A DNA stretch of 64,000 nucleotides, taken from NCBI GenBank assembly GCA_035305585.1, contig DATGOV010000038.1, forward strand, positions 3,744 through 67,743. The letters run 5' to 3'. Shown here piece by piece: positions 1 to 64,000 of the stretch. Position 1 is the stretch's first letter. Every line of letters starts with the position of its first letter. The stretch comes from Acidimicrobiia bacterium. GTDB taxonomy: Bacteria; Actinomycetota; Acidimicrobiia; Spongiisociales; ZC4RG35. The position numbers were made by a program, and so were the translations under genes. Under the pieces are notes generated by a model that was given only the letters and a program-made list of their open reading frames with translations, searched no databases and was not told where the DNA came from.

Positions 1-588
1 GAGCACTCCGTTTTCGGGCTTCCGTTTCCCGATTGGGGAGAACGGTTCCGGCGGCTCGAGGAAGCCGTCGACTATGTGAGGGCGGCGTTGGCGCCGGGCC
101 ACGCCCGATACGAGGGCGAGTTCTACCGGTTGGACGCCGAGGTGAGGCCCACGCCGAACGATGTCAGGATCATCCTCGGGGGAAGCGGTGGGCGACGCAC
201 GCCACGCCTCGCCGGCGAGAAGGCCGACGAGTACAACGCCCTGATCGCTTCCGCCGACGAGATCCGCTCCCGGGTGGAGGTGATGAGGGAGGCCGCGGGT
301 GACCGTCGGGTGGTGGCAACGGCGATGGGAACCGCCGTTGTGGGACGGACCGACGCCGAGTACTCCGAGAGGCTGGCGGCCGAGGCAGCCGCTCGCGGAA
401 TCTCACCCGAGGAGCTCGAGTCGCGCCTCGTGGCGAGGGGAATTCCCGTCGGGGGGCCGTCGAGAGCAGCCGAGACGCTCGCCTCCTTGGCCGAAGCGGG
501 CGTCGAACGCTACTACGTGCAGTGGTTCGACGCCGCCGACCTCGAGGGGTTCGCCCGCACGATCGAAGCACTCCGGGCTACAGGCTGA
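1..588 (+). CDS. LLM-class (luciferase-like) flavin/F420-dependent oxidoreductase, 5'-truncated by window edge
   Basis: Frame 1 is open from base 1 (EHSVFGLPFPDWGERFRRLEEAVDYVRAAL...YEGEFYRL...IILGGSG...TPRLAGEKADEYN), typical of LLM C-terminal halves. Confidence 0.8.
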   Translation, partial: EHSVFGLPFPDWGERFRRLEEAVDYVRAALAPGHARYEGEFYRLDAEVRPTPNDVRIILGGSGGRRTPRLAGEKADEYNALIASADEIRSRVEVMREAAGDRRVVATAMGTAVVGRTDAEYSERLAAEAAARGISPEELESRLVARGIPVGGPSRAAETLASLAEAGVERYYVQWFDAADLEGFARTIEALRATG

Positions 589-1072
589 GGCGGCCGAAGA
601 AGCAGACCGGCGGACAACCCGGGCCGTTGGGCTGATGGCGCTCGAAGGGGACCTCCTCACCGTCGGTGACGGCCAGCACCTCCCCGGTGGCGACGTCGGT
701 GATCGAGAACGAAACGGTCTCGACCGAATCGAACTCGGCGAAACCGACCATCAACTGGATGATGTCGGCTTCGCGGTCGACGATCATGGACCCCCCTTCC
801 AGCGTGCCGGGGTCGGCTCCCGGCGTGATCTCGCCGGTGTGACCAGGTCCTGCCTCGACTTCCACGCAGTCCGAGCCGATGCACAACTCCACCAGATAGG
901 CCGCGTCCGCGACCAGGTCGACGGTCGCGAGATCGACTTGCAGACCGCTGTTGCATCCGATCTCCGTGCACGCCACGGGTGGTGTGGTCGCCGGCGTCGG
1001 ATCGGAGGTCGTGCCACCTCCCGCGCACGCCGCCACCAGTCCGAGGATGGCTGTGACCAAGACGACTCTCAT
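578..1072 (-). CDS. Hypothetical lipoprotein
   Basis: MRVVLVTAILGLVAAC signal/lipobox, Thr/Pro linker, CTEIGC and PNGPGCPPVC Cys pairs; start could alternatively be ATG 1114. Confidence 0.7.
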   Translation of the reverse strand: MRVVLVTAILGLVAACAGGGTTSDPTPATTPPVACTEIGCNSGLQVDLATVDLVADAAYLVELCIGSDCVEVEAGPGHTGEITPGADPGTLEGGSMIVDREADIIQLMVGFAEFDSVETVSFSITDVATGEVLAVTDGEEVPFERHQPNGPGCPPVCFFGRLSL

Positions 1073-1110
1073 AGCCCTCCGACGCCCGAGGCGGCGGCGC
1101 GGTTCCATCC

Positions 1111-1587
1111 TCATTCCTCGCTCAGGTCCGCCCACCTGGGCCGGGAGATCCGTTCGAGATCGGCGAGGGAGATCGGGAACACGGTCGTGGGAGTCCCCGC
1201 CGCCGCCCACACGGGGTCGTGTCGTCGCAGGGCATGGTCAGCGAACACCCGCAGAGTCCGGGCGTGGCCGAATGGCGGGGTACCGCCGGCTGCGAATCCG
1301 GTGGCTTCCCGCACCTCCTCGAGGCTGGCGCGGCGCACGTGATTCCCTCCGGCCGTCTGGGCGAGACGATCGGTGTCCAGGCGACGGTCCCCGGGGACCA
1401 GGGCCACGACCGGCTCTTCGTCGACGACGAACACGAGGGACTTGACGATGGCGGCGACTTCGCAGCCGATGGCGGCGGCGGCATCCGCCGCGGTCTTGGT
1501 ACCTTCCGGGAATTCGGTGACGTCGATCCGCAGCCCCGCCTCGGCCGCCGCCGCCGCCACCTTCTGTGATGCTCTGGGCAGATCCAT
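1111..1587 (-). CDS. YbaK/EbsC family aminoacyl-tRNA deacylase
   Basis: C-terminal part of ORF 1111..2331: TKTAADAAAAIGCEVAAIVKSLVF, TGFAAGGTPPFGH, WAAAGTP motifs; TAGCCT -10 8 nt before ATG. Confidence 0.9.
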   Translation of the reverse strand: MDLPRASQKVAAAAAEAGLRIDVTEFPEGTKTAADAAAAIGCEVAAIVKSLVFVVDEEPVVALVPGDRRLDTDRLAQTAGGNHVRRASLEEVREATGFAAGGTPPFGHARTLRVFADHALRRHDPVWAAAGTPTTVFPISLADLERISRPRWADLSEE

Positions 1588-1687
1588 GCCGCCAGAGGCT
1601 AGGCGATGCGACCCTCCACTCCTCACTGGGAATAGACCACCCTGCGCAACCGTTGTAATGGGTGCATGGAGGTATGCGGCATTCAGA

Positions 1688-1708
1688 TATGAGTGCCATC
1701 GACTCAAG
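1688..1708 (+). promoter_or_regulatory. HspR operator (HAIR-like inverted repeat)
   Basis: TATGAGT-gccatcg-ACTCAAG versus consensus CTTGAGT-N7-ACTCAAG, 45 bp upstream of hsp20. Confidence 0.7.
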
Positions 1709-1752
1709 TACGAGTCAGAGACGAGTACGAGCGAGAGAAAGGAGGGATGTAG

Positions 1753-2259
1753 ATGCTGACACGTCGGTTGTTCGACCTGCGCCCGTGGCCGATCTTCGAT
1801 GACCTGTTCGATTGGGGTTTCACCCCCCTGCTGAGGCGACTCGAGACGATGACGCCCGAGTCGTTCACGACGGTCATGCCTGAAGCCAGGGTGCACACCG
1901 ACAACGGCACCTACCGGTTCGAGGTCGTCGCTCCTGGTCTCGACGCAGACGAGGATCTGACGGTCGAGGTCGACGGTACGGTGCTGACGGTGGAAGGCGG
2001 CCGTGAGGAGAGCCGTGACGGTCGGGTGACGTCCTCTCGGTTCCGCCGGCGCTGGGACCTCGGGTACGAGCTCGATCCCGCCACCGTCACCGCCACCTAC
2101 GAGGCTGGCGTGCTGACGGTGGAGGTGCCTCGCCCCGACGCCGCGGAGACCGAGGCTCACCGGATCCCGATCACCACGGCCGAGCCCAAAAGCCTCGCGG
2201 CTCCTGAAGAGGCTGAGGCTGCCGAGGCTGCGCAGGAGAAAGAAGTAGCCACGGCTTGA
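1753..2259 (+). CDS. Hsp20/alpha-crystallin small heat-shock protein
   Basis: YRFEVVAPGL..EDLTVEVDGTVLTVEG, FRRRWDL, ATYEAGVLTVEVP; strong RBS AAGGAGG. Confidence 0.92.
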   Translation: MLTRRLFDLRPWPIFDDLFDWGFTPLLRRLETMTPESFTTVMPEARVHTDNGTYRFEVVAPGLDADEDLTVEVDGTVLTVEGGREESRDGRVTSSRFRRRWDLGYELDPATVTATYEAGVLTVEVPRPDAAETEAHRIPITTAEPKSLAAPEEAEAAEAAQEKEVATA

Positions 2260-2269
2260 TCTGCCGGAA

Positions 2270-2352
2270 CCCGGCGCTCCAGGCGCCGGTCCCCGGAAAG
2301 GCCCGCGGAGCGGGCCTTCTATCTTGTTCAAGGCCCGCGGAGCGGGCCTTTT
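2270..2352 (+). terminator. Hairpin cluster after hsp20 with two identical 21-nt terminator hairpins
   Basis: AAGGCCCGC-GGA-GCGGGCCTT at 2298-2318 and 2330-2350, the second followed by TT; a further CCGGCGC/GCGCCGG hairpin just upstream. Confidence 0.75.
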
Positions 2353-2414
2353 CTCGTGCCTGTCGGGTCGGTGACGGTTTCTGATCGGAGCCCGGCCCCC
2401 GTACCATGGACTCC

Positions 2415-3167
2415 GTGAGTACTCCGCTGCTTCAGATCGAGAATCTCCACGCCGAAGCCGACGGCACCCCGATCCTCAAGGGCGTCGACTTGGCGGTGGA
2501 GAAGGGCGAGATCGTCGCGCTGATGGGCCCCAACGGCTCGGGCAAGTCGACACTCGCCAACGTGTTGATGGGTCACCCCTCCTACGAGGTGACCGACGGA
2601 CGGATCCTCTACAACGGTGAAGACATCACCGAGGCCGAGCCGACGGCCCGGGCGCAGATGGGGATGTTCCTGGCGTTCCAGTATCCCGAGGAGATCCCCG
2701 GCGTCTCGGTGGTCCAGTTCCTGCGCCAAGCCCTCTCCAACCGCACCGGCGTCGACTACACGGTGCTGGAACTGAGGTTGAAGGTCATGGAGGCGATGCG
2801 GGAGCTCGGCATGGAGTCGTCCTTCGCCGACCGGTACCTCAACGAGGGGTTCTCCGGGGGAGAGCGGAAGCGCAACGAGGTCCTGCAAATGGCGGTCCTC
2901 GAGCCGGAGATGGTGATCATGGACGAGACCGACTCGGGTCTCGACATCGATGCGCTCCGAATCGTCGCCGAAGGGGTCAACAAGCTGACGACCCCCGACC
3001 GAGGCTTCCTCGTCATCACCCATTACCAGCGGCTTCTCGACTACATCACGCCGGACACCGTGCACGTCTTCATGGAGGGCCGGATCGTCTCCACTGGAGG
3101 CGTGGAGCTCGCCCAGCAGCTCGAAGAGGAGGGTTACGACGCCTTCCGCCGGGCCGCGACGGCATGA
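2415..3167 (+). CDS. sufC: Fe-S cluster assembly ATPase SufC (copy 1)
   Basis: GPNGSGKST, LAFQYPEEIPGV, FSGGERKRNE, MDETDSGLDIDAL, ITHYQRLL; GTG 2415 lies 7 nt after a TACCAT -10 (the ORF-track ATG 2406 overlaps that -10). Confidence 0.95.
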   Translation: MSTPLLQIENLHAEADGTPILKGVDLAVEKGEIVALMGPNGSGKSTLANVLMGHPSYEVTDGRILYNGEDITEAEPTARAQMGMFLAFQYPEEIPGVSVVQFLRQALSNRTGVDYTVLELRLKVMEAMRELGMESSFADRYLNEGFSGGERKRNEVLQMAVLEPEMVIMDETDSGLDIDALRIVAEGVNKLTTPDRGFLVITHYQRLLDYITPDTVHVFMEGRIVSTGGVELAQQLEEEGYDAFRRAATA

Positions 3168-3199
3168 TTGAATGAGATAGCCGAAACCAGGTAGGCCGC

Positions 3200-4423
3200 A
3201 TGCCCCTCCTCGACACCTCCGCCATCCGGGCCGATTTCCCGGTGTTCGAGGATCGGAGCCTGCACTTTTTGGACTCGGCCGCCAGCTCCCAGAAGCCCCG
3301 CCAGGTGATCGAGACGATGGCCGAGTTCGCCGCCCACGGCTACGCCAACGTCAACCGGGGGGCCTATCGCCTGTCGGTGTCGGCCACCGAACGCTTCGAG
3401 GCCGCCCGCGACCGGGTGGCCGCCTTCTTGGGGGCGCATTCGAGGGATGAGATCGTCTTCGTGCGCGGCGCCACCACCGGGATCAACCTGCTCGCCCACG
3501 GCTGGGGCTCGCTGCGGCTCCGCCCCGACGACCGCATCGTCCTCACCGAGATGGAGCATCACGCCAATCTGGTGCCCTGGCAGATGCTGGCCCGCCGAAC
3601 CGGAGCCCGCCTCGAGTTCATCCCCCTGGGCGACGACTACCGACTCGACCTGAGCCACCTCGACCGCCTCATCGACCCCGACACGAAGATCGTGGCGGTC
3701 ACCGGGATGTCCAACGTCCTTGGAACGGTTCCCCAGCTCGACACGATCCTCGCCGCGGCTCGCTCTGTCGGAGCGTTCTCGATCGTCGACGGGGCCCAAT
3801 TGGTACCGCATCAGCCGGTCGACGTCTCCCGGCTCGGCGCCGATGCGCTCGTGTTCTCCGCGCACAAGATGTGCGGCCCGACCGGTATCGGCGTCCTGTG
3901 GGCGCGGCCGGAGCGCCTCGAGGAGTTGGATCCGATCGAATACGGCGGCGACATGATCAGCACCGTCACTCTCCGCACCGCCACGTGGGCACCGATCCCC
4001 CACAGATTCGAAGCAGGCACTCCCCCGATCATCGAAGCGATCGGCCTCGAGGCGGCCATCGACTACGTGGAGAAGATCGGGCGGGAGGCGATCGCCGACC
4101 ACGACGCCGAGCTCACCCGCTATGCACTCGACGCTCTCGCCGGTGTCCCGGAGCTGCGGATCCACGGCCCCGCCGACACCGAGTCCCGGGGCGGGGTGAT
4201 CAGCTTCACGATGGCCGACATCCATCCGCACGACCTGGCGACGATCCTCGACCAACACGGCGTCGCGGTGCGGGCGGGCCACCACTGCGCCAAGCCTCTG
4301 ATGGAGATCATGTCGGTGCCGGCCACCGCCCGGGCCTCCTTCTACCTCTACAACACGAAAGAGGACATAGATGCGCTCGTCGAGGCGTTGAGAGACGCAG
4401 GCGAGTTGTTCGGAGTGATCTGA
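3200..4423 (+). CDS. sufS: Cysteine desulfurase SufS
   Basis: LDSAASSQKP, EMEHHANLVPW, FSAHKM (PLP Lys), FEAGTP, RAGHHCAKPL catalytic Cys, RASFYLYNT. Confidence 0.95.
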   Translation: MPLLDTSAIRADFPVFEDRSLHFLDSAASSQKPRQVIETMAEFAAHGYANVNRGAYRLSVSATERFEAARDRVAAFLGAHSRDEIVFVRGATTGINLLAHGWGSLRLRPDDRIVLTEMEHHANLVPWQMLARRTGARLEFIPLGDDYRLDLSHLDRLIDPDTKIVAVTGMSNVLGTVPQLDTILAAARSVGAFSIVDGAQLVPHQPVDVSRLGADALVFSAHKMCGPTGIGVLWARPERLEELDPIEYGGDMISTVTLRTATWAPIPHRFEAGTPPIIEAIGLEAAIDYVEKIGREAIADHDAELTRYALDALAGVPELRIHGPADTESRGGVISFTMADIHPHDLATILDQHGVAVRAGHHCAKPLMEIMSVPATARASFYLYNTKEDIDALVEALRDAGELFGVI

Positions 4424-4872
4424 TGGCATTGGAAGAGCTCTACCGGGACGTGATCCTCGACCACTACCGCAACCCTCGGCATCGGCGGCCTCTGGATGCG
4501 CCCGACCGTCGCGCCGAGGGGGTCAATCCGCTGTGTGGTGACGAGGTGACGGTCGAGCTGAAGCTCGACGGGGACACGGTGAGCGATGTCGCCGTCCACG
4601 GACAGGGATGCTCGATCAGCCAGTCCTCGGCGTCGATGATGTCGGAGGCCATCAAGGGAAAGACACGGGCCGAGATCGCCGCTCTCGCCGAGAGATTCCA
4701 CGCCATGATGACCGCCGAGGACGAGAGCGCCGCCGGGCTCGACCCTGCTCGGCCCGGAGCCGTGCTCGGCGACCTCGAGGCACTGCAGGGGGTGCGCCGT
4801 TACCCGGTTCGCATCAAGTGCGCGGCGCTGGCGTGGACCACTCTCGAAGAGGCGCTGGGTCCCGCCTCCTGA
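4423..4872 (+). CDS. sufU: SUF system NifU/IscU-family protein SufU
   Basis: C-terminal part of ORF 3871..4872: LEELYRDVILDHYRNPR, NPLCGD, GCSISQSSASMM, PVRIKCAALAW; TGATG overlap with sufS. Confidence 0.93.
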   Translation: MALEELYRDVILDHYRNPRHRRPLDAPDRRAEGVNPLCGDEVTVELKLDGDTVSDVAVHGQGCSISQSSASMMSEAIKGKTRAEIAALAERFHAMMTAEDESAAGLDPARPGAVLGDLEALQGVRRYPVRIKCAALAWTTLEEALGPAS

Positions 4873-4873
4873 C

Positions 4874-5068
4874 TCACTCCTCGAAGTCCTCCAGCACCTC
4901 CTCCAGGCGTTCGCTCACCGCTTCGAGCCGCTCCCGGCAGAAGGCGAGCAACTCGGCGGCGCGTTGCACGTCTTCCAGGACCCGGTCGATGTCGACCTCG
5001 TCGCTTCGCAACCGCCGATGGATCTCTCTCAGCTCTTCGAGGGCTTCCCGGTAGCTGGGCTCAGGCAT
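4874..5068 (-). CDS. xseB: Exodeoxyribonuclease VII small subunit
   Basis: SYREALEELREI..L....DID...V.RAAELL..C; downstream of xseA. Confidence 0.85.
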   Translation of the reverse strand: MPEPSYREALEELREIHRRLRSDEVDIDRVLEDVQRAAELLAFCRERLEAVSERLEEVLEDFEE

Positions 5069-6305
5069 CTCCGGTGACCTCCACTCTCACACTTCCGTCC
5101 GCGAAGCGGATTCGCAGCTCTCGGCCCGGCGTCGCCTCGGTCGCCGAGCGGACCACCCCGCCGTCGGCCCCGGTCACGATGGCAAATCCACGCCGGAGCG
5201 TCGACTCCACCCCGAGAACCGCGAGCATCTCCTCCATCCCGTCCAGGATCCGGTGGTGCTGGCTGACGACACGTCTCGCATCGGAGGCGATCGACATCCG
5301 CAGATCCGAGAGCATCTCCGCCTGACGAGCGAGGCTCGCCCGTGCGGTGCCGAGAACCGCCGCAGAGTGGTCGAGCTGCCGATGCGCTCGGGTGCACACC
5401 GCCCGTGCCTCCTCTCGGATCAGCCGTCGGGCGGTGTCGATGCGCGTGGCGTAGTCGCCCACGCGGGAGACGAGCCATTCGGCGGCGGCAGTCGGGGTCT
5501 TGACAGACACGGCCGCCGCCTCGTCGACGACGCACCGGTCGGTCTCATGACCGATGCCGACCACCACGGGCACCGGCATATCGGCCACTGCCCGCGCCAC
5601 CTCCTCGGAGTCGAAGGGAAGCAGATCCAGCCGAGACCCTCCACCCCGAACCACCACAGCCACATCGAGCTCCTCCGAGGCGAGGCGCCGCAGCGCCCGC
5701 GCCACCGACCTGGCCGCCGTGTCTCCCTGGGTGGCGGCGTGGACGGTCCGGACACGAAATCGGAACCCGGAGCGACGGAGGTGATCGATGAAGTCGGCAT
5801 GAGCCGCCGATCCGCGGCTCGTGACCAGGCCGATCCGAAGCGGCACCAGCGGGAGGAGGTGGTGGCGGTTGGCGTGCAGCAAGCCATCGGCGGCGAGTCG
5901 GGCGAGGACCTGCTGGCGGTCGAGCTCGAGCCGTCCGGCGATGAACTCGGGGTCCACGCCGAGGAGAGTCAGCCGGACGAGGGAGCGCGTCGTGTCGACG
6001 CCCACGACTGCTCGCACCCGCACCTCGATGCCATCGCGCATCGCTCCCACTCCCGCGGCGTCGAGGGCCCGGTCGATGTCGAACATGACTCTTCCGCGCG
6101 CCGACACCTCGACGACCTCTCCCCCTTTCGGGTCGACGAGCCGGAAGAACACTGCGCCCCGGGAGGTGCGGCGCAGCCCCGACACTTCGCCTCGCACCCA
6201 AAGCGGGCCCGGAAACGCCCCGGTCACAGCCGTGGCCACCCGAGCTTGGAGCTCGGCGACCGTCAGAGTCGATTCGGCCGGTGACCGGGGCACCGCCCGG
6301 TTCAC
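5061..6305 (-). CDS. xseA: Exodeoxyribonuclease VII large subunit
   Basis: LWVRGEVSG OB fold, IGLVTS..SAA..DF, VRGGGS, PVVVGIGHETD, KTPTAAA, LRRGFAIV. Confidence 0.92.
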   Translation of the reverse strand: MNRAVPRSPAESTLTVAELQARVATAVTGAFPGPLWVRGEVSGLRRTSRGAVFFRLVDPKGGEVVEVSARGRVMFDIDRALDAAGVGAMRDGIEVRVRAVVGVDTTRSLVRLTLLGVDPEFIAGRLELDRQQVLARLAADGLLHANRHHLLPLVPLRIGLVTSRGSAAHADFIDHLRRSGFRFRVRTVHAATQGDTAARSVARALRRLASEELDVAVVVRGGGSRLDLLPFDSEEVARAVADMPVPVVVGIGHETDRCVVDEAAAVSVKTPTAAAEWLVSRVGDYATRIDTARRLIREEARAVCTRAHRQLDHSAAVLGTARASLARQAEMLSDLRMSIASDARRVVSQHHRILDGMEEMLAVLGVESTLRRGFAIVTGADGGVVRSATEATPGRELRIRFADGSVRVEVTGDA

Positions 6306-7693
6306 ATCACGCCGCCCTGCGTCATCCGCTTGATGTCGAGGGCCGCGTCGAGGTCCTCTTCGGTCATGAGGCCCTGCTCCAGCACCAGCTCGCGAACGGA
6401 CCGCCCCGTGGTCACCGCCTCCTTGGCGATGCGGGCGCCGGCGTCGTAGCCGATGTAGGGGTTGAGGGCAGTGACGATGATGGCGTTCTTCTCCACGAGC
6501 TCGCGGGCCCGCTCCACGTTCGCCTCGAGCCCCTCCACACAGCGACGGCGGAAGGTGTCGACGCCGTTGGCGAGGATCTCGATCGACTGGAGCAGTGCAT
6601 GAGCCATCACCGGCATCATCACGTTCAGCTCGAAGTTCCCGTTGGCGCCCGACCAGGTGATCGTCGTGTCGTTCCCGACGACCTGTGCCGCCACCTGCAT
6701 CAGCATCTCCGACATCACCGGGTTCACCTTGCCGGGCATGATCGACGAGCCCGGCTGGAGATCGGGGATCCGGAGCTCGGCGATCCCGGAGGTAGGCCCC
6801 GAGCCGAGGAAGCGGATGTCGTTGGCGATCTTGAACAGCGACACGGCCACCGTCTTCAGAGCCCCGGAGGCCATCACGACGGCATCCTTGGCGGCCTGGG
6901 CCTCGAAGTGGTCGTCGGCCTCCCGGAACGGGTAGCCGGTGCGTTCCGCCATCAGGGCGATAGCGGAGGCGGCGAAGCCCTCCGGGGCGTTGAGGCCGGT
7001 TCCGACCGCGGTGCCGCCGAGTGCCAGCTCCTCGAGGCCCGGCAAGACCGACTGGATCCGTTCGACACCTTTCCTGACCTGGGTGGCGAAGCCGCCGAAC
7101 TCCTGGCCGAGGGTCACCGGGGTGGCGTCCATCAGATGGGTCCGACCCGACTTGACGACGTCGGCGAATTCCTCGGCCTTCGACGCCAGCGCCGACTCCA
7201 GCGCCTCGAGGGCAGGAATCAGGTCCTCGCGGAGCGCGGCGACGGCGGCGACGTGGATGACGCTCGGGATCACGTCGTTGGAGGACTGGCCGAAGTTGAC
7301 GTGGTCGTTGGGATGGACCAGCTTCGATCCCGGTTCCCCTCCGAGCGCGATCGTCGCCCGGTTGGCGATCACCTCATTGGCGTTGGTGTTGGTCGACGTG
7401 CCCGACCCGGTTTGGAAGATGTCCAGAACGAAATGCTCATCGAGATCACCGGACATGACCTCGTCGGCGGCTGCCCGCACGGCCTCGGCGATCTTCTCGT
7501 CGATGTGCCCACCCTGGGCGGCGGCCGTCGCCGCCGACCCCTTGAGCAGGCCCAACGCCCAGATGAAGCGACGGGAGAAGCGGATCCCGGAAATGGGGAA
7601 GTTGTCTTTGGCTCGCTGGGTGGAGGCCCCGTAGAGAGCGTCGGCGGGTACCTGCACCTCGCCCATCGAATCCTTCTCGATACGGTACGTCAC
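6302..7693 (-). CDS. fumC: Class II fumarate hydratase
   Basis: YRIEKDSMGEV, QTGSGTSTNTNANEV, GRTHLMDATP, GSSIMPGKVNP signature; GTG start at 7693. Confidence 0.93.
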   Translation of the reverse strand: MTYRIEKDSMGEVQVPADALYGASTQRAKDNFPISGIRFSRRFIWALGLLKGSAATAAAQGGHIDEKIAEAVRAAADEVMSGDLDEHFVLDIFQTGSGTSTNTNANEVIANRATIALGGEPGSKLVHPNDHVNFGQSSNDVIPSVIHVAAVAALREDLIPALEALESALASKAEEFADVVKSGRTHLMDATPVTLGQEFGGFATQVRKGVERIQSVLPGLEELALGGTAVGTGLNAPEGFAASAIALMAERTGYPFREADDHFEAQAAKDAVVMASGALKTVAVSLFKIANDIRFLGSGPTSGIAELRIPDLQPGSSIMPGKVNPVMSEMLMQVAAQVVGNDTTITWSGANGNFELNVMMPVMAHALLQSIEILANGVDTFRRRCVEGLEANVERARELVEKNAIIVTALNPYIGYDAGARIAKEAVTTGRSVRELVLEQGLMTEEDLDAALDIKRMTQGGVM

Positions 7694-7796
7694 TCTGGTC
7701 TCCTTTCCGCCTGGACGGTAGCCACCCTGAAAGGTTGCCCTGTAAAGAGGTGCCGTCAGCCAGCCAGCGTCACGATTCTGTCGGTACGCTCTCTCC

Positions 7797-10631
7797 ATGA
7801 CACCGCCCACCGGGCCGGTCACTTTCCTGTTCACCGACGTCGAGGGGTCCACTCACCTGTGGGAAACCGACCCGGCGGGGATGGCGGAGAGCATCGAAGC
7901 CCACGACTCTCTGGTCCAGCGCGCCGTGGAAGCCAACGGCGGCCACATCTTCTCCACCGCCGGTGACGGTTTCGGAGTGGCCTTCTCCTCTCCTCTCGCC
8001 GCCGTGACCGCGGCGATCAGCGTGCAGTTGGGTCTGACCCGGTCGGCTTGGACGGGCCCCGCGCTGAGAGTGCGGATGGGAATCCACACTGGACACGCCA
8101 CAGAACGCGGCGGCGACTACTTCGGGCCTGCCGTCAACCGAGCCGCCCGGATCATGGCAGCCGGCAACGGCGGCCAGGTGCTGCTGTCGGCCGCCGCCGC
8201 CCACGCCGCCGGGCGAATCGACCCTGCGTACCTGGAAGACCACGGCACTCATCGTCTCAAAGACCTCGCCGACCCCGAACACATCTTCGAAGTCCGCCAC
8301 CCGGACCTGCCGACGGTGGCCGCGCCGTTGCGGACTGTCGGACCCAACCACAACCTTCCCACTTACCCCAGCTCGTTCATCGGACGGGAAGCCGAACTGG
8401 CCGAACTGAACAGTCTCCTCGACCACCACCGACTGGTCGTCCTCACCGGAGTGGGGGGAACCGGCAAGACGCGTCTGGCGGTGGAAGCCGCCCGCCGCCT
8501 CGCCGGCAGCCAGCCCGACGGAGCATGGCTGGTCGAACTGGCTCCCGTCGACGACCCGGCGATGATCCTGACGGCGGTCGGCTCGGTGTGGGGGTTGCGC
8601 CCCGGAGAACGGAGTCCCATCGAGGAAGTGATCCGGCGCTACCTCGCCGACAAGACGTCGCTGGTGGTCGTCGACAACTGTGAGCACCTCCTCGAGGGAT
8701 CGGTGCGGGCGATCCGTCATCTCCTCCAGGCCTCACCGGGGGTGAGGGTCCTAGCCACCTCCCGCGAGTCGCTGGGGATGGGCGAGATGGTGGTGCACGT
8801 CCCTTCCTTGGAACTGCCCGCCGACGACGATCCTGCTTCCGCCGAGTCCACGCGGCTCTTCGTCGAGCGGGCGCGGGCGGTCCGTCCCGAGTTCGCCCCC
8901 GAGCCGGAGGAGATGGCAGCCGTGGCACGGATCTGTCGTCGCATCGACGGTATCCCCCTGGGATTGGAGCTCGCCGCCGCCCGCTTGCGGAGCCTGTCCC
9001 CGACGGAGCTCGCCGACAGGCTGGAAGACTCGTTTCGCATCCTGTCGGGATCGGCGAAGGCCTCTCTTCCCCGTCAGCGGACTCTGGCCGCGACGATCGA
9101 CTGGTCGCACGATCTCCTGGCCGACCCCGAGAAGGCGGTCTTCTCCCGCCTGGCGGTGTTCGCCGGCGGGTTCGACCTGGAGGCGGCCGAAGCAGTCTGT
9201 TCGGGGGAGGAAATCGCTCCCCAGGATGTCTTCGACTTCCTCGACTCACTGGTCGACAAGTCGCTCGTGATGGCGACGCCGCTACGCGACGGCACCCGCT
9301 ATCGGCTGCTCGAGCCGGTCCGTCAGTACGCCCAGGAGAAGCTCGCCGCCTCGGGCGAGGCGGAAGCGGCGTACGCCGCCCACGCCCGCCACTACGCCGA
9401 GCGCGCCGCCCAGGCGGCGCCCCGGCTGCGCGGCCCCGAACAATTCGTGACCCGCCGCTCGCTCGACGTCGACCACGCCAACCTGCTGTCGGCGTTGCGG
9501 ACCCTGTCCGAGACCGGCGAGCACGAACGATTCCTCCGCATGGTCTTCGACTTGTTCCTGTACTGGATGCAGTCGGGAAAGCAGGTGGAGGCCATCGACA
9601 CTGCTCTGGCCGGGTTGGGCACCGCCCCACCCGACGTCGACCCGGAGGTCACGCTGCGGGCCTGGTGGACCACTGCATTCCTCGGAGCGGAGATCACCCG
9701 GCCGTCGTCGGTGGATCACGCCCGGCGAGGCCTCGACCTGGCCCGCCGCGTCGGAGACCCGAATCTGATCGGGCGGATGCAACTGATCCTGGGGGCGGCG
9801 ATCCGGCATTCGACGAGCGACCCGAGCTATTTGCAACACCTGGAGGAAGGGCGGCGCCTCCTCGCTGCCCACCCCGAGCCTCGGTGGTGGGAGGCGGAAT
9901 GGGAACAGGCGCTGATCGACTTCCTGCTCGGTGCATATCTGGCGTCTAGCGACGAGCGCCGGCGCCGACATCTCGAGTCGGCGATCGCCGCCTTCGAGGA
10001 GCTCGAGGACGAAGCGCTGCTCGTCGCCGCACTCACCGAGACCTTCGGTGAGAGCGACGACGACTGGGTGCGTTCCAACCTGTCGCGGGCGCTCGAGATC
10101 ACCGAGCGGATCGAACTCCCGTTCTGGCGGGGCCACGCCGCCGTCTTCATGGGGGCGCTCTTGTCCCTTCGCTACGCCAGCTACGCGGCTGCCGCACCCC
10201 ATCTGCGCGACTCGCTCGGCTACCTGCGGGACTGCGGCGACATCTCCTGCTGGGCAGCGTCCAATCGTGCCCTGGCCATCACCAACGCCCACCTCGGCCT
10301 AGTCGAGGAGGCGAGATCGAACCTCGAAGCAGTTCTGGACGTCCTCCCGTCCCTCCCGATGCCGGAGACGCACGTCCCGCGTCTCCTCGACACGGCGACG
10401 CGGGTACTGCTCGAGTCGGGCAAGGTCGGCAACTCCGCTCTGCTGCTGGGGCTGGCGGAAGCGACCGAAATGCCGGGGGAACTCGCCTTCGGACGGGTCG
10501 CCACTCACGAGGAGTTGCGAAAGGAGATCGCCACCGAGATCGGAGAGGAGCGAACCGACCAGTTGATCGCCGAGGGTGCCCGCCTCGGCCTCGACGACGC
10601 CTGGGATCTCATCCGCCGGTCGCTCGCCTGA
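7797..10631 (+). CDS. Class III nucleotide cyclase - STAND (AP/NB-ARC-like) ATPase - helical repeat protein
   Basis: TFLFTDVEGST, AGDGF, RMGIHTG, DYFGPAVNRAAR cyclase motifs; GVGGTGKT P-loop; VVDNCEHLL Walker B; GIPLGLELAA; no C-terminal LuxR HTH. Confidence 0.88.
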   Translation: MTPPTGPVTFLFTDVEGSTHLWETDPAGMAESIEAHDSLVQRAVEANGGHIFSTAGDGFGVAFSSPLAAVTAAISVQLGLTRSAWTGPALRVRMGIHTGHATERGGDYFGPAVNRAARIMAAGNGGQVLLSAAAAHAAGRIDPAYLEDHGTHRLKDLADPEHIFEVRHPDLPTVAAPLRTVGPNHNLPTYPSSFIGREAELAELNSLLDHHRLVVLTGVGGTGKTRLAVEAARRLAGSQPDGAWLVELAPVDDPAMILTAVGSVWGLRPGERSPIEEVIRRYLADKTSLVVVDNCEHLLEGSVRAIRHLLQASPGVRVLATSRESLGMGEMVVHVPSLELPADDDPASAESTRLFVERARAVRPEFAPEPEEMAAVARICRRIDGIPLGLELAAARLRSLSPTELADRLEDSFRILSGSAKASLPRQRTLAATIDWSHDLLADPEKAVFSRLAVFAGGFDLEAAEAVCSGEEIAPQDVFDFLDSLVDKSLVMATPLRDGTRYRLLEPVRQYAQEKLAASGEAEAAYAAHARHYAERAAQAAPRLRGPEQFVTRRSLDVDHANLLSALRTLSETGEHERFLRMVFDLFLYWMQSGKQVEAIDTALAGLGTAPPDVDPEVTLRAWWTTAFLGAEITRPSSVDHARRGLDLARRVGDPNLIGRMQLILGAAIRHSTSDPSYLQHLEEGRRLLAAHPEPRWWEAEWEQALIDFLLGAYLASSDERRRRHLESAIAAFEELEDEALLVAALTETFGESDDDWVRSNLSRALEITERIELPFWRGHAAVFMGALLSLRYASYAAAAPHLRDSLGYLRDCGDISCWAASNRALAITNAHLGLVEEARSNLEAVLDVLPSLPMPETHVPRLLDTATRVLLESGKVGNSALLLGLAEATEMPGELAFGRVATHEELRKEIATEIGEERTDQLIAEGARLGLDDAWDLIRRSLA

Positions 10632-11300
10632 TCAGCGGAGCTCGGCGAGACGGCGCAGCTGGCGCCCTTGCCGGTCGAAGTTGGAGGGGTCCAGCCAGGC
10701 CTCGAACGCGGCTCGAAGCCGCGGCCACTCGGAGTCGATCACCGAATACCAGGCCGTGTCGCGATTCCGCCCCTTGTACACCATGTGCTGGCGGAAAGTG
10801 CCCTCGTAGGTGAAACCGAGCCGTTCCGCGGCTCGCCGCGAGGCGGCGTTGAGAGCGTCGCATTTCCACTCGTACCGTCGGTAGCCCAGATCGAACACGT
10901 GGCGCATCATCAGATACATCGCCTCGGTCGCCGCCGGCGTGCGCTGCAGGCTCGGCGAGAAGACCAGGTGACCCACCTCGGCGACACCGTGGGCGGGCTC
11001 GATGCGCAGGTACGCCCCCCATCCCCGGGCGGCGCCTCTGATGTCGAACGTCACGAACCGCGGGTCGGCAGACCCGACCCAGGCGGCAACGGTCTGCTCC
11101 ATGTCGGCCCGATCGAGGAACGGCCCGTACGACATGTACGTCCACAAGTCCGCATCGGCGTCCACGAGCGACTCCCACAGCGACGGGATGGCTCGCTCGG
11201 TGAGAGGGGAGACCGTGACGTACCGGCCGGCGAGCACCGGCGGCCCGAGCGGAGGGGGCGGTTCCCATCCGGGAACGGCGGAGCCCACCGGAAGACTCAC
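10632..11300 (-). CDS. GNAT (RimJ/RimL-like) N-acetyltransferase
   Basis: LWTYMSYGPF, AEVGHLVFSPSLQRT, GYRRYEWKCDALN.ASRRAAERLGFTYEGTFR, GRNRDTAWYS. Confidence 0.9.
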   Translation of the reverse strand: MSLPVGSAVPGWEPPPPLGPPVLAGRYVTVSPLTERAIPSLWESLVDADADLWTYMSYGPFLDRADMEQTVAAWVGSADPRFVTFDIRGAARGWGAYLRIEPAHGVAEVGHLVFSPSLQRTPAATEAMYLMMRHVFDLGYRRYEWKCDALNAASRRAAERLGFTYEGTFRQHMVYKGRNRDTAWYSVIDSEWPRLRAAFEAWLDPSNFDRQGRQLRRLAELR

Positions 11301-12388
11301 AGGACCCGACGCTCCCGCTCGAAGAGCTCGTCGAGGCGACGGGTCAGATCCCATTCCCCGTCGGCGGCGCGGGCCGCCACCAGCAAGAGATCGACCAGAC
11401 CGTGGAAGTCGTCGACGCTGACCGCCTCGGGCATCGGCTCGGCGGGGGCTCCGCCGGCTTCCACCGCGTCCAAGTTGCCCATGTTGTGGTAGTTGGCCAG
11501 CGGAAGGCACAGGCCGGTGGTGGAGTACCCGTAGGCCGCGAACGCGGTCGCCTCACAAGACCCGCCGGCCATCAGCTTTCTCTGATGGATCCGGCCACTG
11601 TCCTTGGCGGCAGAGGACACGAGGTTGGTGAGCCGGTGGTCGAACACACTCGAGGCGTCCCCCACCCGAACCACGGGTCCGCCACCCACGGGCGAATCGG
11701 CGAATTCCCGGCTGCATTCGATCGACAGCACCCGGGCGTCATCGGGCAGGGTGTTGTCGCGGGCGGCGCCGATCGCTCCGACGAAGCCGAGCTCTTCGGC
11801 TCGGGTCACCAGCACGGCGAAGTGGCGCAGGGTCGGATCCGGGCGCGACCGGTCCAGGGCGGCGAGGGCCGCGGCCACTCCGGCGAGGTCGTCGCAGGCA
11901 TGAGCGTGGCACCTCCCTCCACGGACGCCGAGACGCTGGCGCCCGAACGACCACCTCCCGATGTCGCCTTCCCCGAGTCGCGCCCCGCGTGAAGCTTCGA
12001 CGGTTCCCTGGGAGGCCTCCGGGTCGTACTCGACGAGCGTGGCGGGATGGCGTCGGCCTCTGGCGTCGAAGAACTCGAGACGGGGCCGGCCCGCGAAGTA
12101 CTCGGGCCGCACTCCCCCTCGGAACTCGACGGCGGCGTAGCGCCCTTCGGACTCGGTCACGACGAAGGCGGGGTGGTCGGCGTGAGCGACAGCCACCACC
12201 GGGGCGGCCTTCTTTCGGCCCTTGCGTGTGATCAGGAGGTTGCCGTGGCGGTCGGTGCGCACGGAGAGATCGGCGCGTCGCGCCACCCATGCCCTTACCC
12301 AGTCGAGGACCCGCCATTCCTCGCCCGGTGCGGTGGGGATCGCGGTCAGCTGTTCGAGCCAGCGACGTTCGGAAGTGCGGTCGGCCAT
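11297..12388 (-). CDS. M20/M28/M42-family metallopeptidase or hydrolase
   Basis: Metal-ligand motifs AHADH, ACDDLAG, RAEELG, SIE, GGSCEA and YHN. Confidence 0.8.
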   Translation of the reverse strand: MADRTSERRWLEQLTAIPTAPGEEWRVLDWVRAWVARRADLSVRTDRHGNLLITRKGRKKAAPVVAVAHADHPAFVVTESEGRYAAVEFRGGVRPEYFAGRPRLEFFDARGRRHPATLVEYDPEASQGTVEASRGARLGEGDIGRWSFGRQRLGVRGGRCHAHACDDLAGVAAALAALDRSRPDPTLRHFAVLVTRAEELGFVGAIGAARDNTLPDDARVLSIECSREFADSPVGGGPVVRVGDASSVFDHRLTNLVSSAAKDSGRIHQRKLMAGGSCEATAFAAYGYSTTGLCLPLANYHNMGNLDAVEAGGAPAEPMPEAVSVDDFHGLVDLLLVAARAADGEWDLTRRLDELFERERRVL

Positions 12389-12434
12389 CGCCGCGAGATT
12401 CCCAGGTCTGCGCCGGAGGCGCAAAGACGGCGGG

Positions 12435-13244
12435 TCAGCGGTCGAACGGCGTGTCGGTGAAGAAGTCCGATGCCCGGGGGATCTCGGGCTCGGGCGCCTT
12501 GGGCGACTCGATACCGAGCCGGGATCGCACCGCCTCGTAGCCTCCCTGCTCGAGCTCCTCGGCGAGCTCGGGACCGCCGGACTCGACGATGCGGCCGTCG
12601 ATCATCACGTGGACCCGGTCGGGTGACAGGTAACGGAGGATGCGGGCGTAGTGGGTGATCATCACCACCGCCATGTCGGGGCTCCGCATCGCCTCGACCG
12701 CCTCTGCGATCTGTCGCACGGCGTCGATGTCGAGACCGGAGTCGATCTCGTCGAGGACCGCCACCTTGGGGCCGAGCACTGCCAATTGGAAGATCTCCGA
12801 CCGCTTCTTCTCGCCGCCCGACAGGTCGTCGTTGACTGAGCGGCCGAGGAAGTCGACCATCCCGAACCGCTCGGCAGCTTCTCCTATGCGCTTTTCGACC
12901 TCGTCGGTGTCGAGGCCGCGTTCCTCAGCGGCTTCCCGAACGAAGTCGCCGAGCCGGATTCCCGGCACCTCTGTCGGGTACTGGAACGCCTGGAGGAGCC
13001 CCAGCCTGCTGCGCTCGTCGACGTCCAGGTCGAGGATCTCGGTTCCGGCCAGCCGCGCCGAGCCTCGAACCTGATACTCGGGGTTGCCGGTGAGCACGTG
13101 GCTCAGCGTCGACTTCCCCGATCCGTTGGGGCCCATCACGACGTGGATCTCGCCGAAGGGAACGGCCAGGTCGACGCCGCGGAGGATCTCGGTCCCGTCC
13201 ACGGATGCTTGCAGGTTTTCGATCTCGAGGGCCAACGTCATCAC
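12435..13244 (-). CDS. sufC: Fe-S cluster assembly ATPase SufC (copy 2)
   Basis: GPNGSGKST, LQAFQYPTEVPG, LSGGEKKRSE, LDEIDSGLDIDA, ITHYARIL; last gene of sufD-Rieske-sufC. Confidence 0.92.
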   Translation of the reverse strand: MMTLALEIENLQASVDGTEILRGVDLAVPFGEIHVVMGPNGSGKSTLSHVLTGNPEYQVRGSARLAGTEILDLDVDERSRLGLLQAFQYPTEVPGIRLGDFVREAAEERGLDTDEVEKRIGEAAERFGMVDFLGRSVNDDLSGGEKKRSEIFQLAVLGPKVAVLDEIDSGLDIDAVRQIAEAVEAMRSPDMAVVMITHYARILRYLSPDRVHVMIDGRIVESGGPELAEELEQGGYEAVRSRLGIESPKAPEPEIPRASDFFTDTPFDR

Positions 13245-13555
13245 TCTTCTCCAATCCTCAAGAAGACCATCCCGTCTTCCACCTTCGCGTCGTAGACGGG
13301 GACGGGCTGGGTGGCGGGAAGGGCCTGAGGCTCACCGGTGCGGAGGTCGAAGGCGCTGCCGTGGCGGGGGCATTCCACCTCCGCCCCGAACACGTCACCT
13401 TCCGCCAGGGACGCCTCGGCGTGGCTGCAGCGGTCGCCGATGGCGTACACCTCTCCCTCGACCCGGAACAGGGCGATGCGGTGCTCGCCGATGTCGACCC
13501 TCAGCCCGCGGTCGTGTGGGATGCGCTTGGCTTCCACGACTCGGATCCAGCTCAC
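13241..13555 (-). CDS. Rieske-type (non-heme iron oxygenase) ferredoxin
   Basis: DRCSHAEASL and ECPRHGSAFDL [2Fe-2S] motifs; GTG start overlapping sufD stop. Confidence 0.92.
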   Translation of the reverse strand: MSWIRVVEAKRIPHDRGLRVDIGEHRIALFRVEGEVYAIGDRCSHAEASLAEGDVFGAEVECPRHGSAFDLRTGEPQALPATQPVPVYDAKVEDGMVFLRIGEE

Positions 13556-14859
13556 GACAGCCGGCCCTCCTCCTGCGCCTGGGTGAAGCGCCGGAACACG
13601 GCTTCTTCGATCGGCTCGGCGACCGTGTCGAACGGGAGGCGTTCGATCACTTCGGAGAAGAAGCCGCGGACGAGCATCCTCTCTGCCCGGGGACGGGATA
13701 TGCCCCGGGACTGCAGGTAGTAGAGGTGCTCCTGCTCGAGCGGACCGACCGACGAGCCGTGGCCGCACACGACGTCGTTGCAGAGGATCTCGAGGTTGGG
13801 CACCGAATGGGCCTTGGCGTGTTCGGAGAGGACGAGGTTGCGGTTGGTCTCGAACGCCGAAGTCCGGACGGCGTCCTTCTCGATGCGCAGCAGGCCCGTG
13901 AAGACCGACTGGGCGTGGTCTTCGACCGCGCCTTTCATGAAGACGTCGGAGGTGGTGTTGCGTCCGATGTGGTTGATCGTCATGCGATAGTCGAGCGTCT
14001 GGTGGTCTTCCCCGAAGTAGACGCCGACGACTTCGGCCGACGAGCCGGTCCCCTCCAGATCGACCGCCAGGTCGAGGCGGGCCACCTTCCCGCCCAGCCC
14101 GACTTCACCGACGCGGCCGGTGGCGTCGCGGCCCAGACGGAGGCGCTGGTGGACGAGCCCGGTGGTGGCCAGGTCCCAGCCTTGCACGGACATGAAACGC
14201 AGCTGGGCACCGTCCTCTGCGGTGAGGACGACATCCGGCACCGCCACTGCCTCGAGGCCCTCGGGGCTGCGGTAGACGACGATGAGGCCCGCCTGGGCAT
14301 TGGCGCCCACCAGGAACTCGACGTGCGGAAACGAGATGGTGCCCGGCTGCGTCGCCTGGATGTCGACGACGATCGGCGATTCCACCACCGCCCCGGGGCG
14401 AACCGCCACCACGGCGCCGTCGGTGGCGAACGCCAGGTGGGCCGCGGCGAACTTGTCCCGATCGACGGGAGCGGCAGTCTCGAGTCGATCCACTTCGGCC
14501 ATTCGCTTCACGCTCACGTCACCGACCTCGAGGGCGACGTCCACCACTCGGCCGTCGATGATCTGGATCCGGCCGGCGGCGTCGTCGAGCGCGGAGGTGA
14601 GGAACGGCCCGGCGGGCATCGCTGCCCCGCCGTCTGTGGTGAGGGCCAGCGAGTCGAGGTCGAAGTCGAGCTCGACGTAGCGCCACTCCTCCTCCGCCCC
14701 GGTGGGTACGTCCTGGGCTTGGAAAGCGGCGAAAGCTTCCGAAATCTGGGGCGCCCGCCAGTCGGGCTGGCCCCGTTGTATGGTCTCGACGGCAGTGTGA
14801 TCCAGCGCGGTCAAATCCAGTTCTCCGGGACGTGGGACAGAAATCCGATGGTATTGCAC
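13552..14859 (-). CDS. sufD: Fe-S cluster assembly protein SufD
   Basis: EEEWRY, HIGRNTTSDVFMKGAV, VFTGLLRI, AHSVPNLEILCNDVVCGHGSSVG, YYLQSRGI. Confidence 0.93.
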   Translation of the reverse strand: MQYHRISVPRPGELDLTALDHTAVETIQRGQPDWRAPQISEAFAAFQAQDVPTGAEEEWRYVELDFDLDSLALTTDGGAAMPAGPFLTSALDDAAGRIQIIDGRVVDVALEVGDVSVKRMAEVDRLETAAPVDRDKFAAAHLAFATDGAVVAVRPGAVVESPIVVDIQATQPGTISFPHVEFLVGANAQAGLIVVYRSPEGLEAVAVPDVVLTAEDGAQLRFMSVQGWDLATTGLVHQRLRLGRDATGRVGEVGLGGKVARLDLAVDLEGTGSSAEVVGVYFGEDHQTLDYRMTINHIGRNTTSDVFMKGAVEDHAQSVFTGLLRIEKDAVRTSAFETNRNLVLSEHAKAHSVPNLEILCNDVVCGHGSSVGPLEQEHLYYLQSRGISRPRAERMLVRGFFSEVIERLPFDTVAEPIEEAVFRRFTQAQEEGRLS

Positions 14860-14873
14860 TATCGCGATAGTGC
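14856..14873. promoter_or_regulatory. Perfect 18-bp palindrome overlapping sufD start, candidate suf operator
   Basis: GCACTATCGCGATAGTGC is its own reverse complement; near-identical copy at 20649-20664. Confidence 0.65.
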
Positions 14874-14884
14874 GAAATACGCCG

Positions 14885-15553
14885 TCAGGTCCCGGAGAGT
14901 TGCTTCGCCCTTCGCCACACGGCGTCGAACATCTCCTCCGTCAACCGTCCGGTGAACGTGTTCTGTTGGCTCGGGTGGTAGGAGCCGAGCAGCACCGGGC
15001 CTGGTTCGAGGTCGACTTCTGCGCCGTGACCGAATCGTGGCCGGGGACGGGGAACGGCCCATCCCCAGTCGGCGCCGCGACGCAGCACCTGGGTCCAGGC
15101 GAGCTGGCCCAACGTCACCACGACCCGGGGACGCATCGCGGCGACTTCCGGGATCAACCACGTGTCCACACAGGTGGCGATCTCGACAGTCGTCGGTTTG
15201 TTGTCCGGTGGGGCGCAGTGGCAGACGGCGGTGATCCGCACATCGATCAGGCCCAGGTCCGGGTCCTCGTCGTCGGGCGAAGTCGCCAGCCCCGCCCTGT
15301 GCAGCGCCCGGTACAACCAGTCGCCCGAACGGTCGCCGGTGAACATTCGCCCGGTGCGGTTCCCTCCGTGGGCGGCGGGGGCGAGTCCCACGACGAGGAT
15401 CGGAGCGTCCAGGGAACCGAACGACGGGACGGGCCGGCCCCAGTACTCCTCGCCGGCGAATGCGGCCCGCTTCTCAGTGGTGGCTTTCCGTTCTCGCCAC
15501 TCCACGAGACGAGGGCACAGGCGGCATTCCGTCAGCCCGGCATGGACCGTCAC
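14885..15553 (-). CDS. Uracil-DNA glycosylase family 5 (UdgB-like, Fe-S)
   Basis: CRLCPRLVEWRE, YWGRPVPSFG, GLAPAAHGGNRTGRMFTGDRSG, CAPPDNKPT, GSYHPSQQNTFTG. Confidence 0.9.
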   Translation of the reverse strand: MTVHAGLTECRLCPRLVEWRERKATTEKRAAFAGEEYWGRPVPSFGSLDAPILVVGLAPAAHGGNRTGRMFTGDRSGDWLYRALHRAGLATSPDDEDPDLGLIDVRITAVCHCAPPDNKPTTVEIATCVDTWLIPEVAAMRPRVVVTLGQLAWTQVLRRGADWGWAVPRPRPRFGHGAEVDLEPGPVLLGSYHPSQQNTFTGRLTEEMFDAVWRRAKQLSGT

Positions 15554-17004
15554 TCGCGCTCCAGGGCGGCGACGCTCACCTCGGACATGGCATTCCACAG
15601 CATCCAGCCCATGCCGTGGGACTCGGCGGCATCGATCTGTTGCCTCACCTGGGCTGCGTTGTAGCCGAAGTCCTGGAGCCACGGACGGATGACCACCTGT
15701 CCCGACGAGCGCGCCACCGCGTCGGCGAGTGCCCGATTCACCACCACGTCCGGCCGGGCGCTCGGATCTTCCAGCCCGTACCAGCCCGAGTCGTAGTGGC
15801 TGGGATAGATCATCGGGGACACCACGTCTCCGACGGAGGTGATGTCCTCCCAGCGCTGGCCGATACCGCCGTCGTCAGCCGACGTCGTGACGAACCCGAA
15901 CACGTCGACGCCCACCGCACACCCGAGCGGATGCAGCGCCTCGGTCGCCTCCCGGATGAAGCTCCGGATCGCTTCGGCGCGCACGTCGAGGGAGACGCCG
16001 GCGTCGAAGTGCACCGACTCGGGACGGACGTCGGGGAACCGCACGTAGTCGAACTGCACCTCGTCGAGGCCCATCGAGCAAGCCTCGGTCGCCAAGTCGA
16101 GGGCGTATGCCCGAGCTTCGGGATCGGTGGGATCGAGAAAGTATTGCCCATTGGAGGAGAACGGCGCCCCGGTCTGCTCATCCCACACCGCCATGTCGGG
16201 ATCTGCCTGGGCGGCCACCGGGTCCTGAAACGCCACGATCCGCCCGATCATGTAGAGGTCCTGCGCCTTGGCCGCCTCCACCACCTCGGCGAGGTCGTAA
16301 CGGGGAGCGTCGGCTCCCACCTGCGCCACGGTGGGAACCCTCGACCGGTAGAGCACCACCCCCTCCTCTGCCTTGAGGTCGATCATCAGTCCGTTCAGTT
16401 CCGTCGTGTCGGCCAGCTCCAGGAACTCTTCGAGGCGCTCCTCCACCGCCTCACCGGTCATGTGGACGGCCTTGACGATGATCGGCTCGACCTGGATCTG
16501 CTGCTCCCCCGGGCCGCCCGACCACTCGAAAGTCGCCTCCTGCCATGCCGGACGGGACACCCGCACGGTGCCCGGCTCGGCGCCCCGGACGATGAACCGG
16601 CCTTCCTCATCGGAATGTCCGACGCCGGCCCCCGCCTCGACGGTGACGTCGGCGACCGGCGTGCCGTCGGGATCTGCCACCCGTCCTCTGAGCATCAACG
16701 CCTTGAGCACGACGTCGAAGACACCGTCGTCGGGCGGGGTGATGGTGAAGGTCGAAGAGAAATGGCCGGGAGCCGACACCTGCACCAAGGCCCCCGAAGG
16801 AGCCACTTCGAGCAGTCCCGATTCCCCGGTCAGACCGAGCTGACGGCCTTCGGCGGCCACGACGGCGTTGGAGACGGGCGCGCCGACATCGTCCACGACG
16901 CGGAGGGTGAACGGGTCGGGCTCGTCCATGAACGACCACACCGCCCAGCTCAGCCAGCCGAGCGTGACCAAAACCAGCAGCCGGAACTGAGTCTTGCGGG
17001 ACAC
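15550..17004 (-). CDS. Membrane-anchored putative glycoside hydrolase (DUF4015-like TIM barrel) with N-terminal carboxypeptidase-regulatory-like beta domains
   Basis: N-terminal TM helix; LRGRVADPDGTPVADVTV...SDEEGRF repeats; IDLKAEEG, IGRIVAFQDP, DEVQFDYVRFP, SPMIYPSHY, IRPWLQDF, QQIDAA...GWMLWN. Confidence 0.8.
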   Translation of the reverse strand: MSRKTQFRLLVLVTLGWLSWAVWSFMDEPDPFTLRVVDDVGAPVSNAVVAAEGRQLGLTGESGLLEVAPSGALVQVSAPGHFSSTFTITPPDDGVFDVVLKALMLRGRVADPDGTPVADVTVEAGAGVGHSDEEGRFIVRGAEPGTVRVSRPAWQEATFEWSGGPGEQQIQVEPIIVKAVHMTGEAVEERLEEFLELADTTELNGLMIDLKAEEGVVLYRSRVPTVAQVGADAPRYDLAEVVEAAKAQDLYMIGRIVAFQDPVAAQADPDMAVWDEQTGAPFSSNGQYFLDPTDPEARAYALDLATEACSMGLDEVQFDYVRFPDVRPESVHFDAGVSLDVRAEAIRSFIREATEALHPLGCAVGVDVFGFVTTSADDGGIGQRWEDITSVGDVVSPMIYPSHYDSGWYGLEDPSARPDVVVNRALADAVARSSGQVVIRPWLQDFGYNAAQVRQQIDAAESHGMGWMLWNAMSEVSVAALERE

Positions 17005-17054
17005 GGGACGGAGACAGCCTACCGAGAACTGACGGTTGGGAGTCCGAGACGGAC

Positions 17055-17075
17055 TTCTCCACAGACTGTGGAAAA
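17055..17075. promoter_or_regulatory. Head-to-head pair of DnaA-box-like 9-mers
   Basis: TTCTCCACA-gac-TGTGGAAAA; each box has one mismatch to TT(A/G)TCCACA. Confidence 0.5.
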
Positions 17076-17134
17076 CCAATTGTCAGGGGGGGACGCATCT
17101 GATAGTTTCCAACCACGCAAGCAGTCGGGGAGCC

Positions 17135-18067
17135 ATGGCGGGAACGAAGCGGAAGCGTTCTACTACCGCCGACACAGTCGGCCTCTACCTCGACGATGTC
17201 GCCGATCACCGCCTCCTCACGGCCGAAGACGAGATCCGCCTCGCCCGCGCCATCGAGCAGGGCCGCCGCGCAGCTGCTCGCCTCGAACAGGAAGCGGACC
17301 TCGACGAAGTCGAGAGGCGTCGGCTCCGACGCCAAGTGACGGAGGGCGAGGAGGCGCGCGCCCTCTTCATCAGCTGCAACCTCCGCCTCGTCATCTCGAT
17401 CGCCAAGCGGTACACGGGCCGGGGCCTCGATCTGCTCGACCTGATCCAGGAAGGCAACCTGGGGCTGATCCGGGCGGTCGAGAAGTTCGACTGGCGGAAG
17501 GGCTTCAAGTTCTCCACCTACGCCACTTGGTGGATCCGTCAGGCCATCACCCGGGGGATCGGCAACGCCGGACGCACGATCCGCCTGCCGGTGCATCTGA
17601 TCGACGTGGTCCGGACCGTCTCCGACACCCGCCAGCTCCTCCACGACCGCCTCCAGCGGGCACCGACCATCGACGAGCTCGCCGAGGCTTCGGGGGTCGA
17701 CCGGGAGCGGGTGATGCTCGCCATCGAAGCTCCGAGCGACACGGTGTCACTCGACCGTCCGGTCGGCGACGATGGGGACGCCGAGTTGCAGGACTTCGTC
17801 GTCGACGACGCCGTCGACCCGTTCTCGCGGGCCGTGGAGTCGATCGCCCGGGAGCGGCTGATCAAAGCACTCGATCTGCTCGACGAAGAGGAGCGGCAGG
17901 TCCTGTGGCTCCGCTTCGGGCTCGACGGTTCCGAGCCGTGGACCCTGACGGACGTGGGAAAGCTCATGCACACCACCCGGGAGCGGGTCCGCCAGATAGA
18001 GGGGCGAGCGCTGGCGAAGTTGCGTCATCCCTCGTTCCGCTCGGAGCTGGTCACCACAGTCCTCTAG
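17135..18067 (+). CDS. RNA polymerase sigma-70 factor, group 2 (RpoD/SigB/HrdD-like)
   Basis: YLDDVADHRLLTAEDE region 1.2, NLRLVISIAKRY, DLIQEGNLGLIRAVEKFD..KGFKFSTYATWWIRQAI, TRERVRQIE..AL.KLR; no region 1.1. Confidence 0.93.
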   Translation: MAGTKRKRSTTADTVGLYLDDVADHRLLTAEDEIRLARAIEQGRRAAARLEQEADLDEVERRRLRRQVTEGEEARALFISCNLRLVISIAKRYTGRGLDLLDLIQEGNLGLIRAVEKFDWRKGFKFSTYATWWIRQAITRGIGNAGRTIRLPVHLIDVVRTVSDTRQLLHDRLQRAPTIDELAEASGVDRERVMLAIEAPSDTVSLDRPVGDDGDAELQDFVVDDAVDPFSRAVESIARERLIKALDLLDEEERQVLWLRFGLDGSEPWTLTDVGKLMHTTRERVRQIEGRALAKLRHPSFRSELVTTVL

Positions 18068-18117
18068 ACCCAGACGCGAGCCATTCCGGCCCGAAGGTAC
18101 CGGGATATCCTGTCGAC

Positions 18118-18387
18118 ATGTTCGCCAACCCCGCCTTCGCCGGGCTCGCCGTGATCGGTGCGGTGGGCGCCATCGCCGGTCTGGTGGGAGGGTTCCTCGC
18201 CGGTGCCCGCAGCCTGATCGGCACGGCATTGATGGGCGTGATCGGGGCGATCGCCGTCGCCGCCGTCGCCCGCATGGCAGGCGCTCCCCCGATCTACGGG
18301 GTGGGGATCGGGTTCTCCTATGTCTACGGCGCCGGCGGGGGGCTGTTGCTCTCCTACATCGTCGGCCGCAACGACCGGCCGGCCTGA
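18118..18387 (+). CDS. Small Gly/Ala-rich membrane protein (GlsB/YeaQ/YmgE-like)
   Basis: 89-aa hydrophobic tail of ORF 15460..18387, about 3 TM segments; leaderless geometry TATCCT + 6 nt + ATG. Confidence 0.65.
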   Translation: MFANPAFAGLAVIGAVGAIAGLVGGFLAGARSLIGTALMGVIGAIAVAAVARMAGAPPIYGVGIGFSYVYGAGGGLLLSYIVGRNDRPA

Positions 18388-18392
18388 GCAGC

Positions 18393-19073
18393 TCAGAGGT
18401 GCCTCGCCGCTTCGCGGCGGCTGAGCCCGGAGAGCTTCTCCCCTTCCCCGCTGAGGAAGCGGGCGACGGCGGCGGCATCGGTCTTCGAGTACTCGCGCAG
18501 AGCCCACCCGATCGCCTTCCGGATGAAGAACTCGGTCTCGTGGGCCTGTCGCCGACAGAAGTCGAAGAGCATTTCGGCGTCGGTGTGCTCCTTGTGCCGC
18601 AACTGGCTCAGGATGGCCGTGCGGCGCCGCCACATGTCGGCGTCGTCGATCCACGCTTCCATGACGGGCCGCATCGATGTCCGATCTTCCAGCAGCAGCG
18701 CCCCGACCAGGTTGGCGGCGACGTCGTCGACGAAGTCCCACCATGCCCCTTCGACGATCATCCGCTCGTACAGGTCGAGATGCGACCGCGCGGTGAACCG
18801 GCGGAACCGGCGGGCATAGGCGATCGCCAGGTACTTCTCCTCCCGGTGAGGCAGCTCCCACAGCGCCTCGATCCCCGACCGGTACTCGGCAGTGTTCGAC
18901 GGGACCATCTCGGCGGCGATATTGCGAATGATCTCGGCGCGACCGGGCTTCTGCACGCCGTAGAAAGGCATGGCGGTCTTCATGTACGCGGCCATCGCCG
19001 CCGCCTTGTCGGGGTCGGCTCGCTGAGCGAGCTCCGCAGCGACCAGCTCAGCGAGTCGCTCGCCGTAGCCCAC
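18393..19073 (-). CDS. DNA alkylation repair protein (AlkD-like)
   Basis: ADPDKAAAMAAYMKT..PFYGVQKP, REEKY, WWDFVDD, WRRRTAI..QL..K, EFFIRKAIGWALREYSKTD, LSRREA. Confidence 0.88.
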   Translation of the reverse strand: MGYGERLAELVAAELAQRADPDKAAAMAAYMKTAMPFYGVQKPGRAEIIRNIAAEMVPSNTAEYRSGIEALWELPHREEKYLAIAYARRFRRFTARSHLDLYERMIVEGAWWDFVDDVAANLVGALLLEDRTSMRPVMEAWIDDADMWRRRTAILSQLRHKEHTDAEMLFDFCRRQAHETEFFIRKAIGWALREYSKTDAAAVARFLSGEGEKLSGLSRREAARHL

Positions 19074-19102
19074 GCCGGTTCGAGTCGGGGAACGTCGTGA
19101 GG

Positions 19103-20515
19103 TCAGCCGATGGCGCCCGCTTCGGCCATGTTGAGCTCGATGAGGCGGTTCATCTCGACCGCGTACTCCATCGGCAGTTCCTTGACGATCGGCTCGATGA
19201 AGCCGGCCACGATCATCGAGGTGGCCTCGTCTTCGGTGAGACCCCGGCTCATCAGGTAGAAGAGCTGTTCCTCGCCGACCTTGGAGACGGTCGCTTCGTG
19301 GCCGATCTCGGCGTCGTTCTCCTCGATCTCCATGTAGGGATAGGTGTCGGAGCGGGAGTCCTCGTCGAGTATCAGGGCGTCGCAGCGGACCATGCTCTTG
19401 GCGTCCTCCGCTCCCGGCTCGACCCTGACCAGACCGCGGTACCCGGACCGGCCGCCACCCTTCGAGATCGACTTCGACACGATGGTGGAGGTGGTGTTGG
19501 GAGCGGCATGGACCATCTTGGCGCCGGCGTCCTGGTGCTGGCCCTCCCCGGCGAAGGCGATCGAGAGCACCTCGCCGTGAGCGCCCGGCTCCATCAGGTA
19601 CACGGCCGGGTACTTCATCGTCAGGCGGGAGCCCAGGTTGCCGTCGACCCACTCCATCGTGGCGTTGCGGTATGCCACCGCCCGCTTGGTCACCAGGTTG
19701 AACACGTTGTTCGACCAGTTCTGGATCGTCGTGTAGCGGCAGCGTCCGCCCGCCTTGACGACGATCTCGACCACGGCGGCGTGGAGGGAGTCGGTCGAGT
19801 AGATCGGGGCCGAGCAGCCTTCGACATAGTGGACGTAGGCGTCCTCGTCGACGATGATCAGCGTCCGCTCGAACTGGCCCATGTTCTCGGAGTTGATCCG
19901 GAAGTACGCCTGGAGCGGCTGCTCGACGCGGACCCCCGGCGGCACGTAGATGAACGAACCGCCCGACCACACGGCCGAGTTGAGTGCGGCGAACTTGTTG
20001 TCGTTGGGCGGTACGACCGTGCCGAAGTACTCACGCACGATGTCGGGGTGCTCCCGCACCGCCGTGTCCATGTCCATGAAGAGCACACCCAGCTTCTCGA
20101 GGTCCTCGCGGTTGCGGTGATAGACGACCTCGGACTCGTACTGGGCAGTCACACCGGCCAGGTACTTGCGCTCCGCCTCGGGAATCCCCAGCTTCTCGTA
20201 GGTCTGCTTGATCTCCTCGGGAACCATGTCCCAGGACTTGGCCTGCTCTTCGGTCGGCTTGACGTAGTAGTAGATGTCGTCGAAGTCGATCGTGTTCAGC
20301 AGACCACCGCCACCCCACTGGGGAATCGGCTTGCGCAGGAAGCGCTGATAGGCCTTGAGCCGGAAATCGAGCATCCACTCGGGCTCGCCCTTCATCTCCG
20401 ACATCTGCCGGATGATCTCTTCGTTCAGGCCTTTCTGCGGCTTGAAGAAATAGTCGTCCTCGGAGTCGCGCCATCCGAGCTTGTATGCACCGAGATCGAT
20501 ATCGACTGTGGCCAT
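19103..20515 (-). CDS. sufB: Fe-S cluster assembly protein SufB
   Basis: [75 protein letters not shown]. Confidence 0.97.
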
Positions 20516-20648
20516 CGGTCAAATCACCTCTCCGGAGAAACTCGAGGAAATGGTGCTGGACCCCGAAGGATCAGTGTCTCGCGGTTCTCCTCACCGCGAT
20601 CCTCACCACTGTGCTCTTCACACCACGTGGTTTTTTCAGCGGGTTTTT

Positions 20649-20673
20649 CACCATCCTGATAGTGGCAATTGTA
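20649..20673 (-). promoter_or_regulatory. sufB promoter: TACAAT -10 followed by palindromic candidate operator
   Basis: Minus strand reads TACAAT-tgc-CACTATCAGGATGGTG; the 16-mer matches the sufD palindrome at 13/16 positions (13/14 in the arms). Confidence 0.6.
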
Positions 20674-20710
20674 GGCGGGGTCGCCCCCTTCCCCAAGCGG
20701 CGACCACGCG

Positions 20711-25105
<4,395 letters not shown>

Positions 25106-25224
25106 GAGGCGTTCTCTCCAATCTGTCGGAAAAAGGGAGGAGAGTCTACAACAGGATCACGACCCCGCGATACGCATATACGCATAAAGGACGAACAGCA
25201 TCGCGACGGCGCTAGGTTCGCCCT

Positions 25225-25665
25225 ATGCCTGTGATAGTCGTCGGAGCGGACACGCCCTCGGGGCGCATCATCGTCGACCGCCTCCTCTCTCCCGACCGGG
25301 AGGTGCGAGCCTTCGTCACCGACGCCGATGCCGCCGAGATGTTTCGGGCGCTCGGCGTGAAGGTGGCGTTGGGCGACGTTTCAGACGACTCTCACGTCGC
25401 CGGGGCGTGCCTCAACTGCTTCTCGGCAGTCTTGGTCTCCGAGGCCGCTTCCGACGCCCGCCTGCGTTCGTTCGCACCGACGCCCGAAAGGGTTCTCGAG
25501 GGCTGGGGAAAGGCGGTCCAATCAGCGGCCGTGCGACGGGTCATCTGGGTCGCCGGTGACGAGGCGATCCCCACGACCTCGATCGCCGAGGTGGCGACGA
25601 TCGAACGATCACGTCCCGACCTGGCCGAGGCGGTCTATGCGCTCGACCAGGCCGCTCACATCTGA
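25225..25665 (+). CDS. Short NAD(P)-binding Rossmann protein (NmrA-like)
   Basis: VIVVGADTPSGRIIVDRL, VRAFVTD, GVKVALGDVSD; only 146 aa; leaderless TAGGTT + 6 nt + ATG. Confidence 0.7.
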   Translation: MPVIVVGADTPSGRIIVDRLLSPDREVRAFVTDADAAEMFRALGVKVALGDVSDDSHVAGACLNCFSAVLVSEAASDARLRSFAPTPERVLEGWGKAVQSAAVRRVIWVAGDEAIPTTSIAEVATIERSRPDLAEAVYALDQAAHI

Positions 25666-25668
25666 TCT

Positions 25669-26244
25669 TCAGATCGGGCTGAAGGAGGCGGACGCCGGGT
25701 CGACCTTGCGCAGGGCGCGCTGGTAGGCCTGGATCAGATACGGATAGGGGTCGATCGGGCTGCCGTTGTAGTGGAGCTCGAAGTGGGTGTGGGGCGACGA
25801 GCCTTCGGCGTTGCCGGAATCGCCCACCCAACCGATCACCTGGCCGGCTTCCACTCGATCGCCCACCTCGACTGCCACCCCGAGTTCCAGCGGGGCGGCA
25901 CCGTCGTCGGTACCGGGGTTGTCGTTGTTCAGGTGCATGTACCAGGTCTCCCAGCCGTCGCCGTGGTCGATGGCGACGTACCGACCGGCCGATCCGCGAT
26001 CTCTGACCCAGAGGACGACACCGTCGGCCGCGGCGTACACCTCGGTGTGCTTGGGAGCCATCAGATCGTTGCCCTTGTGGCTGTGACCGGAGCGGGGCGC
26101 GCCCCAGCTGCTCGTGAACTCGGTCACCTCGGCCTCTTGGGGGAATGTCAGGTGGAAGTCGGGGGCCGCCGACAAGGGACTGGCGATCGCGAGGACAGCG
26201 ACCGAGACCGCGGCGACACGCGCGACAAACGCTTTCCGAATCAT
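25669..26244 (-). CDS. Secreted M23-family metallopeptidase
   Basis: Signal peptide, HKGND (HxxxD), VYAAADG, YMHL, IGWVGDSGNA, PHTHFE (HxH). Confidence 0.9.
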   Translation of the reverse strand: MIRKAFVARVAAVSVAVLAIASPLSAAPDFHLTFPQEAEVTEFTSSWGAPRSGHSHKGNDLMAPKHTEVYAAADGVVLWVRDRGSAGRYVAIDHGDGWETWYMHLNNDNPGTDDGAAPLELGVAVEVGDRVEAGQVIGWVGDSGNAEGSSPHTHFELHYNGSPIDPYPYLIQAYQRALRKVDPASASFSPI

Positions 26245-26314
26245 GGGAACTCCAGGGAACGGGGACTGGTGGAATCGACCCTGTGGTCTGGAACCGGAAA
26301 GACCCTAGACCGCT

Positions 26315-26330
26315 CGTGATTTTGTTCACA
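26315..26330. promoter_or_regulatory. CRP/GlxR-like (or Rex-like) operator upstream of M23 peptidase
   Basis: Minus strand TGTGA-ACAAAA-TCACG, 9/10 match to TGTGA-N6-TCACA; TAGGGT -10 at 26302-26307. Confidence 0.55.
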
Positions 26331-26397
26331 AACTCGGAGAGGTCGATGGGTCGCTGGTCATGGTCTCCGAGGAACGACTTCGAAGGCCCGAAACCAG

Positions 26398-26430
26398 TGT
26401 GAGGCCGGGTCGCTCGAACCCGGCCTCACA
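26398..26430 (-). terminator. 13-bp perfect hairpin downstream of the LON-domain gene
   Basis: TGTGAGGCCGGGT-cgctcga-ACCCGGCCTCACA. Confidence 0.6.
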
Positions 26431-26523
26431 TCGTGCCATCGCAGCAGCTCACTCCCTGGCTACAGGATGGTGTCCGCTCTCTATCGGCGCCGGCGCTCGG
26501 GAGTTTGAGAGGTTTCTCTCCGG

Positions 26524-27141
26524 TCAGCCGCCGAGTCGGTCGCGGAGCGTCTCGACGACCTGTTCCAGCAGCTCCAGGCACAGGCGGAGCCGGCTCGCCG
26601 GGCCGGACGACGAGAGCAGGGCCAAAGCATCGAGCGGGTCGACGGGAGCGAGAGCGGCGATCTGATAGCTGGCGGTGAGAGGATCGGAAGCGAGGTCGAC
26701 GCGGATGGCGGAGGTGTCGGCCCCCAGTTCGCTGGCCAGCGCCAACACCCTCCGAACCGACGCTTCGGCCTCGTCGAGGAGCGACTGAGGCACCTCTTCG
26801 GGGGCGTCCGGCCAGGGGACGACTTCGGCGAGCGGATATGGCTCCTCGGCCACCCATCGGGAGATGCGGAACCGCGAAACGGCGGCGGCGATGACCCGCC
26901 GGTGGTCGGCTTCGGGGAGCCGGCTGATCGAAGCGATCCGCAGCGTCGTGCCGACGTCGAAGCGTTCGTCCCCTCCCCCGACCTCGGAGCCCTTCTCGAT
27001 CAGCACGGTCCCGAAGGTGCCGTCACCGCCGGACACGTCGTCGACCAGGTGCTGGTAGCGGGTTTCGAACACGCGGAGCGGGAGCGCGGTGTAGGGGAAG
27101 ACGACCGACTGCAGCGGGAACATCGGCATCCGGGTCGTCAT
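26524..27141 (-). CDS. LON peptidase substrate-binding domain protein
   Basis: MPMFPLQSVVFPYTALPLRVFETRYQHLV, FGTVLIEKGSEVGGGD, RFRI..W..EEPYP. Confidence 0.9.
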   Translation of the reverse strand: MTTRMPMFPLQSVVFPYTALPLRVFETRYQHLVDDVSGGDGTFGTVLIEKGSEVGGGDERFDVGTTLRIASISRLPEADHRRVIAAAVSRFRISRWVAEEPYPLAEVVPWPDAPEEVPQSLLDEAEASVRRVLALASELGADTSAIRVDLASDPLTASYQIAALAPVDPLDALALLSSSGPASRLRLCLELLEQVVETLRDRLGG

Positions 27142-27584
27142 GTCGGCGTCTCCCGCATGCGGACCATGAACCGGAGGCGCTCTTTCACGTCACCGTCGAT
27201 GGAGACCACGAACGAGTAGGCGCCGGCTTCCCGAAAGACGATGTTGGTGAACGTCAAGGCCCGCACGACGGTGAGGTCCTGGCCTTCGGGCAAGTGCGGC
27301 GGGCGGCGAACAGGCACCGGCGCCTTCAGCGTTCCGGGGAGGACCGAGCGGCCGTCCTCGTCCTGCAGCTCGACTTCGAGGACCACCGACTCTCCGGGCC
27401 AGCCCCAGGGGACGCGGACTCGCAGTCCGATACCCATGCTCGGGTGACGGGCCGGGAGGGAGCGAACGGTGAGGACGTCCCATCCCCCACCGAGAACGAA
27501 GAGCTTCCCCTGGCTCGCCTGCACCGCATCCGCCAGGAGGGCGATGTCCACTGATGGCTCCAACGTCCCGCCACCGAAGTCCAC
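27138..27584 (-). CDS. Conserved hypothetical beta-sandwich protein (DUF6941-like)
   Basis: LLADAVQASQGKLFVLGGGWD and F..AGAYSFVVSIDG motifs; leaderless GTG 27584 (TAGGGT + 7 nt), alternative GTG 27551. Confidence 0.65.
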   Translation of the reverse strand: MDFGGGTLEPSVDIALLADAVQASQGKLFVLGGGWDVLTVRSLPARHPSMGIGLRVRVPWGWPGESVVLEVELQDEDGRSVLPGTLKAPVPVRRPPHLPEGQDLTVVRALTFTNIVFREAGAYSFVVSIDGDVKERLRFMVRMRETPT

Positions 27585-27685
27585 CTGCGCCACCCTACCG
27601 GTCCTCCCTCGGGGAGCGGAGTTCCGGGACTCGGCTTCGGCCCCGTATCGTTGGATCACGAAAACCTGTTCCAGGAGGTGTTGTT

Positions 27686-29008
27686 GTGTCCAAACCCGTT
27701 GACATCGCACCCGCCACTGGCAAGCTCGGGGTCCTGACGCCGGGCATGGGAGCCGTCGCCACGACGCTCTTCGCCGGAGTTCTGGCGGCGCGGAAGGGAT
27801 TGGCCGCACCCTATGGGTCACTCACCCAACTCGGCCACATCCGCCTGGGTCGCCGCGACGACGCCCGCAACCCGCTCATCAAGGACTTCGTCCCACTCGC
27901 CTCCCTCGACGATCTCGTGTTCGGGGGGTGGGACGTCTATTCGGACGACGCGTACGCCGCGGCGATGAAGGCCGGCGTGCTGGAACCCCGCCACATCGAG
28001 TCGATCGGCGACGAGCTGCGCCTGATCGAGCCGATGGCCGCCGTCTTCGACCATCAGTGGGTCCGCAATCTCAACGACGTCGACAACGTCAAGGAAGTCG
28101 AAGGCTCCAAGATGGATCAGGCCGAGGCCCTCATGGCCGACATCGACCGCTTCCGCTCCGAGCACGGCGTGGAGCGCGTGGTCATGGTCTGGTGCGGTTC
28201 GACCGAGTCCTATCGCGACCCTTCCGAAGTGCACATGGATCTGGCTTCGTTCGAGAAGGGATTGAAGGAGTCGCATCCGGACATCGCCCCGTCCCAGATC
28301 TACGCCTACGCCGCGCTCCAGTCCGACGTGCCCTTCGCCAACGGCGCGCCCAACCTCACCGTCGACATCCCGGCGATGGTCGAGCTGGCCGAAGAACGGG
28401 GCGTGCCGATCTCGGGCAAGGACTTCAAGACCGGCCAGACGCTGTTGAAGACGATCGTGGCTCCCGGCCTGAAGGCGCGGATGCTGGGTGTGCGGGGCTG
28501 GTTCTCGACGAACATCCTCGGCAACCGCGACGGCGAAGTCCTCGACGATCCGGAATCCTTCAAGTCGAAGGAGGTGTCGAAGCTCGGTGTTCTCGAGCAG
28601 ATCCTCCAGCCCGAGTTGTACCCGGAGCTCTACGGGGAGCTCTATCACAAGGTCCGCATCAACTACTACCCGCCGCGGGGCGACGAGAAGGAAGGCTGGG
28701 ACAACATCGACATCTTCGGGTGGCTCGGTTATCCCATGCAGATCAAGATCGACTTCCTGTGCCGGGACTCGATCCTGGCGGCTCCGCTCGCCCTCGACCT
28801 GGCGTTGTTCATGGACCTCGCCCACCGCGCCGACCGCAGGGGCATCCAGGAGTGGCTGTCCTTCTACTACAAGACCCCCCAGCACGCTCCGGAGATCTAT
28901 CCGGAAAACGACTTGTTCATCCAGCTCACGAAGCTGAAGAACAACCTGCGTCAGATGATGGGTGAGGACCTGATCACCCATCTCGGCACGGAGTACTACG
29001 AGAAGTAG
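27686..29008 (+). CDS. ino1: myo-inositol-1-phosphate synthase
   Basis: KLGVL.PGMGAVATT, FGGWD, NGAPN, GKDFKTGQT, WFSTNILGNRDG, DSILAAPLALDL; RBS CAGGAGG. Confidence 0.93.
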   Translation: MSKPVDIAPATGKLGVLTPGMGAVATTLFAGVLAARKGLAAPYGSLTQLGHIRLGRRDDARNPLIKDFVPLASLDDLVFGGWDVYSDDAYAAAMKAGVLEPRHIESIGDELRLIEPMAAVFDHQWVRNLNDVDNVKEVEGSKMDQAEALMADIDRFRSEHGVERVVMVWCGSTESYRDPSEVHMDLASFEKGLKESHPDIAPSQIYAYAALQSDVPFANGAPNLTVDIPAMVELAEERGVPISGKDFKTGQTLLKTIVAPGLKARMLGVRGWFSTNILGNRDGEVLDDPESFKSKEVSKLGVLEQILQPELYPELYGELYHKVRINYYPPRGDEKEGWDNIDIFGWLGYPMQIKIDFLCRDSILAAPLALDLALFMDLAHRADRRGIQEWLSFYYKTPQHAPEIYPENDLFIQLTKLKNNLRQMMGEDLITHLGTEYYEK

Positions 29009-29010
29009 GG

Positions 29011-29415
29011 ATGGAAGACGGCCTCCAGGTCGGTGCGTTCACGATCCCCGATGAGGAGATCCATGAGACGTTCACGACCTGGGGCGGCCCGGGTGGCCAA
29101 CACGCCAACCGCGCCCAGACCGCGGTGGAGTTGCGATTCGACGTCACCGCCACCCGGGCCCTTCCACCCGACGTGCGCGACCGGATCGTCACCCGCCTGG
29201 GAGCGGTGGTCACGGTCACGGCGTCGGAGTCACGCTCGCAATGGCGGAACCGGGCGGCGGCTCGACGGCGTCTCGCTGCCCGGCTGCTCGAGGCGATGCG
29301 ACAGCCGAAGCCTCGCCGACCGACGCGGCCGTCTGCCGCAGCTCGACGACGTCGCCTCGAGGAGAAGCGGAGGCTCTCCGAAAAGAAGCGCCTCCGTCGG
29401 CGCCCGGAGCTCTGA
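29011..29415 (+). CDS. arfB: Alternative ribosome rescue peptidyl-tRNA hydrolase ArfB
   Basis: GGPGGQHAN (GGQ motif), SRSQWRNR, basic tail RRRRLEEKRRLSEKKRLRR. Confidence 0.9.
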   Translation: MEDGLQVGAFTIPDEEIHETFTTWGGPGGQHANRAQTAVELRFDVTATRALPPDVRDRIVTRLGAVVTVTASESRSQWRNRAAARRRLAARLLEAMRQPKPRRPTRPSAAARRRRLEEKRRLSEKKRLRRRPEL

Positions 29416-29424
29416 GCTGCCGGG

Positions 29425-30645
<1,221 letters not shown>

Positions 30646-30655
30646 AGCCGGCGCC

Positions 30656-32752
30656 TCACCGCACGAAAGAAGGCCGGGAAGCCGAGCCTCTCACCAGCCA
30701 CACCTCGAACTCGGCCCCTTCGTCGACCAGTTCCGGAGGCACCATCGCCTCCCACAACGCCGAGTTCCCCTCGGGCTCGTAGGTGCGCGTGGCTGCGACC
30801 ACCACGCCGTCGGCGGTGACCGCGACGATCTCCTGTCCGGTCGCCCCCTCCGGCACGGTCGCGGTCCCCGAGAGGTAGGCGGGGATCGGTTCTGCGCCCG
30901 GTTGGTGGACGGCGAGCTCCTCGGCTTGCGAGAGGATCACGTCCACACCGGCCTCGTCGACTCCGTTCGCCACCGACTGCCCCAACAGGCTCTCCCACTG
31001 GGGCGGCGCCAGGAGATAGGGATCACCCCCGGGGAACCAGCGGTCCTTCTCTTCGACCACCTCCATCAACGGAGCCAGGTCGAGGGGGATCTCGACGTCG
31101 CCGTCGGTGCCGCGCATCACCGAGGCGGTCCTTTCCGCCCGACGCGGCTCGTCGAGCAGGGACACACCGTCGGTCGCCCACGGGATCGAGACATCGAGCA
31201 CGTCCCCGATCGTGGGCACCACGTCGACCGTCTCGGCCCGCAGGTCGTCGACCGTGCCCGGATCGGGGGCGTCCGGATGGCCGGCCGGGTACTTGACGAA
31301 GAGAGGGATGAACGAGATCGTGCCGATGGTGTCGTCGGTGACCGTCCGCTGGTGCCCGGTGCCAGGCCGGATCGTGATGCCGTGGTCCGCCGCCACGACG
31401 ATCAGCGCTTCGTCGTAGACCCCCTGGCTCTCGAGCTGGTCGAGCACGCGGCCGAGCATCGTGTCCGCCCAGTGCGCCTGGATGAGATGTCGCTGCCATC
31501 CCTGGGCGACCAGATAGGCGTCGTCTCCCCAGCCCACGTTGTCCCGACCGGGAGGGCGCGGGGCGTTGTGGAGCCGGCCGTCGGCGGTCAGGTCCCACGG
31601 ATGGTGCGGATAGAGGAAGTGGGCGTAGCGAAACGACGCCGGGCCCTCCATCCGCCCGATCGACTCCAGGAATCGCGTCAGGTCCCGCCGCCGGTCGTTG
31701 GAGACCTGGGTGAGGAACCGATCGATGATGTCGAAGTCGCCCGTGTCCTGATCGACAAAGCCGCCCCATCCCTGATCGATCGGCGGGAGGGCGGCGGCGA
31801 CGTCGTCAGGTGCGATCAGGTGGGCGTAGACGACGGAGAGGTCGCCGAGCACGGATTCCCACCTCTCCCCCGGGGGCGCCACCGGGCGGCTGACGTTCCC
31901 GCATATGTACGGCGGGCACAGCTCGGTGACGTTCTCGATCGCCTCGACGTCGTAGTCGCCGGAGAGCAGAGAGAAGATCGTGAAAGGATGGTGGGCGGTC
32001 GTCGGGATGCTGCCTTCGGATACCACCCGTCCGGTGAGGAGCGCGGGGACCGCCTCCTCGGTCTGCTGATGGACACCGACAGCATTGCGATACCAGACAC
32101 CGTCGGCGGCGAGACGCCCGAAGGAGGGGAAGTGTTCGACGTCGAGCGACCCGTCGCCCCGGATCATGGAAGCGGCAGGAAACTCGTCGTAGACGATCAT
32201 CACGACCGGCGTCGGGTTGCCGACGTGGACCGCCTCCGGCACGTCGGCACGGGAAGCGAACAGCACGTCGGACGTCGGCGTAGCGAAAGCGAACCAGCCG
32301 AGCACCACGAACGGCGCCAACCCGAGGTAAGAGAACCCGGTCCGTGCCGAGGGGAAGCGGGCGTAGAGAGCGACCAGGCCCGCGCTCACCGCCACTGCGA
32401 CTACGTAGAACATCACCGGAGGCCACGAGCCGAACCCGGCGTTGACGAGGATCGTCGCCGCCGCCACGCTCCCCAGCGCTGCCAACAGCACCAGATGCAA
32501 GACGATCCCGGTGTCTCGGTGCACGGCGCGGACGGCGAGAACGACGGCCGCCAAGACGAACGGCACGAGCAACAGGCCGGAGGCGAGGAGCCAGATGTCG
32601 GGAACCGGGAAGCGACGAGCGACGAAGAACTCGGGGTTGCGACCGAGGAGGTCGAGGAGAGGCTGACCGAGGGCGAATGTGCCCAGACCGACGATCGACG
32701 CGACGACTGCGACCGGGCGGATCTCTCCCACCCCTTCGAAGGTCGGTCTCAT
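30656..32752 (-). CDS. Polytopic membrane sulfatase-like (alkaline phosphatase superfamily) hydrolase/transferase, NoeB-like
   Basis: About 5 N-terminal TM helices, then VMIVYDEFP, HQQTEEAVPALLTG, HFLYPHHPW, VAADHG, IPLFVKYP, DVVPTI. Confidence 0.8.
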   Translation of the reverse strand: MRPTFEGVGEIRPVAVVASIVGLGTFALGQPLLDLLGRNPEFFVARRFPVPDIWLLASGLLLVPFVLAAVVLAVRAVHRDTGIVLHLVLLAALGSVAAATILVNAGFGSWPPVMFYVVAVAVSAGLVALYARFPSARTGFSYLGLAPFVVLGWFAFATPTSDVLFASRADVPEAVHVGNPTPVVMIVYDEFPAASMIRGDGSLDVEHFPSFGRLAADGVWYRNAVGVHQQTEEAVPALLTGRVVSEGSIPTTAHHPFTIFSLLSGDYDVEAIENVTELCPPYICGNVSRPVAPPGERWESVLGDLSVVYAHLIAPDDVAAALPPIDQGWGGFVDQDTGDFDIIDRFLTQVSNDRRRDLTRFLESIGRMEGPASFRYAHFLYPHHPWDLTADGRLHNAPRPPGRDNVGWGDDAYLVAQGWQRHLIQAHWADTMLGRVLDQLESQGVYDEALIVVAADHGITIRPGTGHQRTVTDDTIGTISFIPLFVKYPAGHPDAPDPGTVDDLRAETVDVVPTIGDVLDVSIPWATDGVSLLDEPRRAERTASVMRGTDGDVEIPLDLAPLMEVVEEKDRWFPGGDPYLLAPPQWESLLGQSVANGVDEAGVDVILSQAEELAVHQPGAEPIPAYLSGTATVPEGATGQEIVAVTADGVVVAATRTYEPEGNSALWEAMVPPELVDEGAEFEVWLVRGSASRPSFVR

Positions 32753-34107
32753 CTACTCAGATGGTAAAGACGCCGCGTGCCACCGGGTAGGTCGGCCTCT
32801 CGCACCACTCGGAAGTGCTGCGACACCAGGCGGTCGAACGACTCACGGTCCCGGCCGGGGTGCAGTTCTTCCGGACGCTTGTTGGCGGTGAGACGGCCGA
32901 CCATCGGGTCTTCGGGTGCCACGAACTCGACAACGACGGGGACGTCGAAGGAGGCCAGCCACTCGACCACGCGGGCAGGCGGGATCGATGCCGAGTAGAT
33001 CAGGTGATGGATGAGGCCGTAGGCGATCACGAGGTCGGGGCGTGCCCGTTCGAAGAGCGCCGGCCGCTCGACTCCGGCCCAACCCTGCGACGGCGAGGGA
33101 TTCTGCAGATCGGTGAGGACCGGCGTGATCGGCGTGCCGGCGGAAAGGGACCGGTAGAGCCGGTCGAGCACGACCTCGTCGCCGTCGACGGCGATGGCGT
33201 CGGCGCCCCGGGAAACCGCGACCTGGCTGAAGTGACCGTCGTTGCAGCCGAGATCGAGCACCGTGGCAGGCGACACGGCCTCGAGGGCCTGGACGAGGAA
33301 TTCGGTCTTCAGGTCGCGATCGCGGGCTACGTGGTCGCATCCGTGGTACGTCGACCAGGTGCCGTCGTCGCTGTCCCATTCCAGGTCGTCGATGAGCGCA
33401 CGGAGCTTCTCGACGTTGGCACGGATCAGGTCGGCGGTGAAGCCGGCCTCGGCGAGCGAGCGGCGCACCTCTCGCCCTTTGAGGCGAGCCTCGGCGCGGG
33501 CTTGGAGGCCGATGTGGAGGATCGCCGCCGGGGTGGCCTTGCGGCGGGCCGGCAGCAACCGCCACATCTGGGCGCTGGTGGGTCCTTCCGGGTCGCCCCG
33601 CAGCCAGGGCTGGAACGGGACCCCACACCACGCCTCCATGAGCAGAGGGTGGAGGAACTGGCGGCAGAACTGGCGGTAGCCGATCCACGGCTCCCCCCTC
33701 CGGTATCGCTCGAAGGAGCCGACGTCGATGAACTGAGGACGGCCACCGACGAACTGGATGTTGTAGGGCGTGGCGTCCTTGAGGATCATCCCCTCGCCCA
33801 AGGCCTCGAGCATGAGGTCGAGCTGGAGGAGGGCGGCATCGCGGAGCATCGAGAAGGTCCACTCGAACGGATAGGTGATGAACCCGATCCGAGGATGCGC
33901 CAGCGCCCCGGCCGCACCCTCGGGGGCGTCGACCTCGGTGGTCGCGATGAGACGGCCGTGGGCGGTGGCCCGACCGAAGAAGTCGCTCGCTTGGAGAGCG
34001 CGCCAGTCGGCGAGGCCGCGTTCATCGAGGATTCGCGTGACCGTGGAGTCGCCGAGGACGACACGAGATGCCGGGTCTCGGAACGACCCGGGATCGGCCC
34101 AATTCAA
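32749..34107 (-). CDS. NoeA-like protein: kinase-like N-domain fused to class I SAM methyltransferase
   Basis: GSFRDP, YPFEWTFSML, LKDATPYNIQF, FIDVGSF; C-terminal VLDLGCNDG and LIHHL; TTG start; ATGA overlap with next gene. Confidence 0.8.
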   Translation of the reverse strand: MNWADPGSFRDPASRVVLGDSTVTRILDERGLADWRALQASDFFGRATAHGRLIATTEVDAPEGAAGALAHPRIGFITYPFEWTFSMLRDAALLQLDLMLEALGEGMILKDATPYNIQFVGGRPQFIDVGSFERYRRGEPWIGYRQFCRQFLHPLLMEAWCGVPFQPWLRGDPEGPTSAQMWRLLPARRKATPAAILHIGLQARAEARLKGREVRRSLAEAGFTADLIRANVEKLRALIDDLEWDSDDGTWSTYHGCDHVARDRDLKTEFLVQALEAVSPATVLDLGCNDGHFSQVAVSRGADAIAVDGDEVVLDRLYRSLSAGTPITPVLTDLQNPSPSQGWAGVERPALFERARPDLVIAYGLIHHLIYSASIPPARVVEWLASFDVPVVVEFVAPEDPMVGRLTANKRPEELHPGRDRESFDRLVSQHFRVVREADLPGGTRRLYHLSR

Positions 34108-34113
34108 AGGCGA

Positions 34114-34308
34114 TCAGCCTTCCTGGGTTTCCTCGGCCGGTACCGGCTCGGTCCCCTCGGCCGATTGCTCGGGTGCGGGCTCTTCACCCTTGCGGGACCG
34201 CCACCGGCTACGCATCGCCTTGGCGGCCACTCCGAGCCCGGCCACCCCGCCCAGCACTGCTTGCAGGATCAGACTTCCAGAACCGGGATCGAGATAGGCA
34301 AAGATCAT
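34114..34308 (-). CDS. Small single-pass membrane protein with YLDPGSGS motif
   Basis: MIFAYLDPGSGSLILQAVLGGVAGLGVAAKAMRSRWRSRK; RBS AAGGGA and TAAAGT -10 upstream; 6 bp before NoeA-like start. Confidence 0.75.
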   Translation of the reverse strand: MIFAYLDPGSGSLILQAVLGGVAGLGVAAKAMRSRWRSRKGEEPAPEQSAEGTEPVPAEETQEG

Positions 34309-34431
34309 CTGGGGTTTCCCTTCGCGGTTGGCTCGCCGGCGGCCAGATGACCGCCCGGCGACATGTTCGTTACTTTACGGCGACAAGCCAACTGATCCAT
34401 CGCCACTCCCCGCCCCATCTAATCTCCCTGC

Positions 34432-35331
<900 letters not shown>

Positions 35332-35476
35332 TGGAGTCGGAAGTCGGAAGCCGGAAGCCGACGCGATCCGCTGCTTGTCCGGGTTCGGAGACTCGTGCGA
35401 CCCGCGAACGCGCCCATACGCCGACCCGCGACCTACCACCCACCACTCGCTTCCGGCGATACGCGAGACGCAGGAG

Positions 35477-36358
35477 ATGACACTCGACGCTTGGGTGGAA
35501 GCGGCGCGGCCGCGGACGTTGCCGGCGGCGGTGTCTCCGGTCCTGGTCGGGACCGGACTGGCGGTCGGAGATGGCGTGTTCCGTCTGGATGCGTTCGTCG
35601 CCGCATCGGTGGGGGCGCTCGCCATCCAGGTGGCGGCCAACTTCGCCAACGACGCCTCCGACGCCGCGCGGGGGGCCGACCCGGCCGACCGGGTCGGGCC
35701 ACCGCGAATGGTCGCCTCCGGGAGGGTGTCCTCGCGGGCGATGTGGGTCGCCACTTGGCTCACCGTGGCGGTCGCCGTCCTGGCGGGGATCTGGCTGATC
35801 GCCATCGCCGGCTGGGTGGTGGCGGCCATCGGCGTGGCATCCGTCGTGGCCATGCTCACCTACGTCGGCGGTCCCCTCCCCTACGGCTATCGGGCACTCG
35901 GAGAGATCGCGGTGTTCGTCTTCTTCGGACTGGTCGCCACGGTCGGCAGCCGTTACGTCCACGACATGACGGCTCCCCGCAGTGCCTGGGTGCTGGCCAT
36001 CCCGATGGGGATGCTGGCGGCGGCGATCCTCGTCGCCAACAACCGCCGCGACATCGACACGGACGCGCGGGTGGGCAAGCGGACCCTGGCCGTCGTGCTG
36101 GGTCGGCGCAACACCGAGCGGCTGTACGCCGTCCTCACCTACGGCGCCTACGCGGTCATCGCCGTGGCCGCCGCCGCCGGAATCACTCCCCTCCTGTCCG
36201 GGCTCGCCGCCTTCCTCGCCCCGTTCGCGATCGGCCCGAACCGCGCCATCTCGTCGGGAGCGGAAGGCGCCGCCCTCATCCCGGTCCTGGCCCAGACCGC
36301 CCGTCTCGAGCTGTGGACCGGTGCCGCCCTCGGCCTCGCCGCCGCGGTGGGTGGCTGA
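35477..36358 (+). CDS. menA: 1,4-dihydroxy-2-naphthoate polyprenyltransferase
   Basis: WVEAARPRTLPAA, NFANDASD, YGYRALGE, NNRRDIDTDARVGKRTLAV; RBS CAGGAG. Confidence 0.93.
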   Translation: MTLDAWVEAARPRTLPAAVSPVLVGTGLAVGDGVFRLDAFVAASVGALAIQVAANFANDASDAARGADPADRVGPPRMVASGRVSSRAMWVATWLTVAVAVLAGIWLIAIAGWVVAAIGVASVVAMLTYVGGPLPYGYRALGEIAVFVFFGLVATVGSRYVHDMTAPRSAWVLAIPMGMLAAAILVANNRRDIDTDARVGKRTLAVVLGRRNTERLYAVLTYGAYAVIAVAAAAGITPLLSGLAAFLAPFAIGPNRAISSGAEGAALIPVLAQTARLELWTGAALGLAAAVGG

Positions 36359-36375
36359 CCTCTAGGCTCCCGTGG

Positions 36376-37140
36376 GTGGAGCTCTTCGACCTCACCGGCC
36401 ACGTCAGCATCGTCACCGGGGGGAACCGGGGGATCGGTTTCGGCCTGGCCCGCGGGCTCGTCAGGGCCGGTGCCTCCGTGGCGATCTGGGCGCGTGACCT
36501 CGAGAGAGCCGACGAGGCCGTCGAACGGCTCGGCGACCTTGGAAATGGAGAGGCCATCGCTGTCGCTTGCGACGTGACGGACGAACGATCGGTGATCGAC
36601 GCGTTGGCGGCTACCGTCGACCAGCTCGGCAAGGTCGACTCGGCTTTCGCCAATGCCGGGGTCAGCACGGGGGTGGCGTTTCCCGAGATGGAGCTGGGCG
36701 AACTCGAGCACGTCTTGGAGGTCAACGTCGGGGGAGTCTTCCTCGTCGCACGCGAAGTCGCTCGTCATCTGATCTCGCGCGACGCCCCCGGCTCGATCGT
36801 GATCACGTCATCGATCGCGGCCAGTCGCGGCAATCCGATGGCGCCCCACTACTCGGCATCCAAAGGTGCGGCCACGGCATTCGCCCGCGCGTTGGCAGTG
36901 CGCCTCGCCCGGCACGCGATCCGGGTCAATGTGATAGCCCCCGGCTGGGTGGCCACCGAGATGACCGACGAGCTACAAGGAAACGAGCGGTTCGAGGACG
37001 CCCTCCGGTTCCGAGTGCCGCTCCGACGCTGGGGCGCTGCCGAGGACTTCGAAGGAGCAGCGGTCTTCCTCGCCTCCCCGGCCTCGGCGTACATGACGGG
37101 CACCGAGATCGTGATCGACGGTGGGTACTCCGCTTTCTGA
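36376..37140 (+). CDS. SDR family oxidoreductase
   Basis: IVTGGNRGIG, ANAG, YSASK, RVNVIAPG, YMTG. Confidence 0.92.
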   Translation: MELFDLTGHVSIVTGGNRGIGFGLARGLVRAGASVAIWARDLERADEAVERLGDLGNGEAIAVACDVTDERSVIDALAATVDQLGKVDSAFANAGVSTGVAFPEMELGELEHVLEVNVGGVFLVAREVARHLISRDAPGSIVITSSIAASRGNPMAPHYSASKGAATAFARALAVRLARHAIRVNVIAPGWVATEMTDELQGNERFEDALRFRVPLRRWGAAEDFEGAAVFLASPASAYMTGTEIVIDGGYSAF

Positions 37141-37223
37141 ACTTCTCCGCTTTGAACGGAGTACGTTCTGGGTAGGGATCCAGACGTCCACCCGGGCGAA
37201 GACGTCGACACATCGGAGGAGCG

Positions 37224-37610
37224 ATGAACATGTTGAAGACCCTCGGGAGCTCCGCTCTCGGCCTCATGGACCAGATGAGCCCAGTCGCCGAGAAAGTGAA
37301 GGAAGGTGCCGACGACCTCCTCGACAAGCTGGGTACGGAGTCGCGGCACCTCGGGGAGGCGATGGTGGAGCGTTTCGGTGAACAAATGGAGCAACTCCCG
37401 GACGCCACGCTCAAGCGCCTCAACCTCGTCACGGCGCGGAAGTCACGTCGCCGGATGATATGGGCGATGCTGATCGGGCTGGTCGTGGGGGCGGTGCTGG
37501 TGAAAGCCTTCAACCGCCAGAGGGATCAGGCCTACCCGGAGATGAGCAGGCGCGAGCCGTGGAACGAAGCGCGCACGCCGGCACCTGTGACAGGCGAGGT
37601 TCCCCGCTGA
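37224..37610 (+). CDS. Hypothetical protein with one TM segment near the C-terminus
   Basis: RBS GGAGGAG; amphipathic helical N-part; RKSRRRMIWAMLIGLVVGAVLVKAF TM segment. Confidence 0.7.
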   Translation: MNMLKTLGSSALGLMDQMSPVAEKVKEGADDLLDKLGTESRHLGEAMVERFGEQMEQLPDATLKRLNLVTARKSRRRMIWAMLIGLVVGAVLVKAFNRQRDQAYPEMSRREPWNEARTPAPVTGEVPR

Positions 37611-37738
37611 TCTGAGCCCGGCTCTGCGCTGGGATCGGCGCGGTCGGAAACATCTCCTGGTTTGTGACTTTCGCCCGGAGGAGGCCCCTCGGGGGTCTGA
37701 TACCGTTCGGGTGAGGACGATCAGGAGATTCGACAACA

Positions 37739-40381
37739 GTGCCTTACGTTTTCGATTTCGGCGCCACTGAGAGCGACAAGCATTTGCTGGGTGGCAAGGG
37801 CGCCGGTTTGGCTGAGATGACGAAACTGGGCCTGCCCGTGCCGCCCGGGTTCACCATCTCCACCGAAGCCTGCCGGGTGATGTTGTCGGAGGGGGAGCTT
37901 CCCGAGCAGATGTGGAAAGAGGTGGACGAAGCCGTCGCCCGCCTCGAAGAGAAGACCGGTAGGTCTTTCGGATCGGGCCCAGTGCCTCTGCTGCTCTCCG
38001 TGCGTTCCGGAGCCGTGTTCTCGATGCCGGGGATGATGGACACGGTCCTCAATCTCGGGTGCAACGACCAGGTGGTCGAGGTGCTCGAGGAGTGGTCGGG
38101 CGACCCCCACTTCGCGTGGGACGTGTACCGGCGCTTCCTGCAGATGTACGGCGATGTGGTGCTCGAGGTGCCGGATCGCCACTTCCAAGCCGTTCTGTCG
38201 GAGCTGAGGGGCAAGCGGGGAGTCGACAGTGACGCCGACCTCACCGCTGACGACCTCCGCGAGGCCGCGAACCGGTTCAAGGCTCTGATCCGCGAGAACG
38301 CCAGCACGGCGATCCCGTCCGATCCACGCCAACAGCTGCGGGGGGCGATCGAAGCCGTGTTCCACTCCTGGAACAACCGCCGGGCGATCGACTACCGGCG
38401 CATCCACGGCATCCCTGACGACCTGGGAACCGCCTGCAACGTCCAGATGATGGTCTTCGGCGACCTCGGAGCCGACTCGGGAACCGGGGTGTGCTTCACC
38501 CGCGATCCCGCCACGGGGGCGGCCGACCCCTTCGGCGACTACCTCCCCTGCGCCCAGGGCGAGGACGTCGTCGCCGGTATCCGCAACACCTTCTCCCTGG
38601 ACCAGCTCGCCGAGATGCACCCCGGCCCACACAACCAACTGCTGGGCATCATGGAGAGGCTCGAGCAGCACTACCGGGACATGCTCGACATCGAGTTCAC
38701 GATCGAGAAAGGTGAGCTCTACATCCTCCAGACCCGGGTCGGCAAGCGCACCGCCCAATCCGCCGTGCGTCTGGCCGTCAAGATGGTGGAAGAGGGGTTG
38801 ATCGACCGAAACGAGGCGATCCTGCGCGTGGATCCCGACTCCATCGAGCAGCTCCACCGGCCCCAGATCGACGCCTCTGCCGATGTCGAGGCGGTCACGA
38901 CCGGGGTGGCGGCGTCGCCGGGCGCGGCCGTCGGACGAGTCGCCTTCGACGCCGACCGGGCGGTCGAGATGGCCGCCGACGGGGGCGGACCGGTGATCCT
39001 CGTACGTCCCGAGACCACTCCCGACGACATCCACGGGATGGCGGCGGCCGCCGGGATCCTCACGGCCCAGGGCGGGAAGACCTCCCACGCCGCCGTCGTG
39101 GCCCGCGGCATGGGCAAACCGGCGGTCACCGGAGCGAACGGACTCGTCATCGACAACTCGGGCCGGACCGCGCTGTGCGGCGAGTACGACATCCAGGAAG
39201 GCGACCTCATCACCATCGACGGCACGAACGGGACCGTCTACGTCGGAGAGGTGCCTCTGGTCGAGCCGAAGGAGACACCCGAGCTCGGCGAGCTCCTGTC
39301 GTGGGCCGACGAAGTCCGCACCATCGGCATACGCGCCAACGCCGACACTCCGGAGGACGCGGCCAGAGCCCGCTCCCTCGGCGCCGAGGGCATCGGGTTG
39401 GCGAGGACCGAGCACATGTTCATGGGCGAGCGCCTGGAGATCGTCCAGACGATCATCTTGTCGAAGGATCCCGAAGTCCGCCAAGACGCCCTCGACCGCC
39501 TGGAACGCCAGCAAGTGGACGACTTCGAGGGGATCCTCGAAGCGATGGACGGGCTGCCCGTCGTCGTCCGCCTCCTCGATCCGCCTCTCCACGAGTTCCT
39601 CCCCAACCGGATGGAACTGGAGCACGAGATCCTGCGACGGGTGTGGGCAGGCCGCTCGGTCGCCGACCTCCAGCGCATGTGGTCGGAGGTCGCCCGGTGG
39701 GAGGAAGACAACCCCATGCTGGGCCTCCGCGGCGTGCGCCTGGGGCTGATGTTCCCTGAGCTCTACCGCCTCCAGGCGGGCGCCGCCGCTCAGGCACTCG
39801 TGCGGCGCATCCGCGCCGGCGGGGACCCGCATCTCGAGATCATGATCCCTCTCGTCTCGACCGGCCCGGAGCTGCGTCGGATGCGGGAGATGGTGGAAGA
39901 GGAGATCGCCTCCGTAGCCGCCGAGTCGGGGCTCGAGCTCGAGGTGCCGGTCGGCACGATGATCGAGCTCCCGCGAGCGGCGCTCACTGCCGACGAGATC
40001 GCCGAGGTCGCCGACTTCTTCTCCTTCGGCACCAACGACCTCACCCAGATGACCTATGGGTTGAGCCGTGACGACGCCGAGGGAGTCTTCCTGGGCGACT
40101 ACCTGGAACAGCAGATCCTCCCGTTCAACCCGTTCCAGACGCTCGACACCGCCGGCGTGGGCCGGCTGATCCGGATCGGCACGGAGGAAGGGCGGGCGGC
40201 CAACCCGGACCTGGTGGTCGGCGTGTGCGGCGAGCACGGGGGTGACCCGGCCTCGATCGCGTTCTGCATGGAAGTCGGCCTGGACTACGTGTCTGCCAGC
40301 CCTCCTCGCATCGAGGGAGCACGTCTCGCCGCCGCCCAGGCCGCGCTGTCGAAGGGGACCGAAGAACGACGGGACGTCTGA
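37739..40381 (+). CDS. ppdK: Pyruvate, phosphate dikinase
   Basis: LLGGKGA, LLLSVRSGA..SMPGMMDT, GGKTSHAAVVARG (phospho-His), GLARTEHMF, FSFGTNDLTQ, GVCGEHGG. Confidence 0.97.
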   Translation: MPYVFDFGATESDKHLLGGKGAGLAEMTKLGLPVPPGFTISTEACRVMLSEGELPEQMWKEVDEAVARLEEKTGRSFGSGPVPLLLSVRSGAVFSMPGMMDTVLNLGCNDQVVEVLEEWSGDPHFAWDVYRRFLQMYGDVVLEVPDRHFQAVLSELRGKRGVDSDADLTADDLREAANRFKALIRENASTAIPSDPRQQLRGAIEAVFHSWNNRRAIDYRRIHGIPDDLGTACNVQMMVFGDLGADSGTGVCFTRDPATGAADPFGDYLPCAQGEDVVAGIRNTFSLDQLAEMHPGPHNQLLGIMERLEQHYRDMLDIEFTIEKGELYILQTRVGKRTAQSAVRLAVKMVEEGLIDRNEAILRVDPDSIEQLHRPQIDASADVEAVTTGVAASPGAAVGRVAFDADRAVEMAADGGGPVILVRPETTPDDIHGMAAAAGILTAQGGKTSHAAVVARGMGKPAVTGANGLVIDNSGRTALCGEYDIQEGDLITIDGTNGTVYVGEVPLVEPKETPELGELLSWADEVRTIGIRANADTPEDAARARSLGAEGIGLARTEHMFMGERLEIVQTIILSKDPEVRQDALDRLERQQVDDFEGILEAMDGLPVVVRLLDPPLHEFLPNRMELEHEILRRVWAGRSVADLQRMWSEVARWEEDNPMLGLRGVRLGLMFPELYRLQAGAAAQALVRRIRAGGDPHLEIMIPLVSTGPELRRMREMVEEEIASVAAESGLELEVPVGTMIELPRAALTADEIAEVADFFSFGTNDLTQMTYGLSRDDAEGVFLGDYLEQQILPFNPFQTLDTAGVGRLIRIGTEEGRAANPDLVVGVCGEHGGDPASIAFCMEVGLDYVSASPPRIEGARLAAAQAALSKGTEERRDV

Positions 40382-40385
40382 CGGC

Positions 40386-41306
40386 TCAGGCCCCGAGGAG
40401 ACGCTCGGCCGCGGTCCACGGATCCAAGACCCCGCTCTCCACCTCGGCCACGACCCCGTCGAGATCGGGGCCTGCCATCCGCCGGCGCATCCCCTCGGTG
40501 ATCGCTGCTTCGACGTAGCTCCGGGCGCGCCGCTGCCTGCGCCGCCCGCCCTCGTCACTCGTGGTCAGGTGGCGCTGGTGACGGTCGATGGCGTCCACGA
40601 GCTCCTCGAGGCCGGCGCCTTCGGTGGCGACGGTGTCGACGATGGGAGGATGCCACGCGTGGTCGGGTGCCATCTCGAGCATCGTCTCCAGCCAGCGACG
40701 GGTTTCGCCGGGCGCGCCGACGTCGGCTTTGTTGACGACGAAGACATCGCCGATCTCGAGGATCCCTGCCTTGTCAGCCTGCACCCCGTCTCCCCAGCCA
40801 GGGGTGAGCACGACGACGACCGTGTCGGCGTGGTGGACCACCTCCACCTCGGACTGACCGACTCCCACTGTCTCGATCACGACCGGGTCGAAGCGGGCGG
40901 CCTGGAGGACCGTGACCAACCCGGCGGTGGCGTCGGCCAAGCCACCGAGCCTCCCGCGGCTGGACATCGAGCGGATGAACACGTCCGGGTCGGTGACGTG
41001 ACCCTGCATCCGGATCCGGTCGCCGAGCAGCGCACCTCCGGTGAACGGGCTGGACGGATCGACGGCGACGACCCCGACACGGCGGTCCACGGCCCGCCAC
41101 GTAGTTATGAGGGCGTTCGTGAGTGTCGACTTCCCGGACCCGGGGGCCCCGGTGATGCCGATGAGATGCGCCGAAGGGCGGAGTCGCCACGCCTCGGCCA
41201 GGACAGCCCGGGCATCGTCGTGTCGGTCCTCCACGAGGCGGAGCAGACGGGCGAGGGCGCGGCTGTCGCCCTGGCGCGCCCGTTGCCAGAGGTCAGTCGG
41301 ATCCAC
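40386..41306 (-). CDS. meaB: MeaB/ArgK-family GTPase (methylmalonyl-CoA mutase chaperone)
   Basis: GITGAPGSGKST, AVDPSSPFTGGALLGDRIRM, IETVGVGQSE, VNKAD. Confidence 0.92.
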   Translation of the reverse strand: MDPTDLWQRARQGDSRALARLLRLVEDRHDDARAVLAEAWRLRPSAHLIGITGAPGSGKSTLTNALITTWRAVDRRVGVVAVDPSSPFTGGALLGDRIRMQGHVTDPDVFIRSMSSRGRLGGLADATAGLVTVLQAARFDPVVIETVGVGQSEVEVVHHADTVVVVLTPGWGDGVQADKAGILEIGDVFVVNKADVGAPGETRRWLETMLEMAPDHAWHPPIVDTVATEGAGLEELVDAIDRHQRHLTTSDEGGRRRQRRARSYVEAAITEGMRRRMAGPDLDGVVAEVESGVLDPWTAAERLLGA

Positions 41307-41329
41307 GCCGCGAGGCTAGCGACAGCAGG

Positions 41330-41632
41330 TCAGGCGACTGCGTCCACCGCGACGACGCCGGGGACTCGGTCCTTGAGGATGCGCTCGATGCCCGCCTTCA
41401 AGGTCATCATCGAGAGCGGACAGCCGCCACAGGCGCCCACCATCTGCAGGGTGACGACGCCGTCCTCGACGCCCTGGAGGACGATGTCACCACCGTCCAT
41501 CTGGATGGCAGGACGGATGTAGTCGAGCGTCGACTCCAGGAGCTGCAGGTCGACTTCGCCATCCGCGTCCTGGGTCGAAGTGATGTGCACCGGCGTCGTT
41601 TCTTGGGTGGGGGTTTCAGCCATGTCGGTCAT
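41330..41632 (-). CDS. NifU-family (Nfu) Fe-S carrier
   Basis: IRPAIQMDGGDI, GACGGCPLSMMTLKAGIERIL (CxxC). Confidence 0.9.
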   Translation of the reverse strand: MTDMAETPTQETTPVHITSTQDADGEVDLQLLESTLDYIRPAIQMDGGDIVLQGVEDGVVTLQMVGACGGCPLSMMTLKAGIERILKDRVPGVVAVDAVA

Positions 41633-41668
41633 AACAACATCCGCGGCCTCGGCCGTGTTCCCTCCAGG

Positions 41669-43210
41669 TTAACCGGGGTCGTCTCTACCGAGGACGACAT
41701 CGACGCCACCGTGGTCGTTGACGGCGCGCATCCGGAGCGAGACCGTGGGGTCGAGTGGCACCACGACGGTGAAATGGCCAGCCTGACGGCGGTCCGGCCC
41801 GTGCGACTCGACGACCTCGCCTCCCCGCACGATCTCCCAGGACACCTCGGCGGTTGCGTTCAATTCGATACGGAGACCGACACCCGTTGGCGTGACCGCG
41901 ACTCCCGTCAATCGAAGCCTCGGAGGCAATCCGACTCGGACGGGCGGTTGCGCTTCGATGGAGCCGGCGGATGCCGTGAGGCTCCAACCGCCTTCCGCTC
42001 CCCTGGCCGCGGGGTAGCCGTCGATGTACACATCGACCGGCCCGACCGTCCCGACGGTGAACTCGTCGACTTCGAGGGCGAGAGCCACTTCCACGTCCTC
42101 GGGCACGAACTGGGGAGCCTCGACGGGTGTGAGCCCTCCGTAGTAGTGGGCGAGGATCTCTGCGGCCGTGGCACCTCGCTCGGCCATCGCCTGCGCTCCG
42201 TACTGGCTCATACCGACCTGATGGCCCCATCCCCGACCCACCACCTGATGGATGGCCAGGACCGGAGGAGCACCCGGCTCCTGGAGGGGCAGTCGGTAGG
42301 TCTGCATCCGAAACGTCGGCGACAGGATCGCCTGCGGATAGCGGGCGCCGTCCGGCCGCACGGCGGGGAGGTGGGCGGTGAGTGGTGACGTGACCGCACC
42401 GTTCACCATGTTGCGGAGCGTCCATGTGTCCACGGTCTTCTCGCCGTCGGCGGTGTGGAATGTGACGGTCCATGGGCCTTCCCCGTCCGCCCGGGTCTGG
42501 GTGTCCACTTCGATCAGTTCACCGTCCGTGAGGCCGGCGGCGTCCGTCAGCTGCTGCATGTGCCGCTGGGGAAGGCGCCACATCCACTCCACGAACGGGG
42601 AGTCCTCTCCGGGGGAATCCACCGCGACGAGATAGGGGAGGTCGATGTCGGGCCAGACGTCGGAAACCGTGCGAGTACGTCCCCCGCTCGTCGACGAGTA
42701 GTAGGTCTGGGCGGGAGCGCCGTCGTAGACCAGGATCTGGGAGTCGGTGGCTTCGACCGCGGCCCGCCATCGGTCGCCGTTCTCTGCGAGAGTGGGCTCG
42801 AGGCCGGCGTAGACCTGACATGCCACTGTCGCGCAGATGTCGTAGTCGTAGGCCTCACCGGACTCGGTTCGTCCGCGGGCCAGAGTCCAGGCGAGGTATG
42901 TTCGGGCGGCGATGGCTTGGGCTTCCAGGGCTGCCGGCTCCCAATCGAACGGGACCTCTTGGATGCCGGCCAGGTATCCGTCGAGGGACACGTCTTCCAC
43001 GACCGCCAGGCCCTCCCGATGCGCGGTGACACGCAGGCGGCCTCCGTAGCGACGCCCGTCGACGACCACCGCAGACTCGTCGCCCGCCGGGACGACCTCG
43101 AGCACTCGCCCGCGAACGGGCTCCGGTTCGGGCTCCTGAGCGGTAGCCGGCGGGACGGGTGCCGCGACGAGAGCGAGTCCCGTCAGCAGCGCCGCCACTC
43201 TCCGGATCAC
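41669..43210 (-). CDS. SpoIID/LytB domain protein
   Basis: Signal peptide; YLAGIQEV, ALEAQAIAARTY, CQVYAG, YYSSTSGG, GRGWGHQVGMSQYGA, EILAHYY. Confidence 0.88.
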   Translation of the reverse strand: MIRRVAALLTGLALVAAPVPPATAQEPEPEPVRGRVLEVVPAGDESAVVVDGRRYGGRLRVTAHREGLAVVEDVSLDGYLAGIQEVPFDWEPAALEAQAIAARTYLAWTLARGRTESGEAYDYDICATVACQVYAGLEPTLAENGDRWRAAVEATDSQILVYDGAPAQTYYSSTSGGRTRTVSDVWPDIDLPYLVAVDSPGEDSPFVEWMWRLPQRHMQQLTDAAGLTDGELIEVDTQTRADGEGPWTVTFHTADGEKTVDTWTLRNMVNGAVTSPLTAHLPAVRPDGARYPQAILSPTFRMQTYRLPLQEPGAPPVLAIHQVVGRGWGHQVGMSQYGAQAMAERGATAAEILAHYYGGLTPVEAPQFVPEDVEVALALEVDEFTVGTVGPVDVYIDGYPAARGAEGGWSLTASAGSIEAQPPVRVGLPPRLRLTGVAVTPTGVGLRIELNATAEVSWEIVRGGEVVESHGPDRRQAGHFTVVVPLDPTVSLRMRAVNDHGGVDVVLGRDDPG

Positions 43211-44457
43211 GTCCGTTGGATGTGCGCTCCGAGGGAAGCGAGCTTCTCGACGAACGCCTCGTAGCCGCGGTCGATGTGGTGTATCTCGTCGACCACCGTG
43301 GTGCCGTCGGCCCGGAGACCGGCCAGCACCACCGCCGCCCCGGCGCGGATGTCGTGGGCCAGCACCGGGCAGCCGGACAGCCGTTCCACTCCCCGCACGA
43401 CGGCGTGCTGCCATTCGGTGGTGATGTCGGCTCCCATCCGCCTCAACTCGCCGATGTAGCGGAAGCGGGCGTCGTAGATGTTCTCGGTGATGACGGAGGT
43501 GCCGTCGGCGACCGCGAGGAGCGCCACCATCTGGGGGTGCATGTCGGTGTGGAAGCCGGGGAACGGCAGCGTGGCGAAGTCGACGGCACTCGGCCGATCC
43601 GGCCCGACTATCCGCAGCCATCCGTCCCCGCGTTCCACACCGACGCCGGCTTCCTCCAGCTTGCGCAGCTCCATCCGCAGGTCGTCGGGTATGCAGCCGG
43701 TCACTGTCACGTCCCCCGCAGTGATGGCTCCGGCGATGGCGTACGTACCCGCCTCGAGGCGGTCAGGAACCACCCGGTGGGAGGTGGGCTCCAGGGAGTC
43801 GACGCCCCGCACACGGACGAGGGCCGTGCCCTCTCCTGAGATGTCGGCACCCATCTCCCGCAACTGACGGACCAGGTCTCGGATCTCCGGCTCGCGGGCG
43901 GCGTTGACGATCGTTGTGTTGCCCTTGGCGAGGACCGCGGCGAACAGCAGGTTCTCGGTGGCGCCGACGGAGGGGAATGGCAGCTCCACCTCGGCCCCGA
44001 TCAGACGATCCGAGACCGAGCCCACCAGCTCGCCATGGACCAGCTGGAACGTGGCTCCCATCCTCTCCAGACCGTCGAGGTGGAAGTCGATGGGACGCGC
44101 CCCGAGGTCGTCGCCTCCGGGCTGGGCGACGCGGGCGATGCCACAACGCGCCAGAAGAGGTCCCAGCACGACGATCGAGGCCCGCATCTGCCGCACGAGG
44201 TGGAGAGGAGCCTCCGGCTCCAAGTCGTCGGGAACCACTATGTGGAGCTCGTCGTCCCTCCGATCGACGTGGCAACCGACGTGGGTCAGCACCTCCGACA
44301 TCAACGTGACGTCGAGAATGTCAGGGACATTCGTGAGACGGTGCCGTCCGGGGGCGAGGAGAGTGGCTGCCATCTCCTTCAGCACTGCGTTCTTGGCGCC
44401 GAGGACGCCGACCGTGCCGCGGAGCGCCTGCCCTCCCTCGACGATGATCTGGGGCAT
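43207..44457 (-). CDS. murA: UDP-N-acetylglucosamine 1-carboxyvinyltransferase
   Basis: GAKNAVL, RASIVVLGPLLAR, PGGDDLGARP (Asp at the fosfomycin-target Cys position), SVGATEN, PDRLEAGT, IDRGY. Confidence 0.95.
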   Translation of the reverse strand: MPQIIVEGGQALRGTVGVLGAKNAVLKEMAATLLAPGRHRLTNVPDILDVTLMSEVLTHVGCHVDRRDDELHIVVPDDLEPEAPLHLVRQMRASIVVLGPLLARCGIARVAQPGGDDLGARPIDFHLDGLERMGATFQLVHGELVGSVSDRLIGAEVELPFPSVGATENLLFAAVLAKGNTTIVNAAREPEIRDLVRQLREMGADISGEGTALVRVRGVDSLEPTSHRVVPDRLEAGTYAIAGAITAGDVTVTGCIPDDLRMELRKLEEAGVGVERGDGWLRIVGPDRPSAVDFATLPFPGFHTDMHPQMVALLAVADGTSVITENIYDARFRYIGELRRMGADITTEWQHAVVRGVERLSGCPVLAHDIRAGAAVVLAGLRADGTTVVDEIHHIDRGYEAFVEKLASLGAHIQRT

Positions 44458-44546
44458 CCGGCTGCAGTGTACGGGCTACCGCCTGGAAGGCGATCGCGGA
44501 AGGACCTCGATACCCGAGGGGAGCTTGCGGGAGGTAGCCTGAGCCG

Positions 44547-44987
44547 ATGCGCATCGCCCTGGCCGCTGACCACGCCGGTTACGAACTCAAAGAGCATTTG
44601 GCCAAGTGGCTCACCGAGGCGGGACACGCCGTCTACGACCTCGGGACCCACTCCACCGACCCGGTGGACTACCCGGACTTCGCGGCTGCCGCCGCCCGTG
44701 CGGTCCTCGATGGCCGCGCCAACCGGGCGATCGTGGTCTGCGGCTCAGGCGCCGGAGCGTGCATCGCCGCCAACAAGTTCTCGGGCATCCGGGCCGCGGT
44801 CGCCCAAGAGACCTACACCGCCCGCCAGATGGTGGAGCACGACGACGTCAACGTGCTGTGCCTGGGTGCGCGGGTGGTGGGCGAGAAGCTCGCCGAGGCG
44901 GTCGTCGCCGAGTTCCTAGACGCCGAGTTCACGGGCGAGGAGCGACATCGGCGCCGCCTCGAGAAGATCGAGGCTCTCGAGGGCTGA
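44547..44987 (+). CDS. rpiB: Ribose-5-phosphate isomerase B
   Basis: AADHAGYELK, VDYPD, CGSGAG..IAANK, HDDVNVLCLGARV, RHRRRLEKI. Confidence 0.95.
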   Translation: MRIALAADHAGYELKEHLAKWLTEAGHAVYDLGTHSTDPVDYPDFAAAAARAVLDGRANRAIVVCGSGAGACIAANKFSGIRAAVAQETYTARQMVEHDDVNVLCLGARVVGEKLAEAVVAEFLDAEFTGEERHRRRLEKIEALEG

Positions 44988-45000
44988 GACCGACTTCCGA

Positions 45001-45621
45001 TCAGGCGCCTTCGGTGGCCAGACCGAACAACTCGCTGATGACGTCCGTGCCGCTCGCGGTGATCTCACCAGAGATGCGGAACAGCACCTCGTTGTTGCCG
45101 TCGAGGACGATCCAGTAGGGAGTTCCGACCAGCCCCAGAGCGGCGGCGGCGGTGTTGGACTGATCGTCGTGGATGGTGGGAACATCCCACCCTTCCCGCT
45201 GGAGCCACTCTTGCGGTGGCCAGTTGCCCCGCACCTTCTGCAGCAGCGTGGAGACGGCGTAGAAGTCGACGTTCTCCGGCTTGTTGCCTGCCTGGAGCCA
45301 TTCGACGACCCGGGGCACCTCATTCTGGCAATGGGGGCACCAGTGAGCCATCACCATGATCACCTTGGGGCGCCCGTCGGGAGCGATGCTGATCGTCGAC
45401 CCGTCGGGGTTGGAGGCCGTGAGTGTGGGAGCGGTCTGGCCGACGCCGTCGTCGTTGGAAGCGTCGCCACCGAACGGAGGCAGGTTCTGGCCTTCCGCGG
45501 TGACCTCGCCGTAGACGTCCTCGTCCGAGGTGCCGCCGGAGACAGCGGAGATGGCGATGGCGATCACGAGTCCCAGACCGAGGACCCCGCCGACGATGTA
45601 GAGGATCAGCTTGTTGTTCAT
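45001..45621 (-). CDS. Membrane-anchored TlpA/DsbE-like thiol-disulfide oxidoreductase
   Basis: N-terminal TM helix, AHWCPHCQNEVP, GTPYW cis-Pro loop. Confidence 0.85.
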   Translation of the reverse strand: MNNKLILYIVGGVLGLGLVIAIAISAVSGGTSDEDVYGEVTAEGQNLPPFGGDASNDDGVGQTAPTLTASNPDGSTISIAPDGRPKVIMVMAHWCPHCQNEVPRVVEWLQAGNKPENVDFYAVSTLLQKVRGNWPPQEWLQREGWDVPTIHDDQSNTAAAALGLVGTPYWIVLDGNNEVLFRISGEITASGTDVISELFGLATEGA

Positions 45622-46154
45622 GCGTCTTTCTCTGGGTCAGTGGCGCCGCTAAAGGTTGCCAACAGAACGGTGATTAGGAGAAATCCGGCTCCGGCCATGA
45701 AGGGTATCGACACGAACCCGAACATGTTCACGAGCTTGGCGGTGCAGGGTACCGCCGGATCACACGCTCCACCCGCGTCGAGGTTGGGGAAGTTCTGGAT
45801 GAGGACGTGATAGATGCTGATGCCCAGTCCGATGATCGAGAGCGGGAGGCCATAGGTCCGGATCTTGCGGTCGTCACGGATGGCGCCGACGAGGAGGATG
45901 ACCGCTAGCGGGTACATGGCGATCCGCTGGTACCAGCACAGGAGGCAGGGCGGGAAGTGGAAGTACTCGGAGTAGATGAGCGACCCCACCGTGCACGTGG
46001 CGGCCACCAGCCAGGCGAGCCACCGCGCCGGTGACGCCAGCCCAGCCCGGGTGGGTGCCGGCACGACGAAGCGGACCACGAGCGCCACGATCGCCAAGAC
46101 CAAGGCGACGAGCGCCATGACGGCAGTGAATGTGGAATAGGTGAAAGCGTCCAT
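45618..46154 (-). CDS. dsbB: Disulfide bond formation protein B (DsbB/BdbC-like)
   Basis: SLIYSE..HFPPCLLCWYQRIAMYPL, ISIYHV, CDPAVPC, FGFVSIPFMA. Confidence 0.85.
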   Translation of the reverse strand: MDAFTYSTFTAVMALVALVLAIVALVVRFVVPAPTRAGLASPARWLAWLVAATCTVGSLIYSEYFHFPPCLLCWYQRIAMYPLAVILLVGAIRDDRKIRTYGLPLSIIGLGISIYHVLIQNFPNLDAGGACDPAVPCTAKLVNMFGFVSIPFMAGAGFLLITVLLATFSGATDPEKDA

Positions 46155-46197
46155 CGAGCGGCTCCGGCAGTCTATTGCGGACCGGGGGCGCTCTATT

Positions 46198-46252
46198 CCG
46201 TTCTGTGGTCCGGAAAGAGGCGCGTCAGCGCCCTCTCCGGACCACAGAACGG
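46198..46252. repeat. 55-nt REP-like palindrome with 17-bp perfect arms
   Basis: CCGTTCTGTGGTCCGGA ... TCCGGACCACAGAACGG with a partly paired inner segment. Confidence 0.65.
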
Positions 46253-46265
46253 GATCTCGCCGCGA

Positions 46266-46799
46266 TCAGCGGGCGTAGCCGGCGCTGACGATCAGTTCGG
46301 CCATCTGGTCGTAGGCCGCCCGATCGGTCGGCGTGACAGCCGCCAAGCCGTCGACGTAGCGGTTGAACATGCAGAACGCAGCCGCGATCAGAACGGTGTC
46401 GTGGATCTCCCGATCGGTGGCGCCTTCGGACCGAGCGACCGCGATGACGTCGTCGGTGACGGCTCGGCCGCTCTCCTGCACCTTCCCCGCCAGGCGGAGC
46501 AACGCCCTCATCTTGGGCGAGACGGGAGCGGAGTCGAGGTCGGCGAGAGTGGCGTCGACAACGTCGTATCCGCCGTCGAGCTGCTTCGCCGCGAAGGCGC
46601 TGTGCGACCAGCAGCAGAAATTGCATTCGTTGAGACGGGACACGTACGCCGCGATCAGCTCGCGTTCGCCGCGCTCCAACGTCGACTCGCCTCGCAGCAG
46701 GACCTCGGCGAGCTGGTTGAGAGGCATCGCGGTGTCAGGTCGGAAGTCGAACAACGCCCGAATCCCGGGAATCTTCTCGTCCAGTTCGATGTGTGGCAT
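46266..46799 (-). CDS. Carboxymuconolactone decarboxylase/AhpD-like peroxidase-related protein
   Basis: LERGERELIAAYVSRLNECNFCCWSH, FNRYVDG. Confidence 0.85.
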   Translation of the reverse strand: MPHIELDEKIPGIRALFDFRPDTAMPLNQLAEVLLRGESTLERGERELIAAYVSRLNECNFCCWSHSAFAAKQLDGGYDVVDATLADLDSAPVSPKMRALLRLAGKVQESGRAVTDDVIAVARSEGATDREIHDTVLIAAAFCMFNRYVDGLAAVTPTDRAAYDQMAELIVSAGYAR

Positions 46800-46892
46800 T
46801 TGCCCTCCTACTCCGCAACAGCGACCCAGACCATACCGCCGCCCTGCGGGGGAGTCTTCGACCCGGGGGATTTTGCATCTGGAACGAAGAGG

Positions 46893-46918
46893 GGCCCGGC
46901 GTCCACGGACGCCGGGCC
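46893..46918 (-). terminator. Hairpin immediately 3' of tRNA-Glu
   Basis: GGCCCGGCGTC-cacg-GACGCCGGGCC 11-bp stem. Confidence 0.7.
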
Positions 46919-46922
46919 ACGG

Positions 46923-46995
46923 CAGCCCCGACGGGATTCGAACCCGCGTTACCGGCTTGAAAGGCCGGCGTCCTAGACCGCTGGACGACGGGGCC
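46923..46995 (-). tRNA. tRNA-Glu (anticodon TTC), CCA not encoded
   Basis: GGCCCCG acceptor, GTCC/GGAC D-arm, CCGGC-CTTTCAA-GCCGG anticodon arm, GGTTCGAATCCC T-loop; directly downstream of gltX with a TACCAT -10. Confidence 0.96.
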
Positions 46996-47042
46996 GGGCT
47001 GTGATCGCATGGTATCCCACGCCGCCCGCTCCCCCAACGTGA

Positions 47043-48452
47043 TCAGAGGCGGCGCCGGGCCTCTTCCAACCGAGCGATCGACGTTTCTCTTCCCAGAGCG
47101 GCCAGCGATTCGAACAGCGGAGGGCTCACCGACGAGCCCGTGACGGCAACTCGAACGGGTTGGAACACCTTGCCGGCACCGAGGCCCAGGCGCTCCGGCA
47201 GAGCACGCAGGGCCGACTCGATCGCCTCGGCGTTCCACTCCGCGAGCGCACTGAGCTCGTCGAGGGCAGAATCGACGACCTCCCGCACGCCGTCCTTTTC
47301 CATCACCTTCTTCCATGACCTCTCGTCATAGGTGAGGTCGGACACGTAGAGGAAACGAGCCTGCTCGGCGGCGTCGGGCATCAGCTTCGTGCGCTCCTGG
47401 ATCAGCGGAGCGAGCTCCTCGAACCGTGCCCATTCGACGTCGCTCAACGGACCGACTTCCTTTTCGACCCACGGCCGGGCCCGCTCGGAGAACGACTCGA
47501 CTGCCATGGCTCGGATGTATTCGCCGTTGAGCCAGTTCAGCTTGTCGAGGTCGAAGATCGCCGGGTTGCGTTGCACATCGGCGAGATCGAACCGGGCGAT
47601 GGCGAGATCCAGATCGAACATCTCCAGGTCGTCGCCGGGCGACCAGCCGAGCAAGGCGAGGTAATTGACCATCGCCTCGGGCAGATAGCCCGCGTCCCGG
47701 AATTCGGTGACGGATGTCGCCCCGTGCCGCTTCGAGAGCTTCTTTCCGTCTGCCCCGAACAGCAACGGCAGATGGGCGTACACGGGGGGTTCGGCTTCCA
47801 CCGCCCTGGTGAGGAGGATGTGCTTCGGCGTCGACGACAGGAGGTCCTCTCCTCGGGCGACGTGGGTGATCTCGTAGTCGACGTCGTCGACCGTCGAGGC
47901 CAGGTGGTATGTGGGGGTGCCATCGCTGCGAAGGATCACGAAGTCGTCGATGGACTCGGCTTCGAACCGTACCTCGCCGCGGACGAGGTCCTCGAACACG
48001 ACCGACTCTTCGACGGCGAAGCGGATCGCCCCCTCGGAGCGGGAATCCGCCGGCCGCCGGATGTAGTGAGCGGGGTGCTTGCCTTCCCTCTGAGCCTTCT
48101 CACGCAGCGTGTCCAGCTCCTCCTCCGAACGGTCGTCGTAGTAGGCGGCTCCCGAGGCCACGAGAGACTCGGCGACCTCGCGGTAGCGGTCGAATCGGGC
48201 AGACTGTCGGTAGTCGCCGTGCGGGCCACCTACCTCGACGCCCTCGTCCCAGTCGAGGCCGAGCCAGCGAAGGCTGTCGAGGATGTTCGCCTCGTACTCG
48301 GCGGTCGACCGCTCCCGGTCGGTGTCGTCGATCCGCACGATGAACACGCCGCCGGTGTGGCGGGCGTAGAGCCAGTTGTAGAGCGCGGCTCGAGCCGTCC
48401 CGACATGGAGGTTGCCAGTCGGAGACGGAGCGACACGCAGTCTCGTAGTCAT
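47043..48452 (-). CDS. gltX: Glutamate--tRNA ligase
   Basis: RVAPSPTG.LHVG, RIDDTD, THVARGED, KKLSKR, FDLDKLNWLNG. Confidence 0.95.
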   Translation of the reverse strand: MTTRLRVAPSPTGNLHVGTARAALYNWLYARHTGGVFIVRIDDTDRERSTAEYEANILDSLRWLGLDWDEGVEVGGPHGDYRQSARFDRYREVAESLVASGAAYYDDRSEEELDTLREKAQREGKHPAHYIRRPADSRSEGAIRFAVEESVVFEDLVRGEVRFEAESIDDFVILRSDGTPTYHLASTVDDVDYEITHVARGEDLLSSTPKHILLTRAVEAEPPVYAHLPLLFGADGKKLSKRHGATSVTEFRDAGYLPEAMVNYLALLGWSPGDDLEMFDLDLAIARFDLADVQRNPAIFDLDKLNWLNGEYIRAMAVESFSERARPWVEKEVGPLSDVEWARFEELAPLIQERTKLMPDAAEQARFLYVSDLTYDERSWKKVMEKDGVREVVDSALDELSALAEWNAEAIESALRALPERLGLGAGKVFQPVRVAVTGSSVSPPLFESLAALGRETSIARLEEARRRL

Positions 48453-49207
48453 CGTCCTGCCACCATTCGATTCGCCAACACCCCGATTCCGTCGATCTCC
48501 ACTTCCATCAGGTCCCCCGGTTCGACCGGCCCCGCCCCCGACGGGGTGCCCGTGAGGATGACGTCACCTGGCAGCAAGGTCATCACCCGCGTGACGAACT
48601 CGACGATCTCGGCGACACCGAACGTCATGTCGACGGTGAATCCCGCCTGACGCACCTCCCCGTTGACCCGGGAGACGATCGCCAGACGCTCCAGCGGATC
48701 GAGCTCGGTCTCTATGGCCGGGCCGATCGGGCAGAACGTGTCGAACCCCTTGGCGCGCGTCCACTGCCCGTCCCTCTCCTGCAAGTCCTGGGCGGTCACG
48801 TCGTTGGCGGCGGTGTAGCCGAAGATGTACTGGGAGGCATCCTCGGCGGACACGTTGTGGGCCACTCGCCCGATCACCACGGCGAGGGTGGCCGCATGGT
48901 GCACGTCATCGCTCGCAGATGGCTTCACCACGTGGGCATTGGGCCCGACCACCGACGTCGCCGGCTTCAGGTAGATCACCGGCTCCTTGCCTTCCTCGAA
49001 GTCGGCATCCTCGGTCGCATAGTTGTGACCCACTCCGACGACCTTGGAGGGCAGCACGGGGGATATGAGCTGGACCGATTCCCACGGAACCATGGTCTCG
49101 GTCGGCTCCCAAGCCACGAAGGGTGACCCCTGGTAGACGGTGACGCCTTCTGCCTCGGCGAGCCCATAGGCGATGTCGTCACCCGCCTTGAATCTGACGA
49201 TCTTCAT
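48449..49207 (-). CDS. Fumarylacetoacetate hydrolase family protein
   Basis: PSKVVGVGHNY, YLKPATS, GYTAANDVTA, RAKGFDTFCPIGP, GDVILTGTP. Confidence 0.9.
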   Translation of the reverse strand: MKIVRFKAGDDIAYGLAEAEGVTVYQGSPFVAWEPTETMVPWESVQLISPVLPSKVVGVGHNYATEDADFEEGKEPVIYLKPATSVVGPNAHVVKPSASDDVHHAATLAVVIGRVAHNVSAEDASQYIFGYTAANDVTAQDLQERDGQWTRAKGFDTFCPIGPAIETELDPLERLAIVSRVNGEVRQAGFTVDMTFGVAEIVEFVTRVMTLLPGDVILTGTPSGAGPVEPGDLMEVEIDGIGVLANRMVAGR

Positions 49208-49270
49208 CTCCTGGCCAGGGTAAACCGCACCGGCCGACCATCCGGCACCGGAGGAGGTTGGCGGTCTACG

Positions 49271-51034
49271 TCAGAACAACCCGACGACGTTGCCGTCTTC
49301 GTCGATGTCGACGTTCATGAAGGCCGGCGTGGTTCCCAACCCCGGCATCGTTCGCATCTCGCCGAGGATCGGATAGATGAATCCGGCCCCGACCGAGGCC
49401 CGAACCTCCCGAACGAACACGGTGAACCCCTTCGGGGCTCCCTTGAGGGAGGGATCGTGGGAGATCGACAGATGGGTCTTGGCCATGCAGATCGGCAGAT
49501 AACCGAACCCGGCCTTCTCGAACTGGTCGATCTGGCGGGCCGCTGCCGGCGAGTATTCCACTCCTCCCGCTCCGTATATCTCCCGGCAGATCACCTCGAT
49601 CTTCTCCCGGATGCTCATGTTGAGCGGATAGAGATACGAGAACTCGTTCGGCTCCTCACACCCTTTCACGACCGCCTCGGCCAAGGCCGCGGCTCCTTCG
49701 CCGCCCTTCGCCCAGTGGTCCGAGGGAACGGCGTCGACTGCCCCGGCTTTGAGTGCCGCCTCCCGGATCAGGTCGATCTCCGCCCAGGTGTCGGTCGGGA
49801 ACGAGTTGATCGCCACCACGACCGGAACCCCGAAGCGCTTGGCGTTGGCGATGTGCGCTTCGAGATTGGGCATGCCGGCCTGGAGAAGCGACAGGTTCTC
49901 TTCGGTGTACGCCTTGTCGAGGGGACGGCCCAGGACCACCTTGGGGCCGCCGCCGTGGGTCTTCAACGCCCGCACGGTCGCCACCAGGACCACCAGGTCG
50001 GGTTTGAGGCCAGAAGTGCGGCACTTGATGTCCATGAACTTCTCCATGCCCATGTCCGCCCCGAAACCGGCTTCGGTGATCACGTAGTCGCCGAGGTGGA
50101 GAGCGATGCGGTCGGCGAGGATCGACGAGTTGCCGTGGGCGATGTTCCCGAACGGCCCGGCATGAACGAACGCCGCCTGGCCCTCGAGGGTCTGCATCAG
50201 ATTGGGGTGGAGGGTGTCCTTCATGAGGACGGCGACGGCGCCGGCCACTCCCAAGTCCTCCAGGCTCAGAGGTTTCCCGTCTTTCGACGTGCCGAACACG
50301 ACTCGCCCGACTCGCTCCCGCAGGTTGCGCAGCGCCGAGGCGTACGAATCGCCGTCGACGAGGGCGAGGATCGCCATCAACTCCGAGGCGACGGTGATGT
50401 CGAAGCCGGTCTCCCGCGGGCGACCGTCGGCCTTGCCGCCGAGCCCGACGACCACATTGCGCAGCGCCCGGTCGTTGATGTCGACGACCCGGTTCCATTG
50501 GAGGTTGAAGACGTCGATGTTGAGGCGCTCCAGCCCGACCTGAGCCAGCTCGTCGTCGCTCAGCCGGGTCTCGTGGTACCAGCGGGCGTCGATGGCGGCT
50601 GCCACCAGGTTGTGAGCGGCGGTGATGGCGTGGATGTCACCGGTGAGGTGGAGGTTGAACTCGTCCATCGGCACCACCTGGCTGTATCCCCCGCCGGCGG
50701 CGCCGCCTTTGATGCCGAACGTCGGGCCCATCGACGGCTGCCGTATGCAGGCGATCGCCTCTTTTCCGATGTAGCCCAGCCCCTGCGTCAAGCCGACCGT
50801 CGTCGTGGTCTTGCCTTCCCCGAGTGGCGTGGGCGTGATCGCCGTCACCACCACGTACTTGCCGCGGGGCCGCACCCCGATGCGCTCGAGGGCGTCGAGG
50901 TGCACTTTGGCCTTGGTGTGGCCGTAGGGGATGAGCTCGTCCGATCGGAGACCGATACGTTCGGCGATCTCGGCCAGGGGTCGCAGCTGGGCCGCACGAG
51001 CGATGTCGATGTCGCTGGGAACTCGGGTTCCCAT
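49271..51034 (-). CDS. fhs: Formate--tetrahydrofolate ligase
   Basis: [59 protein letters not shown]. Confidence 0.96.
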
Positions 51035-51118
51035 CGGGGATCCTCCTGTAGACGTGCGCGCCGAACCGTAGCGACTCGGTGATTCTGCCGCCCACCACCT
51101 CTGGCAGAATCCGCTCCC

Positions 51119-52798
51119 ATGAAACAGGTGGACTTCGTGGTGGTCGGCGGATCACCGGCTGGCGTCTCGCTGGCCATGGATGCGGCAGAGGCTGGGCTGG
51201 AGAAGGTGGTCGTCGTCGACCCCGAGTCGGAGTTGGCGGCTCCGCCGGAGTCCCATCCGGATCTCGAGATCATCCGCGGCTCGCCGGAGGTGACGGAGGC
51301 AGAGGGTCGAGCCCGTGTGGTGGTCGACGGTGAGGAGCTCTCGGCACGAGCCGCGGCGGTCATCGAAGACGAGCCTTTGCACTTGCCTCAGCTGCCCGCG
51401 CCCGACGACGTCGCTGACCGCGTGCACGTCGACGAGACCCTGCCCGAGCACCCCTGGGGGGAGCACGTCCTCGTGGTCGGTGGATCCGAGAAGGCGGCCC
51501 GCATCGCCCTCGAGCTCTCCGACAAGGGCGCCAATGTGGTCCTCGCCCGTGCCAACGCCTCGTCGCGCCGTCTGTCCCGGCTGACGCGGAGCGCCGTGCT
51601 GCTGCGCGAGGCCGAGCGTCGGTTGACCATCCTATGGCACTCCCGCCCGTTGGCCATCACGTCGATCGAAGGCGAGCCGATGGTCACGTTCGACGACGTC
51701 CGCACGCCCGACCTGGTCTTCGACGACGTCGTGCTGGTCGACGACGCGTCTGTGGACGAGCCCGCCTCGGGAGGACCGATCTGGCGGGTGAGCGATGTGG
51801 CCCTTCCACCCGGTCAGGCGTGGGCGGCCATCCGGTCCGAGTCGTTCCCGGAGATTCCCGCCCCGCCGGCGTTGCCGGCGATCGGAACCGACGACGAGCG
51901 CATAGAGGAGCTGCGCCGTCGGCACTACAACGCCACCATCACTCACTTCCACCGCACCCACTCGGATCTCTGGGTGATCCGGGTCGAGCCCGACCACGCC
52001 GACTTCTCGTACCAGGCAGGCCAGTACGCCTCGTTGGGTCTCGGCTACTGGGAGCCCCGCGTCGACGGAGCTCGCGATCCGGATCTGGAGCGGAAGTGGG
52101 AGAACCTCGTCCGCCGGTCGTACTCGATCTCGAGCCCGATCTTCGACGAGGATGGATACCTCCATGACCCGGCGACGTCGTCGACCCTCGAGTTCTACAT
52201 CGTGCTGGTCCCTCCCACCGCCGACCACATACCGGGACTCACTCCCCGTTTGGCGCTGTGCGGCCCGGGCGACCGCATCTACGTCGGACCTCGGATCGTC
52301 GGGCGCTACACGCTCGCACCGGTGCGCGATCCGGAGGCGACAGTCGTCTTCCTCGCCACGGGAACCGGAGAGGCTCCCCACAACGCCATGATCACCGAGC
52401 TCCTCCGGAAGGGCCACCATGGGCCGATCGTGTCGGTGGTGTGCGTGAGGTACCGAGCGGACCTCGCCTACCTCGAAACCCACCGCCGGCTCGAGGAGCG
52501 ATTCCCGAACTACCACTACATGCCGCTCGTCACCAGGGAACCGGATGTCGAGAAGCTGTACGTCCAGGACGTCATCAAACGGGATCTACTGGCCGAGCGA
52601 TTCGGCGTGGAGCTGGACCCGGACCTCACCCACGTCTTCTTGTGCGGCAATCCGTCCATGATCGGCCTGCCTCGCTGGGACGGAGACACCCCGATCTTCC
52701 CCGAAGTGGAAGGTGCCTGTCAGCTGCTCACCGAGCGGGGATTCGAGCTCGACCGCCACGGTTTCGTCGGCAACGTCCACACCGAGAAGTACTGGTGA
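51119..52798 (+). CDS. Fusion: degenerate pyridine nucleotide-disulfide reductase-like N-domain plus ferredoxin--NADP+ reductase C-domain
   Basis: N-part VVVGGSPAG and [11 protein letters not shown]; C-part [38 protein letters not shown]-terminal EKYW. Confidence 0.75.
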
Positions 52799-52816
52799 AC
52801 GGCGGCGACGACTGAT

Positions 52817-53410
52817 TCAGGCTGCTCCCGGAGGACGCGACTCGAGGATTCGATCCACGAGCCCGTACTCGAGGGCTTCGTCGGCGGTCATCCAGAAATC
52901 CCGCTCGGTGTCCTCGGCCACCTTCTCCAATGGCTGGCCGGTGTGGTCGGCGAGGATCTGGTTGATCTGCTCGCGCATCTGAACGATCAGCCGCGCCTCG
53001 ATCTCGATGTCGGCCGCGGTCCCTTCCGCTCCCCCGTGCGGCTGGTGGAGCATCACCCGGGAGTGTGGCATCGCCAGCCGCTTGCCCTCGGCGCCCGCCG
53101 CCAGGAGCACGGCAGCCGAAGATGCCGCTAGCCCGACCACGACAGTGCTCACATCGGGGCGGACGTGTTGCATCGCGTCGTAGATGGCGAACAGCGACGT
53201 GATCGAACCACCCGGCGAGTTGATGTAGAGGTGGATGTCCTTGTCGGTATCGTCGGACTCGAGGTGCAGCAGCTGGGCGACGACCAGATTGGACACGGCA
53301 TCGTCGATCGGCGTGCCCAGGACGATGATCCGCTCCGAGAGCAACCGGGAGTAGATGTCCATCGAGCGGGTGCCACGCGGCGTCTCTTCGATCACCGCCG
53401 GAATGACCAC
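52817..53410 (-). CDS. clpP: ATP-dependent Clp protease proteolytic subunit
   Basis: [31 protein letters not shown] (Ser), MLHQP (His), ERD (Asp); start GTG 53410, alternative ATG 53485. Confidence 0.92.
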
Positions 53411-53552
53411 GCTCGGCGCTCGAGAATTCGGCAGCGCGCTCAAGCCAATCCGCTCCGTTTCCAAAGAGAACGTGGTGTCACTCATCACCCTAAGAGGTGG
53501 CGCCGTCTCTCGGAACGCGACGACCCCACCCGTCGGGGTGGTCCGGTTCCCG

Positions 53553-54632
53553 TCAGTGACGGATCCTCTCGATGACTCGCTCGAACGAGTTGGAGCGGGC
53601 GAGAGGAGGCGCGATCGTGTCATGGGCCCACCGCGCCAGCCTGCCGGGGATGCGGATGAGAGGATCCGGCAGCAGCACTGCTCGGCCGCCGAAACCGAGC
53701 TTGAAGCTCGACAACGTCTGAGACGCCTCCGGGGGTACCTTGCCGGTCTCGAGGAAGGCTGCGGCGACCGACCGGTCGATGTCTTCGAAGTCGTAGATGC
53801 GCACGCCGCGCGAGCGGTAACGGAGCATCGCCTCCCACTGGAGACGCTCGTTCGGGTGCAGGCCACCCGCCAACCCCGACCAGGCGCCTCGCTTGTAGCA
53901 GATGCGGTCTCCGAATCGCACGGTGAGGATCCCTGCGATCGGGCGGTCTTCGAGGACGGCGAGCAGGACCTCGCAGTCCTCCCCCATTTGCCTGCGCATG
54001 GAACGGACCGCCTCGAGGTCCGGAACGAATCCTTGGCGCTGCCCCGTCGCCTCCAACATTCCACAGAACGCTTCGAAGCCCTCCTCGTCGGCCACTCGGA
54101 CCTCGAGTTCGGAGCGGAGGCTGCGCCGGATGTTGTAACGCGTCCCGGACTTCATCCCCGCCAGAAGTTCGTCGGGCTCGGGTGAGAGATCGAGCAGAAC
54201 CGTCGCCCCGACTGACACACGGAGCGGCGTGGGCGAACAACCACGGGCGATCAATGACTCCGCCAAGCCGCTCCCATCTGCGGGTGGCTGGACGAGAAGC
54301 GCTTTGATGCCGTTCCTGCGCATCGCCTCGTCGATGATGTCGATCAACTGCCCGAGCGCCTCGTCGCTCCTCTCCGTGACCACGGGCCCGTGATCGATGT
54401 AACCGAGCCTCCCGAAGCCGGGAACGCGCTTCGATGCGATCTGGGCTCCGGCGACCAGATCACTGCCGTCGGTGATCGCCACGCGGATCATCTCCCAGCC
54501 CTGGTCCGCCTTGACCCTCCCCCAGGCGCTGGACTGAGCGTGATGACCACCGGGAGATGACGCCACGAAGGCATCCCACTCCGAGTCGTGATCGGTGACC
54601 CCGCCCGCCCCCTCGATCTGAGAGAGAAGCAT
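53553..54632 (-). CDS. FemABX-family peptidyl transferase / GNAT
   Basis: [63 protein letters not shown]. Confidence 0.8.
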
Positions 54633-54751
54633 GGAGTCAGCGTACGACGCCACGAGCGCATGCATAGAGGGCTTTTCGGACGACCGCCCGGCTATCTCCG
54701 CCGTTTTGCACGACGGGCACGCCACGCCCGGTGAAGGAGGGAACCGAGCCG

Positions 54752-56338
54752 TCAGGCTCGGAGATCGGAGAGGATGCGCTGAGCCGCGAGACGGCCGGGG
54801 GCACCCATCACACACCCACCTGGGTGCGTACCGGAGCCGCATTGGTAGTACCCACCGATGGGCGTGCGGTATTGGCTCCATCCCGGTGCGGGACGGAAGA
54901 AGAACATCTGCGGGGCGAGGAACTCGCCGGCGAAGATGTTGCCTTCGGTGAGCCCCACCACGTTCTCTATGTCCAGGGGTGTGACGACCTCTCGATGGAG
55001 AACCAGGTCGCCGAACCCTGGAAAGAAGCTCTCCAAGGTGGCCTGGACGACGTCCCCCAGATTCTGTCGCTCGGTCTCCCAGTCGCTCTCGCGCAGGTGG
55101 TAAGGCGTGTACTGCACGAAACACGACATCACGTGCTTGCCGGGAGGAGCCATGTCCGGGTCGATGGTGGACTGCACGGCGCAATCGATGAACGGCCGTG
55201 ACGAGTACCACCCGTACTTGCCCTCGTCGAAGGCCCGCTCGAGATAGTCCATCGAGGGTGCGATGTTCGTGAAACCTCTCAGGTAGTCCCCGGGACCGAG
55301 GGCCGGGAACACCGGAAGGCCGTCGAGAGCGAAGTTCACCTTGGACGACACGCCCTGGAACTTCATGCGGGTCACCGCCTCCACGAGGTCCGACGGCAGC
55401 TCCCTCGGGTCGACCAACTGGAAGAAGGTACGCCGAGGGTCGAGCGCCGATACGACGACGTCGGAATAGAACTCGGTGCCGTCTTCGAGGGCGACGCCGC
55501 GGACACGCCCGCCGTCGATGATCACGGAAGCCACCGGGGAATCGAGACGGATCTCCGCTCCGAACGATTCTGCCGCTCGGGCCAGTACCTGGGTGAAACC
55601 TCCGTTCCCTCCCTTGTGGAAGGCCCAGGCGCCGAAAGACCCGTCGGTTTCCCCGATCACGTGATAGAGCAGGACCAGGCCGGAGCCTTGGGACCGTGGG
55701 CCGACCTTTGAGCCGATCGTTCCCGAGCTGGCGAGGTACCCCTTGAGCAGTTCGTTCTCGAAGTAGTGGTCCAAGAAGTCGGCGGCGCTTCCGGTGAGGA
55801 GCCGGATGGCGTTGTGGAACACCCGCTTGTCGAGGCTGCGCATGTGGGCGGCGAGTGCGGCGAGCCGGGCTGCTTCCTCGGGATCGTCAGAGAACGGATC
55901 GGGCGGCATCTCGTCGAGGAGCGGCTTGATGGCCTGGCAGACCTCGGCGATGTCGTGCTTGTACTGCTTGTAGGCGTCGGCGTCGTGCGGCGAGAGCCGG
56001 GCGATCTCCCGCATGTTCTCGCCTTCGTACTGGCCGAGAAGCAAGTGGGTGCCGTCCTCGTCGGGGGCGAAGCTGGTGGGCATCGACAGCGGCTTGAAGC
56101 CGTGTTTGGGCAGTTCCAGCTCGTGGATGATCTGGGGCCGGAGGAGGCTGAGGGCGTAGGAGAAGGTGGTGAACTTGAACCCGGGGTACAGCTCTTCGGT
56201 GATGGCGGCCCCGCCGACGAGGTGGCGCTTCTCGAGGATCAGCGTCCGCAGACCGGCCTTGGCCAGGTAGGCACCGTTGACCAGTCCGTTGTGGCCACCC
56301 CCCACCACGATGGCGTCGTAACGATTGGCGTCGCTCAT
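54752..56338 (-). CDS. FAD-dependent oxidoreductase, phytoene dehydrogenase-like
   Basis: DAIVVGGGHNGLVNGAYLAKAG, GGAAITEE, GNIFAGE, GSGTHPGGCVMGAPG. Confidence 0.88.
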   Translation of the reverse strand: MSDANRYDAIVVGGGHNGLVNGAYLAKAGLRTLILEKRHLVGGAAITEELYPGFKFTTFSYALSLLRPQIIHELELPKHGFKPLSMPTSFAPDEDGTHLLLGQYEGENMREIARLSPHDADAYKQYKHDIAEVCQAIKPLLDEMPPDPFSDDPEEAARLAALAAHMRSLDKRVFHNAIRLLTGSAADFLDHYFENELLKGYLASSGTIGSKVGPRSQGSGLVLLYHVIGETDGSFGAWAFHKGGNGGFTQVLARAAESFGAEIRLDSPVASVIIDGGRVRGVALEDGTEFYSDVVVSALDPRRTFFQLVDPRELPSDLVEAVTRMKFQGVSSKVNFALDGLPVFPALGPGDYLRGFTNIAPSMDYLERAFDEGKYGWYSSRPFIDCAVQSTIDPDMAPPGKHVMSCFVQYTPYHLRESDWETERQNLGDVVQATLESFFPGFGDLVLHREVVTPLDIENVVGLTEGNIFAGEFLAPQMFFFRPAPGWSQYRTPIGGYYQCGSGTHPGGCVMGAPGRLAAQRILSDLRA

Positions 56339-57543
56339 ACGGTCACCTCTGCAGTCTTGTGGGGCGGGTCGTAGAACGGCACCTTCGTGACCTCGGCCTC
56401 CACGATGGCGTAGTCGTGGTCGATCGTCGTCTCGAGCCGGAGCCGGGCTCCGGGCCTCGCCAGGTCCGGCCGGACCCGGGCGAGGGCGATGTGACGCTGG
56501 AGCAGCGGCGAGTACATCATGCTCGAGACCCAGCCGACCTTGGTCTCCTCCGAGTCGTAGACCATGTGCTCGGAGTGGTCCGGTCGGTGGTCTTTCGGCG
56601 GGATCAGCCCGGCGGCGTCGTGGCGGGCTTCCCAGTCCCGCCAGTCGATCACCAGGCCGGTGACGACCCAGCGCGCCGTCTTCCCATCTCGATGGCGACG
56701 CAAGGCGTCACGTCCGATGAACGGGCGGTCGTCTCCCAGGTCGCCGAGCATCCACCCGAGGCCGAGCTCGATGGGAGTCACCCTGTCGGTGTCCGTCCAT
56801 GCGAACCGGGCCGAGGTGTAGTCCACGTCGATGAGGATCAGGCCGGCCTCGATCCGGGCCATGAGAATCGCTTGCTGACCGACGGGCACCACGCCATGAC
56901 CTTCCGCCGCCTCCACCACCGCATCCCACAGCCGTACCGCGTCGTCGGCGCCGACCCACAGCTCGTAGCCGAGGTCGCCGGTGAAGCCGGTCCGGGACAC
57001 GACGACCGGCACGTCGGCGATCTGTGCCTTCCCGACCCCAAAGTACGGCAACGCCCGCACCTCCGGCGCCAGCGCCGAGAGGATCCGCCCGGAACGAGGG
57101 CCCTGGATCGCCAGCCCCGCCACGGCCGCGGATTCGTCGACGATCTCCACTTCGAGGCCGAGGGCGAGATGGGAGAAGTAGGCGAGGTTCGGCCGGGCGG
57201 CGGTGAGGATGAATTCGTCGGACGAGAGCCGAAGGACGACCCCGTCTTCGATCACGTACCCGTCGCCGTCGCACCAGATCGTGTACTGGGCGAGACCTGG
57301 GGCACAAGGACGTATGTCACGGGCGAGCACACCGGCGAGGAAGCGCTCGGCGTCTCGACCGCGGATGCGGTACTTGTACAGCGGCGAGGTGTCGAAGATC
57401 CCGGCAGAGTTGCGGATGACCCAGTACTCCGCCTTCTCGGACGTCTGGTAGCGCTCAGCCGCCAGGTACCCCTGCCAATGGCTCCAGAGGCCGGTCCGGT
57501 TGGCGGATTCGGTTCGAGGATGGAAGGGCGTGGTGAGGATCAT
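56335..57543 (-). CDS. Aminomethyltransferase (GcvT-like) family protein
   Basis: GIFDTSPLYKY, YTIWC, IEDG, IQGPRS, SRTGFTGDLGYE, ARIEAG, VPFYDP. Confidence 0.88.
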   Translation of the reverse strand: MILTTPFHPRTESANRTGLWSHWQGYLAAERYQTSEKAEYWVIRNSAGIFDTSPLYKYRIRGRDAERFLAGVLARDIRPCAPGLAQYTIWCDGDGYVIEDGVVLRLSSDEFILTAARPNLAYFSHLALGLEVEIVDESAAVAGLAIQGPRSGRILSALAPEVRALPYFGVGKAQIADVPVVVSRTGFTGDLGYELWVGADDAVRLWDAVVEAAEGHGVVPVGQQAILMARIEAGLILIDVDYTSARFAWTDTDRVTPIELGLGWMLGDLGDDRPFIGRDALRRHRDGKTARWVVTGLVIDWRDWEARHDAAGLIPPKDHRPDHSEHMVYDSEETKVGWVSSMMYSPLLQRHIALARVRPDLARPGARLRLETTIDHDYAIVEAEVTKVPFYDPPHKTAEVTV

Positions 57544-57570
57544 GACTCTCGGAGCCGGAGCCCCGGCAGC

Positions 57571-58077
57571 TCACGGGTAGTACTCGTCGGATCGGTACGG
57601 GACTGCCTGCTGGAAGTGCTCGATGTCGACCTGGATGAAGAGGCTCCGCACCTCGACGCAGCGGGTGCCGTCGGGCAGGTAGCCGGCCGCCTCGGCGTAC
57701 AGCTTGCGGTCCTGCACGCCGGTCAGCCACGCCTCGCCCTTGACCGTCACGCCGATGGGGATGGGTGACAGGTAGTCGACGTGGAGGTTGCCGGTCACCG
57801 CCGGCTTCTGGTGGGCCATAGCCACGAAACCGATCAGGTCGTCGAAGAACGCCGCCGTGGCGCCACCATGGACCAGGCCCGGGCCACCCTCGAACCTCTT
57901 CTCGAACACCAGCTCGGCCACGACCTTGTCCCCCTCGATACGAGGCTCGACCCCCAACCGATCGGGGTTCTCCGACCCGCACCCGAAGCAGGTCGGCATG
58001 TGCTCCTTGGGCATCGACTCCGCCCACTCCCGGTCGGCGATGGGGACGATCGTCCCCGTCAGGTACTTGAACGCCAC
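57571..58077 (-). CDS. PaaI-family (hotdog) thioesterase
   Basis: CFGCGSENPDRLG, EGGPGLVHGG..AA.FDD, VTGNLHVDY.SP. Confidence 0.85.
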   Translation of the reverse strand: MAFKYLTGTIVPIADREWAESMPKEHMPTCFGCGSENPDRLGVEPRIEGDKVVAELVFEKRFEGGPGLVHGGATAAFFDDLIGFVAMAHQKPAVTGNLHVDYLSPIPIGVTVKGEAWLTGVQDRKLYAEAAGYLPDGTRCVEVRSLFIQVDIEHFQQAVPYRSDEYYP

Positions 58078-58084
58078 TATCGGC

Positions 58085-58526
58085 TCAGTGGTCGATAGAG
58101 CTCGTCACCGGCCTCGGCGACCGCGGTCCTCCCAGGCGGCCGTTCGTGGGAGAGCGCCTCCAGCCACCGCTCGCGACGGGCATCCAGTTCCTCGGAGCGC
58201 TTCTCCCCCAGGCCCACCAGCTCGAGGGCGACGTCGAGGTCGTGGCGGGTCGGCGCCCGGCCGAAGTGGGAGGCACGGGCCCCCATGAGGGCCGCCAGCA
58301 CGGTCCGCAGACGCGCATCGTCCTCGGCCACCCCGGCCTGGCTGATGATTCGAAGGGCGAATCCTGTGTCGGGGCCGGGCGTGCCGAACCAGGGGCTCTC
58401 CGGCATGTCGTCCGGGTCGAGGATCACACCGGGGCGGCGGGTCTTCTGGCGGCGGGCGGGCGACGGCTCCAGCACCGGCGCCGGCAGGTCCCAGGGCGAG
58501 ATCTCGACGTTGGGCTGTTGAGCCAT
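58085..58526 (-). CDS. Hypothetical protein
   Basis: Fills the gap between ilvE and the thioesterase on the same strand; GTPGPDTGFAL and RASHFGRAP motifs; overlaps ORF-track 58077..58526. Confidence 0.6.
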
Positions 58527-58543
58527 TCCGTTCTCCTTGTCGG

Positions 58544-59458
58544 TCAGATGAAGTCGAGCCAGTGACGCCGCGACTCGAGCTTGCCGCTGACGGCGTCCGA
58601 GTAGAGGGACTGCGCTTGCCGCGTCACCGGGCCTGGCTTGCCGCTGCCGATCGCACGGTCGTCCACCTCGCGGATCGGGGTCACCTCGGCAGCGGTGCCC
58701 GTCAGGAACAACTCGTCGGCGGCGTACAGATCGCCCCGAGTCAGGTTCGCTTCGCGGACCTCGATCCCTTCGTCGCGTAGTAGGTCGATCACCGACGTCC
58801 GGGTGATGCCGTCGAGGATGCCGGCCGACACCGGTGGCGTGAGTACGACTCCGTCGCGGACCAAGAACAGGTTCTCGCCCGACCCTTCCGAGACGTTCCC
58901 GTCCGAGTTCAGCATCAGAGCCTCGTCGTAGCCGGTGGCGACAGCCTCTTGCTTGGCGAGCACGCTGTTGAGGTACTGGCCGCTGCCCTTGGCGGTGGGG
59001 ATGAAGCTCTCACCGCTGATCCGCCGCCACGAGGAGATACGCACCCGGATGCCGTTGCGGATGCCTTCCTCACCCAGGTAGGCACCCCATTCCCAGGCGG
59101 CGATACCGGTGCGTACGCGAGCGGCGGCAGGGTTGAGGCCGATAGCTCCGGTCTCGTAGAAGACGAGCGGGCGGATGTACCCGGTGTCGAGGCCGTTCTC
59201 GCGCAGGACCCGTCGGCAAGCTTCCACGATCGTGTCTACGTCGTAGTCCCACGAAATGCCGTAGGCCCGGGCGGAGCGCCCCAGCCGCTCGATGTGCTCG
59301 CGCAGACGGAAGATGGCGGTCCCGTCCGGAGTCTGGTATGCCCGGATCCCCTCGAACACGGCCGTTCCGTAGTGGAGGGCGTGAGTGAGGAAGGGGACCT
59401 GAGCTTCGCCCCGGGGGACCATCTCGCCGTCCATCCAGATGGCGGTGGCTTTCTCCAT
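58544..59458 (-). CDS. ilvE: Branched-chain amino acid transaminase
   Basis: HALHYGTAVFEGIRAY, GYIRP, AKGSGQY, EGSGENLF, ILDGITR, ADELFLTGTAAEVTP. Confidence 0.95.
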   Translation of the reverse strand: MEKATAIWMDGEMVPRGEAQVPFLTHALHYGTAVFEGIRAYQTPDGTAIFRLREHIERLGRSARAYGISWDYDVDTIVEACRRVLRENGLDTGYIRPLVFYETGAIGLNPAAARVRTGIAAWEWGAYLGEEGIRNGIRVRISSWRRISGESFIPTAKGSGQYLNSVLAKQEAVATGYDEALMLNSDGNVSEGSGENLFLVRDGVVLTPPVSAGILDGITRTSVIDLLRDEGIEVREANLTRGDLYAADELFLTGTAAEVTPIREVDDRAIGSGKPGPVTRQAQSLYSDAVSGKLESRRHWLDFI

Positions 59459-59506
59459 TCCCGCATTCTGGCACACCGCTCGGCGCCCGAGACAGCCGAG
59501 GTCGGG

Positions 59507-61366
59507 TCAAGAAGCCGACATCAGCTTCCGAGACAGCCAGTCGAGGACGATGTCGAACCGCTCCTCCCGATGGCGGGGCGTTCCGCTGCGGGTGAGTTCG
59601 TGGCCTTCGCCGGGGAAGCGGACGAACTCTGCCTCCACCCCGTTCCGGAGCAGAGCGTCGAAGTACTGCTCGGCTTGCTCCATCGGGCAGCGGTAGTCGT
59701 TTTCCGAGTGGATCACGAGCGTAGGAGTGCGCACCTGGGAGGCGAGGCGGAGCGGGCTGCGGTCCCATTCCAGTTCCGGATCCCCGAGATAGCTCTGAGC
59801 GAACCAGCCGCCGATGTCGGACGTGCCACCGAACGAGGGCCACGAGAGGAGGGCCCGTTCGACGATCGCCGCCTTCCAGCGGTCTTGGTGGGCGATCAGC
59901 CAGGCGGTGAGGAAGCCACCGTACGACCCGCCCATCACGCCCATTCGCTCCTCGTCGAGTCGGGGAAATCGCTCCAGAGCAGCCCCGACGACCGTGTCGA
60001 TGTCTTCCATGTCGACGCGTCCCCAGCCGTCGCCACGGACGGCGCGGAGGAACTCCCGGTCGCGCCCGCCGGAGCCGCGGGGGTTCGTCGCCACAACGCC
60101 GTATCCCGCCTCGGCGTACACCTGGAATTCGTCGAAGTAGCCCCAGCCGTACTGGGCTGCAGGCCCGCCGTGGATGTTGAGCAACAGCGGTACTTTCCCC
60201 GTGCCCGGTGGCAGGTAGACCCACACGTCGAGACCGTCGACGACGAAGTGATGAGGGTGGATCACCTCCGGTCGCCTCCCGCCGAAGTCGTCGAGGGTGC
60301 CGGTGCTGCCCGGGCGGCGGATCACGAGACGGGCCGGTTGCTCTACTGAGGTGATCGTGTAGGCGAGGGTTCCAGCCTGCTGATCGAATCCGGTCACAAC
60401 CGCCGGCTCGTCTACGAGCATCTCGAGGTCGCCGACCGATCCGATCGAGGCGATGCCCACCCGGCCGGAATCGACGAACGGGACGAGGGCGCGGCGTCCG
60501 TCGAAGCAGAACCGGTCGGGACCACCGGCTAGCGAGAAGAAGCCCCTCTTCGGCTCGGAGACGACGGGGCGCGGTTCGTCCTCGAGCCGCCACAGCGTGG
60601 GAAGCTCCGGGAAGTCGAGACCCGGATTGCCGAGGGCGTGGAGGGTGCCGTCTGGGTCGAAGACGAGCGTGTACCAGGAGCCCCGCGGTGCGGCCTGTTC
60701 GGCCGATCCGCCGTCAGCCGGAGCGGCGACGATGTCCACCCCGGGCCGGTAGCCGGGTCGATCGGACAGGTCGGTGGAGAAGGCGATCGTCGAGCCGTCT
60801 GGCGACCAGGCAGGCCCCAACTCGTCGTTGTCGCCCTCGGTCAACCGTCGCGCGACGCTGTCTCCTTCGACGTCGACGATGTACACCTGCCGGCGCCGGT
60901 CGTGGATCCAGCCGATACCGTCGGCACGGTAGTCACGCCGGGTGATCCGTCGGGGGCGGCGAGCGCGCTCCTCGTCGTCGAGGTCTGCCCACTCCTCCGT
61001 CCATTCCACGCCCACGATGGCGATGCGGCTCCCGTCGGGGCTCCAGGCCGGCCTTCCCATCACGCCCAACGAAAAGGAGGTCAGGATCCTGGCTTCACCG
61101 CCGTCCACGTCGATGATCGCCAGCTGGGGGTGGTTGTCGACTCTCCGCACGAAGGCGAGCCGGCGTCCGTCGGGCGACCACTGAGGCGAGCCGTCGCTCT
61201 CCCCCGTGGTGAAACGACGATGCCCGTCCGAGGTCGCCAGCCAGATGTCGCGAACGTAACGGTCCTCTTCCACGTCGATGGTCGTGACGACATAGGCGAC
61301 CCGGTCCCCGTCGGGAGACACGACGGGCTCGGACGGTGTGGCGATTCCGTGCAGGCGTGAAGACAC
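59507..61366 (-). CDS. S9 family prolyl oligopeptidase / acylaminoacyl peptidase
   Basis: WSPDG propeller repeats, IHGGP, GGSYGG, HSENDYRCP, EGHEL; RBS CAGGAG before GTG 61366. Confidence 0.9.
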   Translation of the reverse strand: MSSRLHGIATPSEPVVSPDGDRVAYVVTTIDVEEDRYVRDIWLATSDGHRRFTTGESDGSPQWSPDGRRLAFVRRVDNHPQLAIIDVDGGEARILTSFSLGVMGRPAWSPDGSRIAIVGVEWTEEWADLDDEERARRPRRITRRDYRADGIGWIHDRRRQVYIVDVEGDSVARRLTEGDNDELGPAWSPDGSTIAFSTDLSDRPGYRPGVDIVAAPADGGSAEQAAPRGSWYTLVFDPDGTLHALGNPGLDFPELPTLWRLEDEPRPVVSEPKRGFFSLAGGPDRFCFDGRRALVPFVDSGRVGIASIGSVGDLEMLVDEPAVVTGFDQQAGTLAYTITSVEQPARLVIRRPGSTGTLDDFGGRRPEVIHPHHFVVDGLDVWVYLPPGTGKVPLLLNIHGGPAAQYGWGYFDEFQVYAEAGYGVVATNPRGSGGRDREFLRAVRGDGWGRVDMEDIDTVVGAALERFPRLDEERMGVMGGSYGGFLTAWLIAHQDRWKAAIVERALLSWPSFGGTSDIGGWFAQSYLGDPELEWDRSPLRLASQVRTPTLVIHSENDYRCPMEQAEQYFDALLRNGVEAEFVRFPGEGHELTRSGTPRHREERFDIVLDWLSRKLMSAS

Positions 61367-61409
61367 TGGTTTCTCCTGGCTGAGGCCACGGAACCCTACT
61401 CTCCTCGCC

Positions 61410-61862
61410 GTGGCTCGATTCATCGCCTCGTTCTTCGGGACAGGCCTGATCCTGCGCCGGCTCCGCGGGGCCGACGCGGGCTCGGGAACCGTGGGCTCGC
61501 TCTTCGCCTTGGCGGCTTCGTTGGCCCTGTATAGGGTCGACGTTCTGGCACAGGTCGCAGCCCTGCTGGCGACGATCGCGGCGTCGCTCCTCGCCGTTCG
61601 TCCCTTCGCCAGCACTGAAGGCGATCCCGGCTGGGTCGTGATCGACGAGGCCGCCGGGACCTTTCTCGCCACCCTCGGATTGACCGGAATTCCCGCAGTG
61701 GCGGCGTGGGTGGTGTTCCGGGCGGCCGACATCTTCAAGCGTGCCTTCTTCGGGGTGGCCTGGGCAGAACGACTTCCTGGCAGCGTGGGGGTGACGGCCG
61801 ACGACTTGCTGGCGGGCCTGTACGGGCTGGCTGTCGGGTGGGCCGTGCACGCGTTGATTTGA
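61410..61862 (+). CDS. pgpA: Phosphatidylglycerophosphatase A family protein
   Basis: FGTG, SGTVGS, DPGWVVIDE, VFRAADIFK, GVTADDLLAG; leaderless TACTCT + 7 nt + GTG. Confidence 0.85.
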   Translation: MARFIASFFGTGLILRRLRGADAGSGTVGSLFALAASLALYRVDVLAQVAALLATIAASLLAVRPFASTEGDPGWVVIDEAAGTFLATLGLTGIPAVAAWVVFRAADIFKRAFFGVAWAERLPGSVGVTADDLLAGLYGLAVGWAVHALI

Positions 61863-61891
61863 GGCCACCGTCGACCGGGAGTGGTATGGTC

Positions 61892-62009
61892 GCCGCACAA
61901 CCGAATCGGGCCCTGTCTGGGGAAGTCCGGTCGAAGTCCGGCGCTGACCCGCAACCGTAGGTCGTCTCTTTCGAGGCGGCGAGCCGGGATACCAGGCAGT
62001 GGCTGCGGC
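61892..62009 (+). ncRNA. Cobalamin riboswitch
   Basis: GGGGAAGTCCGGTCGAAGTCCGGCGCTGACCCGCAACCGT...GAGCCGGGATACC core; GCCGCA/TGCGGC closing helix; extended -10 TGG-TATGGT just upstream. Confidence 0.9.
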
Positions 62010-62138
62010 TCCGAACAACCCCGTCGTGGTCTGCGGGGGGAGCCCGGGGACGGAAGATCCCTCTCACGCCATGCGAGCGGAACCTTCCCTCACTGGGTTC
62101 ACCTGCAGACCCGGAGAGAGGAAGGAAACCCAATCAAC

Positions 62139-63668
62139 ATGGCACGAACCACACGTGTCGCCACTCTCGTGGCGAGCCTCCTCGCTCTCTTCCTGCTCGC
62201 CGGGTCCGTGTCGGCGCAGGAAGCTTCTCCGGGTCTCGCAGCTGCCGATTGGATCGCCGGTGAGTTGGCGTCCGACGAGCCGAGCTTCGACGAGTTCGGT
62301 GTGGCTCCGGCTCGGGCCGACGTCATCTTCGCCCTGGCAGGGCTCGGCGCTCGACCCGATGCGATACGTCAGGCAGCGGAAGACCTGCGAGCGACTGCCG
62401 CCGACTACGTCGGCGAAGATGCCGACATCGACGTCGGAGCGTTGGCGAAGGTGCTCCTGGCGGTGCAGGTGATCGGCGAGGATCCCGACGGCTTCCTGGA
62501 AGGTCGGAATCTCGAGGGCGAGCTCCGCGCCGCCCAACGCGACGACGGCACCTTCGCCGATGACACCTTCCGCCACGCCCTGGCGATGATCGCTCTGGGA
62601 GCGACCGACGGCGGCGTCCCCGAGGACGCTGTCGGAGCCCTGGTGAGTCGACAGAACGACGACGGCTCGCTGCCCGACGACTTCGATCCCGAGCAGCCGA
62701 GCATCGACAACACCGCCCTGGCCGTCCAGGCCCTGCTCGCGGCCGGAGCCGCGGAAGGCCTCTCCGAAGCAGTCGCGTTCCTCGTCGACACCCAGAACGA
62801 CGACGGCTCCTGGCCCAATCCCTTCGGCGCACCGAACGCCAACACGGTCGGTCTGGCCGGCCAGGCGTTGCGGGCCGCCGCTGAGACCGAAGCCGCCGAC
62901 AGGGCAGCCGAGTTCGTCCTCTCGCTGCAGACCGAAGACGGCGGGTTCGCCTTCGACGAGACCCAATCGGAGCCGAACGGGTACGCCACGCTGCAGGCGG
63001 TCCTGGCCTTGGGCGGGCCTGCCTACCACCAGTTGACGGCTTCCTCGGACGACGCCGCCGCGGAGGATTCCGAGACGGCCTCGGCTGCCGCGGCGTGTGC
63101 CCCCGGGGAAGGGACCACCGTGGTGGTCGACTTCTCGGCATTCGGGGGATCCGTCGAGGTGGGTTGCGCCCCGACGGCGACGACTGGGGTCGAAGCACTC
63201 GAGGAAGCCGGCTTCGAGGTCGCCACCGTGGAGGGAAGCCCCTTCGTGTGCCGGATCGACGGGCTCCCCGGCCCCGACACCGAAGACTGCGCCGGCTTCC
63301 CGCCCGGAGGCGCCTTCTGGTCCTACTGGACCGCCGAGCTCGGAGGCGACTGGGCGTTCAGTTCGACAGGCCCGGCCGACCCGATCGAAGGACACCTGGA
63401 GGGCTGGGCCTTCTCCACCGGGGAGAACGAGCCGCCGGCTTTCGAGGTGCCGCCCGCCCCGACCCGAGAGGCCGCGGACACCCCGACCACTGCGACCGAC
63501 TCGGTCCCGTCCACCACGGAGGCCGACACCACGACGACGCTTCCCGCGTCCGACGACGAAGGGGGAGCAGGGGCGGGACCGTTCGTGGCGGGCGCCGCCC
63601 TCGTGGTCGTGCTCGGCGTGGCCGGGCTCGTGATGGCTCGCCGACGACGGGAAACCGGAGAGCCATGA
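62139..63668 (+). CDS. Surface-anchored prenyltransferase/squalene-oxidase-repeat protein with DUF4430-like C-domain, putative cobalamin-binding protein
   Basis: Signal peptide; QRDDGTF/QNDDGSL/QNDDGSW/QTEDGGF repeats; VVVDF..C..FVCRIDGLP..C..FWSYW domain; Thr-rich linker; TM + RRRR; follows riboswitch. Confidence 0.8.
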   Translation: MARTTRVATLVASLLALFLLAGSVSAQEASPGLAAADWIAGELASDEPSFDEFGVAPARADVIFALAGLGARPDAIRQAAEDLRATAADYVGEDADIDVGALAKVLLAVQVIGEDPDGFLEGRNLEGELRAAQRDDGTFADDTFRHALAMIALGATDGGVPEDAVGALVSRQNDDGSLPDDFDPEQPSIDNTALAVQALLAAGAAEGLSEAVAFLVDTQNDDGSWPNPFGAPNANTVGLAGQALRAAAETEAADRAAEFVLSLQTEDGGFAFDETQSEPNGYATLQAVLALGGPAYHQLTASSDDAAAEDSETASAAAACAPGEGTTVVVDFSAFGGSVEVGCAPTATTGVEALEEAGFEVATVEGSPFVCRIDGLPGPDTEDCAGFPPGGAFWSYWTAELGGDWAFSSTGPADPIEGHLEGWAFSTGENEPPAFEVPPAPTREAADTPTTATDSVPSTTEADTTTTLPASDDEGGAGAGPFVAGAALVVVLGVAGLVMARRRRETGEP

Positions 63669-64000
63669 CGAGGCAGCTGCCCCGGCGTCTGCACGCGGGA
63701 GCCTGGTGGCTCTGGGCTCTCGGGTTGATGGCGGTGGCGACTCAGACGACCAACCCGCTCCTCCTCGGCTTGGTCGTCGCCGTCTGTGGGGTGGTCGTCG
63801 CCAGCCGCCGCGGCGGAGCGGCGTGGGCCGGCGGCTATCGCGCCTACCTCGTCGTGGCGGCGGTGGTGGTGGCGATCCGGATCTTCTTCCGGACGCTCTT
63901 CGGCGGCGGCGTGGGCTCGGACGTCCTGTTCCATCTCCCCCGCCTCTCGATCCCCGGCGGCTTGAGCGTCGGCGGGCCGGTCACCGCCCAGCAGGTGCTG
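63665..64000 (+). CDS. ECF transporter transmembrane component T (CbiQ family), 3'-truncated by window edge
   Basis: MTRQLPRRLHAGAWWLWALGL...TNPLLL..., ATGA overlap with upstream gene; open to window end. Confidence 0.8.
   Translation, partial: MTRQLPRRLHAGAWWLWALGLMAVATQTTNPLLLGLVVAVCGVVVASRRGGAAWAGGYRAYLVVAAVVVAIRIFFRTLFGGGVGSDVLFHLPRLSIPGGLSVGGPVTAQQVL

Follow-up and report, generated by a model that had tools for sequence, protein, structure and literature searches.

A palindrome with A/T flanks shared by the separated sufB and sufD promoters of Acidimicrobiia is a probable operator of a diverged SufR-like (COG2345) protein

SufR, which in Mycobacterium tuberculosis (Rv1460), Streptomyces and Synechocystis represses the suf operon as a [4Fe-4S] protein, belongs to COG2345. 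The hallmarks of this family are an RRH motif in helix alpha-3 and a GRP AT-hook in the wing, which enters the A/T tracts around the palindrome; in the M. tuberculosis protein the [4Fe-4S] cluster is held by three Cys residues and Glu195, and the sites of both SufR and ArnR consist of a core palindrome between A/T tracts, with the flanks read by the AT-hook (bioRxiv 10.64898/2025.12.26.696629). As for the core itself, M. tuberculosis SufR is reported to have low specificity for it and to tolerate changes in its sequence (bioRxiv 10.64898/2025.12.26.696629). ArnR of Corynebacterium glutamicum, also a COG2345 member whose AT-hook reads A/T tracts around a short core, is not a SufR, and it controls nitrate respiration and hmp instead of Fe-S or iron genes. 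Among regulators of other families, RirA of rhizobia and IscR of Enterobacteria have regulons that join Fe-S assembly and iron acquisition, and Fur, which senses Fe2+ directly, represses sufABCDSE in E. coli, where a shortage of iron frees the iron-uptake and the suf genes at the same time.

The locus described here lies in a window of 64,000 nucleotides, the whole stretch of DNA that was analysed, taken from a metagenome-assembled Acidimicrobiia genome of 1.8 Mb (55 contigs, 68% G+C, ~70% complete); DNA near-identical to the window was found in compost, manure, fertilizer and soil metagenomes. The SUF genes are split over this window. On the reverse strand, sufB (19103-20515; Pfam SUFBD_core, E = 2.5e-89) is a lone gene downstream of gltB (20711-25105, reverse strand), an order kept throughout the family; between sufB and a UDG-family (uracil-DNA-glycosylase) gene (14885-15682, reverse strand; Pfam UDG), a DNA-alkylation-repair gene and a DUF4015 gene are listed on the same strand. 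The UDG-family gene is followed by the sufD open frame (13552-14859, reverse strand; SUFBD_core, Pfam PF01458, E = 6.8e-68), and this order is kept in G001, G003, G012, G038 and G039. Downstream of sufD, and on the same strand, come the gene of a Rieske [2Fe-2S] protein (open frame 13241-13768, true start uncertain; Pfam Rieske, E = 3.4e-20) and sufC2 (12435-13244; ABC_tran), both of which (12435-13768) probably form one operon with sufD. Finally, sufC1-sufS (2406-4423, forward strand) lies far from sufB and sufD; SufC2 and SufC1 are 50% identical.

Two palindromes link the separated sufD and sufB genes. The first, GCACTATCGCGATAGTGC, is a perfect 18-bp palindrome at 14856-14873; its 16-bp core, CACTATCGCGATAGTG, occupies 14857-14872 and has A/T flanks on both sides, so that the full operator at the sufD promoter spans 14852-14877 and scores 34-38 bits. 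The second, at the sufB promoter (20644-20669; 31-35 bits), has the core CACCATCCTGATAGTG at 20649-20664, again with A/T flanks. The original prediction had placed both palindromes at these positions, with a TACAAT box 3 bp before the 20649-20664 core and arms identical at 13 of 14 positions, and all of these details were confirmed. It had also seen no other copy in the window, and this was borne out: the pattern CACYATCNNGATAGTG has only two matches there, at sufD and sufB, and none in 100 dinucleotide-preserving shuffles of the window; allowing up to two mismatches adds a single match, at 41438, which is GC-rich and unrelated.

At the scale of the genome the motif is just as sparse. With up to two mismatches to CACTATCNNGATAGTG, only three sites occur in the whole 1.8-Mb assembly, and a position-weight scan gave five sites above 10 bits, against nothing above 5 bits in the reversed genome; the motif is rare and specific, and not frequent at random positions, which was one of the ways in which the prediction could have failed. 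Besides the sufD and sufB operators, these are a site of 35-36 bits on contig C34, in the spacer between a DtxR/MntR-like gene and that of an ABC solute-binding protein of the SBP_bac_6/8/11 type, which judging by its family would be iron-specific; a site of 28-30 bits on contig C27, upstream of a FecE-like ABC ATPase gene; and a weaker site of 15-20 bits on contig C15, between the gene of a 236-aa SufR-like regulator and mrp/apbC.

Regarding their position, both palindromes fall on putative promoters, whose boxes were assigned only from the conserved positions of TANNNT. At sufB, the putative -10 box TACAAT (20668-20673, reverse strand) lies 3 bp before the core, and its 3' end is the upstream A/T flank of the operator; a TANNNT box (TACAAT, TAGGAT, TATAAT or TAAGAT) stands at an equal offset in most promoters of sufB orthologues. 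A -35-like TTGGGG, weak and read from the sequence, lies 17 nt upstream of TACAAT (20691-20696, reverse strand), and the similar CTTGGG recurs in relatives. The sufB operator would thus start right after the -10 box and cover the expected transcription start. At sufD, the putative -10 box TACCAT (14848-14853, reverse strand) comes immediately after the operator and takes in part of its A/T flank, and TACCAT, TACGAT or TAGGAT follows the sufD and sufC1 operators of relatives at an equal offset; a possible, weak -35-like TTCGCA (14871-14876, reverse strand), placed 17 nt before TACCAT, shares bases with the upstream end of the operator. At sufD, and at sufC1 in relatives, the operator would accordingly fill the spacer between the -35 and -10 boxes. 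A scan for the sigma-70 consensus (9 of 12 positions) found no match at the sufB or the sufD site, and the sole run labelled as transcriptomic (X13) had a flat, DNA-like coverage of ~28x that included intergenic DNA. In some relatives the start codon of sufC1 is only 6-9 nt past the -10-like box, which suggests that the sufC1 mRNAs of these organisms are leaderless.

One point of the original prediction, that the sufD palindrome lies over the GTG start codon, probably does not hold. The earliest start codon that the open frame offers is GTG at 14859-14857; tblastn alignments with SufD orthologues of other genera, however, set in only at residue 16 or 19 counted from that GTG, and a putative ribosome-binding site, GGAGAA (14826-14821), precedes a TTG codon at 14814-14812 (together 14812-14826, reverse strand). 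Hence sufD probably starts at TTG 14814 and not at the GTG inside the palindrome, and since this putative start lies downstream, after GGAGAA, the palindrome overlies the sufD promoter and not the true start codon.

The stop codon of the UDG-family gene is 12 bp before the palindrome, and the latter can form a 7-bp stem, so that it could be viewed as a hairpin in the RNA (a terminator or some element of the mRNA) whose likeness to the sufB site is incidental. This reading is scarcely credible: folding is no better than that of shuffled sequences (z = -1.3 for sufD and +0.5 for sufB), there is no U tract, and a terminator scan found nothing at either site; moreover, it is the sequence of the arms that is kept at unrelated promoters, and departures from the consensus break the pairing with no compensation.

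The conservation of the palindromes as DNA sites was followed by a pattern search of 60 related genomes and tblastn of the flanks. The first pattern, CACYATYNNRATRGTG, was replaced by a wider one that includes the A/T flanks, because it caught GC-flanked coding matches (CACCATC..GATGGTG) and missed true variants, such as those in G030 and G033; none of the GC-flanked matches stands beside a regulon gene, and they look like chance occurrences. The consensus for the class is a 26-bp palindrome, ATTTnCACTAY-N4-RTAGTGnAAAT, with a conserved core and two A/T tracts ~22 bp apart, and the wider pattern with flanks had 128 matches in 41 genomes, compared to 2 for its reversed version. Copies with A/T flanks precede sufB in more than 20 genomes of many genera, and sufD in 9 (among them G001, G003, G012, G015, G017, G035, G038 and G039), as the original prediction of an operator conserved in orthologous promoters would have it; the positions relative to the TANNNT boxes are fixed, and at all the kinds of genes concerned the site lies on the putative -10 region. 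Two genomes from two other families of the class, G091 and G120, have the site before sufB. Outside the class, 15 genomes of other classes of Actinomycetota had no site before sufB or sufR; an outlier is G084, where it precedes a gene for a rhodanese that lies upstream of sufB.

The flanks of 40 further sites were inspected, and the genes found there extend the regulon well beyond the scaffold subunits. Eight of these sites precede sufB, six sufD and eight sufC1-sufS, one of the latter being a contig-end fragment with sufC only; three are at mrp/iscA, two at regulator/mrp and two at sufE/rhodanese genes. Iron uptake accounts for ABC binding proteins of the iron type (four), the FTR1 iron permease (three) and a siderophore-type binding protein with a siderophore-interacting protein (one); imelysin has one, and two sites adjoin no clear Fe-S or iron gene. 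Two earlier claims are modified by these data. That sufB and sufD share one operator is supported, but co-regulation of these two genes alone is too narrow, as the regulon also takes in carriers, sufE, iron uptake and the DtxR-like regulator. Likewise, the predicted lack of a site before sufC1-sufS-sufU is true of this genome, which is operator-free upstream of sufC1-sufS, and searches of the genus found no sufC1 site; because seven other genomes of the class do carry the site before sufC1-sufS, this lack is a peculiarity of the genus and not of the class.

The strongest of the extra sites adjoins the DtxR/MntR-like gene, and the divergent spacer between this gene and that of the ABC binding protein holds the site in G000, G001, G003, G007, G020, G023 and G039, an arrangement from which the DtxR-like protein itself might be taken as the binder. 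However, at least 16 motif-bearing genomes do not have its orthologue and 3 motif-less ones do (p = 1.0), and the same spacers hold a second palindrome, GTTAGG-N4-CCTAAC, that resembles DtxR/IdeR half-sites, which makes binding of the shared site by this protein very improbable. GTTAGG-N4-CCTAAC occurs in other iron-uptake promoters as well, and it could be the better candidate for the DtxR-like regulator's own box; the simpler reading of the dtxR-like gene is that it is itself a target.

As for the SufR-like factor, its gene (contig C15, 4511-5221, outside the window) encodes a COG2345 protein of 236 aa and is divergent from mrp/apbC. The N-terminal domain is an ArsR-type winged helix-turn-helix (Pfam HTH_20, E = 8e-13, and HTH_5), and the NCBIfam search assigned the protein to an ArsR/SmtB subfamily, with a weak match to SufR_cyano. 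In 16 orthologues, the recognition helix HPNVARHHLD, with ARHH as the R-x-H motif, and the sequence GAGRPAK, the GRP AT-hook in the wing, are invariant; so are Cys181, Cys195, Asp198 and Cys227, which stand where M. tuberculosis SufR has its [4Fe-4S] ligands. The regulators encoded next to sufB in other Actinomycetota align with it at every motif (RGRPAK, RRH, and C-X12-C-X2-E followed by the last C), the cysteine spacing being X13 in the 236-aa protein and X12 in the canonical ones. The genome has three COG2345 paralogues, and the 236-aa one is the closest to the sufB-adjacent regulators, with ~31% identity; a PDB search with all three returned only generic ArsR and FadR helix matches.

The genomic context of the regulator differs from that of its counterparts. 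In the four genomes of the class that were examined, no SufR-like gene lies upstream of sufB, where other Actinomycetota have one, and of 80 Acidimicrobiia loci with an orthologue (41-94% identity), almost every one pairs it divergently with mrp/apbC. The cultured relative Ferrithrix thermotolerans (locus L142) likewise has both an orthologue and a site. The 40-130-bp spacer of these gene pairs holds a degenerate copy of the motif at 65% of the 80 loci, above the 95th percentile of control windows; it is ~54 bp before the start codon of the regulator and overlaps a TAGAAG/TAGAAT box. Such a copy fits autoregulation; the site in the regulator's own promoter is weak here (15-20 bits), and roughly one locus in three scores under the control threshold. 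Overall, predicted sites occur across the class in the promoters of sufB, sufD, sufC1-sufS and the regulator's own gene.

The regulator and the motif also occur together. The motif is present in 39 of the 41 class genomes that have an orthologue of the regulator, with 1-8 matches each, and in none of the 7 genomes of the same order that lack any COG2345 match; Fisher's test for this co-occurrence gives p = 4.9e-7, a statistic that ignores phylogeny. Two families, f9 and f12, each hold genomes with and without the regulator and the motif. In five genomes that lack the regulator, the 160-800 bp upstream of SufB (84-88% identical) contain no site, the best scores there lying between -0.5 and -20 bits. 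Of the two regulator-bearing genomes with no pattern match, G059 has a 22-bit variant site in its sufB promoter, and G026 a degenerate one only. The other two COG2345 paralogues were disfavoured as binders on the phyletic pattern; in many motif-bearing genomes the orthologue of the 236-aa regulator is the sole COG2345 paralogue.

Since the test is uncorrected for phylogeny, another co-inherited gene could explain the co-occurrence, and a different regulator with the same phyletic pattern, for instance one Fur-family paralogue or an unrecognised factor, would be compatible with it. In E. coli, Fur is well known for its control of iron-uptake and suf genes, and a Fur-family gene is found in the present genome and in all 46 class genomes tested. 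On the other hand, Fur-family genes are equally present in the seven motif-less genomes and none was seen beside a site; furthermore, the 7-2-7 core with distal A/T tracts is unlike the Fur box, which is 7-1-7 or 19-bp. More generally, it is the promoter of the COG2345 gene itself that carries a site throughout the class, and a different regulator is for these reasons unlikely.

Another alternative, part of the original prediction, is an Rrf2-family Fe-S sensor of the IscR/RirA type. A regulon of Fe-S assembly and iron uptake resembles those of RirA and IscR, and Rrf2 genes occur in many genomes of the class, but their presence is not associated with that of the motif: among the motif-bearing genomes with a completeness of 90% or more, 7 have no full Rrf2 match, and 5 motif-less genomes do have one (p = 0.38), and the present assembly, only 70% complete, has no match at the Pfam cut-off. 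An Rrf2 protein is thus a most improbable binder, and the other half of that prediction, a dimeric repressor operator with a SufR-type protein as candidate, is the one supported, by a COG2345 protein with the matching phyletic pattern and its own site. Taken together, these sequence comparisons point to the SufR-like COG2345 protein as the factor that binds both palindromes, as operators of one transcription factor, with a probability that we place at about 0.72. Its binding, the sign of its effect on transcription and its use of the cluster as signal are, in turn, inferred by analogy with SufR.

Compared to SufR, the system has the same ArsR-type winged helix, R-x-H motif, GRP AT-hook, and three cysteines plus an acidic fourth ligand at aligned positions, and its site is likewise an A/T-flanked palindrome overlapping the promoter, with suf genes and the regulator's own gene as predicted targets. 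Several traits set it apart: at ~31% identity, the fourth ligand is Asp instead of the Glu of SufR, and the hook reads AGRP instead of RGRP. A strict SufR, that is, an orthologue of Rv1460, would have its gene beside the suf operon, and here it is paired with mrp/apbC instead. The core CACTAY-N4-RTAGTG is strongly conserved and does not match the published SufR consensus, CAAC-N6-GTTG or ACACT-N5-TGTGA; finally, the predicted targets are scattered over 5-8 promoters, with iron import and another metal regulator among them. The system would work like SufR, yet it is not a plain member of the SufR group. It shares with ArnR the AT-hook that would read A/T tracts around a short core, and the proposal of one cluster-sensing repressor coupling Fe-S assembly with iron acquisition recalls RirA and IscR, from which it differs by an unrelated protein family and operator, and by Rrf2 genes that do not track the motif. 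The joint release of iron-uptake and suf genes under iron shortage would be as with Fur, which differs in its direct sensing of Fe2+ and in its box, and Fur-family genes are present with or without the motif.

These elements can be combined into a mechanism. A dimer of the SufR-like protein would contact the CACTAY/RTAGTG half-sites with its recognition helices and insert its AT-hooks into the A/T tracts ~22 bp apart; once bound, it would block RNA polymerase at both the sufB and sufD promoters, since the site would cover the start of sufB and the -35 to -10 spacer of sufD. By analogy with SufR, the cluster-loaded form would be the one that occupies the promoters and represses them. Under iron shortage or oxidative stress, the cluster would be lost or not built and the repressor would leave, an event that would raise together sufB, sufD-Rieske-sufC2, the Fe-S carriers, sufE and sulfur donors, and the iron importers, along with the gene of the DtxR-like regulator and that of the factor itself. 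In its broadest form, the proposal is that a diverged COG2345 protein, coupled to Mrp/ApbC and not to suf, is the master sensor of Fe-S status in Acidimicrobiia, reading a base-specific 16-bp core plus AT-hook flanks and governing the split SUF system, carriers, sulfur donors, several iron importers and the DtxR-like iron/manganese regulator; we regard this wider claim as having an even chance of being correct.

In conclusion, these data provide a testable regulatory map for a class that has been little studied, is mostly uncultured and often turns up in samples of compost, manure and soil, and they suggest how cells may keep a fragmented SUF system coordinated. The SufR-like (COG2345) family, defined only recently, is extended by a member with a new, well-defined operator, for which there are ~130 predicted sites in 39 genomes, and the natural sequence variation among these offers material to study how DNA recognition is divided between the helix and the AT-hook. 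The literature search found no paper linking SufR to Acidimicrobiia. The regulon suggests that SufR-type sensors can take over the control of iron uptake, which is not reported for characterised SufR proteins in the literature searched; if true, the role filled in Proteobacteria by the unrelated Rrf2 proteins RirA and IscR would belong in Acidimicrobiia to a COG2345 protein.

Regarding the gene order at sufD (13552-14859 in the window), the gene immediately upstream encodes a DNA glycosylase of the UDG family (14885-15682), and this order is kept in several genera (G001, G003, G012, G038 and G039) despite sufD having its own predicted promoter and operator. The public run X13 is labelled TRANSCRIPTOMIC, and it was rejected as RNA data since its coverage behaves as that of DNA, being even at about 28x over genes and intergenic DNA alike (window 12000-21500).

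Just upstream of sufC1, the position where relatives have the Fe-S operator, the palindrome found before sufD and sufB, is occupied by a GC-rich hairpin that is present twice in direct orientation, GGCCCGC-GGA-GCGGGCC (window 2300-2319 and 2332-2353); each copy is followed by T-rich bases, and the pair looks like tandem terminators. In three related genomes, the GTG start codon of sufC1 lies only 6-9 nt past the predicted -10 box (loci L183 of G035, L166 of G036 and L201 of G015), a distance that suggests, from the sequence, leaderless sufC1-sufS mRNAs.

As for SufB, in six genomes (G044, G056, G092, G113, G121 and G128) the match comes in two pieces, residues 1-296 and 295-470, separated by 1.2-1.7 kb of open frame, and the frames reach about 890-1270 aa; examples are G044 contig C10 152327-154939 and G056 contig C73 47103-49733. 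Such a split is what marks an intein within SufB, as judged from the predicted frames. Two of these genomes have neither the regulator, the SufR-like COG2345 protein that is the candidate binder of the operator, nor the motif.

Besides the regulator, the genome of the window (G000) encodes two more SufR-like COG2345 paralogues, with Asn and His as the fourth ligand: the gene on contig C3 (5147-5809) is preceded by an inverted repeat of its own, the A/T-armed TCTAAAG-N14-CTTTAGA, and that on C27 (about 7872-8555) is followed by a DUF59/SufT-like gene.

Outside the window, G000 also encodes a DtxR-like protein (contig C34 35197-35853), which, in an alignment by eye, has Glu where DtxR has Met10 and Cys102; Glu at these positions is typical for manganese-sensing members of the MntR type. 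Its NCBIfam score is below the cut-offs for both DtxR and MntR. In the spacer between the dtxR-like gene and the divergent ABC gene, as well as at several promoters of iron-uptake genes, the Fe-S operator is accompanied at a distance of 15-40 bp by another palindrome, GTTAGG-N4-CCTAAC. It is found at C34 35895-35910 (equal to 1464-1479 of locus L028), in loci L165, L168 and L174 and at about 11303 on C27, and the exact form TTAGG-N4-CCTAA has a single match in the G000 genome. This palindrome is probably the DtxR/MntR-like regulator's box; if so, iron import would be under dual control.

Follow-up and report, generated by a model that had tools for sequence, protein, structure and literature searches.

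The WbdD enzyme of Escherichia coli O9a, in which a methyltransferase is followed by a kinase, makes a methyl-phosphate cap (PMC3482155), and its structures (PDB 4AZS, 4AZW and 4UW0) have been described by Hagelueken et al. (2012, PMC3482155). H132, H133 and R203 of WbdD are essential for the methylation of phosphate, and Y16 of the N-terminal helix of its methyltransferase is likewise essential (PMC3482155). A second fusion of a kinase and a methyltransferase, the family of Lani_1194 of Legionella anisa, was predicted by Krysinska et al. (2022, Sci Rep 12:21782, PMC9758233), who reported a conserved Arg in place of K72, represented by the beta-3 residue R38 of Lani_1194, as well as Asp, Asn and Asp residues equivalent to D166, N171 and D184 of PKA. 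According to the same study, OspG is the top FFAS match for Lani_1194, the neighbouring Lani_1195 matches EptA, YejM and MCR-1, and the fusion to the methyltransferase is kept in 94% of the kinase-domain homologues (PMC9758233). The genetics of noeA (Ardourel et al. 1995), as relayed in that paper (PMC9758233), speak of a host-range role only.

Here we analysed a stretch of 64,000 nucleotides from an Acidimicrobiia bacterium (the window; assembly GCA_035305585.1, contig DATGOV010000038.1), which carries a noeA-like gene on the reverse strand (Table 1). Its codon-position GC of 0.72/0.48/0.85 (GC3 profile) is the pattern of the real genes of the window, and the encoded protein is 34% identical to NoeA of Sinorhizobium meliloti over residues 7-452 versus 21-474 (BLASTP, E 2e-78), whose locus was found by tblastn on 57 Sinorhizobium pSym plasmids. 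The protein has more than 3152 full-length homologues, and clustering at 50% identity left 3619 representatives with the kinase-like N-domain. Judged from the sequence and the structural model, the gene product is a predicted two-domain enzyme that combines an atypical protein-kinase-like domain with a SAM methyltransferase, in the same order as in NoeA/Lani_1194 and with the same Arg/Asp/Asn/Asp set (R25, D111, N116 and D128). The published analysis (PMC9758233) independently agrees with this domain assignment and, since the architecture of the family has been in print since 2022, the gene belongs to a family already described and the hidden kinase domain of NoeA homologues is a rediscovery. 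What we add is the intact cassette in which the gene lies and the alignment of its methyltransferase to that of WbdD, with counterparts of H132, H133 and R203.

Table 1. Genes, domains and candidate functional residues of the noeA-like locus (positions in the window).
Feature	Position	Strand	Remarks
Small membrane protein, 64 aa	34114..34308	-	Leads the cassette; its end lies 6 nt ahead of the NoeA-like start
NoeA-like CDS	32749..34107	-	TTG start, 452 aa plus stop; kinase-like domain and class I SAM methyltransferase
Atypical protein-kinase-like domain	33373..34095	-	Residues about 5-245; predicted by AF2 and Foldseek
R25, at the position of the beta-3 ATP-binding Lys	34033..34035	-	Conservation and greedy hhalign
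LKDATPYN, catalytic-loop equivalent	33760..33783	-	D111, putative catalytic base; N116, putative metal ligand
IDVGS, DFG-equivalent	33715..33729	-	D128, putative metal ligand
Class I SAM methyltransferase domain, WbdD-like	32752..33360	-	Residues about 250-452; Pfam, phmmer, hhalign and Foldseek
SAM motif I, VLDLGCNDG	33235..33261	-	Within the Methyltransf_23 match
H367-H368	33004..33009	-	Counterparts of WbdD H132-H133 in alignments
R445, last beta-strand	32773..32775	-	Aligned with WbdD R203
NoeB-like polytopic membrane enzyme, 698 aa	30656..32752	-	Alkaline-phosphatase/sulfatase superfamily; ATG overlaps the NoeA stop (ATGA)

The kinase-like N-domain

The full-length AF2 model reached a pLDDT of 83 and a pTM of 0.87, and the N-terminal 250 residues modelled alone a pLDDT of 82. 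The model has a kinase-like N-lobe with strands at residues 16-18, 22-27, 57-59 and 67-72, followed by a helical C-lobe that starts at residue 85. When the N-domain model was compared with the PDB by Foldseek, 101 matches were obtained at E<=1e-3, and the best 50 listed were all protein kinases, with PknG (1e-5), CK2, PknB and WbdD (5.4e-4) among them; these listed matches had a probability of about 1.0 and low TM-scores of 0.33-0.47. As such, the predicted fold bears out the first-pass annotation, which had proposed a hidden protein-kinase-like domain in this half of the protein. The best structural matches are canonical Hanks-type Ser/Thr kinases (PknB, PknG and CK2) and minimal effector kinases (OspG), and the succession of beta6, D-x4-N, beta7-beta8 and D is identical in Hanks-type kinases and the N-domain. 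Unlike Hanks-type kinases, however, the N-domain has an N-lobe of four strands and a helical extension at its C-terminus that packs on the methyltransferase, and it lacks a Pfam Pkinase or APH match, the HRD, the Gly of DFG, the beta-3 Lys and the APE motif of the activation loop.

The segment LKDATPYNIQFVGGRPQFIDVGS, encoded at 33715-33783, contains the D111-x4-N116 spacing with D128 exactly 12 residues past N116, so that the kinase-like motifs noted at the outset (LKDATPYN and, 12 residues on, IDVG) are indeed present in the open reading frame of 452 residues. Such a short pattern is unremarkable by itself and rises above chance because D111, N116 and D128 are invariant, each being found in 59 of 59 diverse homologues (32-61% identity) chosen as representatives for the conservation counts, and together belonging to only ten invariant columns in the whole protein. 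The expectation that D, N and DxG would be conserved thus held for the Asp, Asn and Asp residues and failed for the Gly, as G130 is present in 35/59 homologues and S131 in 59/59, which makes the conserved motif D-x-x-S rather than the DFG-like D-x-G. Towards the N-terminus of the family, only (G/A)-S-F-R-D is conserved, with D5 in 30/59 and P6 in 34/59 sequences, so that a DPGS resemblance between the small peptide of the cassette and this end of NoeA has little support: it comes down to Gly-Ser and is probably a coincidence. R25 was found in all 58 homologues in which the position is present and is matched, in a greedy hhalign alignment, to the Lys that is conserved in the N-lobe of the WbdD kinase, in agreement with the assignment of R38 in Lani_1194 (PMC9758233). 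No alpha-C Glu that could partner the beta-3 residue was identified here or in PMC9758233, and the combination of a beta-3 Arg with no Glu partner makes the domain atypical, such that canonical kinase activity is not guaranteed.

A search of the host genome (a 70%-complete MAG of 1.8 Mb) with Pkinase gave no match, and PknB-like kinases of relatives were therefore taken as the yardstick. LKDATPYN aligns with HRDiKPgN of these kinases and with D351/N356 of WbdD, while IDVGS aligns with the DFG of PknB-like kinases and with IDFGS (D369) of WbdD, so two independent profile-profile alignments choose the same register for D/N/D. The alignment to the WbdD kinase scored above 40 of 40 column shuffles, and the sequence-level links of the N-domain to kinases are weak by themselves (P 0.017-0.095 with the PknB-like and WbdD profiles). 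Profile searches were empty throughout: an HMM of 30 N-domain sequences had no match among PDB sequences at E<=10, and Pfam gave no kinase family (Pkinase, APH, Kdo, RIO1 and others) at E<=10 for the N-domain of 30 diverse members. HMMER, Pfam and NCBIfam detect the methyltransferase alone in the protein, NCBIfam with weak methyltransferase matches only, in line with the earlier suggestion that such enzymes are usually annotated just as methyltransferases.

The methyltransferase domain and its likeness to WbdD

The C-terminal half matches the Pfam families Methyltransf_23, Methyltransf_25 and Methyltransf_12, the first over residues 265-370 (E 2.7e-6). SAM motif I, already spotted in the first pass, was confirmed inside this region, and 57-58 of 58 homologues keep its residues D285, G287, N289 and G291. 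The best PDB sequence match of the NoeA family profile is WbdD, which phmmer also retrieved with the methyltransferase domain at E 5e-5, and hhalign of the family methyltransferase against a WbdD profile of 67 sequences gave probabilities of 97.5-97.7% (E 8e-12 to 1.3e-12). The Foldseek matches of the C-domain are methyltransferases, mostly of the small-molecule C-, O- and N-types, and the WbdD chains, at ranks 5, 8 and 17, have the highest identities of the matches listed. H367 and H368, which are aligned to H132 and H133 of WbdD, are present in 53/59 and 54/59 homologues, respectively. R445 is found in 57/59 members of the NoeA family and R203 in 66/67 of the WbdD family, and hhalign at mact 0.02 pairs gtR-LY (R445) with isRPmY (R203), at an alignment end of modest confidence. 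Y254 (58/58) precedes motif I by a distance similar to that of Y16 in WbdD, and hhalign leaves the two unaligned. In addition, the NoeA-family methyltransferase carries a conserved insertion, D/N-P-S-P-x-x-G-W ... E-R, at residues 336-348.

The first-pass annotation had pointed to WbdD as a kinase/methyltransferase fusion of opposite domain order that makes a methyl-phosphate cap, which is correct (PMC3482155), and the analogy turned out to be stronger than could be judged in that pass. Both proteins share the bifunctional architecture of a kinase and a SAM methyltransferase; their methyltransferases are homologous (97.7% probability), with H132/H133/R203 matched by H367/H368/R445, and the kinase catalytic loop and DxGS segment are in register, the downstream Trp included, although the similarity of the kinase domains is only marginally significant (P about 0.01-0.02). 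In contrast to WbdD, the NoeA-like protein runs from kinase to methyltransferase and ends at the methyltransferase beta-hairpin, lacks the C-terminal coiled-coil ruler, has Arg at the position of the beta-3 Lys and contains the extra conserved NPSPxxGW...ER loop. Thus, the protein at most works like WbdD and is not a member of that family.

A conserved three-gene cassette

The three-gene cassette of small peptide, NoeA and NoeB-like protein is intact at this locus. As at the NoeA/Lani_1194 loci, a small protein with a transmembrane segment like that of Lani_1193 lies upstream and an AP-fold enzyme like NoeB or Lani_1195 downstream. The small protein is the counterpart of the neighbour Lani_1193 (PMC9758233) and combines a MIFA-YLDPGSGS motif and a single TM helix with a basic patch and an acidic tail. 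Over 44 aa, it shares 43% identity (E 9e-9) with the small ORF upstream of noeA in S. meliloti, and an ORF with (A/G)Y(L/I)DPG(S/T)GS and a TM helix lies ahead of NoeA homologues in loci of Acidimicrobiia, Singulisphaera and Rhizobium. The NoeB-like protein matches Pfam Sulfatase (E 2e-14), and its direct similarity to NoeB of S. meliloti is weak (E 2e-4) and covers the DHG core. Its PDB matches are AP-superfamily hydrolases and LTA primase, the best being phosphonate monoester hydrolase and choline sulfatase, over the C-terminal half of the domain only. With membrane phospho-form transferases of the LtaS, EptA, MCR-1 and OpgB type it shares a polytopic N-terminal membrane region and an extracytoplasmic AP-superfamily domain, whereas its best sequence matches are hydrolases of that superfamily. 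A NoeB-like orthologue adjoins NoeA in five of eight distant Acidimicrobiia loci, and further orthologues next to NoeA are labelled 'LTA synthase family' in Singulisphaera and 'sulfatase-like' in Rhizobium. Conservation of both the small ORF and the AP-fold neighbour extends from Rhizobia to Planctomycetota and Acidimicrobiia.

Unlike S. meliloti, the host is an Acidimicrobiia MAG without nod genes or nodL; its NoeB-like protein is larger than NoeB (698 versus 553 aa) and distant from it, and its small protein is without the signal-peptide-like N-extension of the rhizobial counterparts. The cassette is wedged between menE, which lies downstream in the same direction, and the divergent menB/menA, and the surrounding 10 kb or so also carry ino1, gltB and the genes for PPDK and a Lon-N domain protein. 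We rejected a functional connection with menaquinone synthesis, as men genes adjoin the cassette in none of eight more distant loci. Unlike at the wbdD locus, no ABC-transporter genes for O-antigen (wzm/wzt), and likewise no glycosyltransferase such as a mannosyltransferase, were seen within about 10 kb, where the membrane AP-fold enzyme and the small peptide stand instead.

Proposed chemistry and its implications

The analysis shows the predicted fold, the conservation, the homology to NoeA and to the WbdD methyltransferase, and the cassette, whereas we infer that the enzyme uses ATP, transfers phosphate and methylates it, as well as what kind of acceptor it has. By analogy, the WbdD-type residues favour a phosphorylate-then-methylate chemistry; it is the likeness to WbdD in the methyltransferase site and in the kinase register on which the proposal of methyl-phosphate is based. 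In this model, the stripped-down kinase-like domain (residues about 5-245) probably binds Mg-ATP via R25, N116 and D128, and D111 would act as the catalytic base for the phosphorylation of an acceptor hydroxyl, most likely on an envelope or secreted glycan or glycolipid. Because the phosphate-binding His-His and Arg of WbdD are kept, the second step, carried out by the methyltransferase (residues about 250-452), would most likely be the methylation of the newly added phosphate, yielding a methyl-phosphate decoration as with WbdD. The enzyme would work within the conserved, translationally coupled cassette, together with the YLDPGSGS membrane peptide and the polytopic LtaS/EptA-like enzyme of the NoeB type. 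Taken as a whole, this explanation, namely a bifunctional enzyme of the cytoplasm that belongs to the NoeA/Lani_1194 family, with a kinase-like step, phosphate methylation and a three-gene cassette, seems to us somewhat more probable than its negation.

Both domains might instead be active on different atoms, such that the same acceptor is phosphorylated and separately O- or N-methylated and no methyl-phosphate arises, which we consider rather unlikely. The small-molecule methyltransferases among the Foldseek neighbours of the C-domain would fit such a reaction, as would the insertion at residues 336-348, whose lack in WbdD implies a different substrate pocket, and a His-His pair at the position of H132/H133 is likewise present in NodS or RebM, neither of which methylates phosphate (PMC3482155). 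However, R445 aligns with R203, equivalents of which are reported to be absent from sugar-hydroxyl methyltransferases (PMC3482155), and the confident packing of the two domains (pTM 0.87) and the 94% retention of the fusion (PMC9758233) also speak against separate reactions. The packing in the model suggests coupled chemistry.

Kinase-fold enzymes such as SelO and SidJ catalyse reactions other than phosphorylation, and the N-domain could likewise perform another nucleotide-dependent reaction, be it AMPylation, another nucleotidyl or phospho-form transfer or an ATPase-driven gating. The strict conservation of R25 as Arg, which would reflect a changed reaction, the missing ion-pair Glu and the low TM-scores to canonical kinases are supportive of this possibility, but the geometry and spacing of D-x4-N...D are of the phosphotransferase type and match WbdD, and the partner methyltransferase carries the phosphate-site residues of WbdD; we thus hold it to be decidedly improbable. 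Even less probability is assigned to a catalytically dead pseudokinase that serves the methyltransferase as a substrate-binding or membrane/partner-docking module, as could be argued from the change of Lys to Arg, the absent alpha-C Glu and the lost Gly of DFG: a typical pseudokinase has lost the catalytic Asp, Asn or Asp, whereas D111, N116 and D128 count among the ten columns that never vary in the 59 diverse sequences. Finally, the resemblance of the motifs by chance in an unrelated helical N-terminal half, for which the empty HMMER profile searches of Pfam and PDB sequences with the N-domain could be cited, is already effectively refuted.

Returning to phosphorylation followed by phosphate methylation, a broader and, in our view, unlikely version would make the cassette a widespread envelope-decoration machine, in which NoeA, as a domain-swapped relative of WbdD, would produce methyl-phosphate (or another methylated phospho-form) on the cytoplasmic face and the polytopic LtaS/EptA-like NoeB enzyme and the peptide would transfer or present it outside the membrane. 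The exposed Ser/Thr motif of the YLDPGSGS peptide might then be the acceptor or carrier itself.

For this window the result is an ordinary one: it adds a further member to a family in which the hidden kinase domain has already been published. The host-range genetics of noeA and noeB date from 1995, and no published enzymatic assay for any member of the NoeA family was found in the literature; the noeA mutants of that time reportedly revealed no altered Nod factor. The WbdD-type His-His/Arg signature now leads to a concrete prediction that can be tested, namely that a glycan or glycolipid receives a methyl-phosphate (+94 Da) in an ATP-dependent manner. The family spans many phyla and is still labelled by Pfam and NCBIfam as a methyltransferase alone; with a curated model for the kinase-like domain, thousands of annotations would be put right. 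If the envelope-decoration reading were true, thousands of bacterial lineages would share a phospho-form modification of a new class, and the host-range phenotype of noeA and noeB, now 30 years old, would have its explanation.

Kinase-like domain of the NoeA-like protein

By fold and catalytic triad, the N-terminal domain (N-domain) of the NoeA-like protein, which carries a SAM methyltransferase at its C-terminus, belongs to the kinase-like superfamily. The codon-position GC of its ORF (0.72/0.48/0.85) is like that of the window's other real genes (window 67% GC), while that of the overlapping antisense ORFs is unlike them. Translation bore out the motifs that the first-pass annotation had read from the DNA, namely LKDATPYN with D-x4-N spacing (D111, N116), an Asp twelve residues beyond N116 (D128) and SAM motif I in the C-terminal half. 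The protein is also, as had been proposed, annotated as a methyltransferase alone: the sole Pfam match is to a class I methyltransferase at residues 265-370 (Methyltransf_23, E 2.7e-6), NCBIfam gave methyltransferase matches only, all sub-threshold, and close homologues are publicly named 'methyltransferase', 'PrmA', 'SAM-dependent methyltransferase' and, once, 'nodulation protein NoeA'.

Features of the NoeA-like locus and its surroundings, in positions of the window
Feature	Position	Strand	Remarks
LON_substr_bdg gene, stand-alone	26524-27141	-	
DUF6941 protein gene	27138-27821	-	
myo-inositol-1-phosphate synthase gene	27554-29008	+	as listed
menE-like ligase	29425-30645	-	flanks cassette; 406 aa, below NCBIfam cut-off
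NoeB-like polytopic protein	30656-32752	-	698 aa; sulfatase/alkaline-phosphatase domain
NoeA-like CDS	32749-34107	-	452 aa; TTG start; ORF confirmed
Loop D/N-L-x-D/N-P-S-P-x-x-G-W-x-x-x-E-R	33064-33111	-	residues 333-348; conserved; methyltransferase insertion relative to WbdD
VLDLGCNDG	33235-33261	-	residues 283-291; translation
LKDATPYNIQFVGGRPQFIDVGS	33715-33783	-	residues 109-131; translation
64-aa ORF	34114-34308	-	ends six nt 5' of NoeA-like start
menB	34432-35331	+	divergent from cassette
menA	35375-36358	+	divergent from cassette

AlphaFold2, run on a 40-sequence alignment, gave a full-length model with a pLDDT of 83 and a pTM of 0.87 and an N-domain model (residues 1-250) with a pLDDT of 82. 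The latter leads from strands 16-18 and 22-27 through two helices and strands 57-59 and 67-72 to a long helix (85-104), a strand at 107-109, the D111...N116 loop, strands 117-120 and 123-126 and D128, a predicted order of secondary structure that is the canonical kinase core topology. Foldseek returned 101 PDB matches for this model at E<=1e-3, and the best 50 of the 101 were all protein kinases, headed by PknG (1e-5) and followed by TNIK, CK2, PknB and others, with WbdD (4AX8), the E. coli O9a kinase/methyltransferase that makes a methyl-phosphate cap, at rank 36 (5.4e-4); the expected protein-kinase-like fold was thus recovered. Among these 50, probabilities were ~1.0 and TM-scores just 0.33-0.47, and hence the N-domain represents a minimal, divergent kinase fold.

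Searched by phmmer against 1.84 billion representative proteins, the N-domain matched 3619 clusters at E<=1e-3. In 59 representatives of the NoeA family (32-61% identity), only ten columns are invariant over the whole protein, D111, N116, D128 and S131 among them; R25 is conserved in 58/58, E82 in 57/58 and K110 in 46/59. The proposed conservation of the catalytic Asp, Asn and DxG therefore stood for D111, N116 and D128 but not for the Gly of DxG, as G130 is present in just 35/59 and, with S131 invariant, the conserved motif is D-x4-N ... D-x-x-S rather than D-x-G.

The N-domain is really hidden at the level of sequence profiles: an HMM of 30 N-domain sequences had no match in either Pfam or PDB sequences, and the NoeA-like protein matches none of the curated kinase HMMs. 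Profile-profile comparison with PknB-like kinases from related genomes gave a single weak alignment (E 0.095), which pairs LKDATPYN with HRDiKPgN and FIDVGS with VtDFGi. The catalytic segment was again the best alignment against a 67-sequence WbdD profile (P 0.017; score 25.1, compared with a maximum of 21.8 for 40 column shuffles and 14.1 for the reversed profile), pairing D111/N116/D128 with D351/N356/D369 and W141 with W382, and a greedy alignment (P 0.0077) paired R25 with WbdD's conserved beta-3 Lys. For a computational result, the kinase-like assignment and the residue mapping stand on good evidence: fold, invariance and profile alignments together support the hidden kinase-like domain that had been suspected ahead of the methyltransferase. 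Since it occurs once per genome in 20/41 related genomes, the N-domain is accessory but common among them. Pfam Pkinase itself had no match in the assembly containing the window (55 contigs totalling 1.8 Mb, ~70% complete) and at least one in each of the 20/20 relatives searched; its absence is probably an assembly gap and not a real loss.

Relationship to NoeA and to WbdD

The window copy is another member of the NoeA/Lani_1194 family, with 4/4 of the defining features present, and a hidden kinase domain has already been proposed for this family in the literature. Krysinska et al. (2022, PMC9758233) defined the family of Legionella anisa Lani_1194, named S. meliloti NoeA as a homologue, and described an N-terminal atypical kinase with R38 for PKA K72, conserved equivalents of D166/N171/D184 and no identifiable ion-pair Glu, while the C-terminal class I methyltransferase is kept in 94% of ~2000 homologues. 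In the same study, the small hypothetical protein Lani_1193 was found in 65% of neighbourhoods and Lani_1195/NoeB, with an EptA/YejM/MCR-1-like alkaline-phosphatase fold, in 38%; WbdD was compared explicitly only with a second kinase-methyltransferase family, Lcin_0519. Here, tblastn with the window protein picked out the noeA locus of pSym plasmids in Sinorhizobium, and BLASTP aligned the protein along its full length with annotated NoeA at 34% identity (E 2e-78); the annotated NoeA has LSDATAYN and FIDHLS where the two motifs lie. No biochemical study of a family member came up in our literature search.

The methyltransferase domain resembles that of WbdD in particular. Chains of WbdD came second only to one structural-genomics methyltransferase in a single-protein PDB sequence search and were the top three matches of the family profile, hhalign against the WbdD profile gave 97.5-97.7% probability (E 8e-12 to 1.3e-12), and WbdD chains ranked 5th, 8th and 17th in Foldseek, where their sequence identities were the highest of the matches listed. 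In WbdD, H132, H133, R203 and Y16 are each essential to methylate mannose 3-phosphate, and R203, H132 and H133 were reported to be without equivalent in the O8 enzyme or other sugar methyltransferases (Hagelueken et al. 2012, PMC3482155). The H132A, H133A and R203A variants of WbdD lose methylation but still phosphorylate. Alignments placed H367/H368 on H132/H133 and, with modest confidence, R445 on R203 (gtR-LY versus isRPmY); of 59 family members, 53 keep H367, 54 keep H368 and 57 keep R445. Y254 is conserved in 58/58, and hhalign gave no pairing of it with Y16. Our analysis hence goes slightly beyond the published work in a putative His-His/Arg phosphate-site signature common to the NoeA family and WbdD, and in setting out the small YLDPGSGS protein explicitly as the most tightly linked partner.

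By analogy, the NoeA-like protein probably works like WbdD; it is nevertheless outside the WbdD family, as its domain order is opposite, just as the first-pass annotation had stated, and it lacks both the coiled coil and the O-antigen ABC-transporter gene context. In addition, WbdD lacks the conserved NPSPxxGW...ER loop of the NoeA family, residues 336-347 of which were predicted with low confidence (pLDDT <50), so that the loop is likely a mobile substrate-binding lid.

The cassette and its surroundings

In the 64-aa membrane protein encoded upstream, MIFAYLDPGSGS is followed by a TM helix, the basic stretch KAMRSRWRSRK and an acidic tail. The protein belongs to no Pfam or NCBIfam family and is homologous to an unnamed 71-aa ORF that lies directly 5' of noeA in S. 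meliloti (E 9e-9). Together with the NoeA-like and NoeB-like genes, its gene makes up a conserved and very widespread cassette of three genes. An ORF of this kind, with (A/G)Y(L/I)DPG(S/T)GS and a TM helix, is found ahead of NoeA homologues in all same-genus loci, in most of the distant Acidimicrobiia loci, and in Singulisphaera (Planctomycetota) and Rhizobium. In rhizobia and one Acidimicrobiia locus it has a signal-peptide-like extension ending in AHA directly before the Tyr, which suggests that the motif is located at the outer membrane face.

The start of the NoeB-like gene overlaps the NoeA-like stop (ATGA). Its product matches Pfam Sulfatase (E 2e-14), AP-superfamily hydrolases and LTA primase in the PDB and, weakly, NoeB (E 2e-4); orthologues adjoin NoeA in 5/8 distant loci, sometimes convergently, and are annotated 'LTA synthase family' (Singulisphaera) or 'sulfatase-like hydrolase/transferase' (Rhizobium). 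No obvious C/S-x-P-x-R sulfatase motif is present where 2VQR has its Cys, and the VGVHQQTEEAVPALLTG found there would fit a phospho-form transferase of the LtaS/EptA type, with Thr as nucleophile. Some relatives have a second, convergent paralogue of 824-851 aa.

In the window's genus, the cassette is inserted among menaquinone genes, between the menE-like ligase, apparently without its usual N-terminal ~70 residues, and divergent menB/menA; this linkage was treated as incidental, since it is gone in more distant loci. Further along, the DUF6941 and LON_substr_bdg genes overlap by 4 nt, are translationally coupled and lie downstream of the convergent myo-inositol-1-phosphate synthase gene. As listed, the synthase ORF shares ~270 nt with the DUF6941 gene, and hence its true start is probably later.

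Proposed chemistry

The favoured model is that of the first-pass annotation, in which the kinase-like domain would phosphorylate a glycan or glycolipid at the expense of ATP and the methyltransferase domain would then methylate the new phosphate, giving a methyl-phosphate group. The analysis itself shows the fold, the invariant residues, the homology to NoeA and to the WbdD methyltransferase, and the cassette; we infer that a nucleotide is used, that a phosphoryl group is transferred, that the methyl group goes to phosphate, and which class of substrate is involved. We favour this model because of the WbdD-like phosphate-site residues, to which the retention of the fusion and the confidently predicted packing of the two domains in the full-length model add. 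On the side of the kinase-like domain, the superfamily's Lys-Glu pair is not recovered: the beta-3 residue is Arg, and no Glu was found on helix alpha-C, and non-canonical chemistry is therefore a possible alternative. Phosphate methylation has its own weak points, namely that His-His is also present in NodS or RebM, that the R445/R203 pairing is tentative, and that the family's conserved loop has no counterpart in WbdD.
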